The translations under genes and the position numbers were made by a program. DNA of 64,000 nt, taken from NCBI GenBank assembly GCA_000002445.1, contig CH464491.1, positions 1,664,001-1,728,000 of the forward strand. Reading direction: 5' to 3'. Every line of letters starts with the position of its first letter. Within the stretch, counting starts at the first letter, position 1. Below, one piece after another: positions 1 through 64,000 of this stretch. Under the pieces are notes generated by a model. The model saw nothing but the letters and a program-made list of their open reading frames with translations. It did not search any database and was not told the origin of the DNA. Origin of the DNA: Trypanosoma brucei. Its lineage: Eukaryota.

Positions 1-1380
1 CCTCAGACTCGCGCGGTAAACAACCACATTGTCCATCAACTGCACAATAAGGCCGTTCAATGGTGCGCGCAGAACAACACCAGCGCTGGAGCACTCTGAT
101 GCGCCCCACGTCAGAAACCCCGTGACCACGGGCTGCAACCGAAAACCATCCACGACCTCCTTCATGTACACCACGCTCCCACCCTGGTTGCACTGACACA
201 CAGCACCTTGCCATGCAGCAAACGCATCGCAATCACCTCCAAAGTCGCCAACAACGAGATCATCAATAAGGTAGCGCCGTTGTTCGTACAGTGAGTCTAT
301 GAATGCTGTGCTGTTAGTTAACGACAATGTGCTCCGGAGAGCTCGTGATACGACTTCCCCGGTGATCCATCCAGTGAGCATCAACTCCCCGCTGGTATCA
401 TCTTCAAGGAGTTCCTGTCGCATCGCAAACCTGTGCCCCTCATCACTAGATGAGAGGTACTCGTCCACCTCTTCCCGGAACCGTTTCACAACCGCAAATC
501 GTGCGTGGTTCGAGAGGGGGTTAACACCGCTTATAATCAGTTGTCCGGGTATCAGTTCACGACCACTCTCCTCTAAGGCATCCCGCCAAGTATTAATCAG
601 GAAAACCTGAGCGCTGGATGGCGCAAGTACGTACACACCTGTGGTGCGATCGTCGGTAGCCATTCTCCTCACAAACTCTCTGGTGACGGGATTGGGTGAG
701 CCAAGTAAAAGCACGGCTAATGGGCGGGTATTCACAAACTGCTCCCACTCGGCATCAAACGCGGTGCTGACAACCTCCAGTCCACCGGTACCCTCGAGGG
801 AGAAAGTTCCGCTCAACTCGTACCCCATTCCCGACAATATCTTTAAGGTGAACGCATGCGACTCCTTACCGAAATATGAGTCACTCAGATACATAAACCC
901 AAGGCGGGAAAGTCGCAGGGTGACGGCAAAGTATCGAATCAGGGTCAGCAGTTCAGCGTCTGGCTCAGCGGTAGTGAAGTACAGGTGGCGATTCCACCCA
1001 CGAGCCTCATCCGAGTAAGTTAGGGGTGAGAAAGCAACTACATCGTTGTTCTTAAGGTGTTCGAGGGACCAGAGCACATTGTCGTTGCCCAGCGGACCCA
1101 CTGCTATCAAAAGCTTTCCTTTACTTGCCTCCACGGCACTCTCAAAAAGCTCCTCAATAGGCTGGTCATGGGACGAGGGTCGAATGACAGAGACTTTCAC
1201 CCCGTTGGGGATGTCTCCACGACGGGCGGCCAGCGACGCCTCGAAACCGGTGCTCAGGGCGTCAACACTCACCTTGGGGAATTTAGGGTTGTACATAAGG
1301 TAGAGAATGTTGACTGTCACCTCCGCGCCGGCAGCCACACGCACCCCAACGGACAGCAGCGCGAGGAGCGCCACCGCCAT
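1..1380 (-). CDS. 5' portion of a gene running off the window. It has a signal peptide plus a periplasmic-binding-protein-like extracellular domain, probably a receptor-type adenylate cyclase (GRESAG4-like) N-terminus.
   Basis: Hand translation of the minus strand from the ATG at 1380..1378 gives MAVALLALLSVGVRVAAGAEVTVNILYLMYNPKFPKVSVDALSTGFEASLAARRGD... with no stop down to position 1. The ORF track omits it, presumably because there is no in-window stop. The N-terminus is a hydrophobic signal peptide. The rest resembles the LIVBP-like extracellular domains of trypanosome adenylate cyclases as I remember them. The four plus-strand ORFs at 299-1398 are its antisense. Confidence 0.4.
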   Translation of the reverse strand, partial: MAVALLALLSVGVRVAAGAEVTVNILYLMYNPKFPKVSVDALSTGFEASLAARRGDIPNGVKVSVIRPSSHDQPIEELFESAVEASKGKLLIAVGPLGNDNVLWSLEHLKNNDVVAFSPLTYSDEARGWNRHLYFTTAEPDAELLTLIRYFAVTLRLSRLGFMYLSDSYFGKESHAFTLKILSGMGYELSGTFSLEGTGGLEVVSTAFDAEWEQFVNTRPLAVLLLGSPNPVTREFVRRMATDDRTTGVYVLAPSSAQVFLINTWRDALEESGRELIPGQLIISGVNPLSNHARFAVVKRFREEVDEYLSSSDEGHRFAMRQELLEDDTSGELMLTGWITGEVVSRALRSTLSLTNSTAFIDSLYEQRRYLIDDLVVGDFGGDCDAFAAWQGAVCQCNQGGSVVYMKEVVDGFRLQPVVTGFLTWGASECSSAGVVLRAPLNGLIVQLMDNVVVYRASLR

Positions 1381-3170
1381 GGTGAAGGGGCGCGGTAAGT
1401 TGGACGCAACCAACGGCGGGGCCCGGACGACACGCGAGGCAGGACGGCAATTCAATACCGCCCCGCACCCACCACACAAACGGTAATCGTTCATATTTTA
1501 AGTTTTACTAGGTTAATCGCAATGTCTTCGGAAGGAGGAGGTAGGAAAGAAGGTTGCATAGGTGGTAGAGTGGTGGACAACAACTAAAGCACTGGTGCAA
1601 TAGAAGACGGCCGAAGCAAGTCTCGAACGATCATCTCGCCGGTAGCCCACGGCACTGCGCAGAATGGCACTAACAAGCCGCCCCCTGCGCGCAACAACAA
1701 GCACGGAAAGGTGTCTTCACGCACTGTGGTGTCCAGCAACTTACGTATGGAGTGACACAAAGGGCATGGTGCCAAAGTTTGGACGGAGTGCATCTAACAA
1801 GTCAAAATGACGGGTGATAACGGCTTTGGTTTATCTTCCTTGGGGTTAGTGTCATCGCCTTCGTTCTCGTTTCGTCGGCAACCGCTCACAGGGCAAGGCA
1901 AATAAGACTGTAGATGCTGTAACTATCTAATACGCACATCGGTGTAAAACCTGAATTCTGCGTAGGAACCTCGCATGTGAGGGTGTTTAGGTTATCGATC
2001 ACAAAGAACCGTTACGTCGTTCCATGTTTTTCACACATCACAACGAGTGGGCAGCAGAAAGGGTTGCATTTTCACTGATGAATATGAGTTATGTCGACAA
2101 CAGTAATGATATCGCAGCGACTCTGCGTGAAGAGTTCATCCTCATCAACATATTTCTTCTATCAATGTATGAATTCAATGCAATACAAGCACAATTAAGT
2201 CGACGAGTTAACGCCGCGGCATCCGTGGAGGTCGAAAAGGTGCTTCACAGGTCTTGCACAGCACCAAAGAGCGGAGACTTGTTATCGTCAGGACGCAAAA
2301 CAGTCAGCACACCGCAGCGTACACCGCCGGCAAGCGTGACTCCAGGGGAGCGCATGGATGGAGCTTTAAAATCTCCGGATGATAACATCTTAAGTGTGAT
2401 GCAAAAACTAAACAGTCGACGCCAACGAAATTCACGAGTAATGATTAGACGGAAAGGCCTTATGCACCCTCTGCATTCAATCTACCCACGTCAAACTTCC
2501 ATAACTCACAAGTCGTTTGTATCTTCTACAATTCAATAACGGCATGATCCAGCATAAACCGTCAAATCCCTGTCAAAGCAGGTCGCAACTCGCCTTGCAC
2601 AATCTTCACTCAGCTGGGGTAACAAACAAAAACTGACAAAGGGGGAAAGAAACACGTCAACAGAAGCGTTATTAAGGGCACCCCAACATGAAAAAGGGAG
2701 CGAATCCGCCACCCTCAAAGCCCCCTTTCCCACCTCATATGAACGGAGAACGAAAAAAAAATTGAATAAAAAAATGAGGGGAGTTCAGTACAACAACAAA
2801 AGTAAATAAATGGCAAAAGATGACAGCATCCTTACGGTGTCTTCCCGTCCCCGTTTTGCTTCCTACGTTTATTACGTATACGTTATTTTAGTCATACCCT
2901 TTCCCATTTTGCGCAGTAACTTATGCTTCCCTACCCGTCCACTAGCACAGTCCCTTCTCTACGTTATTTTTCACACAGCTAACACACCGCCGATGCGCCT
3001 GAAGAGGCACAAAAGAGTGCGCATAGACTAGGGTCGAAGGATTAAAAATTTCCGTCCTCTGTGGACACAATAAACATCTCGGAAGATGCTCCAAAAGAAA
3101 TAAACAAATACAAAAAAATTAAGAAAAAAAAACAAGTGGTACTGTCTACTACGAACTCCTTGGTTCAACT

Positions 3171-3494
3171 TCAAACGGTTGCCTGCTCCTTCTTTGCACC
3201 ATCATCAGCAGCCGTTTCGTTAGCGCCGGGATTTTCATTGTTCTCAGGTCCGTCAGCGCGCGTCATTTCTTCCGTTTCCTCATCAGATGCACCAGGGATG
3301 TGAAGCTCATCAGGACGGCGGTGTGCAACATACAATGCAATGCCAATGCCTACCACTGTAATACCGAGGCAAACCCATACGAGTGGGAATTCCTTTTCAG
3401 TGGCACCACCCGGAGCGGGATCTGGGGCGGCGGCACGCACCACCTCCATAACGAAGGCGATGGCAAAGACAAGTGCGACGGATTTCGAGAACAT
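3171..3494 (-). CDS. Small type-I membrane protein, 107 aa (copy 1). It has a signal peptide, a short ectodomain, one TM helix and an acidic D/E-rich cytoplasmic tail.
   Basis: The ORF starting at an internal Met (cat at 3492-3494) reads MFSKSVALVFAIAFVMEVVRAAAPDPAPGGATEKEFPLVWVCLGITVVGIGIALYVAHRRPDELHIPGASDEETEEMTRADGPENNENPGANETAADDGAKKEQATV. The segment upstream of that Met in the track ORF is low-complexity F/S/L, i.e. a translated pyrimidine tract. Its orientation matches the transcription unit. Confidence 0.5.
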   Translation of the reverse strand: MFSKSVALVFAIAFVMEVVRAAAPDPAPGGATEKEFPLVWVCLGITVVGIGIALYVAHRRPDELHIPGASDEETEEMTRADGPENNENPGANETAADDGAKKEQATV

Positions 3495-4099
3495 AACGAA
3501 CTTTAAAATAGCTTGAGAGAAAAACTGCGCTAGAAGTATCCTGTCACAATAGAAGAATAGTGAAAATGAAAGAGAAAGAATCACGTCAACAGAAGCGTTA
3601 TTAAGGGCACCCCAACATGAAAAAGGGAGCGAATCCGCCACCCTCAAAGCCCCCTTTCCCACCTCATATGAACGGAGAACGAAAAAAAAATTGAATAAAA
3701 AAATGAGGGGAGTTCAGTACAACAACAAAAGTAAATAAATGGCAAAAGATGACAGCATCCTTACGGTGTCTTCCCGTCCCCGTTTTGCTTCCTGCGTTTA
3801 TTACGTATACGTTATTTTAGTCATACCCTTTCCCATTTTGCGCAGTAACTTATGCTTCCCTACCCGTCCACTAGCACAGTCCCTTCTCTACGTTATTTTT
3901 CACACAGCTAACACACCGCCGATGCGCCTGAAGAGGCACAAAAGAGTGCGCATAGACTAGGGTCGAAGGATTAAAAATTTCCGTCCTCTGTGGACACAAT
4001 AAACATCTCGGAAGATGCTCCAAAAGAAATAAACAAATACAAAAAAATTAAGAAAAAAAAACAAGTGGTACTGTCTACTACGAACTCCTTGGTTCAACT

Positions 4100-4423
4100 T
4101 CAAACGGTTGCCTGCTCCTTCTTTGCACCATCATCAGCAGCCGTTTCGTTGGCGCCGGGATTTTCATTGTTCTCAGGTCCGTCAGCGCGCGTCATTTCTT
4201 CCGTTTCCTCATCAGATGCACCAGGGATGTGAAGCTCATCAGGACGGCGGTGTGCAACATACAATGCAATGCCAATGCCTACCACTGTAATACCGAGGCA
4301 AACCCATACGAGTGGGAATTCCTTTTCAGTGGCACCACCCGGAGCGGGATCTGGGGCGGCGGCACGCACCACCTCCATAACGAAGGCGATGGCAAAGACA
4401 AGTGCGACGGATTTCGAGAACAT
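4100..4423 (-). CDS. Small type-I membrane protein, 107 aa (copy 2, identical protein).
   Basis: Same ORF 929 bp downstream with an identical amino-acid sequence from MFSKS to the stop. Confidence 0.5.
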   Translation of the reverse strand: MFSKSVALVFAIAFVMEVVRAAAPDPAPGGATEKEFPLVWVCLGITVVGIGIALYVAHRRPDELHIPGASDEETEEMTRADGPENNENPGANETAADDGAKKEQATV

Positions 4424-5401
4424 AACGAACTTTAAAATAGCTTGAGAGAAAAACTGCGCTAGAAGTATCCTGTCACAATAGAAGAATAGTGAAAATGAAA
4501 GAGTTTTGAAATAGAAACAACGCAACATCGTCCACGGGGTTCATAAATATAAATAAATTATTTTATCCAGTTTGAAAAGGGAAAAGGGGCTGAGGAAAAT
4601 TTCTTTGTTATTGCCCATCCCACATATCTTGCCTGTGGCCCCGGAAAGTGACGATGCACTTTTTCGTCTGGACCATCATTGACTTCCGATATCTTTTGTA
4701 GCTTAATTTCCGTATATTCGATCAACTAGAAAGTAGGGATGTGGAACGGAAATCAGTTACCTAACTGCGACCGCCGCAGTCCTTGAGCAGCGAAACAATC
4801 GGCAGAGGAAACAGGCATCCGTCTACGAAACGAATTTACATTTACAGAAATACGAACACGTAGTGGAAGCACGTGTGCGAAGGAAGGACAAAATGAAGCA
4901 TCAGACCCATATAAGCCCAATTACCACATTACGTTCCTTCCTTCTAACCCCCACACACAAAAGAAAAAAAAATCGTTCAGCTCACCTATCCTGCCTCACG
5001 GTGTGAGGACATGAAAGTAAGCGGAGACAACAAAGAAATAAACTCAAATGAAGTGATGAATTGGAAAAGTAGGTACTGAACGAAACATTATCCTCGGTCG
5101 AAATATAGGGAATCCCTGGTGATTTTACCCACACGCAAAAAAAAAACAAAACAAAACAAAAGAACACCGTCGGTGTATTCATATATGATGTCGTGATGAG
5201 TGTAATACTCACCGAAGGCACGATAGAACGGCCAACAAAAATGAAAATAACAGTGTCAAGAAAAATATATGTTTAAATATATATATATATCAGTAAAAAT
5301 GAGCTACGCTGTGAAGACCATGGCACAACATGGTGCCATAAAGTCGGGTACATGCAACGCACACTTGTAACCCAATTGAAGAACACGATATTCTCAAACT
5401 C

Positions 5402-7546
5402 CTACTGATAAGATACTTGAACCATTAAAAAAGAGCCATGTATAATAGATCCTTTGAGGTCTCGAAGGGGGACCTGGCGAATTCCTTTTTTTAGGGCACG
5501 TAATGGCACAACATATTCACCCAGAAGGTTATTGCTTTTGGTATCCTCGTCATACACCTGCATGACAAGGGTGGACAGTTCCCACTCGTACACCTTCCAG
5601 CAGAACTCGTTGTTTAGGCGCTCACCCCGCCAGACAGGATGAAAGCCATTATTGTGAATGGGAGATGTGTTTCGTTGGCTTTTCTCCATGCCGGGGCCCT
5701 CAATCAAGGCGGCTACGCGAGAATCCACAATACTGCTACCGGATGCATTTTTCCGCCTGGGAAGACAGAAAGCTGATATAATTTCTATTGTGAGCAACCG
5801 TGACTGCCGTTTTGGCCCCCTTGCACGTGCAATGTCCACAGCAGTCGGTTTGAGAAGGTAGCCGCAGTTACCATTGTCGCTGAAGAACCCCCTATTTAGC
5901 CTAAGCTGGTATGACTTGTAATTCTGCCAATTGAGTGCAACTAGTTGGCACCCACAATTCCAAAACGTTTGAGGATGAAAGTTACTGCTACCGATGCGAG
6001 TTCCTGTGGGGTATATGCGACTCAAACACCGATTATTGATGGCAACAAACTCCTCCTGGTTAGAAGAGGCAATTTTCCCCGCTTTCCCTTCAGTAAAAGA
6101 GCTGCAGTGATATGGTTGACGCATTTCAAGATAACTTAGATCCTCAACACCCTTATAACCAATGGATTCGATTGAAATAAGACGAGATAGTTTCTCTGAA
6201 ACCTTTGAAACCTTCTTTTTCTTTTCAGCACCCCTTGAATTCGTTTTTCCACCACCGCGACAACGCCGAGCAGTTTCAGGTGGTACGAAATTTTCCACCA
6301 CACCATCGGCTTCCTCATCCTCATCGTCGTCATCATCAACCTGTACCCCATCGGTAGGTGTAGTAGCCCGTTTGCTCTTTAGCAGAATTTTTCCCTTTAG
6401 CGCTTCCGGCGAGAATGTGAAAGAAGTCTGTTCACCAGCACCCCAAGGACTGCAGAATAGCATATCTCCGAGCGTTTCACACAAAATTTCCGCCATTCGA
6501 TCCTGTTGGCGGAGGCTAGTGTGAACCTCAAGCGACAAAATGACAGGGTATATTGAATTAACGAAAGCATACTTCTTGATCGTGCTAATACAGTCCCGGA
6601 ACCAAAGCTTGGAAGTCCTTGTGTAACCATGATAAACTACAGGCTGACCCTTGCGACCATCCCAACAATCAAGTTCAACGCAGCGGCAGCCATCCAGTAG
6701 AACCCTCTTGTACATATCCGTGGAAGATTTGCTCAAGAGTTGATCACCCGTAAGGTAGGTATTGTGCGAGGAATTGATGAAATACTCACATATCGGGCGA
6801 GTCATATCGTGGTAAACACTAGACACCTTTCTGTTGTTCACAATGGAGTTAAAGCGCCTGTCGCTGAGAAATGATAAGAATGCGTCCAAATGTACAGGAT
6901 GCTCTTCGGTACAGCCAACAGCGTCTAGAAATACGTGCAGCTCCTCACCATCGGCACCCTCTCCTTGAGTTTCCTTCAGGAAGGTAACAAACTCAGCCTT
7001 TGTCATCACGTCCCGATCGGGACCCACAATATTTCGCATTGCATATGTCAGTTCATTAAGTCTTGTCAGAGACATAAATGTCCCCTGCATCAACTTGTAG
7101 TTTGCCCTCCCCCCTGTAGCTTCCAGCTCGTCAATCATCTTTTGTGAGAGCCTTTCAGGGAAGCTCAAACCCTTCAAGATTTTCCTCAATTCACGAACGC
7201 ATATGTCCCCGCTGTTGTCGTCGTCGTACTTTATCCATATCATCATGAACTTCGCGTGATTCACATCCCATTTTATGAGATTCAGCGGATTTGCAGCACA
7301 AAAGGAAGTAAACAACTCTGCCGCCCGTGGGTTTGCACTACTTGCGCATGCAAGGAACTCGACGGCATCCTCCCGGCTGCACTTCAAAAGGTCCGTGATG
7401 GCTCCCAGCAGAGAAGAAAAGAAGGGCTGAAGCTCGTGTGCCTCAACTGCCCCTGTCGAAAGATGCTCATCAACGAGGTTGCCGGTACGGTGGGAGTAAC
7501 ATGCGAGTTTCTCTTCTGAGAGCCCACGTGACGTACACCCTCCCAT
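5402..7546 (-). CDS. PLC: Phosphoinositide-specific phospholipase C (PI-PLC), 714 aa.
   Basis: The X-box catalytic region contains SSHNTYL and [11 protein letters not shown]-box region ([14 protein letters not shown]...QLVALNWQ) is followed by a C-terminal C2-like region. A D/E-rich linker lies between X and Y. The N-terminus MGGCTS is an N-myristoylation / palmitoylation consensus. An EF-hand-like segment ([17 protein letters not shown]) is present. Confidence 0.85.
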
Positions 7547-7954
7547 TCCGTTCGAATATGAACTAAACCCCGCTTACAGAAAGGGGCGTCTCAATCGCCT
7601 CAATTTCGTTTCGTTCAGTCTTTTTGGTCAGTGCAGGTTTCTTTCTTTTTTCGTTTGGCGTCCCCTCCTCTGCTTAGTGTGTGCCACCCTTGATATTACC
7701 CCCAGTATGTCTTGCCTACCACATTGGACGAGGGGGAAAAAGAGAGAGGAGCATGTTGGTGTAGTTATCGTTTGGAAACTCAAAACACCTCCACACGAGG
7801 AGAGCACAAGAACATTTGGAAACACTAATACTGTGCACATGCCCGCAAATATCTATGTCTCTATGCCTACATCGCCCATTACCTTACTGAGTGCGTTGGG
7901 CGCCCAGCACAGGCGAAAGAGTAAACTCCATATTACATGTATGTATGGAACCGG

Positions 7955-9130
7955 TTAGATGCGAGTTGTTCCGTTGGGTGTGGGTGCTCTTCTCAGCAGC
8001 ATTTCACTCTCCGTTGCCTGACGAAGGGCCCGACTCATCTCTTCCAACTCTGCGCGCTGCTGCAAATGGACCTTGAGTTTCTTCGCCTCCCTTTCCCAGT
8101 GATTATGCTCATCTTCCGCGGCAATATACCGTTCACGCCCTTCAGCTATCGCTTGACGCAAACGTTCCTCCTCTTCCGCACTGTTCGATGCCGATAAGCT
8201 ACTGTAGCGTCGTTTTTCTTCCCTGTACTTCATTTTGATCTCCTCCGCCTGCTCAGCCCAATAGCTTAATAGTGCCCGGACTTTGGCGTCCCTAATGACT
8301 ATCCGGCGGACCAGCCGTTGTCTCTCCTGACAAATATTATAACGCGCCTCTTGGATCTGTTTGCTGAGTGCTGACAACTCCACACCCGTATCACGCACCT
8401 CTCTATGGCACTGTCGAAGCCGCTCGTACAGCAGTTCTCGGTACAGTGAATTTTCGTTAACATAGGCTTCCTTCCCCGAAAAGAGTTCCGCTACACATGA
8501 AGGGAATTTGGTCGGTGCGGGGCACTCCCGACTCTTAATCTCAACTAGTAAGGAAGAAAGCTCATTCACAAGGTTCACCATCGTAGTTTTATCTGCGCTA
8601 TTTAAGCAATGGACCTCCTGTTCGCCTCCCTGGTAGTCCGACGTTTGCTCCTTCGGAACAAAGTGTGTAGCACCATGATAACGAATCGAATCCCGTTCCA
8701 TGTCGTTAACACATTCTAGCAGCCGCCTGCAAGAAGCATCTCGCTGTATCAGCTGAAATTGAATACCCTCCAGGAGTTGAACAATGTTTAGCTCGTCACT
8801 ACCATTTTCATCTTGGGGAAGTGCATCTCTCCCACTTAGAGGCGGAGGAACATACGGCGGCCGCTCAAACTTAACGCCTCGTGCCGATTGGAGAACAAAG
8901 AAATCACGGAGTAATTCCTCAGAGGGGCAACCAACATCGACTTCTTCCATTAGCGACGAGGGCAACAGTCCTCTAACTCCTTCTAAGGTCTTCCCGGTCC
9001 ACCACCCGCTCGGGTGCTTTTCCATAACAAAAATGAGGTCGCCCTCGCGAAATCGCAAATAATGACGACCGGGACCCTCGTAGTCATCAAGTGCGCATGC
9101 AATAGACATTTGCACTCTGTTGGACCCCAA
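7955..9130 (-). CDS. Hypothetical protein with an N-terminal SH3 domain and a C-terminal coiled coil, 391 aa.
   Basis: ALDDYEGPGRHYLRFREGDLIFVMEKHPSGWWTGKTLEGVRGLLPSSLMEEV fits the SH3 consensus (ALYDY...GD.I......WW.G...G..G.FP..YV). The C-terminal 150 aa are heptad-rich with many E/R/L residues. Confidence 0.55.
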   Translation of the reverse strand: MGSNRVQMSIACALDDYEGPGRHYLRFREGDLIFVMEKHPSGWWTGKTLEGVRGLLPSSLMEEVDVGCPSEELLRDFFVLQSARGVKFERPPYVPPPLSGRDALPQDENGSDELNIVQLLEGIQFQLIQRDASCRRLLECVNDMERDSIRYHGATHFVPKEQTSDYQGGEQEVHCLNSADKTTMVNLVNELSSLLVEIKSRECPAPTKFPSCVAELFSGKEAYVNENSLYRELLYERLRQCHREVRDTGVELSALSKQIQEARYNICQERQRLVRRIVIRDAKVRALLSYWAEQAEEIKMKYREEKRRYSSLSASNSAEEEERLRQAIAEGRERYIAAEDEHNHWEREAKKLKVHLQQRAELEEMSRALRQATESEMLLRRAPTPNGTTRI

Positions 9131-9681
9131 CCCGACCCAGGTCTATTGTCCTTTGCACGTCCAAAGCATCGATAAGGTGACAATGGAAAGAAAAAAAAAG
9201 GGAGAAAACTTACGCGAAGCCGTATAAGGTAATGAGCGATGGCAAAAAAAAAACAAATTAATCACGACGCAACAGATTCCCCACACATCGACCCAAAGCA
9301 TGCCCGCATGCCTCACCAAACAAAAAATGAATAACACACAGAGAAGCAACCTCCCTCCTTTTTTACACGAATAATTATGTCATGACTTCAAGCTGTACAC
9401 GCGCGCGCCCGTAATGAAACAACATCGTATAACCTATAAGCATCTGCATAAAGAACTGACTTTTGGAAAAAAAAAGCACAGTTAATAGCCGTTTGCACGC
9501 ACACACACATAAGTGAATTGTATGATAGTGGATGGCACGCGCATGCTGCAACAAAACGGACGTCGCCTGCATACATTAACTGGTAAAAAGAGAAATACTC
9601 ACGGCGCTACAAAGTTACTAACAAGAGGAACAAAACAAGCACAGTCGTAGTCCCTTGATGATGGCACCCCGCACATTGACC

Positions 9682-11571
9682 CTACAATAAGCCATAGAGG
9701 TCGTGAAAAGATGCATGACGGAGGTCAAATACTTCCCTCAACATAACGAAGGGAGATGAGTCCTCGGGGAGGTAGCAAGAAAGTACAACGGAGTTTGGCC
9801 CCCGGTGCGTCTTCAATATTTCTTCCATTTTTTCCGTAAAGCGTTCCGACACGTTATACACGCAGGGCTCGCGAACTCTCGTCGAATAGTCTATATCCCC
9901 GATTTGTACGAGTTTCCGCTCTTGCATAACCGCAAGGTCAGACTTAATCGATGTCAGAGAGTTTGGGTCTCGAATTACAGACACTTGCATATTGACAGGT
10001 TTTGTTATCAAATGCCGGTAGAACTGTAGTGGGTTTGACAGAGGGGATGGCATCTGTTCATCGAACAGAAATGACATCCCGTGCTTCGTCGCAAACTCCA
10101 CATAAAGTTTTTTATCCAGAGGCGATAAATGGGGAAAAAGGCAATTATTGGCAGCTACTGAACCGTACGGAACTGGGAGAACAACATCAGTTATCTTAAA
10201 GGTTCCCTTCTCCTCATCGTCTTTGGTCACTAAATGATAGTTGCCACAGTTGTTAGGCAATGAAGAGGAGTCACAACCTGAGACGCTATCAGCGGGACCC
10301 ATACGGACTACATCCCCTTCAACGACATTTAAACCCTTGGACAACAGTCGCTGTGAGGCCATGGCGTTCCATACAAATTCGGCAGCGCTACGTCGCAGTG
10401 CCTCACGCATCGGAAGGGCGCTCCATAGCTCAGCGAGGTACGATGACTTCCCACATTCGGCGTCTGCGTGATATTTATGAAGGCCCCTCAATAACTGTAC
10501 AATCCAGTTGGGTGAGCGCATGTGCTTAGCAGTGGTGGCCCATGTCTGTGCAATGCCAGGGACCGTACTGGGATCGGCGTTGAGATACTTCAGAAAGTGA
10601 TCATAGTGCACACCGTTGCTTTCCGCGACGCAATGGAGCAGGGCCCCTATAGACTTCAGGTAGTCTCCCCTCGCAGCCAACACGGCCATGTCAAAGAACC
10701 GGTTTGTTCCAACACTAAACCTGTCTAACCAAAAATAATTAATAAATCCCCTTTCTGCCGTCTTCTTCAGCAAGGCCTTTATGGTGTCCTGGCTTCCTTC
10801 CACGCACCTCAAGAGAACACGGTGGTGGTGACCACGCGCCCCCTGTAACAAGGAATGCAGCTTATCAGTTGAAAAGTACTCCCGCGGTTCAAAAATCAGG
10901 GGATGCAGATTGTAATGTCGCGATGCATGTGACAAAATCTCCTTTGTTACTCCTAGGCAGACGCCGTGCTGGGTGATACAACCAAATGAACCTCCGGGTT
11001 GGTCCCGTAAGAAAACGCAGTCGGGTTGAAGCGAAAGCACATACCCGAGGCGGTTTTCCACACTATTTAGCGAATAAGAGTCACGATACAAGACGAAGCG
11101 CAGAACTGGAAGATCCCGCGGAAGTTTTCCCGTTAGTCGCACATATTCGCCATAGCTCTGTACACGTGGGGAAAAAGACTTGGACGGGTCGCTAAATGGT
11201 GTCCTGGCATCGTCTTCAATGAGAAGGGTCTTCTGCCTGGATATTTTGCGCCACTTCCCTTTTACAACTTTTGACAGCGCAGCCACGTCCCCGACGGCAT
11301 CAACTTCATTTACCTGAAGGTCGCTTGGTTGTGCTTTTACCACAGCTACAGGAAGTTGGTCATTTTTCGCCAGCGGCTGACAAATGTCTCTAATTCGCAA
11401 CAGAAGACCTGAATGTTTCTCTTCATCGCTAAGATCGCGGCCACAACGCCATTCGCTTGGAGACGAAACGAGCCCTGACGTTGGTCTACTGAGCGCCCAC
11501 CGCACGATAGGGCCCCTTGAACTTACCTTCATGAACCTCTGTCGCACATTTTTCAAATTAATTCGCGACAA
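9682..11571 (-). CDS. Conserved hypothetical protein, 629 aa. Possibly a TruD/Pus7-like pseudouridine synthase.
   Basis: Long ORF in transcription-unit orientation. The segment GFINYFWLDRFSVGTNRF resembles the TruD/Pus7 motif (F/I)NYFGxQRFG. The catalytic GxKD motif is only weakly visible (LVTKDDE). The intergenic gap to the upstream gene is only 172 bp, so the true start may be a downstream Met. Confidence 0.3.
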   Translation of the reverse strand: MSRINLKNVRQRFMKVSSRGPIVRWALSRPTSGLVSSPSEWRCGRDLSDEEKHSGLLLRIRDICQPLAKNDQLPVAVVKAQPSDLQVNEVDAVGDVAALSKVVKGKWRKISRQKTLLIEDDARTPFSDPSKSFSPRVQSYGEYVRLTGKLPRDLPVLRFVLYRDSYSLNSVENRLGYVLSLQPDCVFLRDQPGGSFGCITQHGVCLGVTKEILSHASRHYNLHPLIFEPREYFSTDKLHSLLQGARGHHHRVLLRCVEGSQDTIKALLKKTAERGFINYFWLDRFSVGTNRFFDMAVLAARGDYLKSIGALLHCVAESNGVHYDHFLKYLNADPSTVPGIAQTWATTAKHMRSPNWIVQLLRGLHKYHADAECGKSSYLAELWSALPMREALRRSAAEFVWNAMASQRLLSKGLNVVEGDVVRMGPADSVSGCDSSSLPNNCGNYHLVTKDDEEKGTFKITDVVLPVPYGSVAANNCLFPHLSPLDKKLYVEFATKHGMSFLFDEQMPSPLSNPLQFYRHLITKPVNMQVSVIRDPNSLTSIKSDLAVMQERKLVQIGDIDYSTRVREPCVYNVSERFTEKMEEILKTHRGPNSVVLSCYLPEDSSPFVMLREVFDLRHASFHDLYGLL

Positions 11572-11743
11572 AACCGGAAGAAGAGCAACACGGGAGGACG
11601 AACTGGTAGGTCACGGACACAAAGGCTCAGAACAAAATGTGCACGCAGTAAGCGGCAGGTGTTCGAGAAGGGGGGAAATGGAGAGAATTATAGGACGATC
11701 ACGAAACATGTGAGAATTTTTTAAAAAAAAAGTCACTCATAAA

Positions 11744-13123
11744 CTAACTGAGCATTGACCACGATACTTTCTTGCCATCGACAAATTTTTGCACCGTTCC
11801 GTCCGCCCCGTCGACAGCATATGAGGCGTCCATATTATCCTTCCATGGATTGTACGGATTATCAATAAAGGACTTGTACATGTCGCTTTCAGCTTCCTCC
11901 GTACGAGCGGCCGCCTCCATTTGGATTGTTTTTAGTGAAGGCACGCAATCACCAAGAGCTTCGGAATCAAGATAACCATATTCGGGCAACTGATTGCGAA
12001 TGTGTGGCGGTAGTATCTGCAACTTGTGCTCGTAGAGCTCGTCCTCTAACTGCATTAGCGCCCCTTCAGTAATGACCAGCCTGTCGTGTTTCATTGCATC
12101 GTAGGCATTGAATCGATTAATAGGAATAGGATTCTTCGCTCCCTTGGGGCCTTTCATTCGCTGCTTGGCCGCCGTTTTGTTGTAATCATACTGCTCATCA
12201 CATAGAACGGTGGGGCGAACAATCTTGTTCCTCCCGTTAAAGAAGCTTCCAAAGAAAAAGGCTCTGTCAAACTCACTACTGGGTGTAATGCGGGAACCCC
12301 CGTCCATGAAAAGTACCCCACCACCCGTATGTCGCACGTCCCATGACATATTACGGCACAGTTCCAAGTAACACTCTTGCGTAGGCTCCTCCAACGTGAG
12401 ACGGTCCACGACCTGTAATCTCCCTTGCAACATCTTTAGCGTGAGCATCATACGATTGCTTTTGCTCCATGTTTTGACATCCATCGTGGGCATCAGCATG
12501 TTCCATGGCTTTGAGGGTTTGGTACGACCACCCCATGTGTACAAGTGATTTTTTCGGTTACCCACGCGGGGCATTCCCATACCTGTGTTGGGCCAGTTCT
12601 TTTTGGCCTTTCGCCATATCTCCCGTGTTTCATAGTCCCACTTGCTCGCAAAATTCTGACAGCGAACCATCCAATACGTGAGATTTTTACTCAGCTCCTC
12701 TACCTCAGGATACATACCAAAAATAAAAGGATCTAACTCACGCGTGTATATGACTTCATTCTTCAAGTTAAACACCGGTGCTATGATACGCTCCTTCATC
12801 GTGCCGTATGTGTAGACAATTGGCTTCGTTGTACTAAAGTGGGGAAGCTCAGGAAGCGGCGCTGTAAAGTATGGATGAGAGCGCTGAGGGGAAGGAATAT
12901 ACGGCGATATGACAGGCCGAGTGATGGTATTGTGTGGGTGGTGCAAAGGAAGGGGATGCGCCCCGGGCAACACATGTTGTGGTCCTTGGTACAAAAAGTC
13001 TCCCTCATCACGCGGGGCGATATCATGAACACCAGACGTGCGCCAGTCGTATCTGGGGCTAAAAATGCTAGAGTGCCGCTTTCCAAATGTCGCCAAAACT
13101 ACGGAGAAAGAGACGCGGCGCAT
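11744..13123 (-). CDS. Conserved hypothetical protein, 459 aa.
   Basis: Long uninterrupted ORF in transcription-unit orientation with non-repetitive composition. No family motif recognised. Confidence 0.55.
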   Translation of the reverse strand: MRRVSFSVVLATFGKRHSSIFSPRYDWRTSGVHDIAPRDEGDFLYQGPQHVLPGAHPLPLHHPHNTITRPVISPYIPSPQRSHPYFTAPLPELPHFSTTKPIVYTYGTMKERIIAPVFNLKNEVIYTRELDPFIFGMYPEVEELSKNLTYWMVRCQNFASKWDYETREIWRKAKKNWPNTGMGMPRVGNRKNHLYTWGGRTKPSKPWNMLMPTMDVKTWSKSNRMMLTLKMLQGRLQVVDRLTLEEPTQECYLELCRNMSWDVRHTGGGVLFMDGGSRITPSSEFDRAFFFGSFFNGRNKIVRPTVLCDEQYDYNKTAAKQRMKGPKGAKNPIPINRFNAYDAMKHDRLVITEGALMQLEDELYEHKLQILPPHIRNQLPEYGYLDSEALGDCVPSLKTIQMEAAARTEEAESDMYKSFIDNPYNPWKDNMDASYAVDGADGTVQKFVDGKKVSWSMLS

Positions 13124-13601
13124 AGCATAAAGCCTGCTGCTCAGTTAGATATCAGTAGATTTCCGGCGATGGTCCCCTCCCCTCTTCCTAATCCCTCACA
13201 CACTGTTTTCAACTAAAGCCGTCCCTCAGAGTTGACAAGGAGGGAAATGCCCGCCAAGAAATGAAAAGATGAGAGAAAGATAGAAGTGGGCAACGTGTTT
13301 GTGCTGCGTGGTGAGTGACAGTGTGAGCAAGGAAGAGCACGGCAACCGTGGAACGAAAGTTAAATCTACAAATGGAGTTCGCAAATACTTGTGTGTATCC
13401 CTACAGAGTGAAGGTCACTCACTAATTCCTGTTGATGAGAAGCGCATCCAAGTCGCCCCTACTTCTTCCTTGTTGTCATTGCACTCTTTACCACTTCCGT
13501 ACGTCACCTTCTCCCCTTCTCTTCTTGTTTAATAAAGCCTCTTTTCCCTCGGCACAAAGTCACAGGTCACTCGATTACTCAATTTCGGGAACCGATGGCA
13601 G

Positions 13602-14147
13602 TTATACGAGCTCCCTTTTTTCAAGCAATTCCCTTAGTTGTTGGTTCTCCACTCGCAAGCGTTTGATTTCACTGCGCGCCTCTTGCAACTGTTGCCTGAG
13701 CAATGTATTCGCTTCATCGAGCACGGTGTATCGCTCTAATGAGATCTTACTAGCATTGTCTAGAAGACTGATCTGCAGCTCCGCCGCCCCCAACCGGTCA
13801 CGGAGAGCAGTGGCATCGGCAGGTGACCCACCCTCACAGGCATCAACGGGTTCAGTTGCCACGATTGCCTTCCCCACCTTCGCAGCATGACGACAAGAAA
13901 ATGAAGAGGAACTAGTGATGAAATTTGGAAATAGCGAAACCGCACGCGGGAGGGGTAATCGAGGGTTCCTAAGCGCCAACACGACTCCCGTATCCTCCAC
14001 AGCGCAGCGTTCCGATAAAGTGCTGAGGTGGCGAAGGGTTGCGCAGGGAGCGCTAAGGGAGCGGTTTATCACAAGCACCTGATCGGCACCGCGCATGCAG
14101 ATCCGGAGAAAAGAATTATCTAGTGAGCGGATACAAACCAGAGACAC
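13602..14147 (-). CDS. Hypothetical coiled-coil protein, 181 aa.
   Basis: ORF in transcription-unit orientation. The C-terminal 45 aa are a heptad-like Q/L/E/R run (LLRQQLQEARSEIKRLRVENQQLRELLEKRELV). Confidence 0.3.
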   Translation of the reverse strand: MSLVCIRSLDNSFLRICMRGADQVLVINRSLSAPCATLRHLSTLSERCAVEDTGVVLALRNPRLPLPRAVSLFPNFITSSSSFSCRHAAKVGKAIVATEPVDACEGGSPADATALRDRLGAAELQISLLDNASKISLERYTVLDEANTLLRQQLQEARSEIKRLRVENQQLRELLEKRELV

Positions 14148-14403
14148 AGGGGGAAAAAAAAAGAAGATAAGAAAGAGGAGAGTTATGTGTGTACAAGACG
14201 ATCATCAACTACAGGTGTAATAACAGCACAGTTGTCATTTTCGTCGTTACAACACTATTCTTCCGAATTTGGAGAGCTAATCTAACTATTCTACATCCCC
14301 AACTCTATTTCGCCACCCCGCCGTTGACATAGCAAGTGTAGGGATTTATATATAAAAAATAAACACGTTAAGTTAGGTTCAGTCAAAAGAAAAAAACAGA
14401 AAA

Positions 14404-15213
14404 TTAGTACTTCCCATATCTCCTGTAGGTCGTTGCTCGCGTAAGATGAGGGCGGTGGTACGCAAAGTCGCCATAACGATTTGATAACTCCGCGAACCAG
14501 CTAACGTCTATTGATTCACTCAGAGGTGGAATGATATTATCTGCCCTTTGCTGTATCTGGTACCATGTTCCAAAAGCTCCACAATCCTCTAGCAGCAGAT
14601 CCTCATAGGAAGGAATATAATCTAAACAAGGCGATGAAGAGCAGCTGAAAGGGTGGTCGCACCACTCCACAGAAGCAGCCGCCCCTGGCGTATCAGCCAC
14701 TTTCAAATCGACAGAACACGCCTTTCCGCCTACAACTCTTACTTCATGAACCTCTTGTGGTTCTGTACGAGGTACCGATACCCCTGCATTCGCAGAGCGA
14801 CTCCGTTCAATCGGTGAAACGTTGGGAAACAACGGTGGAAGATGAGTTGGTGTAACAGTTATCTCACCGCTTGTGTCGTCCTCTTCCTCTCCTTCCCCAC
14901 GTCGAGAGGACTCCGATATGGTTGTTGCACAGCACTGGTAATACCGCTCCACTTGAGGAGGAGGAGTGCCTGGAGATGTCATTTCAGATATTTCCATAGT
15001 TAGATATGAGTAGTCCACACATTCGCCTTTAGAAGAGTTTATCTCTTTGGAAGTATCCGCACGCAGTCGGGAAACAGGACTCGCGGCAGATAAAGATTCA
15101 CCAAACCCTCTGAAGCTTTCAGGACTGCCAAGAGATTGCAAGCACTCACTAAATGGGGGAAGATTCACTCGTCCCTGATATTTAAAGGGGTTACGCGGTG
15201 ACACATCAAACAT
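14404..15213 (-). CDS. Hypothetical acidic S/P/E-rich protein, 269 aa.
   Basis: ORF in transcription-unit orientation. It contains an acidic block (EGEEEDDTSGE). No recognisable domain. Confidence 0.35.
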   Translation of the reverse strand: MFDVSPRNPFKYQGRVNLPPFSECLQSLGSPESFRGFGESLSAASPVSRLRADTSKEINSSKGECVDYSYLTMEISEMTSPGTPPPQVERYYQCCATTISESSRRGEGEEEDDTSGEITVTPTHLPPLFPNVSPIERSRSANAGVSVPRTEPQEVHEVRVVGGKACSVDLKVADTPGAAASVEWCDHPFSCSSSPCLDYIPSYEDLLLEDCGAFGTWYQIQQRADNIIPPLSESIDVSWFAELSNRYGDFAYHRPHLTRATTYRRYGKY

Positions 15214-15612
15214 ACCTAAAAATATATATAAATAGTCTACTAAGTAAAGGTAAATATTAGTATTTCAGGAGGGGGAAAGGGACAAATAACACAGGTAGAG
15301 TAATATTTTTGACAAGAACACGATCACATAAAAATTTAAAAGGCTGACTCAACAGGTGTATCGTCAGCGACAAAATAAGACGCGGTTGAGTCTGCTTCTT
15401 CCTTGACCTCTTTTGCCGTTCCTTCAAGCGTTCTGTCAGGGTTAAAGTGAGTTCTCCCTCATTAATCCCAGTCGGCGGCCCGGAACGCATCAGCAGAAGC
15501 AGGTTTCTGTGCATTGCCCTCCTTAACGGGTGTACACCGCCCGTAGCTGCCTGCATTTAATCCTCAGTCTCGCCCACACATTCAGAGAATTTTACACCCC
15601 AACCTAATTATT

Positions 15613-15632
15613 ACACACACACACACACACAC
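15613..15632. repeat. (CA)10 microsatellite.
   Basis: Seen directly: acacacacacacacacacac. Confidence 0.85.
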
Positions 15633-16001
15633 GCATCAGACTAAAAGTCAGGCCAATCACATTCCAACGAGCAATAAATACATGCCAGCAGTCTAAAAGT
15701 GTCTCCTACCATGATGGACTTGTACTAACTATGCAAAACCCAAACACAAACAAAGGTGAAGAAAAATGGAGAAAGATATTGCATGGATGGCCGGTGTCTG
15801 TACTACACACATTGCATTTCCAATTGGGGTAAAGAAACGAACATATAAGGAGGATGGGTTTATGTTACACAGCAAAACTATCGTATCGGAAGGCAACCAG
15901 TCAAACAACCTCAGAGGATGGGAATCCAACAACGAAGTGTGGGGACCATATGACAGAATGAATATACACAAGAAAAACAACAACAACAACAACAAATATT
16001 A

Positions 16002-16694
16002 TCAGAGCATAGTGCATCCCGATTTCTTTTTCCTATTTGCAATGCCGGGCGACTCCTCCTCATGCTCGTCTACCAGATCCACTGAAGGTAACTCCAGTTG
16101 GTGAACCTCATCGCGGACCTCTGAAATGGTCGCTGCAGGGGGGAAAATAACATTAGGACTTCGACATTCCAACCATGACTCCTCTCCACGGATGCTTCGC
16201 ACTAAAGTCTCGAATACGGCCGCTGCCATGGAATGATCCTTTGCTGTAACCTCCAGCAGCGGATACATAAATTGTGCGGCAAACTTGCTTGCCTCTTCAC
16301 TACTCACCGCACGGTGCTTCACCTCATCTACTTTATTACCGACAAGAACGCAGGGTATTGATGGAGACCCCCTCGCGCGACAAAGTTGCGTGTGAATCGC
16401 CTTGATATGGGAGAAGCTTTCAGCGTCTATCACGCTGTACACGAGAATAACGCCATGACATTTCCGTATATATTTGTAACGCATTCCACCGAATACATCC
16501 TGCCCGGAAGTGTCGACTATTGTAAGCACGGTAGGTTGTGCATCCACCTCTACTGCCTTTTGGTACACGTCCTCAATCGTGGCTTCATACTTCACAACGA
16601 AGCGGTTTCGAACGTACTGAATGATGAGGGAACTCTTTCCAACACCGCCGTCACCCAAAACGACGAGGTTAATATTCCTCATCCCTGTTTTCAC
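16002..16694 (-). CDS. Ras-family small GTPase with a C-terminal CAAX box, 230 aa.
   Basis: G1 GDGGVGKS, switch region YEATIED, G3 DTSGQD (Ser replaces the usual Ala), G4 NKVD, G5 TAKD. The C-terminus is CTML, a prenylation signal. The acidic insert (DEHEEES) before the CAAX box is atypical. Confidence 0.8.
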   Translation of the reverse strand: MKTGMRNINLVVLGDGGVGKSSLIIQYVRNRFVVKYEATIEDVYQKAVEVDAQPTVLTIVDTSGQDVFGGMRYKYIRKCHGVILVYSVIDAESFSHIKAIHTQLCRARGSPSIPCVLVGNKVDEVKHRAVSSEEASKFAAQFMYPLLEVTAKDHSMAAAVFETLVRSIRGEESWLECRSPNVIFPPAATISEVRDEVHQLELPSVDLVDEHEEESPGIANRKKKSGCTML

Positions 16695-17593
16695 TGGAGA
16701 AACTTGAGGGAAAATAAAAAAAGAAGGGGTAAAGAATGATAAGAATGATTAATAATAATAATAATAAAGAAACACTTCAATGAACATAATTTCCTTTCAT
16801 TTCCTGCCGATTCCTTTAGGGTGGACGGCCACGCTCAAACAGTGCCACTGCCCTCGCCTGCTCTTGCTGCTACAAAACACTTCACACACAGAGAGAAAAA
16901 AAAAATGCATTTAGATTCTGCGTTTTCGTCAGTGTGCGTGCGCGTGCGTGTCTGTAAGCATAATAGTGGGTCAATAAATTGAAAATAAAGAAAACAAATA
17001 AATAAACACTTTTTCTTAAGAATGAAAAAAAAAAGACGCGGAAACAAACATATCGATGACAAAAGGTAACACAAGTCAACTGCAAACAGGCAGCGACATA
17101 AAACGGAGGAAAAAAAAAAGAAAGGAAGAAAAGGCTTCACATAATATAACCATAGATGCACACATAATTTTCACAAAACAGATTCTGTTCTCCGTCCATT
17201 TTTTTGGCAGGTGTGACTCACATCTGAACTAAAAGAAAATAAAAAGAAACCAACGCTCACTCACCGCAACCAAGCACATATGTATGCATACAGGCAAATA
17301 TAAACCTTTAAGGCAGAAATGATGCCGAGGTGCAAGCCAAGTTAACAGGCGCGACGACGGAGAGAACAAAAAAAATGGAAAAAAGGCTTCAAAAAAAAAA
17401 AAGTAATAAAAAGAAAGATAATATTTATTCACGCTTTCATTCATTCACCCACACACTAACTCATGGAGGTATTTATGAAAAAGACACCAAACAACAGAAG
17501 AAAATAAATACGAAGAAACCCATGGGACTAAAACTTTAACGAAAAAAAAAAAGACAAAGATATGGAAATACAGAGAAAGATGTGCCTTCTAAG

Positions 17594-19525
17594 TTAATAA
17601 ATGAACCCACCCCTCTTTTTGATTCGCAGGAAAAAATATACTGCCAAGGGGAGAGCCAACACATTGACAATAGCACACACAACAAGAGGAATCCACACGC
17701 ACACAGTCCCCACACATTCACGAACATCCCACAACCCCTGTTTTTTGCTGTAATGATCGTAAATGGGGCCGAAGAGGCCGACGTTGAAAATTATCGGTGA
17801 GACAATTCCTGCGGTGAACAAAACGGCGTAATGCTTACCGCAGCTTGTTGGAGCAAACAAACTTTTAATTACAAGAATTGTACTTCCCCAAGACACACCA
17901 GTCGCAAGACCAATGATAAAAAAAGGGAGGAACAACGCACTCTTCGGAATAAAAATAAACAAAGGCAAACCAATAATATTCAGAACAGGAGCTCCGCAAA
18001 GAAATATAGATATGGGTATCTTACGGCTGACAAGCATGGGGTGAATCGAACCCACAATCACACGGCCAACGGCACTGGCCACGCCGTAAATGGAGACGTA
18101 TGCCACATTGACCGTTGAAGAGTAGTTATCAAAGTTAAGTGCTTTGTAAATCTGCGTGCTGTTTGTTGAAACCAAAGTTGCCGAGCTCCATGCCGCAAGG
18201 CACGAGTACCACATAACCCACATCTCACGCCTGAGAATGTTTGTGAGCAGCGAGTCGCCGTTCAACTTTATTCCCTGCAACTCCGCAACAACTTCGCTGT
18301 TATTCACGGTTCGCTCGTGGTTGCTCCTTTCCGCAGCCCTTCGCCCCTCTTCGTTAGGGTTCAAAAGGTTATCCCCATTTTGCGGTTCGGTGGGCTCTCG
18401 TTCATTCAGTCCATTTGTATCATCTTTTGAAACGCCTCTGCCACGCCCAATCCCCTCTGCATCAGGTGCATTTACGTCACAACGTCTCGCTGTTTCATTA
18501 TCCACAGCTTCAGTGGGTGCCCGCTGTGAATTACAATTATTTTGTCCGGGCACTGTAGTGGTCATCTCGTCCACCAAATGGGAACTCCACGATGAGTTCG
18601 CAGACCGAGAGTGGTACCCACCCACATTATTGGAGTAGCTCGGCGTTGCAAGGATCATAAACAAGAAGCTCACGCACAAAATAATTGTGGTGATTCCTAT
18701 AATATGACGATCAGAAACAGATATTTCACGGTAATTCTCTACCATTGTCACGATGAAGGTGTACATGATGGCAACGAAGAGAATCCCGGTCCCTACGTTG
18801 AACGGAACTTTGAATAGCGAAGATTCGCCACCTCCGCTCGCAACAACACCCTTGTCAGGGATGCTCAATCCCAAGCATTGCGTCTTCTCGGTTGGCAAAC
18901 GAACGAACAGTGTTCCAAGTACGCCAACAGTAAACGAGTACAACACCAAAAAAAGGAAGAAGGGCCATATACCGTCGAAGTGAATCTCAAAGAAGGCAAT
19001 GTAAATTTGAACGATAAGGGAGCTTCCAAGACCCATAAACGTTTTCTGTACAAGAATCACGCGTCCCTGATAGCATATAAATGCATCCAGATTAGTTAGG
19101 AGACTCCCCGTCTCATAAAAGCTGGCTGAAAACTGTGAAATGGCGTAGAAGAGACTCATTACCCAAAGACTGGTCCCCATCAAAGGATCCTCAGGTTTGA
19201 GAAAAATTAGCATCATACCAAGCCACCCTACCACATTCAGCACCGTTCCCACCATGAGGGTTACCTTTGGACCCTTTGCGTCGTACAAGAATCCTGTCGG
19301 TAGCGAAAAGTAGCTAAAAATGACACCGATGGTGGACAGAACATTCACCTGAGATTGGTTAAACATAAATGCACCACCCTTCATGAATGGGGTAAATATA
19401 CCAAAGCAAAAGCAAGCCCCATTGTTGAGACAGATCAATATGCTAACAAAAAACTGAAGAAACCAGCGTCGTTCCAACGTGCATCCAAGCGCATACGTGC
19501 GCTCTCCAGCTTGCTCCAAATGCAT
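17594..19525 (-). CDS. Polytopic membrane transporter of the MFS / nodulin-like family, 643 aa.
   Basis: About 12 predicted hydrophobic helices are split by a ~150-aa hydrophilic N/S/E-rich central loop. The N-terminal half (FGIFTPFMKGGAFMFNQSQVNVLSTIGV...) resembles the nodulin-like MFS proteins of trypanosomatids. Confidence 0.5.
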   Translation of the reverse strand: MHLEQAGERTYALGCTLERRWFLQFFVSILICLNNGACFCFGIFTPFMKGGAFMFNQSQVNVLSTIGVIFSYFSLPTGFLYDAKGPKVTLMVGTVLNVVGWLGMMLIFLKPEDPLMGTSLWVMSLFYAISQFSASFYETGSLLTNLDAFICYQGRVILVQKTFMGLGSSLIVQIYIAFFEIHFDGIWPFFLFLVLYSFTVGVLGTLFVRLPTEKTQCLGLSIPDKGVVASGGGESSLFKVPFNVGTGILFVAIMYTFIVTMVENYREISVSDRHIIGITTIILCVSFLFMILATPSYSNNVGGYHSRSANSSWSSHLVDEMTTTVPGQNNCNSQRAPTEAVDNETARRCDVNAPDAEGIGRGRGVSKDDTNGLNEREPTEPQNGDNLLNPNEEGRRAAERSNHERTVNNSEVVAELQGIKLNGDSLLTNILRREMWVMWYSCLAAWSSATLVSTNSTQIYKALNFDNYSSTVNVAYVSIYGVASAVGRVIVGSIHPMLVSRKIPISIFLCGAPVLNIIGLPLFIFIPKSALFLPFFIIGLATGVSWGSTILVIKSLFAPTSCGKHYAVLFTAGIVSPIIFNVGLFGPIYDHYSKKQGLWDVRECVGTVCVWIPLVVCAIVNVLALPLAVYFFLRIKKRGGFIY

Positions 19526-19935
19526 TGGACTTCAGAAGGAAAACAAAAACAAAACACTCCCTATTGATGTTCCCTCAATCTAAACGAAAGGAGGAATGAA
19601 AACAAAAAAATGGAAAAAGAAACGTTTATATATTTTTATCACTACTACTAAACCTCTTAATGATACTATCAATATTACTAACTACACATATAGAGAGAGA
19701 AAAGAAAAGAATCATGTGTGCTGTGTTGCGCAGCAATGGGCAAAAGGGGGAAAAGTAGCACTTTACAGTGACACTAAATCAACAGTAAAAAAAAATAATA
19801 ATAGAAATGAGGAAGTAAAATCATAATAATGCAGATAATGATAATAAAAAGCGTGCTTTTCGTACGCCACCGGTGGAGCGCAGTCTGTTCTACGATGCAG
19901 AAGAAAAGAGAAACATTTGGCATACGTCCATATAT

Positions 19936-19958
19936 GCATATATATATATATATATATG
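19936..19958. repeat. (AT)n microsatellite.
   Basis: Seen directly: atatatatatatatatatatatgtaatatg. Confidence 0.85.
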
Positions 19959-20170
19959 TAATATGTTCCACCGATGCTCGTGTAATCGCACCAGTGAGGT
20001 GTGCGTGAACGAGCCAAAAGAAAAAAAAGGACCTGTGTCTCTCCCCGTCCCACTTCACTTTCCTCAAAAAGGCTTTTTACATATCTAAAGTTTGACCACA
20101 TGAAAATTACATCCGCTGCTGAATGGTGATGAAACCAGGGGAAAAGATCCCTGTAACATCACTTACTCAC

Positions 20171-23100
20171 TCACTCGACGGTATGGTGGAGTGGCAAGCG
20201 GTGGGTACTGGCAGGAATAAATGTGTTGATTCGTGACGGCCCGAGTAACACCACAGGCAGCTTGGGAACTTCTGGAGGCTTTTGTGGTAACTTATCCTCT
20301 TCCTCTTCCTCCTGCTCCTCCCGTGGTTCCGCGGTTTCAGCCCTGACCTCAACATCAACGGATCCCGTTTCAAATGCCACGCAAAGCGATGCCCTCATCG
20401 GCCCTGGTGGTTGGGTACCAAGGAGCTCGACGTCCGCCCTGATGGTTAACCCAGGTGCTAAGAACTGGTGCCGGTAGTTAACGTGTATCATCTTCTTGAA
20501 GCTGGGACAGAAGGTGATCCGGTGACGACACGGGTAAGTGGACGTATTCGTGAGGATAAGGGGGAGTACGTAGCGGTAGCCAGGTTCCACTAGCCCAAAA
20601 TCAAGCACTGTTGGTGTGACAGAGAGCGTTGGCACAGAGATTCGCTCCTGAGGTGGCATTTCCTTTATTAATCTAGTGTGCATGAATGGCACACCGTTGG
20701 GTCTGATTGAGTCTGCTCCCTCAGTCGGGTGGTTGTCGTCGGCGTGCACCTCCAACTGCTTCGCTGCCTCACTATAGGCAGCCACCTCACCGGAGCGAGC
20801 AGAAGAAGCCGCTGAACAGCCGTTTATTCCGCGTGCATCGGGGACCCCGTTCTCTGCAGCAACGATGATGCCAGAGGAAGCCCAGTAATTGAACCTCCCC
20901 TTATGGGTTTTAATGTCGCCACGACAGAGGCTAGAGCGTTGACTCTCCGGCTCGCACACGCTGTGGTCACGTAGTTGTTCAAGGGGACCAGTATCATCAC
21001 AGTGCGCGAGAGTTGATGCTTCAGACGGAGGCAGAGTTCGTATTGTTTCCTCCCACACCTTCTCCTCACATAATGCCAAACGCTCATGGCACAGCAACTC
21101 CGCCACTGTAGACATTCGGAACGGAACATCAGGTTGGGACGCGGCTACATGCAGGACATCCCTTTCGCGCTCCTCCTTCTGAAAAAAGGAACAATGTAAA
21201 CAAGGAATGAGTAGAAAGTCCGAAATGGACCTCGGAAATGGTGTGCCCGCCCCACGAGCCGTCGACCCCTCTTTCGGTGGTTGAAGGAAGAGCACACGCT
21301 CTTTGATGGTTTTATCACCGAGGGCCGCACACGCGAGTGGGCGAAGGTACGCTAAATCAATGTATGCTTTTAGCCGGTGCGTGAGCAGCTTGGATAACCA
21401 CAAGTTTCCAAAGAACAAAACGTTGTCGTTGATACAGTGTTCGCTATTCCGCCACACCACAGCGCGCAAAACATCTTTGGTGCGACCAACACCAGAGGGA
21501 ACTAACTTGTCGATTTCGTTTTCCGCGTAACTCCTGTAACTTGACGTCGTCGTCCTCGCCAACGGCGACTTTCGACGAACCAGCATCTCGCCGAGGGGAC
21601 AAGGTATATTCTGCTCAGCCACCCAACGGGGCGTTTCCATATCTGACTCGGGCAAAGTTTCGTTGAAGAACTGTAAGAATGTTTCACTGATAATTTCTGG
21701 GAGTTTAAAGACCTCTTCCCTTGATTCCCCGCAGCGCCCGAGGGTTGAAACACAATACTCGGTATCTTTGGAATGCCCAACGAGCCCGCCAAAGGCACAA
21801 TCAATGGTATAGTTGTCTCCACCAGGCATCGGTTTTACGTGTAGCCTGTGGCTTTTCCAGTCTAGAAGTGCCTCGCTTCCACTACGGTGGTGGAGGACAC
21901 GTAGAGTGTGTCCAATGATATCCATAACAGCCTCCACATGGTCGTATGTGAAACCCACTTTACTCTCCGACGGTGTTACACAAATGTCTGGAAACCCGGA
22001 GATGCGCCAAACAAACTTCTCACCATCCCGCGTGCATGAAAAACCAGCACTATGAAGAAGCCTGTCAAGCCGCCCGTTTGGCCATAAGGTCACCTGCAAA
22101 CCATCTTGACGGACCAGCACCTGTTTGCCTGTGGGTACATCAACCGTAGAGGCTACCTTGTACATCCCCAAGTCCACAATTTCACCAGAAGGCATAACCA
22201 CGGTACGCTTTCCGGACACCTCCACGCGCACTAACGTGCCACCAGGGTCCATCGTCACGTAGTTGCCAAAGACGTCAAGGGATAGGCGGTACCCTACCAA
22301 CTCTGGGCAGTACACAACCGCGCAACCATCCGCAAGCACTTCGATAGCTTCGATATAGTTAACCTTGACGGTACGCACCTTGTCAGTGTCCCAAATATCA
22401 ACAACTAAATTTGCTATGGTGGTGTGGAGGACCCCCTGCACCACGCTAAAACGTAAGTACTTCCCGCCCACGCTAAAAGTTCCCGCTGTTCCATTTTTCA
22501 GCAAAAGAGTTGTCATCGCAGCCGGGGGTCTCCTCCCCCGTATAACGGGAACCGGAACTCTTGAAATAAATTCCTCTTCCAGGGTGCTTAGCGGCGGAAC
22601 AAAAACCTTCTCCTTAGAGTTCTTTGGTGGCTTGATACTCTCAAGCATGTCCCTGTGCGCCTTCGCATCGTCCTTCGCCGCTTTTACGGCTAAATCATAT
22701 TTCATCTGCGATACGGCATCGGAGTTGTCCGCAACGACTTCGAAAAAGAACTGCACCACATCGACTATAATGAAGTAGCAGCGCAGACCACAGGGTATCA
22801 CTGCGGGAACTTCCTCTAGTGGTTGGGCATCTTCGGTGAGGAAGCCGAACAACAAACCACCAGGATCACTTACACAGCAATCAACATGTCGAGTATTGGC
22901 CACCGTCCGGCGCACCTCAATAGCGCAACCATCTTCCGTGAACATCCATTGCACCTCCTGCGACACGCAGCATGCACCTTGGCTTGACACTAGAAGTTCC
23001 TGATGTACTTTTGACTCGTTCTTGTCACCACTGATCCGGTGCATAATGTCCTCGTATACACAGCGGCGCCGCAATGCCGTCTCAGCAATATCAACAACGT

Positions 23101-25294
23101 CCACAGACGGAACCTCCTCTTCCTCCACAGATTTCTTTCTATCCTTTGACCTCTTTCCTTTCCTAGGCTTATCTAATTTGCTCCTTTCGGTGGCACTGGA
23201 GTGACCATGATCTTCAGCTCCATCGTCTTCGTCTTCCTCCTCTTCCTCTTCTTCCTCTTCCTCTTCCTGCTCCTCCTCATCACTGGATTCCTCCGCATCA
23301 CTGTCAGGAGGAGGCGGATGATAATACAGCTCTTCAGTTGAACAGTGAGCCCGTAAGTCTACATACTCAGAAAAGGTAGTGCCTCCACGAAAAGCATACA
23401 CACAGCTTTCAGTGCGACATGTCCGGTCTCCACGATAGAAAATCTCTAAGTTGTACTCCCCAATCTTCAAGCGTGAAGACCTCCAGCTTGCAGACCTATT
23501 AGCCCTTAGAAACTGCCGTATATCACTTTGCTTTGCAGAGGTCACGACACCCACAGCGATCACTTCCGAAACCAACTGCTTCGCCCGTTCCGCGTCAACT
23601 GAAAAAGATTTCTGCAAGGTATTGACAATGACCTCCCGGACGTCCGATTCCAAGCCTTCTGTCGACTCCACTTCTTCAAAGATGTTAAATCCGACATTGG
23701 TGGGGAGCGTTTCCATCGAACTCACCGAAGTTGTCTGCGTCTCAAAGGTAGTCTTGGAGGTAGTCCTCGTGTTGACGGGAATTTTATAGCTCCTGAGGCG
23801 GTTTTGGAAGGCTGCATGGGCCCCATGTGTGACAGCGCTAAACATATACCTGACAAACGAGGCAGCCTCCTCCTTGTTTCGAAGCATCGCGAGCTCTTCT
23901 CTCTTTGTAAGAGGGATGAATGGACTCAAAAGTTCAGGGGACATCATCGTCGAGGTGAATTCCACCTGCTTAAGGCAGGCGGCACGAAACGCCTTCCAGT
24001 CGATTGTACCCACTCTCTGTTTTCCAAACATTGCCTTGTAAACTTCACGATGAGCGGTGACGTCTTCCATGCTCTTTGGAATATCATCAAAAAGAGGGAT
24101 CATCTCCGCTGTGGAGGAATGCGACGTTTGTGGGGCGCTCAGCTTCTTCCTGGAAGTGCTAGGCCTCCTCCTATCCTTTTCGACTGGCTGGGCGGCAGTT
24201 GCCGTTGGACGAGGGTATTTGAGGGCGATGTAGGTAGGCACGTTTGCCTCCACTCGGGAACGCTTCCACTCAGAGTAAGAATTAAACTGGTCTTCAAGCC
24301 TCATGATGGCATCAATGAGTTCACCAAAGACGGCGCTCTCGGAGTCTTTTAATTTATACGTGACGGGTGGCTCCACACCACCATCGGCCGGGGCAGCAGT
24401 TGGTACAACGGCCGCGGGGACCGCTCCCCCAACGACCTCAGTAGGCACCTGAAACGAGTGTATGCATATGTTTTTCAAGCAAGGATCAGGTTGCTTGGTT
24501 TGCATAATGTAGTTCCTAAGCTCGGTAGCCAATGGAAGTTTCGCCTGATTCGCTGCATTATCTTTTCCGTGCTTGCTAAGTTGCCTTGTATCGCGCCTCG
24601 CTCTGCCTTTTGCCGAGTGAGATGGCTGAAGTGGAGCGTCGTCACCCACTGAACCACTCAGAGGAACCCGACTAGATATTGAAATAACCGCATGGAGACA
24701 AACTCCTGCAGCCTTCAGTGTCAATACTTCTTCAATGGAGTGGGGGCAAGTGCGAAGAAAAACGAACAGAGACTCATGATGGTTCCCCTCGTCGCTAGAC
24801 GCCCCGTCAGCAGCCTCTGCCTCCTCCATCTCCTGCTCAGCAGCGGCAATAGCCTCTTCCTTGCTGAGGCCATCCTCAATATAAAGTGCCGCAATTGCGT
24901 CCCTTTCAGCCTCCCGCGCCTTTAATTCGGCACGGCGCTTTACCTCCCTCTCCACAGCAAAGCGTACGTAGTCATCATAAAGAAGAGCATCCACTGACTT
25001 CACGTTTTCAGCATTCTGCTTTCTACGATCACCTGGTGTATTCCGTTGCTTCGAGGAGGAGGCGATGGTTGCTGCAGAGGCAGTAGCAGTGTCAAGAACG
25101 TAGAGACACTTGGCGAAAACAGGGTCTCGCATAATGGCTTCATTGAGTCTCGGGACGCAAACGTTTTTTGGAGTCTCCACGGATATGGCAAACACTAAGG
25201 GATTGAAACGCTTCAGTGCCTCTGCTTGTAGTTCTGGGTCAACGGGTGCAGAGGCCACGGGGGCCGAAGTGTTGGCCGTCGGCACTGAAGGCAT
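20171..25294 (-). CDS. Giant conserved hypothetical protein, 1707 aa. It has a poly-acidic stretch and a C-terminal beta-sandwich-like (ASH/MSP-like) domain.
   Basis: Single 5.1-kb ORF in transcription-unit orientation. It contains an E-rich run (SSDEEEQEEEEEEEEEEEDEDDG) encoded near 23220-23300. The C-terminal ~90 aa (LDFGLVEPGYRYVLPLILTNTSTYPCRHRITF...VAFETGSVDVEV) have the alternating pattern of ASH/MSP-type Ig-like folds. Confidence 0.6.
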   Translation of the reverse strand: MPSVPTANTSAPVASAPVDPELQAEALKRFNPLVFAISVETPKNVCVPRLNEAIMRDPVFAKCLYVLDTATASAATIASSSKQRNTPGDRRKQNAENVKSVDALLYDDYVRFAVEREVKRRAELKAREAERDAIAALYIEDGLSKEEAIAAAEQEMEEAEAADGASSDEGNHHESLFVFLRTCPHSIEEVLTLKAAGVCLHAVISISSRVPLSGSVGDDAPLQPSHSAKGRARRDTRQLSKHGKDNAANQAKLPLATELRNYIMQTKQPDPCLKNICIHSFQVPTEVVGGAVPAAVVPTAAPADGGVEPPVTYKLKDSESAVFGELIDAIMRLEDQFNSYSEWKRSRVEANVPTYIALKYPRPTATAAQPVEKDRRRPSTSRKKLSAPQTSHSSTAEMIPLFDDIPKSMEDVTAHREVYKAMFGKQRVGTIDWKAFRAACLKQVEFTSTMMSPELLSPFIPLTKREELAMLRNKEEAASFVRYMFSAVTHGAHAAFQNRLRSYKIPVNTRTTSKTTFETQTTSVSSMETLPTNVGFNIFEEVESTEGLESDVREVIVNTLQKSFSVDAERAKQLVSEVIAVGVVTSAKQSDIRQFLRANRSASWRSSRLKIGEYNLEIFYRGDRTCRTESCVYAFRGGTTFSEYVDLRAHCSTEELYYHPPPPDSDAEESSDEEEQEEEEEEEEEEEDEDDGAEDHGHSSATERSKLDKPRKGKRSKDRKKSVEEEEVPSVDVVDIAETALRRRCVYEDIMHRISGDKNESKVHQELLVSSQGACCVSQEVQWMFTEDGCAIEVRRTVANTRHVDCCVSDPGGLLFGFLTEDAQPLEEVPAVIPCGLRCYFIIVDVVQFFFEVVADNSDAVSQMKYDLAVKAAKDDAKAHRDMLESIKPPKNSKEKVFVPPLSTLEEEFISRVPVPVIRGRRPPAAMTTLLLKNGTAGTFSVGGKYLRFSVVQGVLHTTIANLVVDIWDTDKVRTVKVNYIEAIEVLADGCAVVYCPELVGYRLSLDVFGNYVTMDPGGTLVRVEVSGKRTVVMPSGEIVDLGMYKVASTVDVPTGKQVLVRQDGLQVTLWPNGRLDRLLHSAGFSCTRDGEKFVWRISGFPDICVTPSESKVGFTYDHVEAVMDIIGHTLRVLHHRSGSEALLDWKSHRLHVKPMPGGDNYTIDCAFGGLVGHSKDTEYCVSTLGRCGESREEVFKLPEIISETFLQFFNETLPESDMETPRWVAEQNIPCPLGEMLVRRKSPLARTTTSSYRSYAENEIDKLVPSGVGRTKDVLRAVVWRNSEHCINDNVLFFGNLWLSKLLTHRLKAYIDLAYLRPLACAALGDKTIKERVLFLQPPKEGSTARGAGTPFPRSISDFLLIPCLHCSFFQKEERERDVLHVAASQPDVPFRMSTVAELLCHERLALCEEKVWEETIRTLPPSEASTLAHCDDTGPLEQLRDHSVCEPESQRSSLCRGDIKTHKGRFNYWASSGIIVAAENGVPDARGINGCSAASSARSGEVAAYSEAAKQLEVHADDNHPTEGADSIRPNGVPFMHTRLIKEMPPQERISVPTLSVTPTVLDFGLVEPGYRYVLPLILTNTSTYPCRHRITFCPSFKKMIHVNYRHQFLAPGLTIRADVELLGTQPPGPMRASLCVAFETGSVDVEVRAETAEPREEQEEEEEDKLPQKPPEVPKLPVVLLGPSRINTFIPASTHRLPLHHTVE

Positions 25295-25787
25295 AATCGA
25301 CAGCCAACCACGAGAAGCCAGGAAGACGTTTTCACGCTATTCCCTTTGGGCAAAGCCAAGAATGCGTGATATATGTATATGTATACGCTCGCGGAAAGTT
25401 TCCTTAGCAGAAAAACAAGTAAGGGATAAAGGGAAGGAGCACATGTACAGGTAAACCCAATCGCCTCACGCACGGACCCATGTTTACACGCACGTTAAGT
25501 TCACCATTGTCCTTCCCGTACTGGCACGCACGCATGCGTCAACAGATTCTCTTCCACAGGCAGTGTGTAAAAAAAAAAAAAGATGGCATCTTGTTCTACT
25601 CCCCCTCCTATCCTTAGCGGGAGGTAGAGTAGACGAAAATAAGAATTTCCAAAGTCAGAATACGAAGTGGGTGCGAAACCACGAAAGGGAAGAAGAAGAA
25701 AAAAGACAAAAAGGTGAAAAAGGTGAAAAAGGAAAACATGCCACGCCATACAGCGACACACTCACGTGCATTGTCTGTGAAACTGAC

Positions 25788-27209
25788 TTAGCCCATCAAA
25801 AAGGTGGGAAACTCCCACCGCAGCATCGAAGAAAGATTTTCCATCATTTCCTCATCATCTATAGGTGAGAATATTATAAACGCAGCACAACCAACCGCAA
25901 CTGCAGCCATCGACGCATCGACACGATTTGAGAGTACAAACATCATCACACCAAGTGCAAGGGGAACACCAACTAGTTGGTTCACATTTTTTTCGTCCGG
26001 AAGCAGCATCTGGATCACCATAAAGAGTACAGGCTGCCACTGCTTCATAATCTTCCTCGCACAAACTTGCATCTTCAGCGCCAGTTCCCGCTCAGCCTCC
26101 TTGAAGCTGTTGGTGGTGTAAGCAGTAAAAGCCGATTGCAACACGGCAGCCGGCAAGTCCGTTAAGAGCGTCGACACAACAAAGTAAAACCCCATGCCAT
26201 GCTTTGCAAACCGTGAACTCGCCCACATGCTTAGAAAGAATAGCAAGGAGCACAAGCAAACTAGCACACGAGGGGTTCCCTTGTACCTCCTCAAAACAAG
26301 AGGCGCCACAAATATCTGCATGAAGGTATCCACCATCATGTGAGCTCCCACCGCCAAGTAAGAAAAATTGAAGACACGGCGATCGACGGAAGGGTATAGC
26401 GATTGAACGATTGAGGCACAAAACCCCAACAGTGCAACGGGGAGGAGGTGTGCAATTTTACTGCCAGGCTGTAGCAACAGCCATTCCCTCAAGGTACTCT
26501 GCCGCTGCGCAGTTGGCACTGTTTTGGGGGTACGTGCGAAAATAAAGGCCACAACACCAACAGCAACAGCGGTGATGAACTCGACTAAAGCCATCACACC
26601 ACTAATTGCCGCAATGTTAGGCCACCAATCCCCCAGGACGCCACCGAGTATCACAGCAACTCCAAGGAAATACGGGGCAAAGTGCTTCACGTCACAACAG
26701 CGCGAGAACTCCGGGTACTGGTGGCCAACAACCGCACTCACCGTGGCGCTGTGTCTGAATAATCCAGCCACCGTGCGTGAAACAAGGTACATGGGTACCG
26801 ACTTGTAGTGAAGAGCAGCTGTTGAAAGAAAAGCGCTTACTGATGTGGCAAACAGCGCTAAGCTATACAATACGATCCCTCCGAAGCGGATGGCGAAGCG
26901 CTCAGCCACAAACGTACTAAAAATCTGCGGAACGAGGTATAACAATTGAGCTATGATTGTTTCGAATACGGTTATAGAAAGAGTCTGGGTAAACATAACA
27001 ATCAGGGGAGATAACGCAGCCATGGCCACTATGTCTGCACATCCTGCAGCACACAAAAGAAGAGCTATGCTACGAGTCTCCCATGGCACTACCTGATTAT
27101 CTTCAGAACTGTTTTTTCTTCGTATTGTGGGCTTTCGTACCCTTTTCAGTGATGTCGTTCGCTTTCTTAACCCCCCTTCCATTGCGACTAACGATGTCCT
27201 CTTCCCCAA
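25788..27209 (-). CDS. Polytopic membrane protein (about 11-12 TM helices, MFS-like), 473 aa.
   Basis: The hydrophobic helix pattern runs throughout. The N-terminus is basic (RKRTTSLKRVRKPTIRRK). No diagnostic motif recognised. Confidence 0.4.
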   Translation of the reverse strand: MGKRTSLVAMEGGLRKRTTSLKRVRKPTIRRKNSSEDNQVVPWETRSIALLLCAAGCADIVAMAALSPLIVMFTQTLSITVFETIIAQLLYLVPQIFSTFVAERFAIRFGGIVLYSLALFATSVSAFLSTAALHYKSVPMYLVSRTVAGLFRHSATVSAVVGHQYPEFSRCCDVKHFAPYFLGVAVILGGVLGDWWPNIAAISGVMALVEFITAVAVGVVAFIFARTPKTVPTAQRQSTLREWLLLQPGSKIAHLLPVALLGFCASIVQSLYPSVDRRVFNFSYLAVGAHMMVDTFMQIFVAPLVLRRYKGTPRVLVCLCSLLFFLSMWASSRFAKHGMGFYFVVSTLLTDLPAAVLQSAFTAYTTNSFKEAERELALKMQVCARKIMKQWQPVLFMVIQMLLPDEKNVNQLVGVPLALGVMMFVLSNRVDASMAAVAVGCAAFIIFSPIDDEEMMENLSSMLRWEFPTFLMG

Positions 27210-27621
27210 AAGTGTGTCAACTAATAGTTAATCCACTCCCAAACAACCCTTTACCCTCCCCCTAACCTGGTTAAACCTTCAACGAGGCGCCAACCGCCCT
27301 AAATGTAGCGGCAGCATTCGTTTGAGCAAAAAAAAAAACACAAAGTAAAAAAGAAAAAGATCTTAAACGGAAAGTCACAGGCGGGACATGTAAGGAACAA
27401 GAACTTCAGAAGGCGGTATATCACGACCAAAACGTTAAATGAGTCGCACCATGGTGAAGGCGCTTTGTTTCGGCACCCCTATTGTTCTGGAATCACTACC
27501 ACTGCCCACCGACGGCTATTTACATTTGAATCAAGCTTGGAAGGAGGAATGTCATAGTCTACACAAAGCCAAGCGTGCACGAGACGCTGTGGGTAAAAGA
27601 AAAAAATCCCCGGAAACAGAG

Positions 27622-29055
27622 TTAACACTTTCGTTCCAGCTGGCTAAGGGCCTCGCAGATCGAAGATGTTAGTGGCTGGTAGTCATCAGCCACGGAAGAA
27701 AGGGACTGTAGCCGCTCTTTAGCACCCAGGAGTCGCTTCCTCCCCACCGGGTGCTCGGCTACATTAATAATTCCCTTTACGACATTAACAAGCACATCCC
27801 GCTCCTCCTCCTCCATCAGTAAAGCCAGTAAAAGAGGAGGAAGCCCTTCATCCACAGCCTGATACTTTCCAGGTTCGTATATTGTCAGCTGCGCCACAGC
27901 GCCGGTGACGGCAGTGCGGACACGCAAATTCTGGTGAAGCATGTGCGGCATCAAAGCTACAAGTGTGCGGCAGTCCACCGCAGCCTTTTTGCCCATGCGA
28001 TAACTTGCAGCGTGCGTCACGACGTCGGCCGCCTCTGAAATAACAAATGGGTCATCCCGATGGAGAGCCACAGTTAACTCGGACATACCGCCCAGCCGAA
28101 TGAACGGTATGAAAGCCTCCTTTACAGAGAAAATTGTCACAAGAGCAGTGCACGCGGTTGCTACCACTCGATCTTCCGGGTGCCTCAGTAGTGCGATGCC
28201 ACGTTCTATGAAGTTGTACTTGACAAGGCGGGCAATCGCCTCATAGGAGTTAAAGGCCATACGACACGGTAAAATAAGTCGCAACGACAAGATCACGACC
28301 TCGTGAGAGGGATCGCTCAATGTGGCAAGCAACTCGCGGAGTGTGAACTTTTCATCGTCCATAGCGAGAAGCATGTCCACAGCCAAGGGCTCCATCAGAA
28401 GCATTGCAAGGGCCTCAGCCGCTTTGCACCGCATCGTTTCCTCCTCATCATTGTGAAGAGTGGATAACAACAGCTCTAGAAATCCGTATCGGAGGCTACG
28501 AACCGCATTCTCTCGCTGCTGCGTGTACAACTCAATCAGGTGATCAATGGCCTGAACCCGCTTGTTAAACTCTTCGCTTAGCATCCACGTTCGTGTCTTT
28601 TCGTACTCTAGGAGACCATACGCTCGGGTGAATATGTCAGGATCAAGAGGCCGCGGGTGGGGCTTCATTTCGTGCATCATAATACTTTGCTGATTACGCT
28701 CAATGCGGGATTCAGCGGAGGTGTCACTGTCATCGTCCAGCGGAACCCCCTGAAGTTTACGAATGACAGACCACATCAAAGCAGCAAGTCCGACAGCACT
28801 AAGAGACGGTTTCCTGCAAAGATACAGCTGATTCTCTATATATACAGTTACTGTGTTGTTGTTCCCACAGTTGTTTTTGTCGCAGTAAACGAAAGATAAG
28901 CAGGAAACAGAAAAGTGTGTTAAGTACATGAAGAAGTGGAAGGGGGCAGCGGTCGGCGGCCGCACACGTGTCAGTGCCGGAACGGTTAGGATCCCTACTC
29001 CGCATTGCTCACTAACACTGTCAACAATTTCCTCCAATTCGTAAAGATGTTCCAA
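27622..29055 (-). CDS. Armadillo/HEAT-repeat protein, 477 aa.
   Basis: Repeated ~40-aa units carry the LL..L...D..V...A..AL..L signature (e.g. VRTAVTGAVAQLTIYEPG, VVILSLRLILPCRMAF, VRSLRYGFLELLLSTL). Confidence 0.5.
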   Translation of the reverse strand: MEHLYELEEIVDSVSEQCGVGILTVPALTRVRPPTAAPFHFFMYLTHFSVSCLSFVYCDKNNCGNNNTVTVYIENQLYLCRKPSLSAVGLAALMWSVIRKLQGVPLDDDSDTSAESRIERNQQSIMMHEMKPHPRPLDPDIFTRAYGLLEYEKTRTWMLSEEFNKRVQAIDHLIELYTQQRENAVRSLRYGFLELLLSTLHNDEEETMRCKAAEALAMLLMEPLAVDMLLAMDDEKFTLRELLATLSDPSHEVVILSLRLILPCRMAFNSYEAIARLVKYNFIERGIALLRHPEDRVVATACTALVTIFSVKEAFIPFIRLGGMSELTVALHRDDPFVISEAADVVTHAASYRMGKKAAVDCRTLVALMPHMLHQNLRVRTAVTGAVAQLTIYEPGKYQAVDEGLPPLLLALLMEEEERDVLVNVVKGIINVAEHPVGRKRLLGAKERLQSLSSVADDYQPLTSSICEALSQLERKC

Positions 29056-29329
29056 AACTAACCCACTATTCGACGAACGGGCAGGGGGAAATTATGAACA
29101 TCCTCCTGTGCGAATGAAAATAGATAATTGTTGTACTTAACGCGCGGAGTTTCATTCTTAATGGCCTTTCGGTTAACTCTCCACTCCTGTTGGGATGAAT
29201 AGCAGTCCATTCACTCGCAACGCACGCGCCGCCTTCTCAACCCAAACAACAAGAATACCAAGCGGAATACATCGCCTATCCACACGAAAAACCAGCCGCT
29301 CCCGCAACACCGTTAATGTTATCCGATTA

Positions 29330-29974
29330 TCATTGTACACCTCCAGCAGACCGCTGACGCCGCAGCCGCTCGAGCGTCTCAGCACGTTCCTCTTCCATAA
29401 GCTTCCGCTCCATCGACATTGTTTCCTCGTACGTCAAGAAGAAGCCAGGTGGTACGTCGTTGATAATACGCTGCAGTTCACTGTCGCAAAGAGATCCGCC
29501 AAACGTTCTACGCACAATCTCTTCTACGGGTACCCTAAAATGTCTGTGCCGTTCACCAATGGCGCGGGCCTCCTCCTCGTAAGTTACTTCCGCTGTTGTT
29601 GTGTCACCCACTGTTTTTTCGTCTTGACATCCCTCTACTGCTGCAGGACGGCTTTGGGCCTCGTCTTCGTCACGCACCTCGCCGTCACCGTCCTTTTGTG
29701 CTGTCAAGGCAGAAGCGGCACCATTGGTCTTACGGCGCTCCACCTCCGCTAAATATTTCGAGTAGCGTTCGCGGATACCGTTTCCACCATCCGGTAGGCG
29801 GCTCAAAAGTGCCGGCTGCTTCATCAACCGCTCACACCGCTCGATGTGCACTTGGAGTGCCTGGGCTGTTAACTTTGTCACATCCACATCTTTATCCATG
29901 GAGCGAACTAACCTACCAATGTTTTGTGGGAAAAGTTTTGTTGAGTAGTCGGAAACATGACCCAAAACTAACAA
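29330..29974 (-). CDS. Hypothetical protein, 214 aa.
   Basis: ORF in transcription-unit orientation with a charged central region. No domain recognised. Confidence 0.35.
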   Translation of the reverse strand: MLVLGHVSDYSTKLFPQNIGRLVRSMDKDVDVTKLTAQALQVHIERCERLMKQPALLSRLPDGGNGIRERYSKYLAEVERRKTNGAASALTAQKDGDGEVRDEDEAQSRPAAVEGCQDEKTVGDTTTAEVTYEEEARAIGERHRHFRVPVEEIVRRTFGGSLCDSELQRIINDVPPGFFLTYEETMSMERKLMEEERAETLERLRRQRSAGGVQ

Positions 29975-30322
29975 GGACTGAGGTAATGAATGGTGGAAGA
30001 CACGTTAATGTTCAGTGCCCTTGTTATTTAAGGTGTAAGTCAGCAACAAAATAAATAAAGGTTCAAGAAACAAGATGGGTGATGAAAAGGCAAGGATTAA
30101 GAACTTCATTATTACGCGCATCCAATACATTATCCTTAATCGAAGATCGTTTCCACGTCACAAAATACATTGACTCAAATGACATGGACTGGACGCCTGA
30201 CTGAATCAAATGGTCGATGACAGCGGAACCACGTAAAAAAAAAAAGAAGGAAGGATGTCGAAGAGAAAAATCTCAGTTACCTACCACTAGCCTTATTGTT
30301 GAGTTTTAGTTTTCTCCGGCTA

Positions 30323-31327
30323 TTACCCATCTGGGTGACACGGTCGAAAAGGAAAAAGTTGACGCGTGTTGTTATATATGCGGTGCGCGAGGCTCTCAAT
30401 ATTCTCCACGCTCTCGCGATGGAGTTCATAAAGAATCTCCAAGACGCGTATCAAATGGCATGGCTCGCACCGAGATTTCACCACAGACCCGTCGACAAAC
30501 TTTTCCTTGCGGCATATCGGAAACTGAGCAAGCAACGAGTCGGCCACACTTTCGCCCCTTTCCGCCGCGCGTTGCAGTAGCCGATGCGAGGCGTGCGTAT
30601 TTCTTATTTCGCACCAGGGTCCATCGGTTTCAATCATGAGCCTGTCAAGTGGAACGGCACCAGCAACGGCGAGGTTTTCCTCCGTCTTGAGACTACATCC
30701 GTTAATACCAATGTATAAGTCGAGTGAAAGTAACTTGTTAAGCTCCCCTTGCGTGCCCGTAAAACTGTGTACGACCCCTCCGGGGAAGCGCTGGCGGTGT
30801 CGTTGCAAAACTGTGAATAAGTCGTCGCCCGTATTGCGGTCGTGAATAAAGAGTGGTAGTTGGAATTCTTCTGCAAGTTCTAACTGTTTAACGAAGTAGG
30901 TCATCTGGACATCCTTCTCGCAGAAGGAAACCCGGTCGTAGTCTAATCCCAACTCCCCAACCGCAGCTACACATCCACCTTCCTTTCGCACGGTGTTCTC
31001 AAATATGAGGGAGCGAAGGACGTTGAAATAATTCTCTGGTTCGTTAGCAAACTCATTGCAGCGTGTTGGGTGACACCCAACGGTGCAGAAACATTGCAGC
31101 CCATCACTGTTATATTTTCTGCACAATTCAATGGCGCTTTTGCTTTCTTCTACCGTGCCAGCAGTAATAAGAAGACATTTTACACCCACCGCGACCGCAC
31201 GAGCGAGCACGGACTCAACGTCACCGGGGTGCTTCACGTGGCCGTGATACACGCCAGAAAACATACCATCCACAAGGTTGATGCCGATATCAATCATCGG
31301 TAAATATTTGGCTGTAACTGACGACAT
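30323..31327 (-). CDS. TatD-family Mg-dependent deoxyribonuclease, 334 aa.
   Basis: TatD signature blocks are present: MIDIGINL (N-terminal metal site, variant), TVGCHP, GELGLDYDR, PLFIHDR, HSFTG and IETDGPW. Confidence 0.8.
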   Translation of the reverse strand: MSSVTAKYLPMIDIGINLVDGMFSGVYHGHVKHPGDVESVLARAVAVGVKCLLITAGTVEESKSAIELCRKYNSDGLQCFCTVGCHPTRCNEFANEPENYFNVLRSLIFENTVRKEGGCVAAVGELGLDYDRVSFCEKDVQMTYFVKQLELAEEFQLPLFIHDRNTGDDLFTVLQRHRQRFPGGVVHSFTGTQGELNKLLSLDLYIGINGCSLKTEENLAVAGAVPLDRLMIETDGPWCEIRNTHASHRLLQRAAERGESVADSLLAQFPICRKEKFVDGSVVKSRCEPCHLIRVLEILYELHRESVENIESLAHRIYNNTRQLFPFRPCHPDG

Positions 31328-31689
31328 TAATCAGAGCGTGAAATACCCGCAATCCAAATGGGGGATAGGGGTGACTTGAAACGTATATCTACAACACTTC
31401 GCGATCGCCCAGTGAGAAGTATAAAGTGAGGGTTAGCGGCGTGAGATAAGCGATATAACAAGTAGTTGTCCGGAATCAACCATGCATCGCAGTACTGTCC
31501 CGTTCCTTCGGAGCCGAGACAAAAAAAAAATAGAACAAGACAGTAACTAAACATATCTTGTTTGTAAAAACAAGAAAGAGCAAGAAAAAGGCATCAAACT
31601 ACCCCTTCCTAGAATTCAACCAACAAAACCACAGTGGATCGGCACGAGAGTTCGCACATAACTCCTCGTTCTCTCACCCGCGCCGCATT

Positions 31690-32589
31690 TCACTCACAAC
31701 CGGTGTCGGTTTCTCTCCTCACCGGCACTCCACGCGCACCCCTCCTTTCACTCAACGACGAGGGGCAGTCTTGGCGAAGCAAACGGTGCTCCCTCCGTAG
31801 ATAATCTAAACGGTTTTGGGAAACACTCATGTGGTGCTCACCTGCCGATCTGTCCCCTACATTTTCCTCTATAATCTTTTCTAGTGACTGGAGTACAGCA
31901 TCAGACATGACGTGATAGTCGTTTCTCTCCATCCACGATAGAAATTGCCAGACAGCAGCAGAGTTGGTTAATTGTGATTGCGGTGTAGGCTCCCCCGCGG
32001 CTCCCGAAGAGGCTGTGATGTCTGCACCCGCTGCCCGTAACAGAATAACAAGCAACGCGTGTACTGACTCTGGAGTCACACGGTAACCTTCTTCCACTGC
32101 AGTTTGGACAACACCTAGAGCACGCTGTAAACGTGTTGAAGGGGTGCAGTTTGATTTTATTTTCCCATGTCTTCCTTCTACCGTGTCAACGTCGTACTGA
32201 GACTGGTGAACACTTCTTAGCACCGAGCGAAGGTGATGTTCTCTCCACGTATCCAGTCGGATGGCTGCAACAAGCATATCCTTCCACTCCTGCTCATCTG
32301 TTGTAGTAATGAGTGTGTGAAGGTACGTTCGAGTTGCCACATGAAGGGCTGAGTCTTGCTCTTTGCTCAAACGACAAACATTAATAGTCATCGACTCGTC
32401 CATATCCAACAAATCTTGCAGGGGTGCATTGGACGCTATTGGAGTTCCCTCAGCTCCTTTGAGAGAATTGTGGCCGCCATGTGATCCACTGCTGCAGAAG
32501 CGCCGTGACGAATGGGCAATTGCAATCATGAAAAGCAGCCGCCGCACGCTGCAGACTCTCAGCGCCTTTTGCAACATCAAAGAGTTCAT
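31690..32589 (-). CDS. Hypothetical protein, 299 aa.
   Basis: ORF in transcription-unit orientation. The N-terminus is basic/hydrophobic (possible mitochondrial presequence) and the composition is helical and leucine-rich. Confidence 0.4.
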   Translation of the reverse strand: MNSLMLQKALRVCSVRRLLFMIAIAHSSRRFCSSGSHGGHNSLKGAEGTPIASNAPLQDLLDMDESMTINVCRLSKEQDSALHVATRTYLHTLITTTDEQEWKDMLVAAIRLDTWREHHLRSVLRSVHQSQYDVDTVEGRHGKIKSNCTPSTRLQRALGVVQTAVEEGYRVTPESVHALLVILLRAAGADITASSGAAGEPTPQSQLTNSAAVWQFLSWMERNDYHVMSDAVLQSLEKIIEENVGDRSAGEHHMSVSQNRLDYLRREHRLLRQDCPSSLSERRGARGVPVRRETDTGCE

Positions 32590-34712
32590 CCCTCCTTTCC
32601 TCCCCTAACTCAACTCAACTCAACTCAATACCACTCCAAATGCCACTACCGCTTTCTTTTTTTTTACTGAAGAGAAGTGGACAGTGGCTTGAACTAAGAA
32701 AGGACGAAAGTAGAAAAAAAACAAAAGGGGTGGAGCATAACGCAGCAGAGGAGATGTGAGCAATCATGTCAAACACAAATAGAGTGAACAGGAAAGAAGC
32801 AACAACGCAAAACGAGAATAAATAAATAAATGGAAAACACCGAGCGCAATCACTCCAGGGAATGAAAATAACCCCTAAGAAAACAACAACAACAACCAAC
32901 AAAGGAAGGGAAAGAAAAGGAGGGTAGGTATTGGAGAAAAACCAAAAGGGCACACACATATACACCCACACATAAAAAAAAAAGAAAAAGAGAGAAAAAA
33001 GAGAGAAGAGGTTACACATTTGCGGTGGGGGCATATTCTCAATTGCAAACGTAAGTGCAGAGACGCCGCTAGTTGGAGCCAACTGAAGGGATATGATAGG
33101 AAGGAATATATACTCGGAAAGGCGTTGCCGTACTTGGTCTTTTCTGCGGCCCACTACCGCCGTTAAGACAAGACTAATATTAGCGTTTGAGCAAGAAAAA
33201 AAAACAGGCGAATATATGAGTATGTGCAAATGTGAGAAACTACCACAACCTTTTTAACACAACGCAATATGAATGATCACACAAAACACACACACAAGTG
33301 CAAATATTTTACTTAGCGAAGATGAATACCATCTCCCCTTCTCTCCATTTGTTCCGCTGTGGATTTTCCCTCTACTCAACACACGCATACACAAATAAAT
33401 ACATAAACAAATATGAACATTCGTACATGCGATTGAATGCCCTTGTATATGCGTGTGTTGAGTGGAAATGGAAAAACGAGTTTCGGAGATGCATTGACAT
33501 AGGCAATATTTACTCGTCAAAATATTAAAAGTTCTATGCAAACACGTAAAAGCGAAAATTCAAAGTTTTAAAGAAAGGGGGGGAAAGGGAAAGCACAAAA
33601 ATGAAGAATATATTCCTCTTTCACGTACACGGACCGACGTGTCGACACCAGCTTCATTTCGTCTGTAATGTCATCAACTCCTAAAATGGTAATTCGATGC
33701 AGGTACAAAAAAAAAAAGTTATTTTTGTTTGTTGGTGGCGTTCGAGTGGAAGAGGGAAACGAAAGGGAATATAAAAAGTAAAGGGAAGGGAACGAGGAAA
33801 AAAGCGGAATGGTAAAGAGACAGGAAACGGTACTGAGAAGGGTAAAAACGTGCCGCCAAAAAACTAGCAAATAAATTTACTTTATCTATTAAGCGTTGCT
33901 TCTAGGAAACTGAACGGGGCCTTTTCTTGCCTTTTTTTTTTATTCGCGCACATGGCGTCGTGCCTGACGTGTGTACAAGCAAACAAAACAAAACCGAAAA
34001 AAGTAAATACGATTTCGTAAAGGTGACGCAGCAAACATTTACATTGAGGCCGTTTGTAACCATAAAATAATCTTTAAGCTAAAGTTGTCGACGACGCGTT
34101 GAAGAGCAAGGTTATAAAATATCACCGCTATACTTGACACTTTTCGTGAAAAACTTCACAGAAGGAATTATTTTTTTTTTCATAACTCGCCGTTCTTCCA
34201 CATTGCTTCCTTTTTTTAAAAAAGTTTCATAAATTCCCTTCACTCATTGAAAATAATTTTGTTTTGCTTTGCTTCCGTTTTCTCACTTCTTTCCAGCGGC
34301 ATCGAGGGGAGAAGAAAAGAGAATACATAAACAAGCCAATACAAAGTTACGAAATAAAAATTTTACAGTCCGAAAGGTAAAACGGAAAAAGCAAAAAAAG
34401 TGGTGTGAGTGAAAAGTAAAAAAAAAAAGAAAGTGAATTCAAAATTTGAGAACGGGAAGCACACATCACTTAAAATCGCATTAAAGGGTATAGACAATTT
34501 TATACAATTTTACATAGTTTTCACCATCCACATTAAACAGAAAAAAGAAAAAGTTTGCCCTACTCCCACACGCTTTGCTAAACGCAGAGCAGCACTAACG
34601 GCATCTTCCGCTGTGGGTTCCATTTCGTTTGCCAGCAGCACACGCCGCATAAGTTGGTGGGAAAAAATACGTAAGTAAATAAGGGACCAAGAGGAAGCAA
34701 AGAAAGTTTAAA

Positions 34713-34713
<1 letters not shown>

Positions 34714-34754
<41 letters not shown>

Positions 34755-34770
34755 TATATATATATATATA
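34714..34770. repeat. Microsatellite (TAA)~13 followed by (AT)~9 in the ABC-transporter 3' flank.
   Basis: Seen directly: taataataataataataataataataataataataatatatatatatatatata. Confidence 0.9.
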
Positions 34771-34928
34771 GTCCCATAAAAAAAAAGAGAGAGAGAGGGA
34801 AAGGATAGGAAAGAAAAGAACGAACGAACACAGCAAAATAGTAGCAAACGCAAAAAAAAAAAAGATCATTAATATAGACATATCCATACACCAAATTCAA
34901 ATTGGGTGTAAAAGCAAGCGAGAAAACG

Positions 34929-37900
34929 CTAGACGATATCCATTTCAGTGGTCTGTTTGGAAACCCATTCATCCTGCTCGGTGATCTGAAGGAACACACG
35001 TTCAATTGTTGCTTGCGAAACACTGTAGTCAACGATACCAAGTAAGTCTTTGCTTGACTCTAGCGTTCGAAATGCATCTGCAAGCGACGTAGAGCGGGGA
35101 AGTGCGTACACAAGTTGTCTGCCCTTACATTCCCTTAAAGTAGCACCTGCGAATTGCCTGTCCACGAACTCTCGTACCAACGCGGGTAACTCACCCTCCG
35201 CTACACAAATGTGCATTTCATAGCCGGCGCCATATTTGTCTTTCAGATGAGCATTCCTGCCAACGCAACGCATCGTTCCGTCCTTCATAATGGCCACACG
35301 GTGGGCGAGGGCCTCAACCTCCTCGAGGTGGTGAGTTGTTAGAACCACCGCGCATTGGCACGCAGCACGTTCAATAACGGACCATATCTTGCGGCGGGCA
35401 ATAGGGTCCATCCCGGCTGTTGGTTCATCAAGGAAAATAACACCGGGCCCACCAACGAGAGCGACAGCTAGGCTGAGTTTGCGCCGATTACCACCGCTTA
35501 ACTCTCCCGCTAGCGATTTGCGATACTTCGTTAGGTCGCACATATAAAGCAAATCTGTCACAACATTTTCCACTTCTTCGCCAACCATACCGTACAATCC
35601 GGCTTGCAGTCGTATGTGCTCTTCCACCGACAGGAGGCTGATGCAGGTGTCAAACTGTGGGCAGTACCCGATGCACCGTAGAGCCTTCCCTCCTTGCTTC
35701 ACGATGTCACATCCGCAAGTTTCCACCACCCCACCCGTAGGCATGAGCTCTTGGCACAGGATCGACATCGTTGTAGTCTTTCCTGCGCCGTTTGTGCCAA
35801 GTAATGCGAATATCTCGCCTGAAGAAACCAAGAAGAAGAGGTCACGTACAGCCTCCTTGCCATTGGGGTATTTTTTGCTAAGATTCACAACGCGCGCAGG
35901 GGGATAACCCGGTCCGTCAACCATGGGAAGGCAAACACGACACCGTTCCTCTTCCACATCTGAATCACCGCTATGAGCCTCATCGAATACCTTCGTCCGG
36001 TCGTATGACCGCCGATTCCACCACGCACGTCGCCGTGGATGGTCGAAGAGGAACCCCAGAAGTGAAAAAATGGGGAATTCCACGGCGAGATAGATGAAAG
36101 GGTAACCGGTAACATCCATGTCGAATGCGGACGTCGCGTTCCCTACGGCTTTTCCGAACCTGAAATGGGAAATATTGATGATAGCTTCCCCAACACAAAA
36201 GGAAGGAATAAGCCGAAACGGCCAACGGAGGCTTTCGGACGTCTCCCTTGTTATTTCGAGCAATGAAAATACGTACACCACTATGACCGAGAGGAAACCA
36301 ACGACAAAATTGAATCCCATCACAACCAGCTGCGCCTTCGAGTGTTCACGGAATAGAAAACTGAGCAAGTAGGCGAAGACGATGCTCGTCAGCCCATAAA
36401 GCATAAGTGCAGTAATAAACGCTCCAATTGTCTCGCTACCAACGTAATCCTCTTGGTCAAACAACATCAATACCGAAACTATAGCAGATACTGAAATAAA
36501 ATACATAGTGATATCAAAAAGAAAGTTGCTTGCCCAGTAGATGGGAAACCTCAGTCCGGCAATCCTCTGCATGTGAAGCGATCCGCATTCCCGTTCCTTC
36601 ACAACCCACGCTAGCGGGTTAGAAGAAATAAGAGTTAACGGGATCATCATAATCGCACCTATCAACATGAGTTGCAGCGCGCCGACGTACGTGGCCTCGT
36701 CCTCGAGTACTCCAACCGACCACGATACATTGGCCTGCACTCCTGACACACGCTGCAAAACAAGTTGATAAAACATTGACATGGTAATAGCCACTTGGTG
36801 AAGGGCGGAAGAGTTGTACAGCATCACTACAGGCATTCCTCGCAGCTTGGGATTATAAAGCATCCTATCCCCACAGAAGATAGCAGCGTACCTTGGATAC
36901 TCATGGGCGAACCAAGTTTTCATGCCGTAAATACTGAGTTCCCTAGTGTCTTTAGCAGATATTTCACTGATGTGAACATTCGGTACACCGGGGCTCTTTC
37001 CCCAAAACAAACCACAGTTGGCCGAATCGACAATAACTTTTTCATCGTAGAGGTCAAAAGTCAACGGAAGCGGCCCTACCTGTGCGGGATTAGAGCCTAT
37101 CAACACCGTTGCCAGCAGCACACTGGTAAGGCACACAACCTGCAACATGTGCATCCGCCGGTCACGCAAGGCTGTGAAAATACGTTTCAACATGATGGCC
37201 TTTAACTGAGTTATCCCTGCAGCACGACGTCTCGCTCGTCCCCACAGGGAGGAGCAGTCACGCGGCTTCTCAGCAGAACATTGCTGCCCACCACAAACAC
37301 GCAAGAAGACCTCCTCCAGGGTTGTAGCAGCAAGAGAATAAGAATTAAGGTTTACATCGGATGCTATTTCCAGCTTCTCGATCAGCGACGGGAATGCAGC
37401 AACGCCGCCCAATGGTAAACGATAAATCACTTCACACCCACAGTAACTCAACAACTCTGCTCCGGGCACGTGCTTTTTCACAGCGTCATCAACAAAGCAG
37501 AAGTTGTCTTTCGATCGCATAACAACGGTAAGACTATATCCCAAACCCAATTTAGACTTTAGGAACATGCTGCTACCGGAACACTGCAGCCGACCATCAT
37601 TCAAGATCGCGATACGGTGGCCAAGTATGTCTGCCTCATCCATGAAGTGAGTCGTGAGAAGAATTGTGTGGTGGGCTGCCATCCGTTGCAATAAACCCCA
37701 TGCATGACGTCGGGAAGAGGCATCCATGCCCGCAGTCGGCTCGTCCAGTAATACAAGTGGACTGCCGCCCACGAATGCAATGCCTACCGAAAGCATCCGT
37801 TTTTGTCCACCAGAGAGATGTCCCGCGAGGTCGTCACTTTTTTCAGATAGTCCTGTTTCGTGCAGCACATGCCCTACTGCAAGGTCCAAAGCCTTCCCCT

Positions 37901-40145
37901 TCAAACCTTTGATCTTGCCAAAGAACTCCAAGTGCTCACGACAAGTTAACTGCGGCCATAGAATGTTGTGTTGAGGACAAAAACCCATCTGTTGACGCGC
38001 CGCCGATAGCTCCCTTCGCACAGATCGACCATTCACGTAACAGTCGCCAGCGTCAGGCTTCACCATTCCTGTTATCATATTTATCACCGTGGATTTACCT
38101 GCACCGTTGAGACCCAACAGCACGGATATTTCTCCTCTGCCCATCGACCAACAGAAGTTGTTGACGGCGACAAAAGTGTCTCCACCGCGTTGGTACTCTT
38201 TCCTAAGACCTGCCATCACTACAGTGGCTTCCTCTTTAGTGTCCCCAATATCCTCAAACACACCGTTATCTGCACGCCCATCAGTGAAAGGGCAAGCGGA
38301 TGTCCCGACCTTCCGACGTTCCCAAAAAAGTGCCCTGATGGGGTTCGTTATGAAGAAAAGTGGATGTTTCGTTGTGCCCCAATCGTTTTGCAGCACTGTG
38401 TCCAAATATAGCATGAGAAGTGTGTAAAGTACAAGGTCGGCAACCAACATAATCAACAACATTTCGGCACACACTGGGTCCCCGCCGATTCGAAGTTGCG
38501 TAAGGTGAAAGCCGCCCGACACCTCCATGGCCAAGGCACCGTGCACGATAGAAATAAATGCGGTTGGTGATAGCAAGGCTGAGATCATGCACAGCAATCC
38601 ATTTGTTGGCCGCTCAACAGCGTATGGCAGGGTCATCAGAAAGTATATGATGGGGGATACGAGCAAGGCGAGCCGTGTTTTGCTGAAGAAGCACGAAATG
38701 ACACCTGACAGGGGAATAGTTGTCAACGCGAAGACAAAAAGTACAACAAACAGGGACACCGAGCCACTCCGTGGCATATATGTGAGCTTGAGCAATACAG
38801 TAATAAGGGAGCACACCACAAGATCAATGAGCAGAGGTTTCAGAAACCACACCACATTAAGCACAGACTTCCTCATACCCATAATCAAAATGGTTTCCCG
38901 TATCTTGGACTCTTTCTCCATCACATTTACGTGCACACGAGACGTTACAGTGAAAAGAAACGCGAGACCGAAGAGTACCGGCAAAATTCCGCGAGCGGTC
39001 TGGAGAAGTGGGGTTTCCGTAAATTCCACAAAGCCTTGCGGCATCATGTAAGGCGTGATGTTCAAGCCCATACCCGGATTGAAAAGTCCCATATGATGTT
39101 CCGATATTTCCTTTTGCAAAGTAAGGTATCCCGAGAGGGCGTACATTTCAGCTCTGTTGTGTTGAAACCCACCCGGATACGCATTAGCGACGGTTTCACG
39201 AAGCGTTGGCAGGGCTGTGCCGTTCAAGTAAATTTGAACGTCTAAACTGCCAGGCTCAAAACACCGGACGTGAACAATCCCCCAATTTAAGGTTTGCCTT
39301 CTCACTTCTTCCTGAGCCTCTGGCAAAGTTTCAAAGGTCCCACCGTAAACGTTGGTAAAATAGTGAGAGACTCTTCCCAAATGTTGTACTATCCCCCTCA
39401 CCACGGAGGCATTTCCTACAAAGTACAGCAGACCGGAACTTTGAATGGCCGACAAGCGGTTGTTCGGAATAAGGCCTCGAGGTATTAGCACTCGGGTATT
39501 TGCGTGACGTGCAAGCCATTGGTGCATAATAAGCGTGTCAAGTGGAGGAATGGGCGCAATACGACCGACAAACCCATTGGCAAAAAAGGCTACCAAAGTG
39601 GTAGCACCCACTCTCTTGTGCACGCAAACGCCTCTGAATGGAGCCGTGATCTCGTCTTTTATACACTCCACTTCCTTCTTGTTGCGACACACTCTAAGTC
39701 CTGGTACGCCACCTAGTTTAGCGCTGCACGTAAAGTGCTGGTAAATTGTTGGGTTCATGGTCCTCGGTAGTGCCCCGTAATCGATACGTGGTGATTCCTC
39801 AATATGATTGGTACCCCATATAGACCACAGAATGACAGTAACAGTCATGAAAAGAAGTGGCACTACCACTTCCAAAACTACCTCAGACTTTCGCCGGACA
39901 GTTTGCCGGAATAAACGTTGAACAGTTGCCCGAAACATATCCATAAATGACGCACGACAGTTATGCACACCCGATACACCATCACCTATGCGATTGCTGT
40001 CCTTTCGCACAGCATGCAAAGATATATCATGGGTGGATACTTCCACGCTGCCGGTTGTTGCACTGCTTCGAGAATCCATTTGCAGTGTTGTTGTCGAGGG
40101 CTCATGGACGCCACCATTAGCATTCGCGTCAAAGGGTTCTTGCAT
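34929..40145 (-). CDS. ABCA: ABCA-type full ABC transporter, (TMD-NBD)x2, ~1738 aa from the chosen start.
   Basis: Two nucleotide-binding domains: Walker A GLNGAGKST and GTNGAGKTT, ABC signatures LSGGQKRMLS and LSGGNRRKLS, Walker B LVLLDEP and VIFLDEP. There are two multi-helix membrane domains and a long first extracellular loop typical of ABCA. The first 69 codons of the track ORF (…FSSFTFLPPPSSTRF…) are a translated polypyrimidine tract, so the start is placed at the MQEPFDANANGG Met (cat at 40143-40145). Confidence 0.88.
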   Translation of the reverse strand: MQEPFDANANGGVHEPSTTTLQMDSRSSATTGSVEVSTHDISLHAVRKDSNRIGDGVSGVHNCRASFMDMFRATVQRLFRQTVRRKSEVVLEVVVPLLFMTVTVILWSIWGTNHIEESPRIDYGALPRTMNPTIYQHFTCSAKLGGVPGLRVCRNKKEVECIKDEITAPFRGVCVHKRVGATTLVAFFANGFVGRIAPIPPLDTLIMHQWLARHANTRVLIPRGLIPNNRLSAIQSSGLLYFVGNASVVRGIVQHLGRVSHYFTNVYGGTFETLPEAQEEVRRQTLNWGIVHVRCFEPGSLDVQIYLNGTALPTLRETVANAYPGGFQHNRAEMYALSGYLTLQKEISEHHMGLFNPGMGLNITPYMMPQGFVEFTETPLLQTARGILPVLFGLAFLFTVTSRVHVNVMEKESKIRETILIMGMRKSVLNVVWFLKPLLIDLVVCSLITVLLKLTYMPRSGSVSLFVVLFVFALTTIPLSGVISCFFSKTRLALLVSPIIYFLMTLPYAVERPTNGLLCMISALLSPTAFISIVHGALAMEVSGGFHLTQLRIGGDPVCAEMLLIMLVADLVLYTLLMLYLDTVLQNDWGTTKHPLFFITNPIRALFWERRKVGTSACPFTDGRADNGVFEDIGDTKEEATVVMAGLRKEYQRGGDTFVAVNNFCWSMGRGEISVLLGLNGAGKSTVINMITGMVKPDAGDCYVNGRSVRRELSAARQQMGFCPQHNILWPQLTCREHLEFFGKIKGLKGKALDLAVGHVLHETGLSEKSDDLAGHLSGGQKRMLSVGIAFVGGSPLVLLDEPTAGMDASSRRHAWGLLQRMAAHHTILLTTHFMDEADILGHRIAILNDGRLQCSGSSMFLKSKLGLGYSLTVVMRSKDNFCFVDDAVKKHVPGAELLSYCGCEVIYRLPLGGVAAFPSLIEKLEIASDVNLNSYSLAATTLEEVFLRVCGGQQCSAEKPRDCSSLWGRARRRAAGITQLKAIMLKRIFTALRDRRMHMLQVVCLTSVLLATVLIGSNPAQVGPLPLTFDLYDEKVIVDSANCGLFWGKSPGVPNVHISEISAKDTRELSIYGMKTWFAHEYPRYAAIFCGDRMLYNPKLRGMPVVMLYNSSALHQVAITMSMFYQLVLQRVSGVQANVSWSVGVLEDEATYVGALQLMLIGAIMMIPLTLISSNPLAWVVKERECGSLHMQRIAGLRFPIYWASNFLFDITMYFISVSAIVSVLMLFDQEDYVGSETIGAFITALMLYGLTSIVFAYLLSFLFREHSKAQLVVMGFNFVVGFLSVIVVYVFSLLEITRETSESLRWPFRLIPSFCVGEAIINISHFRFGKAVGNATSAFDMDVTGYPFIYLAVEFPIFSLLGFLFDHPRRRAWWNRRSYDRTKVFDEAHSGDSDVEEERCRVCLPMVDGPGYPPARVVNLSKKYPNGKEAVRDLFFLVSSGEIFALLGTNGAGKTTTMSILCQELMPTGGVVETCGCDIVKQGGKALRCIGYCPQFDTCISLLSVEEHIRLQAGLYGMVGEEVENVVTDLLYMCDLTKYRKSLAGELSGGNRRKLSLAVALVGGPGVIFLDEPTAGMDPIARRKIWSVIERAACQCAVVLTTHHLEEVEALAHRVAIMKDGTMRCVGRNAHLKDKYGAGYEMHICVAEGELPALVREFVDRQFAGATLRECKGRQLVYALPRSTSLADAFRTLESSKDLLGIVDYSVSQATIERVFLQITEQDEWVSKQTTEMDIV

Positions 40146-42316
40146 GGAAATATTTGCCAAGGGACAGAAATGTCCGCGTGTTGGCGAGTGGGTGCCTTTT
40201 TTGTTACCTTCAATAAAACGTGTGGAGGAAGGAGGGGGAAGAAAGGTGAAAGATGAAAAGGAATAGTGGTCAACATACGGTACATTCAAATTGATTAAAA
40301 AGGAAGAAGAGGGGGTATATAACAATACGAGAGAATCATAAATAAATACCAAAGCGCAACATTATCAACGCACCCGCGTCTATAATGACAAGCATCAACT
40401 TTAACGAGCGAACAATTCATCCATCCAACATATGACTGTCAACTCCTACAACTTTCCCCTCTCCACAAGGTATATCTAAAAGGCTAAAAGGGGAAAACGC
40501 ACCAATACAGTATACGGACTCAAGGGCATCGCGCACACATGCAAAGGCGCAAATGAATACATACATTCCTACACACCTCCTCATTTTTGTTCTAACGTTT
40601 GTGGGTTTTTTCTCCTGATTATTCGCTTTCGCTTTCAACAATTTTGCATTTCTACACTCTGTGCGTGCCAAACAACAGATGCCAAGAAAGGTGTAAAGAA
40701 AAAAAATCTTCGGGAATTCTACAAAGAGTTGAGAGCAGACGAGATGAAGAGATGGGGACAGTGAAAATAGCACACAGCACGCCCTCTAATCACCAGACCG
40801 TTCTGGCCTCTCCTTATCAGGGAATTATTGTTGTCATTGCTTGATATATTATTACGATGCATGAGCAAAAATATCTCAATGCAGCTAAACAGATCAAAAA
40901 GTGTTAGGTGTATACGCGCACAAATATATATGTATAAGCGTATAAATTTTTATAAAAGCATAAACATACACAGGTACATATGCAAAACATATACGTATCT
41001 GGCAAATTTCTGGCTGTTTAGCTTCCTTCTCCTCCCTTCCTTTTTTTCTCTTCGTCTGCCAATAGGGGAGGCTACCGCACGTTCCGTGTCTCACTATTTT
41101 ATTTTATTTTGCATTTGCTCGAACCTTCGGTCTCTTCTCACCACTTTAAAACTGAATAACAAACCGCGGGTGTGCAACCACTCGAATAAACAGAAATGTG
41201 GCAACACTTCCCCTTCATCCTACACTGCTCAAACCCACTTCCAACGCTTAAGAACACACAACTACCCTCTTTTGCATTTATTGCTAATTTCTCACCATTT
41301 TCCTTCATCTGTTCCATTCGAAGAAGTTTCTTTCACATATATGTATGCATACGCGTTACTCTTTCATATCATTGGCAGAATAAAAATAAAAACGACAAAC
41401 AACATCACATACCCTTCCCTTTCTTTTTTCTTTTTCTTTTTCATTTCCCTCCCTGCTCCTTTGTCTTTGCCCATACCGCGAACCCCTCTCCCGTCAGAAG
41501 CGACACATTACAACTCGTTGGGGCAATACAAGACCTTGTAACAGTCAAATAAATGAAAAAAAAGAAGGCGAAAAGAAAAGCGAAGTCTGTCGATGCTAAA
41601 AATGAAAAAGTTCAAAGATTAAAGCCCGTCCCATTAGTCAATCTGTGGAGAAAAAATACTGGAGACGATGACCCAATGAATGCTCGAAGGTTGTGAATGA
41701 ACGTGTGTGATGGAAATTGCAGCGATTGAACAAAAAGAAATTGACTAAACACCGAATGAACGGGATTTTTTTTTTAAATGGCAAAATGAAGCGCTGACCA
41801 CAAAACAGCTCCCCGGAAACAAAAGAAAAAATAGCGAAGGGACAAATCCCTACCCGCTGTTTCCGCTTCCCGCGTCCCCACATACGAAAACACATTAACC
41901 GCCAGAATGAGATAGAAGGGGGAAATTCTTTAACAAAAGGTGGAGCCATAAACACGAACCGTTCCCGTTCCTTCGCACGGCAGCCAAAGAACACACACGC
42001 ATATATCTACACATGCAAAGGCTTAAGTAAATGCATATAAATCGTACACACCAACACTACGAGGGAAAGAGGCTAGTAATGAAAGTATTAAAAGAGGGGG
42101 GAAATATGCCTCCGGTTTTGTCCTCTCTTCACTATCCCTCGGTCCTATTGGTCGCCCGCCCTCACCGTAACAAGTATGTTTAGTGAAGAAACAATGACGA
42201 CGAAGTAAATGACAGCAGCAACAACAACAATAATAATAACAGCACACCAGCCTCTCCCTTAAGAAGAGAAGGGCCCCATGTGAAATGGAGCCCAGACGGC
42301 TGAGTACATTTATTTT

Positions 42317-42865
42317 TTACGCCTCTTCGCACCAGCGGTTCTCCTCCCGTATTTTCTCCTCCTCTTCGGGAGTGAAGTCGCTTTCAATGTTGAAGAGTTC
42401 TCGAATCTGCTCAGCAGACTTCCCACGGATCATGTTCGCTACACACGCACAGGTGAGATCCAGTAGATCCCGCACGTTCAGAAAATTTGCCGCCATAATG
42501 ACGTCGATGAGAACCTCGTGTTGTTTCTCGTCATGATCCTTTACCAGTTCGGTGTAGAGGAAATCGTGGTCCCACGGGGAGATGATCTTCTCAATGTTTG
42601 ACTTAAGTGGCTTCTCGATGGGATCAGCCCGTTCCTTGTGGTGGTGCTCCATGTATTTAATCACAAGTTTGAGTGTGCGAGCGGAAACGTTAGGGATGGG
42701 AATGATGGGGTCACCACCATTTTGGTCCTCCAACATGTCCTTCAGCAAACCTGACATCATAGCGGCCTCACGCCGCACCTTAAACTTAACAGGCGTCGGA
42801 TCATTGCTCTCCAGGATGCAATATTCCGTAAAGTCCACGTCCTGTACCGACACCTCTTCCGCCAT
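42317..42865 (-). CDS. SKP1: SKP1 (SCF ubiquitin-ligase adaptor), 182 aa.
   Basis: The BTB/POZ-like N-domain contains DPIIPIPNVSARTLKLVIKYMEHHH. The C-terminal dimerisation helix reads DLLDLTCACVANMIRGKSAEQIRELFNIESDFTPEEEEKIREENRWCEE. Confidence 0.9.
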   Translation of the reverse strand: MAEEVSVQDVDFTEYCILESNDPTPVKFKVRREAAMMSGLLKDMLEDQNGGDPIIPIPNVSARTLKLVIKYMEHHHKERADPIEKPLKSNIEKIISPWDHDFLYTELVKDHDEKQHEVLIDVIMAANFLNVRDLLDLTCACVANMIRGKSAEQIRELFNIESDFTPEEEEKIREENRWCEEA

Positions 42866-43539
42866 GACTGTAGCTTAAAACTTATGCAGCACACAGTCAA
42901 AAAAATGAAGGAGTAACTGGACTCTACCCTTTATTGTTGTGTTGATGGCTTCCGATCCGTTTGTATCTAACCGGATTCCTCCCTCTCTTCTCTGAGTACT
43001 TACTCTTTTGTTGTTTCAAACTATCTTCTCTAAGCTTTGAATCGCCTCCCTCAGCTGCTTTAATTTCCCGCTTTGTTGTTGCCTTGTTTGTGGTTTCTAA
43101 CTTTAATAGCTTACGACGGTGTCTCGTACACACTGTTCGTCTTCAATATTGTATCCTACGACAAAATGATCGCTACCCTTTATTGCGGATCACTCCTCCT
43201 TTCCCGATGCAAGCAATACCAAGAAAAACAAAAAAGGAAAATAGGTGCCGAGCACAGGAAGAAGAGTTGGTACAATCAAAACTAGTGGTTAGGAGCGGTC
43301 AAACGCAGTAGTCGTTCCCCCCCCCTCTCACTTCGGCGTCACAGCATCGCTAGTGCAGCCACCCGTGCATACACAAGTCTAATTTTTGTTGTTTTTTTTA
43401 CTCATTTTTCTTTGAGGCAATAAGAAAAGGAAAATTGAAAAGCAGAACGGAGCGATTATGGAAGCTGAGTAACGCACTTCGAGGTACGACTTAGCGTGCC
43501 AACGCCAAAAGCATCTCCCCTTGTTGCCATCATTGGCGC

Positions 43540-43932
43540 CTAGTAAAAGAAGCCGAGTACCTTACCACCAGTGTTACGTGCACGGGCTTCTTCGTGGTCC
43601 ATGATGCCAAGTGATGTCGTGAGCACCACGAAACCAAATTGACGACTCGGGAGGATGTTCTTCACCCATTTCTCGAAGTCACGGGCGGTACAATCGAAGC
43701 GAGGGCAAATGGCACCACACTTGTTTAGACGACCATTGAGGTTCACGACAATCTTCCCCGCACGGTGGTCATCGACAATCTCGAACTCGCCAATGTATCC
43801 GTGTTTTTGCATGACTTGCAAGAACTTCACCACAACCTTCGAGGAGGGTCGGATGAGAACCTGACGCTTGCCGCGGCGCTCTGCGCCCGCAATGCAGCGG
43901 AGCGCATTCGCCAGAACGCTCATCATTGTCAT
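43540..43932 (-). CDS. RPS15A: 40S ribosomal protein S15a (uS8), 130 aa.
   Basis: [70 protein letters not shown]...[31 protein letters not shown] is a near-consensus eukaryotic S15a/S22. Confidence 0.9.
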
Positions 43933-44495
43933 CCTTGCGCTTCCTTGGCTCCTTTGTTTGTTTTGATTATTGTGATTGTGTTACCATGCGGTGTCATTCA
44001 TGAAAAGGAGGTGAAGCATGAGGGAAAGAGAGAGAGGTGTAGACGAATTGTCCCTGGTAAAAACAAGGAGTAAACGACAGTAACATAATAATTGTAATCA
44101 CTTTTTAAGGTCCAAAAGGGCAAACCTTCGTGTTCGCACGGAATAGAAGACGATATAATGCGTTGAATTACACACTGATACGCGTGCTCAACATATTGAA
44201 GAACGGGATACTTCAGATTCCACGAGCCGAATGGGAAGCTGATGCCCCAACAGCAGTCGCAGAACCCACCAGCTGGCAGAATCACTACTCCAGCAAATGT
44301 ACCCACTCCCTTGTGTGGAGGGAAAGAACCACAGCATCTGAAGGGGGTAAAAGGAGCGACACACACACACACACCTGCACAAGGTAAGCAACCCCTTTGT
44401 CTCCGCTTCCGCTTCCGCTTTCTCTCCTTCATCTTTTCCAATATTACCCCTTACCTTCACTACTGTTCCCGTTACTCACACAGGGCTACTCTGCG

Positions 44496-45752
44496 TTAGT
44501 CTTTCACCTTTCTCCCCCTTGGGTGATTCGTCTCTTCCTCAAATACAACATCATCGTAATTCTCAATCTTATCAAACTTCCTCTTTTGGCGCTCCTCCCG
44601 AAGGGCCTGCCGCTTTGCTTCTCGTCTCTTTCTTTCTTCCTTTGAGGCAAATAACCTTTCCATTAGGGAGGCACCAGGCACATCCACAATGATGTGCGCC
44701 CTCGCCACCGCTGGCGGATCAGGAAGCTTAAAGAAGTCACGGAACGGCTGCCAACGGAGCAGCAGCGGCTGAAGCAAACCAGCTGTCGAAAGGCCAATCC
44801 AATAGGCAAACATAGCAGCAGGCTGCGAAGAGAAGAAATAAACACCAATGACCGAACCTACGCGCATGCCCCAGCGAACGTATAGGCCGGTTGAACTGCG
44901 GCCGCCGCGCTGCATCATTTGGTTCAGTTCGAAATTCATTAAGAACATGCCTGCACATATCATGGGAAGTCCGTACGTGGGGTCAGGCATCGTCAAGTCA
45001 ACAATCCAAAGAAATGGTGCTCTCTCGAGGTCCGTCTCGTACACAGCCAGGCGACGGACAGAGATAAAAGCAGAGAGAGTCACAGGAGCAGTTATCATCG
45101 ACAAAAAGTTCTTCCATTGTGCGCAGTGATGCTTTTTCATCAGAGCGTACTTCATGCGATTGTACCCCTCCTTAATGACACGTTTCTCCGCCGTGCTAAG
45201 TGAGCGGTCGCTCTTGGCGCGGTTCTGGCAAGTAGCGATCTCCGATAGCTGAGGGTTAATGTGACTTAGGCGGAGGGCATTGCGATGACTTAGCAACGAC
45301 GGGACAAGCGTACACAGTCGCATGAAGATACCATAAAAGAAGAATACGTTCCCCCAACCCCCAAAGTCAAAACCGAATACGCCTTCGTTCCGAAGGTGCC
45401 GCATGATCTCCACTTGCTTCTCAACTGGCTGCAGAAATCCCACAATCCAATCCCAAAAGTCCTCTAGCCGCTCAAAGACGCTCTTCTCAGGACGAATGAA
45501 ATCGTCCACCTCCATCGGCTGCTGAGCGAACACTTCTGGTAATTCTTCTTCGATTTCCTGATGAGATTTGCGCCCTATTGTGTCGGTATTCATCCAACTC
45601 GCTGGGTTCCAGCTGAAACAACGAATAGCCCCTGTCATGGGTGAGGCCAAACCGGTTGCTCGTGGAGCCGCTACAGCGCCGGGCCCCAGTCTACAACCTG
45701 ACACGAGACGGCGCGTGAGCACCCCGCGTGAGACAAAGCGGTGGGCCGACAT
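44496..45752 (-). CDS. Oxa1/YidC/Alb3-family membrane insertase (mitochondrial Oxa1-like), 418 aa.
   Basis: PFLWIVDLTMPDPTYGLPMICAGMFLMNFELN matches the Oxa1/YidC core motif (FLWI.DLS.PDP.YILPI..G..MF.QQK). The N-terminus is arginine-rich and presequence-like (MSAHRFVSRGVLTRRLVSGCRLG). Multiple TM helices. Confidence 0.55.
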   Translation of the reverse strand: MSAHRFVSRGVLTRRLVSGCRLGPGAVAAPRATGLASPMTGAIRCFSWNPASWMNTDTIGRKSHQEIEEELPEVFAQQPMEVDDFIRPEKSVFERLEDFWDWIVGFLQPVEKQVEIMRHLRNEGVFGFDFGGWGNVFFFYGIFMRLCTLVPSLLSHRNALRLSHINPQLSEIATCQNRAKSDRSLSTAEKRVIKEGYNRMKYALMKKHHCAQWKNFLSMITAPVTLSAFISVRRLAVYETDLERAPFLWIVDLTMPDPTYGLPMICAGMFLMNFELNQMMQRGGRSSTGLYVRWGMRVGSVIGVYFFSSQPAAMFAYWIGLSTAGLLQPLLLRWQPFRDFFKLPDPPAVARAHIIVDVPGASLMERLFASKEERKRREAKRQALREERQKRKFDKIENYDDVVFEEETNHPRGRKVKD

Positions 45753-46355
45753 GCCTCACTTGCATGAACTAACAAATGAACGAAAAGACTGCAGAAGTAA
45801 ATAAATAATGAAGAATATCGACAAGGTTTGCGTGGAATGATAGTAATAACAATAAAAGCGGCAACAATAACAATGAATATGTGTCCACTGTTAAGGACGG
45901 AACCGCCCCCTCACTAGCTGTATACAGACTTAAACGAAGAGAGAAACACAAAGAACAAGTCTGACAAATTTGAAAGGGGGATAAGTGGGCGAAAAAAAAA
46001 AGCCGAGCTTTCCAAACTGTCACCTCCATAAAAATCATCCTTTCCCGTACCCCAGACATTAAAGTACCTGTTTGGTTTAGCCTCTCTCGTAACAACTTTC
46101 TTAACGAAACAAATGGAAAATGGAGAAAACAAAAAAATTAAAATTATATATTAGGTCGCCTTGAAGCAAGCATTTATGCCGAATTCAAGGTGAATAGTGG
46201 GAAAAGAAGAACACGTCGAGGAGGGGAAAATCCCGACAACTATCGCCACCTTCCAGCTATTTTTTGTTCTCCCATCACTGTACACACGAGTATGTTTTTA
46301 CCACGGGTGTGCAAACATTGAGCATCCTCCAACTAAAATGAAGTTCAGCGGACTT

Positions 46356-48452
46356 TTAAGCTTTACCTGCGTTCGCCAGCGACTCCCTAGTAGATTCATA
46401 GAGCTTCATGACAAGACCAATAGCAATGGTCTTACCGTCTTCACGCAACATGAAACGACCCATTTTGTCAAAATCCTTGTGGGGCTCGAGCACGAGCGCG
46501 CGCTCCAACTCCATTCGAGCGATCACAACATCTCCAGCCTTCACGTGTGTGGGGTCCTTCTGCACAACCTCACCCGTTTTTTTATCCACTTTAGCCAGAA
46601 GTTTGTGGAAAGAAACCTCCTCCTGTGCCGCGTGAGCGTGCAACATGACACGCGATCCAGCACATATAATATTTTTCACGTCCAGTATCACCACACGGGC
46701 CTGGAAGTACTCAACAGCGCGAAGTGACGTCGGAACCGATGTACCCACGTAGCCAGCGTGAACGTCGCCTTCATCCACGCCGCGAACGCGAAGGTGGACG
46801 TTGTCTCCGGGATAACATTTCTCAAACTCTGTCGCCTCAATTGAAATGCCTTCAACAACCGCCTCCTGTTTGCTTGGAAGTATCTGAATCTTTTCCCCAA
46901 CAGCCACGGAGCCAGACTCTACCTTGCCATACACAAAAACGCGACCCTCATCCTTGTATGACCCAACAAGTGGAATACAAAGGACATCGTTTTCGCTTTT
47001 CGTCTCTGGTAAAACAAGCTCGTCGATGAAGCTCATCATTGTTGGTCCTTTGTACCACGGACAGACGCCTTCTGCTGTTTCGCGGATGAGATTGTCACCC
47101 GTAAGGCCAGCAATCGGAATAAATATGAGGTTTTTGGCCTTCTCTTCATCATAACCGTTCTGACGAAGGAAGGGTTTTAGCTTCCCCAGTATGGCATCGT
47201 AACGCTCCTTGCTCCAGTTGACCTCGTCCATTTTGTTGATAACACAGATCATTTGCTTCACGCCACACGTACGGACAAGCATAGCATGTTCGCGGGTCTG
47301 GCCACCTTTCTCAAAACCTGTCTCGAACTCACCAGTACGACTGGAGATGACCAGCACACACACATCTGCCTGGGTTGCACCTCCAATCATTGACGGTACA
47401 AACGCTTTGTGGCCGGGGGCATCGAGAACCGTTATCCGGCGCTTCTCTGTTTCAACATACGCAGCTCCGGTTTCACGCGTGATTCCTTTCGTTCGCTCAT
47501 CTTCCGAAACGTCCATCACATACGCGTACTCCCAACCTTCACGGTGGTGCACCTCCGCCTCACGCCGCAGTTTCTCCATTTCACGCTGGTCCACCAGCCC
47601 CTTCTCCATCAAAAGATGTCCAGAGATGGTCGATTTACCCGCGTCCACGTGACCACAGAAAACAATGTTGAAGTGTGGACGAGGGTCCCTAACAAATTCC
47701 TTTTTATTTTGCTCACGTTGCTTGGCAATCTCGCAACGCACTTGCTCACGAAGTTCCTCCGGGGTCAGCTTCGCAGAACCCTTCTTGTCGTCAGCCGTTG
47801 TCGTGGTTGTGTTTCCGGCGTTATCCTTCGGTTGGCTATCGCTCTTTGCGTTGCCCTCTTTGGGTTTGGTTTCTTCTACCTTCTTCTTACTGAGAGAAAG
47901 AGTACCTGCCTTTGCCTTCTTGGCCGGTGGAACAAACTCGGAGGCACCGCCACCCAGAGACAGCTTTGATGTCTGGGCGGAAGAGGTCTTCGGTTGCTCT
48001 TCCGGCTCGACCTGTTGAGGGGGATTAACATAACCTTGAGTGGGAGCGCCTCCCTGCCCAGTACCTTGGCCTGCGCGGTCGTATTGTTGTGATTGGAACC
48101 GCTGTTGATTATGCACTGCGTTGTAACCGCCTCGTTGCTGGTTGTATACCGGAGTATAACCGCCCTGTTGACCGCCATAACCTTGATTATACCCTCCCAT
48201 CTGATGATTGTAACCAGGGACGTATCCGCCCTGTTGTTGGTATGAAGGATTGTAGCCACCTTGTTGACTGACAAAAGCCGGGTTGTACACCGCTTGCTGC
48301 TGTTGTTGATAAGGCGACTGGTAGTAGTAACCCTGCTGTGGCGCACCACCGGCGTGTCCCTGGTGCTGCTGTGGGTATTGACCCTGTGGGTGTGACGGTG
48401 TGAAGGCGTTCGCGTTGGGGTTAAACCCCCCTGGTTGTGCCCAACCTGACAT
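46356..48452 (-). CDS. ERF3: Eukaryotic release factor 3 (eRF3/GSPT), 698 aa. It has a Q/G/Y-rich N-domain plus an EF-Tu-like GTPase and beta-barrel domains.
   Basis: GTPase motifs GHVDAGKST (G1), DAPGH (G3) and NKMD (G4), followed by eEF1A-like domains II/III. The N-terminal 150 aa are Q/G/Y/N-rich imperfect repeats (QQGGYNPSYQQQGGYVPGYNHQMGGYNQGYGGQQGGYTPVYNQQRGGY). Confidence 0.9.
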   Translation of the reverse strand: MSGWAQPGGFNPNANAFTPSHPQGQYPQQHQGHAGGAPQQGYYYQSPYQQQQQAVYNPAFVSQQGGYNPSYQQQGGYVPGYNHQMGGYNQGYGGQQGGYTPVYNQQRGGYNAVHNQQRFQSQQYDRAGQGTGQGGAPTQGYVNPPQQVEPEEQPKTSSAQTSKLSLGGGASEFVPPAKKAKAGTLSLSKKKVEETKPKEGNAKSDSQPKDNAGNTTTTTADDKKGSAKLTPEELREQVRCEIAKQREQNKKEFVRDPRPHFNIVFCGHVDAGKSTISGHLLMEKGLVDQREMEKLRREAEVHHREGWEYAYVMDVSEDERTKGITRETGAAYVETEKRRITVLDAPGHKAFVPSMIGGATQADVCVLVISSRTGEFETGFEKGGQTREHAMLVRTCGVKQMICVINKMDEVNWSKERYDAILGKLKPFLRQNGYDEEKAKNLIFIPIAGLTGDNLIRETAEGVCPWYKGPTMMSFIDELVLPETKSENDVLCIPLVGSYKDEGRVFVYGKVESGSVAVGEKIQILPSKQEAVVEGISIEATEFEKCYPGDNVHLRVRGVDEGDVHAGYVGTSVPTSLRAVEYFQARVVILDVKNIICAGSRVMLHAHAAQEEVSFHKLLAKVDKKTGEVVQKDPTHVKAGDVVIARMELERALVLEPHKDFDKMGRFMLREDGKTIAIGLVMKLYESTRESLANAGKA

Positions 48453-49379
48453 CTCCTTTTAAACTTGCGCTCGAAAAATAAGACTTTCTACAAAAAAAAA
48501 ATGAAATAAAGTTGAACTGACCGTTGGGCACTTCAGTATCTAAAATTTTGTTTGAGGTACGTAAGTAGTCAACGCCATATTACCACACCCACGGAACCTA
48601 ACCAAGCGTGTTTTATAGTGCAGTTAAGGGCATTTCCCACCATCGCTCAGTCTCCCCCAGAACCGGCTTTTTCGCCCTAAATCACACCAATCAAAAAATG
48701 AAGGGGCGTAAGAGGGAAGAGCTACAAAAATTTAACCCAACGGGAAGCACACACACTTTCATACACGGAAGCTGGTAAGAAAAGCGGCGATAATTATTTG
48801 GAAAGAAAACAGAACGTAAAGTGGCAAAGAGCAGAGCATGCTTCAAACGTATACTCATTGGGGTCATTTATGCGAGGGTGGTGAGCGCACCCCTTTCAGG
48901 CCCGTTTTCATTCACAGTAGTGTGTTCTTCAGCACAAACAACAATGCCAAGAGGTTGAAAACGGACGAGGCATGCGTGAAAATTCAAGTATTTAATATGT
49001 CATCATTCTCCCATCGAATGCGCATATATATATATATACGTCTCACAGTAACCTGGTTCAAATACAACGGTGAGTACAAAACAAAAACTGGGGAAGCTCT
49101 TCAGTGTCTAACCACAGTTATTAGATGTCGTTCGTAACAACGGTACACGTCCCTCTTCTCATCCTCCTTAAACCATATTAGCACGTGAGTGGAAAGTAAC
49201 ACCTCAAGAGAAGTGGTGGTCGATGGAGAGCCGGATTTGTGGTTCGTCCTTCAAGTACAGACACGTCCGTACAAATATATGCAACCCGGCGACAAACAAA
49301 CACCGCACAGGTGCAAAGGCACACAAACATGTTTTCCTTTGAGTGCCATGTGTGCCTGCTCGTGAGCGAGCCACGCCTT

Positions 49380-52300
49380 CTACTGCAGAAACTTGAGGTT
49401 ATTAATATGTTGAATTGCCGAAAAGTGCTTAGTGGCGAGCTCTTTCCACATTTCCCTTGAGCGTTGTGATCCTAAACAATTGATATACTCCGATAGAAGA
49501 CCAACCACATCTGGGGGTAAAGAACCTGTCTGCAAGGCTTGGAATAGCTCCATAGCTGCCTTTGCTATGGCTGAACGGCGTTGGGCGTTTGCTACCTGCT
49601 GAATGGTCGTGCGCAACTTCTGCGCTAAGTCCCGATGTTCTGGGTTCAGCGACGAAATTTCAAACGACGACAAACCAAAATCATCCGCCGGTCGACCACC
49701 TGCGGCTGCAAACCGAGGTGGGGCGCCAGGGTTCGCGACCGGAGCGTACGCCACGCCGCCTACCCGTGGAGCTGTCACCACAGGGGGTGCGGTACCAACT
49801 GCAGTGGAAGGAATCCCGGGGGGAGGAGGAGCAACAGAACTGGGCGCTGTCATCGATGCTGCCTGAGGGGGTTGGTTTGTCACACTCTGGGGGTTCATGT
49901 TCCAGTTGGCATTTGAGCCGTCACTGGGCATACGTGGTGGTGGAAGCCCACCCGAGGTCATCGACGGTGGTGCCGACCCTGGTGGTGCCACCATCATATT
50001 CCCAACCCGCGGAGCTGACGGCTCCGGCGACGGGGAACTTTTACCCGTCCGATGCAAACTTCCTGTTGGAGGTGCACCAAAAGTCGATGTCGGGTTGGTG
50101 TCTAATCCTGATGGCGCCCTAGGAGGTAGAGGCATTCCACGTGGACCTGACGGTGGCTGCGCAGGAGTAGGAAATTGCTGAGGTGGTGCTAAAGGAGTTC
50201 CGATGACCTGCTGCGACGGCAGTGATGGAACGACCGTCGGTTGTGCTGGCGCGTGGAGCCCTTGTACAGATGTTACTGACGACCCACATGACGGCGGGGG
50301 TATCATTGGCATAGAACGTTGGGGATCCATATGGTTCGGCGGGCGTGGGGGGGCGGAAGTGGGAACCGGACCTTGCAATTCCTGACTCGGCAGATTTTGA
50401 GGAGGAGCACCACAGTAACCGCTCATCGTCGCAGTGGCAGGGGGGTGGTTTGTTACCACACCTCCTCCAACAGACCCCAAAGAAGACCAGGAAGAAATGG
50501 GATGAGGCATCAGTCTGGGTACCGGTGCAGCGGAGTTCGCCGTTACCGCCGGTCCCGGTTGTTGGGCGATGATCCCTGGTGCCGGCGCCTGTTGCTGCTG
50601 CCCACCGTACATATTGGGTTGCACAGCTGATGGAGGTTGTTGCTGCTGCCCACCGTACATATTGGGTTGCACAGCTGATGGAGGTTGTTGCTGCTGCTGT
50701 TGTTGTGTCGGTGGCGGCATCGTGGCTCCCATACGTTGCTGCTGGTACTGGGGTTGCACAACTGATGGAGGTTGTTGCTGCTGCCCACCGTACATATTGG
50801 GTTGCACAGCTGATGGAGGCTGTTGCTGCTGCTGTTGTTGTGTCGGTGGCGGCATCGTGGCTCCCATACGTTGCTGCTGGTACTGGGGTTGCACAGCTGA
50901 TGGAGGTTGTTGCTGCTGCTGTTGTTGCTGCCCGTTACCCTTGTTAGCCAAAAACTCCAAGCACGACTGACTTAGTGAATCCGAAAGAGGAGTCGCAACA
51001 AACGGGAAGGTGATCTGTCCACACGGAACTTCGAACCTCATCCGGTCTACCATAATTGCGGCGTTGCGATTGCCGACGTTAGCGGACCGCTGAAAAATTG
51101 GCATCGCCTTCGTAAGCAACCCCTTCCCCAACAACCCCAGCCCATATTCATACAAGTAATCCCCAAAGAACGTTGATGTAACCTTCCGCCCCGTCACTTC
51201 CTCAAGAAGAAGTACCTCCTGCACCAGCTTCTCTACAGGCATATTTTCCTCGTGCCACAGTTCCGCAACTGCATCCACATTTCCACTGCAAATAAAACAG
51301 GTCATAGCACTCTCCCTGTTACCCGCTTCCTTGAGGGCAAGTGCCAACTTGTCGCAAGCCTCCGAAAATCTTTCCCCTACAAATGATATTATAACGGAAA
51401 GAGCCTCCTTCCACAACGCGTTCCCACCGACCATCAACGAGCGAAAATCTCCTGCGGCGACTGCAGACGCATACACGATATGCCGTTTCCCCTGAGAATT
51501 CATTAAAATATGCCTGGTATATTCCTGCTGCACTCGCTGCATCAGCTTCCCTCCTTGCAAATAGGCAATAGCAAAGGCATCACCAAACTCGCATTCGTCC
51601 AAACATGCCTCAACCGCCTCATTGATGCGGCCTGCTGCTACATGTGAAGCAGCAATATCTTCTAATGATTTTTGTGTGCCCTGCATCGTCTCAAATGGGT
51701 CCTCCGTGTCCTCAGTTGGTGCGTCCTCGGCGAGGTAGGAAAGGATGGGGGTACGATCGTTTTTGCACGCTGCTGCAGCGGCCAAAAGTGGATATTGGTG
51801 CGCCTTTAGCCACTCTACACGCTCCACAGAGGCGGGTGGTAGTCGAGAAATCTCAGCGACAGGATCCCCACCGCTCATCCCTGACGGATCGGATGCGTTG
51901 TTTGTGACGATACGTGTAAGTCTGACAGCGTTTGCGGAGTGAGAAGACACCGACGCTACGAGCCCACTTATGCCAATAGAAGCCCCACATGGGCGCTGCA
52001 AAGACTTTTGTACCGATGCACCAGGGGCAGGGGCAGAAGACACATCCTCAGCCGTTGATACACAAAACAACGGCTCAAAGGATGACGTCGCCAGGACCAC
52101 CGGAAGTGCTCGAGACCACTTCATGTCAACCATATAGCCGTTTTGCTGTTGCAGTGCGCCATTCCGCTCTCCAGTCGAGGGGTCCCACCATAGTGTCTTC
52201 CCGTCCGCATCACATGACGCGAGAATCGCGTGGTCTGTCATATTCCACGCAAGTCCAGTTACAGCATTCTCGTGACCCAGCATCTCGCGAAGAGGCATCA

Positions 52301-53075
52301 TTGCTTTTTTTAAATCCCAAATTTGTATGGCAGGATGTTTTTCGTCGAGTCCGACAGCAATTTGAGTCGCCATAGATGGATGCCAAGCAATAATGTTTCC
52401 AGATGATCCCGATTTCCCACTCTTGGATACATGCAGCGACACTGCTAGGGTCTGTGTCTTCAGGTTCCACACATTGACAACGCCGTTAGCAACGGAAGTG
52501 GCTAAAATGTGAGGCCACTTCGGGTTCCACTGAAGGTGTGTAATGCCAGCCGGTTGAGCAGAGTCAGGCATAATAGGAACACGCTGCGGCTCTCGTGGGT
52601 TTTCCAACATCCATACATCCCATGCCCCGTCGTCGCCACCGATAGCAAGAAATGTGGGTTGGGACGGGTTGAATTGGCAACCACGGACGGCGCCGCGGTG
52701 CTCAGCAATAACAGAAAGTCGTGGTTCTTCCGTGTTACGGTCAGGATTGATTCCATAGTTTTTCATCATGATAGACGCATCGTACACGTACACGGCTCCA
52801 TCTTCACAAGAAACAGCAATGATGCCTCGTTCCCCGCCGTGTGGACTCCAGTCAACACGGAGAGCGTGTGCCGGAATCACCGTACGACCCAAAACGGGCA
52901 TCTCTGTCTCATCCGTCTGCGTGACATCAACCAACCGTATCTCGAGAAAGGCCTCACCAGAAAAGTTGTCATCAATTGCTCCGGCAACGGACGCCGCGGC
53001 GAGAAACGTTGGTGTTCCCAGAACCTCCGGTGCCCACGCAAAAACGCAGGTCAGGGGTGTGGCCTTTAAGCGCAT
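49380..53075 (-). CDS. SEC31: COPII outer-coat subunit Sec31, 1231 aa. It has an N-terminal WD40 propeller, an alpha-solenoid, and a Pro/Gln-rich disordered region with tandem repeats.
   Basis: The N-terminus (MRLKATPLTCVFAWAPE...AIDDNFSGEAFLEIRLV) parallels the Sec31 start. WD repeats run through residue ~340 (LAWNMTDHAILASCDADGKTLWWD, etc.). The central region is helical. A long P/Q/S-rich segment follows, then a conserved C-terminal helical tail. Confidence 0.85.
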   Translation of the reverse strand: MRLKATPLTCVFAWAPEVLGTPTFLAAASVAGAIDDNFSGEAFLEIRLVDVTQTDETEMPVLGRTVIPAHALRVDWSPHGGERGIIAVSCEDGAVYVYDASIMMKNYGINPDRNTEEPRLSVIAEHRGAVRGCQFNPSQPTFLAIGGDDGAWDVWMLENPREPQRVPIMPDSAQPAGITHLQWNPKWPHILATSVANGVVNVWNLKTQTLAVSLHVSKSGKSGSSGNIIAWHPSMATQIAVGLDEKHPAIQIWDLKKAMMPLREMLGHENAVTGLAWNMTDHAILASCDADGKTLWWDPSTGERNGALQQQNGYMVDMKWSRALPVVLATSSFEPLFCVSTAEDVSSAPAPGASVQKSLQRPCGASIGISGLVASVSSHSANAVRLTRIVTNNASDPSGMSGGDPVAEISRLPPASVERVEWLKAHQYPLLAAAAACKNDRTPILSYLAEDAPTEDTEDPFETMQGTQKSLEDIAASHVAAGRINEAVEACLDECEFGDAFAIAYLQGGKLMQRVQQEYTRHILMNSQGKRHIVYASAVAAGDFRSLMVGGNALWKEALSVIISFVGERFSEACDKLALALKEAGNRESAMTCFICSGNVDAVAELWHEENMPVEKLVQEVLLLEEVTGRKVTSTFFGDYLYEYGLGLLGKGLLTKAMPIFQRSANVGNRNAAIMVDRMRFEVPCGQITFPFVATPLSDSLSQSCLEFLANKGNGQQQQQQQQPPSAVQPQYQQQRMGATMPPPTQQQQQQQPPSAVQPNMYGGQQQQPPSVVQPQYQQQRMGATMPPPTQQQQQQQPPSAVQPNMYGGQQQQPPSAVQPNMYGGQQQQAPAPGIIAQQPGPAVTANSAAPVPRLMPHPISSWSSLGSVGGGVVTNHPPATATMSGYCGAPPQNLPSQELQGPVPTSAPPRPPNHMDPQRSMPMIPPPSCGSSVTSVQGLHAPAQPTVVPSLPSQQVIGTPLAPPQQFPTPAQPPSGPRGMPLPPRAPSGLDTNPTSTFGAPPTGSLHRTGKSSPSPEPSAPRVGNMMVAPPGSAPPSMTSGGLPPPRMPSDGSNANWNMNPQSVTNQPPQAASMTAPSSVAPPPPGIPSTAVGTAPPVVTAPRVGGVAYAPVANPGAPPRFAAAGGRPADDFGLSSFEISSLNPEHRDLAQKLRTTIQQVANAQRRSAIAKAAMELFQALQTGSLPPDVVGLLSEYINCLGSQRSREMWKELATKHFSAIQHINNLKFLQ
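50580..50935. repeat. Nested in-frame tandem repeats inside Sec31: a 135-bp unit (45 aa) x2 containing and followed by a 48-bp unit (16 aa, PPSAVQPNMYGGQQQQ) x4-5.
   Basis: The motif tgtcggtggcggcatcgtggctcccatacg recurs at 50706 and 50841 (135-bp period). The motif ttgctgctgcccaccgtacatattgggttgcacagctgatggagg recurs at 48-bp spacing. The plus-strand CCCC-rich ORFs at 50569-50970 are the antisense of the CAG/CAA codons. Confidence 0.85.
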
Positions 53076-54103
53076 CGCTCCACGTCAGTAGTCAGCACCC
53101 TTAACCTTATGTCAATTCTCTTAACACTCTCACAGTCTTACTCTTTCTTTATTACGTGCTGGTTTACTTGACTCTATTTGTCGAAAACTGTCTCAGGCAC
53201 GTCCTTCCTTTTTGTCCTTCAAGTGCGCTCTTCTTTTCGTCCTCTGCTCTGTTAGTTCAGTTTGGTATTATGAAATGCTATCAAGTGCGCCGCGCGTCTC
53301 CCTATAGTATTGCTTTAAATACAACCACCTACTGGCACATTAAAGAAAAATTCAACGGGGGAAAATGTCAACGACAGGAACAAAAAATAGAAATGTGGGG
53401 CGACTAGCGAAAAGAAGGTAAACAAGAGGTCAATTGGGGAAATTTTACACGGAGCAAGGACGCCTAGGACAAAACAGAGAACCAGGACGCAACCATAACG
53501 GACGTCGCAATGTGTACAGACCAAAAGGAGTAGAAAATTTGCACTGATTCTTCACTGCTACAACACTCACTCTCACGCCTGTCCCGGACAAAGCGTCCGT
53601 ACAAACAAGTAACAAACGTCGGCCTTCAGTGCATCAATTTAGAATGATGATTATGCCTGAGTGCACGGTAACTGAAGCCGCCGCATGACACCAGCTTCTA
53701 GAAGAGGCTAAGTAGCGATCCGTCGGCAGTAGGCAAAGTGGCGTCTGCTTGGCTTCCCTAAACCGTGGCACAAACCGTCCCAACACGCCGTCCCCCATGC
53801 CCCTTACAGTGCAGGAAACGTTGTGAGCCGCTCTAACAAAAAAGCCGTGTTCTGAATCGCAAGAGCTCACGAGGCAACACAAGCACTCCCACATGGCAAC
53901 TAGATGGCAACATCAGGTACACAAAGAGTAATCAGTCCTCCCTCCCATAATGACTGCAGCCTCGTAAACCGCTCAAAGGCTGTATATACTGGCTAACGAG
54001 CTATTCAAGCCCTACCAAAAGAACAAGAACAAAGATATAAAAGGAAACATGACAAGCAACGTATCTTGATGGTTAGCAATAGAATACACACTTGCACAGC
54101 ACC

Positions 54104-54862
54104 CTCAAGCAGTGAGAAAGGAGGGGGGAAATAATCATCTTAAAGCTTCTCAATGTAAACGAAAAGGAGAACTGTAAATCAAAAAAAGGTATGGAAACGA
54201 CTGATCACACCATCAGTACGCACAAGCAGATGGCAATCCCTTCCCTCGACCTCAGTTACGCTTTGGGCGGACTGTCTTTCGGTGGAAGTGCATCTTCGAT
54301 GAGCGCTCCTTGCGAGCAGCACACACCTTCTTCATGCGAGTGATGGTACATGCCATCTTGCGCGCGCGACGGTATGCCATCTTAGCAAGGTCGGGGCGGA
54401 TGTCGGCAACAGCTCTCTTCACCACTGATGACTTCACGCCAGGTTCCATCACAGTCTTCTTATACATCAACTTGGGCTTGTTGTTTGTATCACCGCTCTT
54501 TGTTGTCAGGAGGATGCGATCACCCTTCGTCTTTATCACTGCGGCCTTCGTGTTCAGGAAACCAGACTGTCGCTTTGTCCAATTCGCGTTGTTATTGAAC
54601 GGATCACTGCTCAATCGAATGCCATTCCGCTTCTGCAGAAATTTACTGTTCTGGCGAACCAACAGCCACTGAAGATCAGTGGAGTGCGTCATTTGTTTCT
54701 CACACCCTACAGTACAGGCAACAGTAGAAACAGGAACAGAAGGATGAATAAGGAAAATATATGAGAGAGCGCTGAACAATGGGCTCCACTTGGTGAGGAG
54801 AGCAGTTAAGGGTGCGACAGACGGAGGAAAACTAAAACTCTCCCACCCAGATATTCGGAAGG
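54104..54862. repeat. Dispersed direct repeat, copy A (~759 bp), carrying the RPL28 gene plus flanks.
   Basis: Near-identical to 55671-56429 at a 1567-bp offset. Both start at ctcaagcagtgagaaaggaggggg and both end at cccacccagatattcggaagg. Confidence 0.9.
54252..54692 (-). CDS. RPL28: 60S ribosomal protein L28e, 146 aa (copy 1).
   Basis: MTHSTDLQWLLVRQNSKFLQKRNG... and ...RPDLAKMAYRRARKM... align to the eukaryotic L28e family (human HLQWMVVRNCSSFLIKRNK / RPDLRMAAIRRASAI). The track ORF is longer (226 aa) only because an upstream in-frame non-ATG codon was accepted as a start. The real start is the MTHSTDL Met. Confidence 0.85.
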   Translation of the reverse strand: MTHSTDLQWLLVRQNSKFLQKRNGIRLSSDPFNNNANWTKRQSGFLNTKAAVIKTKGDRILLTTKSGDTNNKPKLMYKKTVMEPGVKSSVVKRAVADIRPDLAKMAYRRARKMACTITRMKKVCAARKERSSKMHFHRKTVRPKRN

Positions 54863-55076
54863 TGCCATCATTACGTAGCACCCATTCCGTGGCAACATTA
54901 GTGTATGTCCCAACCTCACGACTCCCATACAAACACCAAAAGGGGTTATATATCTTTTTTATCTTAAATTTTATTTATTTATTTTTTTTACGATGCGGTC
55001 GAAAGGTTATTCCTCTTATCAACAAATAGCATAAGGGAAAACCAGTTGCAAAAAAAATCTGAGAAAAGTAGGGGGA

Positions 55077-55526
55077 CTAAGCAATACCCACGGAAACACC
55101 AGGAACCACAAACCTCTGGCGCCGGAGCAATACCATCTCTGCCTCGTGGAGTCGGTTGACCATTTCCATTGTGTCATTCCAACTACCGGCGCATACCCCT
55201 TCACTACCTTGCTGAGCATCCACGCAGAAGCGGTACAAAAGATCCGTTACGAGTGTTGAGAGTGAGACACGTTGAAGTGACGAGCCCCAAAATTTAGCAG
55301 CTATCCATATAGACGCCAGCTGCCTTTCAGCAACTGTACGCCGTTCCACCTCTGAGGACCACAAATCGATCACCGCAGCCGGCTTTGGGGGGCATTCAGT
55401 ACCCTCAACTCCAGCTATAAGAAGACGAGACGAATTTATAATTTTTTCCTGCAGTCGCGACCCTTCGTGGACGCCTAGCAGCTTGAAAAGTGCATCATGA
55501 AGTACGGGTGTCATATGGTGGCACAC
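55077..55526 (-). CDS. Orphan hypothetical ORF, 149 aa, between the two RPL28 copies.
   Basis: ORF in transcription-unit orientation with non-repetitive composition (MCHHMTPVLHDALFKLLGVHEGSRLQEKIINSSRLLIAGVEG...). No motif recognised. Confidence 0.3.
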   Translation of the reverse strand: MCHHMTPVLHDALFKLLGVHEGSRLQEKIINSSRLLIAGVEGTECPPKPAAVIDLWSSEVERRTVAERQLASIWIAAKFWGSSLQRVSLSTLVTDLLYRFCVDAQQGSEGVCAGSWNDTMEMVNRLHEAEMVLLRRQRFVVPGVSVGIA

Positions 55527-55670
55527 CTCAAACCACGCAATTGACTACACCTCAAAGCTAAAAAAGACTTAACTAACAAATAATTTCTCAAGAGCGAAGA
55601 AGGGGGGAAACGCGAACACTTGCTAATGTGAAAGAACATTCTCAGGTAACAAGTTTAAAAAATATGCCCA

Positions 55671-56429
55671 CTCAAGCAGTGAGAAAGGAGGGGGAAAAGA
55701 ATCATCTTAAAGCTTCTCAATGTAAACGAAAAGGAGAACTGTAAATCAAAAAAAGGTATGGAAACGACTGATCACACCATCAGTACGCACAAGCAGATGG
55801 CAATCCCTTCCCTCGACCTCAGTTACGCTTTGGGCGGACTGTCTTTCGGTGGAAGTGCATCTTCGATGAGCGCTCCTTGCGAGCAGCACACACCTTCTTC
55901 ATGCGAGTGATGGTACATGCCATCTTGCGCGCGCGACGGTATGCCATCTTAGCAAGGTCGGGGCGGATGTCGGCAACAGCTCTCTTCACCACTGATGACT
56001 TCACGCCAGGTTCCATCACAGTCTTCTTGTACATCAACTTGGGCTTGTTGTTTGTATCACCGCTCTTTGTTGTCAGGAGGATGCGATCACCCTTCGTCTT
56101 TATCACTGCGGCCTTCGTGTTCAGGAAACCAGACTGTCGCTTTGTCCAATTCGCGTTGTTATTGAACGGATCACTGCTCAATCGAATGCCATTCCGCTTC
56201 TGCAGAAATTTACTGTTCTGGCGAACCAACAGCCACTGAAGATCAGTGGAGTGCGTCATTTGTTTCTCACACCCTACAGCACAGGCAACAGTAGAAACAG
56301 GAACAGAAGGATGAATAAGGAAAATATATGAGAGAGCGCTGAACAATGGGCTCCACTTGGTGAGGAGAGCAGTTAAGGGTGCGACAGACGGAGGAAAACT
56401 AAAACTCTCCCACCCAGATATTCGGAAGG
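55671..56429. repeat. Dispersed direct repeat, copy B (~759 bp), carrying the second RPL28 gene.
   Basis: See copy A. Confidence 0.9.
55819..56259 (-). CDS. RPL28: 60S ribosomal protein L28e, 146 aa (copy 2, protein identical to copy 1).
   Basis: The cat at 56257-56259 is the ATG of MTHSTDLQWLL. The CDS is identical to copy 1. Confidence 0.85.
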   Translation of the reverse strand: MTHSTDLQWLLVRQNSKFLQKRNGIRLSSDPFNNNANWTKRQSGFLNTKAAVIKTKGDRILLTTKSGDTNNKPKLMYKKTVMEPGVKSSVVKRAVADIRPDLAKMAYRRARKMACTITRMKKVCAARKERSSKMHFHRKTVRPKRN

Positions 56430-57929
56430 CACAACAAACGAAAAGAATGACGCTTTCCCTGCCCCCACCGGGAGGTCACAGAAACTGAACCAAAAGACAC
56501 TGTGGAGAGGAAAAAAAGGGGGGGCGACACCACATTTTCCTTCATGAATAATACGTTGGTCGCGTTTTCCTGAATCGGGCGCGAAAAGGCAATCACTTCA
56601 CCTATTTGATGCCTGTGCGCGCGCATCGGCGTATTATTCTGTGCTTCTTCTTTCTCTCTCGTGTCGGAGGTTACTGTTCCATTTAAATATATGCAACGCG
56701 GACCAGTAAAATGAAGTTTCAGGAAATGAGAAGGAAACCCACAAAAATCGAGCAGGCGACGGACACAAGAGAGGCGATGCCTCGAGACGAGCGTCAGTTC
56801 CTTTCAACATTTAAAAATTTTTTTAAAGGCTAGGTTTAAAAAAAAAAAGAACGATATAAGGTTCATTTCCATGAAACTGAATGGTACGACTCACCCACTA
56901 AATTTTTTTCTATATTCACCCTCCTAGACCGGTGGGGTTGCCCTCACAAAAAACGACCATGTCCAGTTTTCCCGGTTAGGTGCGACACAACTTCTCAGAC
57001 CTCGCAGGTCTCTGCTAAGTTCTTTTTGCTTAATGTTAATAAGTGGTTAAATGACTTCCTCCTACCTCTGTTTAACATCACTTCTGAATTTATTGTTCAC
57101 TCTCTCGTTCCCCCACCCCCACCCTTTCTTCCGATGGCGGAAGTTCTTTTTTTTATTTTAAAAACAAATAAAACGGTTGGTGCCCTCTTGGGGTTAAAAA
57201 AGCGACCGTAATCGATTAATAAAGGTAATATATAAGCAGCTGTACATACACAAACTCCTTGTCTTTGCGTCCTTACACTGTAATGAACACTACAGGGAAA
57301 AGACGTTAGGATGCGAGAAAGGAAAAGTGAAGAAGACCATGTATCTATTCACTTAAACCCAAAAAACACGCGCACACGGCGGACTTACATATGAATCTAA
57401 ATTATTGCCATACTTTCTTTCTCCCTTTTTAGGGGTTGATATCTCCCCACTAATCACAAAAGAAGGATTGCGCAGCTCCCACACTCACTCCTTTAAGTCT
57501 ACATCTGTGCAGTTAATCAGGACAACTTTGGTAAGAGGAAAATTGCAATAAAGGTAACAAGTTCTCTTATCCAACATGATGCTTAATTACACGCGCATCT
57601 CCTTCTGCTCACCTGACGCTCTTCGCATCGGGTTGCTCGGCTCCCCACTTCTTACACGATGTACTCGTCCCCCAGTTGGAGCCATACAACAAATAAATAT
57701 ATATGCATCAGGGTGCCCATTGCACAAAAGTAACAAGAGGTGCCTAAACAAAAAAAAAAGAATGAAAGAGACTTTCCAATATGTGGAGCTCCAATTCCCC
57801 TCTCTCTTGCACCAACAACCATGACAACAGATAAACTCAACCCCAGAAGGAGAGTTCCCATCGGCCTCGATAGTGTGGTGAAAGCATGACTAATACATGC
57901 CATATGGAGAGTCACGCTCACAATCGAAT

Positions 57930-59453
<1,524 letters not shown>

Positions 59454-59496
59454 TTAACGCTAAAACTGTTTGTGTCGCTCCCTCAACTGTATGTTT

Positions 59497-59519
59497 GTAT
59501 ATATATATATATATATATA
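59497..59519. repeat. (AT)n microsatellite in the CYP51 5' flank.
   Basis: Seen directly: gtatatatatatatatatatatatag. Confidence 0.85.
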
Positions 59520-61003
59520 GACGTGCCTCGGATTTTATACACACGCACCCCCACACTGGCTATTTGTGCTGCGATAAATATAAGCGTTGATTTGTATTAA
59601 CCCTTTGCTTTTTTCTCTTTAGCTTCGTCCCGACCGCAATACCAAAACAGAGGAATAGGAAAACATTTTCCCATAATAAAAGTTGTGTGAAACAACAAAA
59701 GAGATTAGTAAAAATGCACAAGTAACGCCCACCCGCCCACCCCCAAAAGAAAAAAAAACATATATATAATAAAATAGGATGCCAATGTTCTTCTTTCAAC
59801 CTTCTTTTAAAGAAAAATAAAAAAAAGGAAGCAAAAAAGGAAGCGCCAATACCTTCACGAGTCCATCCATAAGACTGTGACGATGAATGAATGAATGGAA
59901 AAGAGGCTACTTCTCATTTCCACTCATACATACAGGCTTTCCTTTCAAGTCCTCCTTTATTTATCCACTCTAAGCAACCGTTCGCCACTTACAAGGGCAG
60001 TTGACCAAAGCGGAGAAACTTAAAAAAATGTGCATATATATAGTCACCTGCTCGCTGTGCCTCCCTGCGGCCACATAATTTTACAATTAAAAATCTTATC
60101 CCGATACAAAAAAAAAAAAACGTACCTACACTACCCGAAAAATGAAACCTCGATACTGACAAAAAAGCAAGGGTGAAATGGGGAAGGTAGGGCAAACAAA
60201 TATAGAAATTATATATATGTACATATGCATTTAAAAGGGTGAGCACAGGGGGGAAGAAATTAATAAAAGGATACCATCATACGCAACGAGCACGGCAATC
60301 ATATATGCCTCCATGACGCTACCAAAGAAAAGGCGATTATGACAACAGAAAGTAAGGGCGCACTGGTGCGACAGTTAATTGAAAGCAGACGAAACTCAGA
60401 AACCGAAACAAAAACAAAATACGTCGTGTTGTAAATGCGATGAGCGGATGCATGTGCAACGAAATAGTCACTTACTCAATCGTTCTTGGCGACAGCTACA
60501 CTCCGACTCTCTTCAAAAATGAAAAAAAAACATATATATATGCGCCCGTTTGCCCGCTGTTCTGCACAATAAACCTATTTGACATACAAAGGATGAAGCA
60601 GTTTTTTTTTAAAAAAAAAAAGCAAACCTCCGCGCACCGGCAGAACACAACCGAAGTACCGAATTGCGTGAGGGAAAGAGGTTAAAAAGAAAAAAAGCCA
60701 GACACCGCCGGAAACCGCTTCTAAATGTAACCACACGTCCCAAGAAGGAAGAAGGTAAAGTCACCACACACATACGCGCACAAGCTACCGCGTGGGAATA
60801 AAAATTGCAAAAACAACATGAAGCTTCACTTCAATCGAATCGTAGCAAGTATTCCCACCGCTTGGTCCATACTGGTATTTTCTCCCTCATCGTTCTACCC
60901 TTAATTTAACCCTTAAATAATACATATTTGTATATTACTTAAATGCCTTGATTTTGTGGTTTTCGTTGTTGCCAATTCAATTTAATGTTCCCGTCAACAC
61001 GCT

Positions 61004-62740
61004 CTAAAGTCGCTCTAGTTCCTTTGCCGCCGCCGCTGGCAGCACATTTCCCTGCCGTGGTTGCGACACTTGCCGCTTGCTCATGATGTACTCGTACGTT
61101 GTCATGTTGGCGCGGTTCAGCATGATATGGAAGCCTAACAAGTGTATCAAAGGGACACATGTTAGGAGGACAAGCGCACAGAACAGAAGAGGTCCGGCGC
61201 GAAAGTACACGGAATACGGCAGCAGACGGTTCCACCACTTCGCTAAAAACACAACAGCGGCTATCAGCCCTAGCACCATGCTACACAGAGCTGATGTAAC
61301 AAATGCTATGAATAACCGATAATTTTTCGAACCTATGCACATGTTAAGCCACTTGCAGTGGTGGTCAAACCCCTCAATGCATTTATTACACGCCTTGCAA
61401 TGTCGGGAATCGAGCAGCGTCCGTCGTTCACAAAACGAGCAGGGCTCACCCTCGTCATTTATATCCCCATTCTCTCTAAACGCAATGACCAACATCAGAC
61501 CAGATGTACACACAATGGAAGTGAGAACGAGCGTGCTGGACACAATTACCTCCCACAAACACTCCGAGCACCCCTCATCGCGGTACAACAGAACATAACC
61601 AGGAACCACTGAGCTCACAAAAAGGGCAGTGAAAGTTACTATCGTGCAAATCGCCATAATCTGCAGCGAATGCAGTGGCCACTGAAAAGCATGACGCCGT
61701 GGTTTATTGTATCGCCAGCTATCGGGGTTGGAGCGATCGACGCAGCACGAAGCGCATGGCGGGTGATTCCGAACTCTATCAGCAGGGGAATCGGAACAGA
61801 GACTATTAACGTCTCGTGACGCACGCAAAGCACCATCAGAAGGTGTCTGGTTGGGGTTTGACCATTGTGGGACCGCGATGCCATCGACACTGCACCCAGC
61901 GTGAGACTCACTACTACCATCACTGCTGTTGGTTGTGGTTTCTGAGTAACCACGATCACTGGTATTGATCTTTTGGGAAGAAAATGCACCATGCTGAGCA
62001 TTTAATTGGTTGTTCATAAAGGTGACCTCGCCATGATTTCGTCTATCCGACCCTCCAGGTGGTCGTACTACGCTATGTTGTTCACAGAAACTGGACACCG
62101 TGCTCCCTTTCATCCGGTCATTTGGCGGCCACGCAAGTTGAAGAGGACCCTCAATAGGTGGCAGCGGAGCTGGCACTACGGAGGCCATAGAGGACGGAAA
62201 GGTTCGTCCCGTATCCCTATCAGATCCCAACTCAGTGGCACGCGAGTGGTGTGAAGAAGGGGAGAGTCCACCTTTACGACCTCCCCGCGCCTTGTGGGAG
62301 GATATGCGATGATTTAAAGGGGAGAGGGCCGCTTCCTCCGCTGCACTATTTGCCTTCTCCGTCCCCCTTGCCAGCGGTGAATCGAGAGCACTGAGTTTCG
62401 TTGGGCCTTCGTTCTCGCCGGCGTCCCTCATGCGTGCAGTAATCTTCGCCCACGCATTTGCCTCGTCCTCTGCGGTACGCGATGCACAGGCCCCCTCCTG
62501 AGTGGTCTCAGGGTTCCTTGCGCCGCAAGTCGGCGAGCAACCTTCATCATATGATGACTCTTCTATGCACTGCCCCATCGCAGCGCCAGCACTATTACGG
62601 TTATTCCTGCTAACATCCCCCCGATGGCCACTTGAAGTTAAGGGGGGTCCCACCGTGTCAGCAGCACCGCTGACATCACTAGTGGATGATTGTGAACGGC
62701 GATGCCTCCGATTTCTCCGATGACCCTCCCGCGTTGGCAT
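61004..62740 (-). CDS. DHHC-type palmitoyl acyltransferase with a ~340-aa disordered S/R/G-rich N-terminal extension, 578 aa.
   Basis: The DHHC cysteine-rich domain reads CSFCERRTLLDSRHCKACNKCIEGFDHHCKWLNMCIGSKNYRLF. It is flanked by 4 TM helices (IMAICTIVTFTALFVSSVV; LVLTSIVCTSGLMLVIAF; LFIAFVTSALCSMVLGLIAAVVFL; LLFCALVLLTCVPLIHLLGF). Confidence 0.8.
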   Translation of the reverse strand: MPTREGHRRNRRHRRSQSSTSDVSGAADTVGPPLTSSGHRGDVSRNNRNSAGAAMGQCIEESSYDEGCSPTCGARNPETTQEGACASRTAEDEANAWAKITARMRDAGENEGPTKLSALDSPLARGTEKANSAAEEAALSPLNHRISSHKARGGRKGGLSPSSHHSRATELGSDRDTGRTFPSSMASVVPAPLPPIEGPLQLAWPPNDRMKGSTVSSFCEQHSVVRPPGGSDRRNHGEVTFMNNQLNAQHGAFSSQKINTSDRGYSETTTNSSDGSSESHAGCSVDGIAVPQWSNPNQTPSDGALRASRDVNSLCSDSPADRVRNHPPCASCCVDRSNPDSWRYNKPRRHAFQWPLHSLQIMAICTIVTFTALFVSSVVPGYVLLYRDEGCSECLWEVIVSSTLVLTSIVCTSGLMLVIAFRENGDINDEGEPCSFCERRTLLDSRHCKACNKCIEGFDHHCKWLNMCIGSKNYRLFIAFVTSALCSMVLGLIAAVVFLAKWWNRLLPYSVYFRAGPLLFCALVLLTCVPLIHLLGFHIMLNRANMTTYEYIMSKRQVSQPRQGNVLPAAAAKELERL

Positions 62741-64000
62741 TACTGGACACGCAGGCTAACGCTCTTCTAAGCTGGTGGGCGTGCCAAACACACCCGATAA
62801 TAATAGTAATAATAATAGTGATGAACTTCGCGCCCCACCACAAGAACACGAAGACTGTTCCGCAAGACACAGAATGGCCGGTGGTGTAAACTCGAAAATC
62901 TATGGACAACCGCGTGTGGTTGAGCTCCGCAGTATGCGGTGATGTACTATCCGGCCCACTCACTCCTCCCAACCTCCTAATGTGTTACACAACCCTCGCG
63001 TCAGAAGCGTGTAGTCGAATCAGCGCTCGGGTCAAAAGGAGTTGATATTACTTCAGTGTGTGTGAGTACACTAAACCTATATACTCAACTCACCTAATTA
63101 TGAATGAACAAGTGCCAAACAAGAAGAAGAGAGGAGGGAAAATGGGTGGCATAAAGCAAATGAGCCCCGACTAGGCTACACGACGAGTGATATTGGTGAC
63201 TGGGAACGCATATTGAACAAAACGTTCACTCTGTTGTGAACACAAAAAATCAAACCCGTTGGTTGAGACGATAACTTGACACACACACACACATGTTACT
63301 TACCAACGCCGTTTTACAAGGCACTATACCGCACATCTTTGAAGGCACACGAATAGTTCCGAGTTTTGACACAAACCATACCAACGAAAGGGATTCAAAA
63401 CATTTAGAGATGGCAAACTATTGTCAAATAGTATTTGTTCAACTGCAGTCACACCATCCCTTGGATACAACGACGGGTTGCGACTCATGGAAGGAATTTC
63501 TCTCGACTGCGGCGCATCGTCACAGCAACGACATATTTCGTATACCTTTTATTCTGCTACCTGATACAAGGGAAATAAGAGGGAAAGAAAAGTGAAGAAA
63601 TCATAAAACGCGATGGAGGTGCACAAAATGTGGCAACAACAACTCATGTGACGTGCACGCTCGTCCACTATAGTTACCGGCAGCGTGTAGACATATTATA
63701 TACCACCTTCATTCATTGTATCTCCCAGCAGCTGTTAAAACTAGAGAGAGCAACAAAAACGTTTTAAATTTACCACAATCACGTTTCCTCTTTTTAATTT
63801 TTTTTATTTTCATTTTTTTTTTGATTTCTTCTCCCCCTCTTCTTTCACTCCTTTCCCGCTGTTCACCTCCATCGCTTCAGAAAAGTAAGTCCATTTTGAT
63901 AAAAGCGGCAGATGTGAGAAGATGTAGTGGAGGGGAGCAGAGGGAAAAAAAATGAAACGGCGGGCAATGAAAGGGGGGGGAAAGGAAAGAACAAGAATAA

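What the first reader, a model, noticed from the sequence alone, without database searches (positions are those of the whole stretch)
2649..4502. Perfect 929-bp tandem duplication encoding a small signal-peptide / single-TM / acidic-tail protein
Two ~99% identical 929-bp units (only two point differences seen) each carry a 107-aa ORF in transcription-unit orientation. The protein has a cleavable-looking signal peptide (MFSKSVALVFAIAFVMEVVRAAAP), a ~12-aa ectodomain, one TM helix (LVWVCLGITVVGIGIALYVA), a basic stop-transfer (HRR), and a 55-aa D/E/N-rich tail. Near-identity across coding and non-coding parts implies recent duplication or ongoing gene conversion, as in trypanosome surface-protein arrays. 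I do not recognise this protein as a named family. That both frames of the overlapping plus strand also give ORFs is a GC-skew artefact.
Basis: partly seen in the sequence, partly recalled or inferred. Interest (0 to 1): 0.55.

Follow-up and report, generated by a model that had tools for sequence, protein, structure and literature searches.

The report
Duplicated small trypanosome membrane-protein gene
This is a real head-to-tail duplication of an already annotated Trypanosoma brucei gene (Tb927.11.5950/5960) for a tiny single-pass membrane protein found across trypanosomatids, expressed and seen at the flagellar pocket, but of unknown function.

Summary
Two 929-bp head-to-tail units (2645-3573 and 3574-4502) differ at three positions. 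Each carries an identical 107-aa ORF on the minus strand, which is the strand of every ORF of 250 aa or more in the window.

The window is T. brucei TREU927 chromosome 11. The ORFs are the annotated "hypothetical protein, conserved" pair Tb927.11.5950/5960 (Tb11.02.3760/3770), just downstream of the PI-PLC gene.

- RNA-seq gives RPKM 4450 (salivary-gland forms) and 1286 (bloodstream forms).
- TrypTag places Tb927.11.5950 in the flagellar pocket, subdomain "ring".

The protein belongs to a family found here only in trypanosomatids, or in unnamed sequences. It has 28 clusters at 50% identity, no Pfam model and no solved structure. Members share a variable signal peptide, a nearly absent ectodomain, a near-invariant membrane core (FPLVWxCLGxTxxG…RP) and a variable acidic tail.

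Comparison with T. b. gambiense and T. b. equiperdum shows concerted evolution of the two copies. T. vivax has a diverged pair at the same syntenic site.

Function is unknown. My best inference is dosage amplification of an abundant small type I membrane protein that acts through its membrane segment, probably as an accessory subunit of another membrane protein. The duplication is ordinary trypanosome genome architecture and is already annotated.

The parts
2645..3573 (-). Repeat unit 1. This is the copy distal to PI-PLC and the downstream one in the direction of transcription. It carries Tb927.11.5950 (EAN79558 / XP_828670).
   Evidence: Offset-929 identity, the repeat finder, and gene identifiers.
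3574..4502 (-). Repeat unit 2. This is the copy next to PI-PLC and the upstream one. It carries Tb927.11.5960 (EAN79559 / XP_828671).
3171..3494 (-). CDS of the 107-aa protein, distal copy, stop codon included. Residues: signal peptide 1-21, exoplasmic stub 22-37, membrane helix 38-57/59, HRR 58-60, acidic tail 61-107.
4100..4423 (-). CDS of the identical 107-aa protein, proximal copy. GenBank's 142-aa model (4100-4528) starts at an upstream ATG and translates the pyrimidine tract. The TrypTag primers place the start at MFSKS.
4424..4503 (-). 80 nt upstream of the ATG, included in the duplication. It holds the pyrimidine-rich tract CTCTTTCATTTTCACTATTCTTCTATTGTGACAG. The first AG after the tract is at 4471-4470, which would give a 5' UTR of about 46 nt. 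Its role as the spliced-leader acceptor is inferred.
   Evidence: Sequence read. The function is inferred from the general rules of trypanosome trans-splicing and was not tested.
3495..3574 (-). The same 80-nt upstream segment for the distal copy, with the AG at 3542-3541. By the coupled-processing rule it would also direct polyadenylation of the proximal copy's mRNA.
   Evidence: inference.
2645..3170 (-). Duplicated sequence 3' of the stop codon (about 526 nt, presumed 3' UTR) in the distal unit. Its counterpart in the proximal unit is 3574-4099. It has no Rfam match. The plus-strand ORFs here (2810-3031, 3061-3303) have no support as genes.
5402..7546 (-). Upstream neighbour: phosphoinositide phospholipase C (Tb927.11.5970), with PI-PLC-X, PI-PLC-Y and C2 domains. 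It anchors synteny with T. vivax.
1..1494 (-). Downstream neighbour: the 5' part of a receptor-type adenylate cyclase gene, which runs off the window.
   Evidence: tblastn at 99% identity to the T. b. gambiense gene; Pfam families listed.

Best explanation
The region holds two tandem copies of one complete mRNA-processing unit: pyrimidine tract with splice acceptor, short 5' UTR, 324-nt CDS and a 3' UTR of about 526 nt. It lies inside a single polycistronic transcription unit of T. brucei chromosome 11.

The product is a small type I membrane protein. A signal peptide is probably cleaved after A21. The mature protein would then be about 86 residues: a stub of about 15 residues outside the membrane, one membrane helix whose outer half and RRP stop-transfer are nearly invariant across the family, and a disordered acidic cytoplasmic tail that usually ends in a hydrophobic residue. 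It travels through the secretory pathway to the flagellar-pocket membrane.

Shown:
- The duplication and its limits.
- Identity with the annotated genes.
- High mRNA level and pocket localisation, both from published data.
- Distribution of the family across trypanosomatids.
- Concerted evolution of the two copies.

Inferred:
- The duplication is kept because it doubles mRNA dosage in an organism that cannot tune transcription gene by gene.
- Gene conversion or unequal crossing-over keeps the copies alike.
- Conservation is concentrated in the membrane span rather than in either soluble part. The protein therefore probably works by packing its helix against another membrane protein, as an accessory or regulatory subunit of a conserved transporter, pump or channel. 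Its role would then resemble that of FXYD proteins or yeast PMP1, without being related to them. The partner is unknown.
For: Duplication.

Gene identity: 100% identity, contig of 5.26 Mb; XP_828670 and XP_828671; Tb11.02.3760/3770 = Tb927.11.5950/5960.

Orientation: all 17 large ORFs on the minus strand; adenylate cyclase on the minus strand.

Expression: PMC3998935 Table 3 gives RPKM 4450 in salivary-gland parasites and 1286 in blood forms.

Localisation: PMC9981465, source data for Fig. 5i, lists Tb927.11.5950 under the flagellar pocket subdomain 'ring'.

Topology: hydropathy peaks at 1-24 and 34-59, and AlphaFold2 helices at 3-21 and 38-59 with the rest unstructured.

Family and conservation:
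- 20 homologues from Trypanosoma, Leishmania, Phytomonas, Angomonas, Novymonas and Porcisia.
- 28 clusters in the exhaustive profile search.
- C42, R60 and P61 are invariant; F36, P37, L38, W40, G44, T46 and G49 are conserved in at least 90% of 30 sequences.
- Mean column entropy is 1.09 bits for residues 36-61, against 2.3-2.6 bits for the signal peptide, ectodomain and tail.
- The tail is net negative in 29 of 30 members, and the C-terminal residue is V, I, L or F in 22 of 30.

Concerted evolution:
- The unit boundaries are the same in TREU927, DAL972 and T. b. equiperdum.
- At three sites both TREU927 copies differ from both copies of the other two genomes.
- The TREU927 copies differ from each other at 3 sites but from their counterparts at 6-10.

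Tandem arrangement elsewhere:
- T. vivax has a syntenic pair that is only 39% identical.
- Angomonas has adjacent paralogues.
- A 1817-aa read-through gene model contains 8 repeats of the family.
Against: - No partner protein is known, and nothing here tests an interaction.
- Conservation along the membrane helix shows no significant helical periodicity (permutation p = 0.09-0.25). A single conserved packing face is therefore not demonstrated. Conservation is concentrated in the outer half and at the ends.
- The protein was not found in the held supplements of one bloodstream-form surface proteome.
- The TrypTag localisation used a tagged protein in procyclic forms. I could read only the subdomain list, not the full annotation.
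- The dosage argument is a general rule for trypanosomes, not a measurement at this locus. The T. equiperdum OVI assembly shows one copy, either because the repeat collapsed in assembly or because one copy is enough.
Confidence: 0.4

Rival explanations
1. It is a surface or flagellar-pocket coat or antigen gene, amplified like VSG, procyclin or BARP arrays, and acts on the host or vector through its extracellular part.
For: It has a signal peptide and a tandem arrangement. Transcripts are about 3.5-fold higher in salivary-gland parasites than in blood forms, and the source paper lists it among candidate surface genes. It localises to the pocket membrane.
Against: - After signal-peptide cleavage only about 15 residues lie outside the membrane in T. 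brucei, and only 3-6 in Leishmania, Phytomonas and Angomonas. That part is not conserved.
- The C-terminus is hydrophilic and acidic, so there is no GPI-anchor signal.
- The family occurs in insect-only and plant trypanosomatids, so it is not an adaptation to a mammalian host.
- It is absent from the held supplements of a bloodstream surface proteome.
Confidence: 0.08
2. It is a trafficking or sorting component. The conserved membrane span, the juxtamembrane RRPDELH(L/I)PG segment and the acidic tail ending in V/I/L would serve as signals for ER exit and cycling through the pocket and endosomes. The protein would then act as a small cargo adaptor or membrane-domain organiser rather than as a subunit of a transporter.
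For: The C-terminal residue is hydrophobic in 22 of 30 members and the tail is acidic in 29 of 30. From established knowledge, C-terminal valine and di-acidic motifs are ER-export signals in type I proteins. The flagellar pocket, the only site of exo- and endocytosis, is where the tagged protein was seen. RP is invariant and D/E-E-L-H is well conserved in trypanosomatids.
Against: Such signals would equally serve the protein's own transport and say nothing about cargo. No lumenal domain is available to bind cargo. The motifs were recognised by eye, not tested.
Confidence: 0.2
3. The duplication is a neutral, recent accident of unequal recombination with no selective value, and the second copy is redundant.
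For: Identity is 99.7%. Any microhomology at the junction is very short: only the boundary G is shared by the left end, the junction and the right end. One T. equiperdum assembly has a single unit.
Against: - The same two-copy structure with the same boundaries is present in T. b. gambiense and T. b. equiperdum, so it predates their split.
- A pair occupies the same site in T. vivax.
- Tandem copies recur in Angomonas, and in an unidentified species as at least 8 repeats within one read-through gene model.
- Both copies keep intact identical ORFs.
Confidence: 0.12
4. The conserved element is a non-coding RNA locus, such as a snoRNA cluster, and the ORF is incidental.
For: Near-identity extends over the non-coding parts of the unit. 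snoRNA genes in trypanosomes do occur as tandem repeats (general knowledge).
Against: There is no Rfam match at E of 1 or less on either strand of 1500-5400. The ORF is conserved as protein across trypanosomatids at 43-51% identity, with an invariant motif. Identity of the non-coding parts is explained by homogenisation of the whole unit.
Confidence: 0.02

Closest known systems
Tb927.11.5950 / Tb927.11.5960 (Tb11.02.3760 / 3770; XP_828670 / XP_828671), 'hypothetical protein, conserved', T. brucei TREU927
   Same: They are the same genes: 100% identity, next to PI-PLC Tb927.11.5970.
   Different: Nothing differs. GenBank's 142-aa model of the proximal copy carries an N-terminal extension that reads through the pyrimidine tract. 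The 107-aa start is the one used by TrypTag.
Unnamed trypanosomatid orthogroup of 76-127-aa proteins (e.g. T. cruzi Q4DFT3 'Transmembrane protein', L. tarentolae A0A640KUB9, T. vivax G0UBE9, T. congolense G0V0P9)
   Same: Members share the signal peptide, the FPLVWxCLGxTxxG membrane span, the RRP stop-transfer and the acidic tail. They are often present as adjacent paralogues.
   Different: The Trypanozoon proteins have a longer ectodomain stub and replace the HLPGSTVMT segment with HIPGASDEETEE. The gene lies next to PI-PLC only in salivarian trypanosomes, not in T. cruzi or L. enriettii.
Tandem gene arrays of trypanosomatids kept alike by gene conversion (general knowledge: tubulin, PGK, procyclin, TcSMP and others)
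   Same: The units are head-to-tail in the sense orientation, each with its own processing signals. The paralogues are more alike within TREU927 than to their counterparts in other subspecies.
   Different: There are only two copies, and the unit is unusually short at 929 bp.
Single-pass regulatory subunits of P-type ATPases (FXYD proteins; yeast PMP1/PMP2)
   Same: The resemblance is in architecture only: small size, signal peptide, an aromatic motif at the outer membrane boundary, conserved glycines in the helix, and basic residues at the inner boundary (the comparison rests on my own knowledge).
   Different: There is no sequence relationship. The FXYD Pfam family is absent even from the weak-hit lists, and no partner is known. 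This is an analogy, not membership.
Cytochrome b6f subunit PetG
   Same: It gave the best, though still weak, hit in solved structures (E = 0.025): a membrane helix followed by Y(R/K)R-x-D/N-x-L. Three family members hit Pfam PetG at E of 0.027 or worse.
   Different: The hits are below any threshold. PetG is plastid-encoded, has no signal peptide and is 37 aa long, and kinetoplastids have no b6f complex. I treat this as a chance resemblance of short membrane segments.
TcSMP / PSSA-2 surface membrane proteins
   Same: These are trypanosome membrane proteins with a signal peptide and a C-terminal membrane span, clustered in tandem.
   Different: They are about 40-47 kDa, lie on T. brucei chromosome 10 and have a proline-rich tail. 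They are unrelated.

Membership tests
Tb927.11.5950/5960 orthogroup (trypanosomatid small type I membrane protein, no Pfam model) | Sequence identity with the annotated T. brucei proteins | tested here: met
   100% identity over 107 aa to XP_828670; the 142-aa XP_828671 contains the same 107 aa.
Tb927.11.5950/5960 orthogroup (trypanosomatid small type I membrane protein, no Pfam model) | Core motif F-P-L-V-W-x-C-L-G-x-T-x-x-G ... R-P | tested here: met
   The motif is present at residues 36-61. C42, R60 and P61 are invariant in 30 sequences.
Tb927.11.5950/5960 orthogroup (trypanosomatid small type I membrane protein, no Pfam model) | N-terminal signal peptide with a small residue at -1, and a net-acidic cytoplasmic tail | tested here: met
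   A21 is conserved in 27 of 30 sequences. The tail has net charge -11 here and is negative in 29 of 30. Cleavage itself was not tested.
Tandem gene pair under concerted evolution | Head-to-tail units in the same orientation, each with a complete CDS and flanking processing sequence | tested here: met
Tandem gene pair under concerted evolution | Lineage-specific substitutions shared by both copies of one genome, with the same unit boundaries in related genomes | tested here: met
   Alignment columns 170, 316 and 547 separate both TREU927 copies from both copies of DAL972 and T. b. equiperdum. A GCT indel marks the proximal copy in the latter two genomes only.
Trypanosome surface-coat / antigen arrays (VSG, procyclin, BARP, ISG) | A substantial exposed ectodomain, or a GPI-anchor signal | tested here: not met
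   The ectodomain is about 15 aa here and 3-6 aa in many orthologues. The C-terminus is hydrophilic.
Trypanosome surface-coat / antigen arrays (VSG, procyclin, BARP, ISG) | Restriction to lineages that face the relevant host | tested here: not met
   Orthologues occur in Phytomonas, Angomonas, Strigomonas, Novymonas and Leishmania.
FXYD / PMP1-type single-pass pump regulators | Family signature (PFxYD motif, Pfam PF02038) or sequence similarity to PMP1 | tested here: not met
   The family does not appear in the hmmscan lists at E of 1 or less, for the query or for the 30 members.
FXYD / PMP1-type single-pass pump regulators | Physical association with, and regulation of, a P-type ATPase | not testable with these tools
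   This needs co-purification or functional assays.
snoRNA or other structured RNA cluster | Match to a curated RNA family | tested here: not met
   cmscan found no match at E of 1 or less in 1500-5400 on either strand. Unknown RNA families are not excluded.
PetG (PF02529) | Score above the Pfam gathering threshold or a significant PDB match | tested here: not met
   The best E-value is 0.025 against PDB chains and 0.027 or worse in Pfam for 3 of 30 members.

The most novel reading that the evidence does not exclude
The family is an obligatory single-pass subunit of a conserved plasma-membrane or flagellar-pocket transporter, pump or channel, and is found only in trypanosomatids. It would be a functional counterpart of FXYD or PMP1 that arose independently. 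Its invariant outer-leaflet motif (FPLVWxC...G..T..G) and R-P boundary would form the contact surface. That would reveal an unrecognised and possibly essential parasite-specific component of a housekeeping membrane machine.
Probability: 0.25. Interest if true: 0.5.

Novelty: already known. Interest (0 to 1): 0.25.

Why it matters
The duplication itself matters little. Tandem gene copies kept alike by gene conversion are standard in trypanosome genomes, and this pair is annotated in the reference genome and covered by published expression and localisation screens.

The protein is the more useful part. It belongs to an abundant, trypanosomatid-wide family with no Pfam model, no solved structure and no assigned function. 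Its membrane span is far more conserved than either soluble part, which is the usual mark of a subunit that works inside the membrane. If a partner were found, it would add a parasite-specific component to a housekeeping membrane system at the flagellar pocket, which is the only site of exchange with the host.

There is also a practical point for experiments. The two copies are identical in coding sequence and flanks, so tagging, RNAi and read mapping cannot tell them apart, and both must be removed for a null mutant.

Tried and rejected
- **Tandem Repeats Finder** returned nothing. Its longest period is 500, so this says nothing about a 929-bp unit.
- **Pfam** on the protein and on 30 family members gave only sub-threshold hits of hydrophobic composition: TMEM190, SfLAP, DUF6297 and PetG. 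All were rejected.
- **A family profile against all PDB chain sequences** gave only PetG at E = 0.025. I rejected it as chance.
- **The exhaustive profile search of 1.84 billion representatives** found 28 proteins. Every one that carries an organism name is a trypanosomatid; the others are unnamed Logan or EukProt sequences. No link to a known family appeared.
- **TcSMP/PSSA-2** was considered as a possible identity and rejected: about 40 kDa, chromosome 10.
- **The Gadelha et al. 2015 surface-proteome supplements** held no occurrence of the gene identifiers. The Shimogawa et al. 2015 paper is not held.
- **Helical periodicity of conservation**, as a test for a single packing face, was not significant (p = 0.09-0.25). 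I do not claim such a face.
- **Rfam** found no RNA family in the unit.
- **Synteny with PI-PLC** is present in T. vivax but absent in T. cruzi and L. enriettii. A functional link to PI-PLC through conserved neighbourhood is therefore not supported. TrypTag lists both proteins under the pocket 'ring' subdomain, along with 64 other proteins.
- **A first translation of 1-1495** was in the wrong frame. tblastn settled the adenylate cyclase start at 1494.


Full report
**1. The observation**

Sliding the sequence against itself at an offset of 929 gives 98-100% identity in every 50-nt window from 2650 to 3574, and background identity (10-40%) on either side. The units are 2645-3573 and 3574-4502, with one further shared G at 4503.

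They differ at 2652/3581, 2865/3794 and 3222/4151. The repeat finder reports the same pair. Tandem Repeats Finder is silent only because its longest period is 500.

The minus-strand ORFs at 3171-3494 and 4100-4423 give identical 107-aa proteins, so the one difference inside the CDS is synonymous. Chance cannot produce 929 bp at 99.7% identity.
- There are three differences, or two if the unit is counted from 2653.
- The acidic tail is 47 aa long, not 55.
- The exoplasmic stub is about 15 aa, not 12.

**2. Where the window comes from and what the genes are**

The protein is 100% identical to T. brucei brucei TREU927 proteins on a 5.26-Mb contig. The accessions are EAN79558/XP_828670 (107 aa) and EAN79559/XP_828671 (142 aa), and near-identical pairs exist in T. 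b. gambiense DAL972 and T. b. equiperdum.

The older identifiers are Tb11.02.3760 and Tb11.02.3770. TrypTag equates Tb11.02.3770 with Tb927.11.5960 and lists Tb927.11.5950 separately.

The 714-aa ORF at 5402-7546 is the PI-PLC Tb927.11.5970. A receptor-type adenylate cyclase starts at 1494 and runs off the window. All 17 ORFs of 250 aa or more in the window are on the minus strand. The pair therefore sits in sense orientation inside one polycistronic unit.

The plus-strand 171-aa ORF at 2024-2539 is not called as a gene in any of the three related assemblies.

**3. Anatomy of the unit**

Read in the direction of transcription, each unit begins with a pyrimidine-rich tract (CTCTTTCATTTTCACTATTCTTCTATTGTGACAG). 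Its first AG lies 46 nt before the ATG. The 324-nt CDS follows, then about 526 nt of 3' sequence. Each unit therefore looks like a complete trans-splicing and polyadenylation unit. That reading is inferred from the general rules of trypanosome mRNA processing and was not tested here.

GenBank's 142-aa model of the proximal copy starts at an upstream ATG and simply translates the pyrimidine tract (MLRCFYFKTLSFSLFFY...). The TrypTag primers place the start codon at MFSKS.

No Rfam family matches either strand of 1500-5400 at E of 1 or less.

**4. The protein**

Hydropathy shows two hydrophobic segments, at 1-24 and 34-59. AlphaFold2, run with a 30-sequence alignment, gives helices at 3-21 and 38-59 and no other structure apart from one four-residue helix at 74-77 in the tail (mean pLDDT 69.5).

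In the family alignment the first segment varies in sequence but ends in a small residue (A21, 27 of 30 sequences), as signal peptides do. The second segment is the conserved core.
- Invariant: C42, R60 and P61.
- Conserved in at least 90% of sequences: F36, P37, L38, W40, G44, T46 and G49.

Mean column entropy is 1.09 bits for residues 36-61. It is 2.3-2.6 bits for the signal peptide, ectodomain and tail. The tail is net negative in 29 of 30 members and ends in V, I, L or F in 22 of 30.

A test for helical periodicity of conservation was not significant (p = 0.09-0.25). Conservation is strongest in the outer half of the helix and at both membrane boundaries, rather than on one demonstrable face.

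**5. Family and distribution**

The word-indexed search found 20 homologues, in T. cruzi, T. rangeli, T. melophagium, Phytomonas, Leishmania, Porcisia, Novymonas and Angomonas.

The exhaustive profile search of 1.84 billion representatives found 28 proteins. All that carry a name are trypanosomatids, including T. vivax, T. congolense, Angomonas and Strigomonas. The others are unnamed Logan or EukProt sequences.

There is no Pfam family above cut-off and no significant solved structure; the best is PetG at E = 0.025, which I treat as chance.

Tandem copies recur in the family:
- T. vivax has two adjacent paralogues.
- Angomonas deanei has adjacent paralogues.
- One EukProt gene model of 1817 aa is a read-through across 8 repeats of the family.

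**6. History of the duplication**

T. b. gambiense and T. b. equiperdum have two units with the same boundaries.

In an alignment of all seven units, three columns (170, 316, 547) separate both TREU927 copies from both copies of the other two genomes. A GCT indel marks only the proximal copy of those two genomes. The TREU927 copies differ from each other at 3 sites but from their counterparts at 6-10.

The duplication therefore predates the split of these subspecies, and the copies have been homogenised since then by gene conversion or unequal crossing-over.

The T. equiperdum OVI assembly has one unit, identical to the TREU927 distal copy. An assembly collapse cannot be excluded.

In T. vivax the same site (SH3 gene, PI-PLC, then the pair) holds two paralogues that are only 39% identical. 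A pair at this locus may therefore be old in salivarian trypanosomes. In T. cruzi and L. enriettii the gene lies elsewhere.

**7. Published functional data**

Telleria et al. 2014 (PMC3998935, Table 3) list the pair as a "hypothetical protein, conserved family", with RPKM 4450 in salivary-gland parasites and 1286 in blood forms.

The TrypTag paper (PMC9981465) lists Tb927.11.5950 among 66 proteins of the flagellar-pocket subdomain "ring", in the source data for Fig. 5i. For Tb927.11.5960, tagging at one terminus was attempted without a cell line being recorded, and the other terminus was not attempted. Because the two copies are identical in CDS and flanks, tagging cannot tell them apart.

**8. 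Mechanism**

Shown: an expressed small membrane protein that reaches the flagellar pocket, encoded by two homogenised tandem copies.

Inferred: the duplication raises mRNA dosage, which is the usual way to raise expression in an organism without gene-specific transcriptional control.

Also inferred: only the membrane span and its boundaries are conserved, so the protein probably acts within the membrane as an accessory subunit of another membrane protein. This resembles FXYD or PMP1 proteins in architecture, but membership of those families was tested by sequence and not met.

Rival readings:
- A trafficking or sorting role, based on the acidic tail with a hydrophobic end.
- A coat or antigen role, which the minimal ectodomain and the presence in insect-only and plant trypanosomatids make unlikely.
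- A neutral duplication.
- A non-coding RNA locus, for which there is no support.

**9. The antisense ORFs**

The plus-strand ORFs over the CDS are not conserved in T. vivax. The codon-aligned antisense frame is stop-free in T. brucei, T. cruzi and L. enriettii simply because the sense strand lacks TTA, CTA and TCA codons. GC skew over the CDS is negligible (G 83, C 93). They are artefacts, but of codon usage rather than of GC skew.

**10. Verdict**

The finding is real and correctly read. It describes an annotated gene pair in a reference genome and an ordinary kind of trypanosome genome architecture. The remaining interest lies in the uncharacterised family itself.

Noticed in passing
window 54098-54870 and 55665-56437: A second near-identical duplication of about 770 bp, with a spacing of 1567 and 12 mismatches, about half of them at the two edges. 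Each copy carries a minus-strand ORF resembling ribosomal protein L28 (MTHSTDLQWLLVRQNSKFLQKRNG...). The copies are separated by another ORF at 55077-55526, so they are not strictly head-to-tail.
   Followed up: partly
window 50568-50885: An internal 135-nt direct repeat (two copies at 99%, a third at 68%) inside the 1231-aa minus-strand ORF at 49380-53075. It would be a 45-aa coding repeat.
   Followed up: no
window 4424-4528: GenBank's 142-aa model of the proximal copy (and the 143-aa model in T. b. gambiense) extends the ORF through the pyrimidine tract. The 163-aa GTG ORF of the distal copy is the same kind of artefact. The 107-aa start is the conserved one.
   Followed up: yes
window 2024-2539 (+): A 171-aa ATG ORF on the strand opposite to the transcription unit, between the distal copy and the adenylate cyclase gene. 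It has only a sub-threshold Pfam hit and is not called as a gene in three related assemblies. It is probably spurious.
   Followed up: partly
L001 (T. equiperdum OVI, CZPT02000030.1) 5922-6850: This assembly holds a single 929-bp unit, identical to the TREU927 distal copy, where TREU927, DAL972 and another T. b. equiperdum assembly hold two. It is either a collapsed repeat or a true copy-number difference.
   Followed up: partly
P0028 (1817 aa) and P0029 (585 aa), EukProt models gene3631/3632 of an unidentified species: These gene models read through at least 8 tandem units of this family and translate the spacers. They indicate a much larger array in another, presumably kinetoplastid, species. 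Two of the units lack the membrane span (…EKEFPPRPYSPEG…).
   Followed up: no
PMC9981465, source data for Fig. 5i: The neighbouring PI-PLC (Tb927.11.5970) is listed in the same flagellar-pocket 'ring' class as Tb927.11.5950. Because 66 proteins share the class, and the two genes are neighbours only in salivarian trypanosomes, this may be coincidence.
   Followed up: partly

Follow-up and report, generated by a model that had tools for sequence, protein, structure and literature searches.

Which residues, if any, in the N-terminal extension of Trypanosoma brucei eRF3 dock on PABP, and how far does this extension resemble the N domain of yeast Sup35? Kinetoplastids control gene expression almost entirely post-transcriptionally, their two PABPs differ in their partners, and the status of classical nonsense-mediated decay in these organisms is unsettled. 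The eRF3 gene considered here lies in a 64,000-nucleotide stretch of contig CH464491.1 (positions 1,664,001 to 1,728,000 of the forward strand); this whole stretch is called the window, and all coordinates below are window positions. A sequence-only reading of this DNA had described the N-domain as a Sup35-style prion-like region followed by a PAM2 motif at residues 163-176, and had predicted coupling to PABP.

Identity and layout of the eRF3 gene

The product of the frame at 46356..48452 (minus strand) matches XP_828690 / Q385F3_TRYB2 of T. brucei TREU927, and T. equiperdum eRF3, at 100% identity. Pfam assigned GTP_EFTU (2.6e-44), GTP-eEF1A_C, D3 and D2 to it, with the domains starting at residue 259, and its best PDB matches were eRF3a (2e-124) and S. 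pombe Sup35, in their C-terminal regions. Its orthologues are labelled eRF3 in the source databases. By homology, then, the frame is eRF3, the class-2 release factor, an EF1A-like GTPase with domains 2 and 3. T. b. brucei, T. b. gambiense and T. equiperdum, the three Trypanozoon sequences, each have an eRF3 of 698 aa. AF2 gave pLDDT values below 50 over residues 1-225 and of 85-97 from about residue 230, and the whole of the 1-225 stretch is predicted to be disordered. The N-terminal extension (~1-225) has the modular layout seen in the eRF3 of many eukaryotes and is of ordinary architecture. Its features are as follows.

46356..48452, minus strand: eRF3 coding sequence, 698 aa plus stop (ORF list, Pfam domains, database identity)
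48426..48452, minus strand: MSGW/MSWQQP N-terminal segment upstream of PAM2 (M1, S2 and W4 invariant in the N-terminal alignment)
48396..48425, minus strand: conserved PAM2 FNPNANAFTP, residues 10-19, key aromatic F17; probable docking site for PABP MLLE (Pfam, PSSM, conservation)
48003..48395, minus strand: Q/G/Y/N/P-rich low-complexity (prion-like) region, residues 20-150 (composition, pLDDT <50)
48108..48269, minus strand: five imperfect repeats of 10-12 residues with a Q-x-GGY core, residues 62-115 (protein-level pattern, unit table)
47880..47966, minus strand: basic block conserved in kinetoplastids, residues 163-191, KLSLGGG..PKK..GTLSLSKKK; contains two short motifs of LSLG type (alignment, HMM)
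47928..47957, minus strand: PAM2-like core LGGGASEFVP, residues 166-175, with F173; T. brucei lineage only, with a partial version in T. vivax
47769..47879, minus strand: K/E/T-rich disordered linker, residues 192-228 (composition; pLDDT <50 to residue 225)
46359..47768, minus strand: predicted pre-G helix (residues 231-248), then GTPase and domains 2 and 3 (AF2, Pfam)

A protein database search with residues 1-266 alone added no close relatives beyond a single T. cruzi fragment, and the conservation test therefore rests on the eRF3 orthologues from the whole-protein search.

A conserved PAM2 motif at residues 10-19

The motif FNPNANAFTP, at residues 10-19, fits the 12-residue PAM2 consensus in register, with a hydrophobic residue at position 3, Asn4, Ala7, an aromatic at position 10 and Pro12. 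It is the sole Pfam PAM2 (PF07145) match in eRF3, at 11.1 bits in the full protein and 16.6 bits as a peptide (E=0.0064), the latter below the gathering score of 20 bits. Short-motif models often miss true sites, and a sub-threshold Pfam score is a weak negative. PF07145 is likewise absent from the precomputed annotation of all the kinetoplastid eRF3 orthologues found, and a Pfam scan of the T. cruzi and Leishmania N-terminal peptides, which have Tyr for Phe, gave no PAM2 match.

Because HMMER filters can drop weak matches, we added a PSSM. Trained on 28 non-kinetoplastid eRF3 PAM2 sites, chosen by a regex that both candidate sites in T. brucei eRF3 satisfy, it gave FNPNANAFTP 27.2 bits, compared to a maximum of 16.7 in 3000 shuffles. 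Across the ~12,000 residues of window ORFs, the regex Phi-x3-A-x2-F-x-P has only two matches, both in eRF3 (residues 10-19 and 166-175); in shuffled eRF3 N-regions it occurs 0.026 times per sequence.

Of 33 kinetoplastid-type N-termini, 25 carry the motif and two narrowly miss it; six kinetoplastid-type sequences (P0010, P0023, P0027-29 and P0040) have no such motif at all. Trypanosoma, Leishmania, Leptomonas and bodonid-like eRF3 keep the pattern [FVIY]N[PAS][NGS]A..[FYW].P. Euglena, fungal and vertebrate eRF3 also have a matching PAM2 close to the N-terminus, in most cases preceded by SW[EDQ], a motif present in kinetoplastids too.

Is the MLLE domain of kinetoplastid PABP able to accept such a motif? 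Leishmania eIF4E4 binds the MLLE of PABP1 through MNPNATEFMP (Kd about 22-33 nM) in a complex whose crystal structure has been solved (PMC6379680), which shows that the kinetoplastid MLLE domain is PAM2-competent. In T. cruzi, the N-terminus of eIF4E3 binds the MLLE domains of PABP1 and PABP2 alike (PMC11754739). Disordered regions are the typical setting of PAM2 motifs (PMC6379680). Residues 10-19 of eRF3 agree with the eIF4E4 motif at 6 of 10 positions, N-P-N-A, F and P among them. They differ in that eIF4E4, a cap-binding factor, has Glu-Phe, whereas eRF3 has Ala-Phe and no Glu; in eIF4E4 mutagenesis the Glu-Phe pair mattered most, with Glu contributing substantially to binding (PMC6379680). 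The human PAM2-N, LNVNAKPFVP, is also without Glu9 and binds the PABPC1 MLLE at about 4 uM (PMC2854688).

Human eRF3a/GSPT1 is like T. brucei eRF3 in family, in its disordered N-terminal extension, in the pattern Phi-N-x-N-A-x-x-F-x-P and in having no Glu at position 9, and vertebrate and other eRF3s carry [SC]W[DE] upstream of PAM2, as kinetoplastids do. The arrangement differs: human eRF3 has two overlapping PAM2s ~70 residues in (PMC2854688), while T. brucei has one at 10-19 and its candidate second site is 150 residues away, across the low-complexity region. MLLE binding has been measured for human eRF3 and is predicted from sequence for the T. brucei site. Yeast Sup35, unlike T. brucei eRF3, has no canonical PAM2 (PMC4274632).

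Coupling of T. brucei eRF3 to PABP through residues 10-19 is thus likely on sequence grounds. The earlier prediction of PABP coupling survives in this form, through a conserved motif other than the one it had named, in which F173 is not conserved. We found no published eRF3-PABP interaction in trypanosomatids. The T. brucei PABP1/2 proteomics paper and its accessible supplements do not mention eRF3, nor does the Leishmania PABP interactome paper, and eRF3 is not among the proteins listed in the accessible portion of a HMMER search of the T. cruzi proteome for PAM2 (PMC11754739). The term PAM2 does not occur in Atkinson 2008 (PMC2613156) or in mBio 2025 (PMC12153298), and the LSLG block and the SW motif are likewise undescribed there.

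A PAM2-like site at residues 166-175 that is not conserved

The peptide taken for a PAM2 by the earlier reading, KLSLGGGASEFVPP, does occupy residues 163-176, encoded at 47925-47966. Its core, LGGGASEFVP, has L3, A7, E9, F10 and P12 of the consensus, with GGG in place of N-x-N, and carries Glu-Phe as in eIF4E4 but without N-P-N. With the same PSSM it scored 18.8 bits, above all 3000 shuffles (maximum 16.7). Pfam gave no PAM2 match to the second-site peptides of T. brucei, T. vivax, T. congolense, T. cruzi, L. infantum or P0010, even at E<=10. Evidence on the proposed fit to the consensus points both ways: the L/A/E/F/P positions and the PSSM score speak for it, the missing N-x-N and the Pfam result against it.

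The second site is identical in the three Trypanozoon sequences. Of the 19 sequences aligned at F173, those of T. brucei and T. vivax alone carry Phe. The residue is Ser in T. congolense, and in T. cruzi, T. rangeli, T. melophagium, Leishmania and bodonid-like eRF3 it is Pro, Ser, Asp or Glu, mostly Pro. T. vivax keeps EFVP with Gly at the A7 position, and T. congolense has lost L3, A7 and F10. PSSM scores for the orthologous sites fall accordingly (T. vivax 3.9, T. congolense -11.1, T. cruzi -2.9, L. infantum -14.4). The PAM2 call had been staked in advance on AxEFxP being kept in close relatives, and it fails there because the key Phe is absent from T. congolense and from most kinetoplastids. 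By sequence, the site is PAM2-like in T. brucei and is not conserved; it may or may not serve as a second, weaker MLLE-binding site in this species.

The low-complexity region resembles Sup35 N in composition

Residues 1-150 contain 23% Q, 19% G, 11% Y, 10% P and 7% N (71% in total), compared to a QGYNP share of 19-23% elsewhere in eRF3. Their description as almost exclusively Q/G/Y/N/P was an overstatement of a bias that is nonetheless extreme: among 17 large window ORFs, a share above 0.7 (100-aa window) was reached only in eRF3 and the neighbouring Sec31-like gene, the others staying at or below 0.36. Only 5 of the 150 residues are charged. The recurring QQGGY-like units described earlier are also borne out. 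Q.GGY occurs five times (residues 63, 73, 84, 95 and 106; spacing 10-11 residues), and in composition-matched shuffles its mean was 0.14 and none of 5000 reached five copies (P<0.0002). Tandem Repeats Finder detected no repeat in the DNA because the repeats are too diverged, and they are visible at the protein level only.

The claimed closeness to yeast Sup35 was confirmed for composition (r=0.92 to Sup35 N, JSD 0.096; the Sup35 sequence used was verified against PDB 9xbn). The two proteins also share family, a position N-terminal to the GTPase, few charges and about five copies of QGGY-core repeats. They differ in that the T. brucei region has half the Asn and twice the Pro (Q+N 31% compared to 45% in Sup35), some Val and His, and no N-terminal QN-rich tract. 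The repeat period is 10-12 residues rather than the 9 of Sup35 (PQGGYQQYN), and the sequences are not alignable. Prion behaviour has been shown for yeast Sup35 only, and the likeness of T. brucei eRF3 to it is one of composition and repeats.

A PAPA-like score, computed with a re-implementation calibrated on Sup35 only, was similar for T. brucei (0.122) and Sup35 (0.100), both above the cutoff of 0.05. On the same calibration, the score was under the cutoff in five of the six other trypanosomatid species scored (T. congolense -0.03, T. vivax -0.05, T. cruzi 0.00, T. rangeli -0.02, L. infantum 0.03). The data thus support a real Sup35-style composition in the N-domain, with a PAPA-like propensity that is not conserved among sister species.

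The sequence of the region turns over, with 30-47% identity to orthologues compared to 78-94% for the GTPase part, yet QGYNP is kept at 64-73% across Trypanosoma, Leishmania and bodonid-like eRF3. Repeat units vary by species: T. melophagium has four near-perfect copies of GGQQGGYYPSYQQQGGGY and T. cruzi three of QPQFGGYSGAYYPPQQQHQ. Leishmania strains differ by internal deletions of 44-104 residues. Q/G/Y-rich regions also occur in the eRF3 of Euglena, chytrids and ascomycetes, and Giardia eRF3 has no N domain (PMC2613156).

The prion-like feature of kinetoplastid eRF3 is not new, having been published in 2008 and 2025. Atkinson 2008 described Gln/Gly/Asn/Tyr repeats in L. major and T. cruzi eRF3, and judged them non-homologous to those of yeast, with at that time no evidence of prionogenicity (PMC2613156). 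A PLAAC-identified prion-like domain of eRF3 was reported in mBio 2025 as "present in all kinetoplastids" (PMC12153298). The prion-like composition at this locus therefore adds nothing new, being already in the literature and having a predicted propensity that is not conserved among trypanosomes.

A proposed tethered PAM2 and its alternatives

What arrangement would best account for these features? The reading we prefer, with a probability of roughly 0.7, is that of a disordered tail carrying a PAM2 for PABP MLLE at residues 10-19, a Q/G/Y tether, the LSLG block and a linker to the GTPase. From the N-terminus, the order is MSGW, PAM2 (10-19), the Q/G/Y-rich region (20-150), the LSLG block (163-191), the K/E/T linker, a predicted helix and the GTPase. 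The PAM2 would dock on the C-terminal MLLE of poly(A)-bound PABP1 and/or PABP2 and, as happens in mammals, so hold the termination factor at the 3' end of the mRNA. A long, flexible, aromatic-rich tether is the role we propose for the low-complexity region, which could allow weak multivalent self-association and entry into RNP condensates; a heritable prion is not claimed. The motif at 166-175 is Trypanozoon-specific, partly shared with T. vivax, and arose by substitutions that turned a spacer of ancestral type in the LSLG block, EPVVVPKK, into EFVPPAKK.

The sequence-only reading taken to its full extent, in which KLSLGGGASEFVPP would be the PABP-binding PAM2 and the Q/G/Y region a Sup35-style domain able to form heritable amyloid, seems to us improbable. 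It can draw on the five consensus positions, a PSSM score above every shuffle, the Glu-Phe pair that is key in Leishmania eIF4E4 (PMC6379680), the disordered setting and the identity of the site in three Trypanozoon sequences, and, for the amyloid part, on a PAPA-like score (calibrated on Sup35 only) above 0.05 and r=0.92 to Sup35 N. However, the Phe is missing in T. congolense and most kinetoplastids, Pfam finds no PAM2 there, and a better, conserved PAM2 stands at residues 10-19. The amyloid part also has against it the sub-cutoff PAPA-like scores in five of six other trypanosomatids, the low Asn (7%) and high Pro (10%), and the 2008 judgement of non-homology to the yeast repeats with no evidence of prionogenicity (PMC2613156). 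A milder proposal, that an ancestral PAM2 at 10-19 and a salivarian-evolved one at 166-175 are both functional and flank the low-complexity region, is a tentative possibility that we favour clearly less than a single site. Both sites score above every shuffle and are the only regex matches in the window ORFs, T. vivax keeps EFVP, human and many fungal eRF3s have twin PAM2s, and P0010 and P0023, which are without the N-terminal motif, carry GF[IV]PP in the second block. Yet L3, A7 and F10 have been lost in T. congolense, a nearer relative of T. brucei than is T. vivax; the T. vivax site, with Gly at A7, reaches only 3.9 bits; GGG replaces the N-x-N turn; and the flanking conservation belongs to the LSLG...PKK motif. 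If two sites did function, one eRF3 could engage two MLLEs, or one PABP with higher avidity, an outcome like that of the human twin PAM2s. The fullest version of this proposal is a long shot: two separated MLLE sites (ancestral 10-19, salivarian 166-175) would bracket a condensate-prone region and bridge two PABPs, or PABP1 and PABP2, with the second site hosted by an ancient LSLG motif whose yeast counterpart may be Sup35 129-148.

The low-complexity region could instead be a functionless, neutral spacer produced by replication slippage, its resemblance to Sup35 a compositional coincidence. The species-specific units of T. melophagium and T. cruzi, the Leishmania strain deletions, the identity of only 30-47% and the Giardia eRF3 without an N domain (PMC2613156) would all suit such a spacer. 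The QGYNP share held at 64-73% from Trypanosoma to bodonid-like sequences, the similar regions in Euglena, chytrid and ascomycete eRF3, and the length fixed at 698 aa in three Trypanozoon sequences argue against it, and we regard it as rather doubtful. Under the preferred reading of a tethered PAM2, binding of residues 10-19 to PABP1 or PABP2 would provide the molecular connection that has been missing in kinetoplastids between termination of translation and the poly(A) tail. F17A would be a clean point mutant for the eRF3-PABP link, and residues 10-19, not 163-176, are the experimental target.

Other short motifs in the eRF3 tail

The site at 166-175 overlaps the first half of the LSLG block (163-191). 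An HMM built from the alignment of this block matched all kinetoplastid-type orthologues, and single LSLG-like units occur in fungal, Euglena and other eRF3s; from fungi to Euglena, the N/M regions contain 31 matches to the LSLG-type motif compared to 0.6 expected. We found no published description of an LSLG-type eRF3 motif. The Hsp104-binding stretch of Sup35 (129-148) may be its counterpart in yeast. We considered chaperone docking as a role for the motif, and found it unsupported: the motif does not track with the low-complexity region (Fisher P=0.23) and is also present in eRF3s that have none. Docking of the 163-191 block within the protein itself was likewise set aside, since the AF2 model has none and shows the block as a low-confidence coil.

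At the extreme N-terminus, [SGCN]W[EDQASP] occurs within the first 45 residues of 49 of 94 eRF3s (2.3 expected), and in 31 of the 32 eRF3s carrying both motifs the SW-type motif lies N-terminal of PAM2. Within eRF3 tails, both the LSLG and the SW motif are minor features, if possibly general ones.

The eRF3 gene and the order of its N-terminal tail

The identification of this gene as eRF3 from sequence was correct. Pfam detects, from residue 259 onwards, a GTPase of the EF-Tu type together with domains 2 and 3, the closest solved structures are those of mammalian eRF3a and S. pombe Sup35, and the protein is identical to XP_828690 of T. brucei brucei TREU927 and to the T. equiperdum 'eukaryotic release factor 3', which marks the window as DNA of the T. 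brucei group. Its start codon is supported, as the MSGW/MSW N-terminus is invariant in all orthologues. The gene and the motifs of its tail are as follows.

46356–48452, minus strand: eRF3 ORF, encoding 698 aa
48426–48452, minus strand: SW-type segment, eRF3 residues 1–9
48396–48425, minus strand: N-terminal PAM2, FNPNANAFTP, eRF3 residues 10–19, PSSM score 27.2 bits
47880–47966, minus strand: LSLG block, eRF3 residues 163–191

The tail is predicted to be disordered (pLDDT <50 for residues 1–225; AlphaFold2, 50-sequence alignment), and carries in order the SW motif, the PAM2, a Q/G/Y low-complexity region with repeats, the basic LSLG block, a K/E/T-rich linker and a helix that precedes the GTPase.

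A conserved predicted PAM2 at the N-terminus

PAM2 motifs bind the MLLE domain of PABP. PAM2 scores were taken from a PSSM trained on 28 PAM2 sites from non-kinetoplastid eRF3s, for which 3000 shuffles gave a maximum of 16.7 bits. As a peptide, residues 10–19 scored 16.6 bits on Pfam PAM2 (E = 0.006), short of the gathering score (20). Of 33 kinetoplastid-type N-termini, 25 carried the pattern [FVIY]-N-[PAS]-[NGS]-A-x-x-[FYW]-x-P and two came close to it; carriers were all six Trypanosoma species, Leishmania, Leptomonas and six bodonid-like sequences. The same PAM2 lies close to the eRF3 N-terminus in Euglena (MNPGAANWQP), in chytrids and other fungi (YNPNAHEFVP, LNPGAFEFVP) and in a vertebrate (LNVNAKPFVP).

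The first 45 residues contained a [S/G/C/N]-W-[E/D/Q...] motif in 49 of 94 eRF3 N-termini, compared to 2.3 expected, and among the 32 proteins with both it preceded the PAM2 in 31. It takes the form MSWQQP or MSGWAQP in kinetoplastids; fungal versions include DSWE(D/E), and one vertebrate carries APDSWELEDD. Kinetoplastid sequences, with or without the PAM2, all keep M1, S2 and W4. This shared arrangement of an SW-type motif followed by a PAM2 across eRF3 lineages speaks for the kinetoplastid site being the ancestral PAM2 of eRF3.

The MLLE domains of trypanosomatids are known to bind PAM2. Leishmania eIF4E4 (MNPNATEFMP) engages PABP1 with an affinity in the tens of nanomolar, and a crystal structure has been solved (PMC6379680); in T. 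cruzi the eIF4E3 N-terminus binds the MLLEs of both PABPs (PMC11754739). Six of the 10 positions in eRF3 residues 10–19 match the eIF4E4 motif, but the Glu before the Phe is missing; human eRF3 PAM2-N also lacks it, yet binds at ~4 μM (PMC2854688). We found no paper naming a PAM2 in kinetoplastid eRF3, eRF3 does not appear in the available part of the proteome-wide HMMER PAM2 survey of T. cruzi (PMC11754739), and precomputed Pfam annotation places no PAM2 on any kinetoplastid eRF3 orthologue. The conserved N-terminal PAM2 predicted here is a new instance, though not a surprising one.

Docking of this PAM2 on a PABP MLLE would bring the eRF1–eRF3 complex to the mRNA 3′ end and promote termination; PABP promotes termination in a mammalian reconstituted system (PMC5027505). 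Judging from composition, the low-complexity region could act as a flexible tether, and may add weak self-association and granule partitioning.

The PAM2-like site at residues 163–176 and the LSLG block

The sequence-only reading had placed the PAM2 at KLSLGGGASEFVPP, eRF3 residues 163–176, and translation confirmed this position (window 47925–47966). The T. brucei site matches Phi3-A7-E9-F10-P12 and its score of 18.8 bits exceeds the shuffle maximum. However, it had no Pfam PAM2 match, the sole match within eRF3 being at residues 10–20, and of the 19 kinetoplastid-type sequences aligned, just those of T. brucei and T. vivax have the key Phe (F173). T. congolense has KLSVGGESPESVPLQKK, losing L3, A7 and F10. 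The aligned residues are EPVV[VM]PKK in T. cruzi, T. rangeli and T. melophagium, QPVV[LA]PKK in Leptomonas pyrrhocoris and L. braziliensis, KSVVVPKK in L. infantum and EPI[IV]MPKK in bodonid-like sequences, and orthologues scored from 3.9 down to −14.4 bits. Loss of these residues in close relatives had been named at the outset as grounds for rejecting the PAM2 call. The earlier interpretation is partly supported: its PAM2 part had the right biology but the wrong residues, and the corrected location is useful for experiment design.

What is conserved at this position is a block of KLSLGG, a spacer, PKK, three residues and GTLSLGKKK, with L3 of the PAM2-like site inside the first LSLG unit. EFVP is the product of lineage-specific substitutions in the spacer. 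As the site is unchanged throughout Trypanozoon, residues 166–175 could still be a real, recently gained second PAM2, although we consider this unlikely.

Two kinetoplastid-type eRF3s from Logan assemblies (P0010 and P0023) lack the N-terminal PAM2 and begin with MSWQQPPWGNPYNQ. At the second block they have GGGTGFIPPP or GGGVGFVPP, both of which include a Phe. The PABP site may have moved in these proteins, or the resemblance may be coincidence.

A motif of basic residue(s) followed by [VILT][LIV][ST][LI][GS] occurs in 1–4 copies in eRF3 N/M regions of kinetoplastids, Euglena, many fungi and other protists (KLSLGG, TLSLGKK, KVISLSAKP, AVSLSIGG, KVLSIG; also in homologues P0071, P0061, P0065, P0109, P0068, P0088, P0110, P0117 and P0118). 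Its regular expression gave 31 matches, compared to 0.6 expected from shuffles. It was not found in the vertebrate eRF3 sequence, did not correlate with a Q/G/Y-rich region (Fisher P = 0.23), and we found no description of it in the literature. Yeast Sup35 129–148, a mapped direct Hsp104-binding stretch (PMC8699242), loosely resembles it.

Composition, repeats and prion propensity

Residues 1–150 contain 23% Q, 19% G, 11% Y, 10% P and 7% N. Their sum of 71%, compared to 19–23% in the remaining protein, bears out the strong bias noted from sequence, although 'almost exclusively' was too strong. The repeats were also confirmed: Q-x-GGY occurs five times (residues 63, 73, 84, 95 and 106; period 10–11 residues), whereas shuffles averaged 0.14 and none of 5000 reached five. 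Tandem Repeats Finder did not detect the units at the DNA level because they are too diverged. The low-complexity region is 15% aromatic, with a mean aromatic spacing of 6.4 residues. Across orthologues its Q/G/Y/N/P share is kept at 64–73%, while its sequence identity is 30–47% compared to 78–94% in the GTPase part. Repeat units differ by species and are near-perfect in some (four GGQQGGYYPSYQQQGGGY in T. melophagium, P0003; three QPQFGGYSGAYYPPQQQHQ in T. cruzi, P0005), which indicates that the expansions were recent and independent, much as the oligopeptide repeats of Sup35 turn over between yeasts.

For comparison with Sup35, the NM sequence used was checked against PDB 9xbn (residues 1–253 identical). 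The composition of T. brucei 1–150 is close to that of Sup35 1–123 (r = 0.92, Jensen–Shannon divergence 0.096), with five charged residues in each, but Asn is halved (7% vs 16%), Pro is doubled (10% vs 5%) and Q+N is 31% vs 45%. Prion propensity was estimated with a re-implemented PAPA, whose scores are approximate. By this measure T. brucei eRF3 scored 0.122 (at residue 78) and Sup35 0.100, above the published cutoff of 0.05; a score under threshold had been named at the outset as refuting the prion-like call. T. congolense (−0.03), T. vivax (−0.05), T. cruzi (0.00), T. rangeli (−0.02) and L. infantum (0.03) fell below it. The prion-like feature of kinetoplastid eRF3 is already known: Atkinson et al. 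2008 noted the Gln/Gly/Asn/Tyr repeats in L. major and T. cruzi, considered homology to the yeast repeats unlikely, and saw no evidence for prion behaviour (PMC2613156). A heritable prion state is conceivable but unsupported, and we regard it as very improbable. T. brucei eRF3, with its predicted N-terminal PAM2, contrasts with S. cerevisiae Sup35, in which the prion domain is present and a canonical PAM2 is absent (PMC4274632).

Variation among isolates and neighbouring genes

Three Trypanozoon eRF3s, each of 698 aa, differ at four positions (V55G, V102G, A112T and G225S), none within either motif. Repeat number, which had been proposed for comparison among isolates, did not change among the three. 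In Leishmania, eRF3 length varies between closely related species or strains: 756 aa in L. infantum vs 712 and 687 in L. donovani, and 753 vs 649 among L. braziliensis strains. The shorter entries lack 44, 69 or ~104 residues, cleanly deleted from within the Q/G/Y region (P0009 vs P0016/P0020; P0013 vs P0019/P0021). The lengths may be truly polymorphic, or the repeats may have collapsed in assembly.

The neighbours of eRF3 are as follows.

49380–53075, minus strand: ORF for a WD40 protein with a Sec16/Sec31-type domain, 1231 aa, adjoining eRF3 upstream on the same strand
44496–45752, minus strand: 418-aa protein downstream of eRF3; matches 60KD_IMP (Oxa1/YidC-type insertase) at 32.1 bits, under the cutoff of 35

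Only two of 17 large ORFs in the window have a comparably high Q/G/Y/N/P content, eRF3 and the adjoining Sec31-like gene. The latter peaks at 74% per 100-aa window, a second low-complexity region beside eRF3, and has its own Q/P-rich tandem repeats with units QQQQQQPPSAVQPNMYGG and QYQQQRMGATMPPPT (residues ~712–830; window 50586–50942, minus strand). The eRF3–60KD_IMP gene order of T. brucei is conserved in a kinetoplastid contig (L001, SRR22803264) from the Logan assemblies that gave P0010 and P0023.
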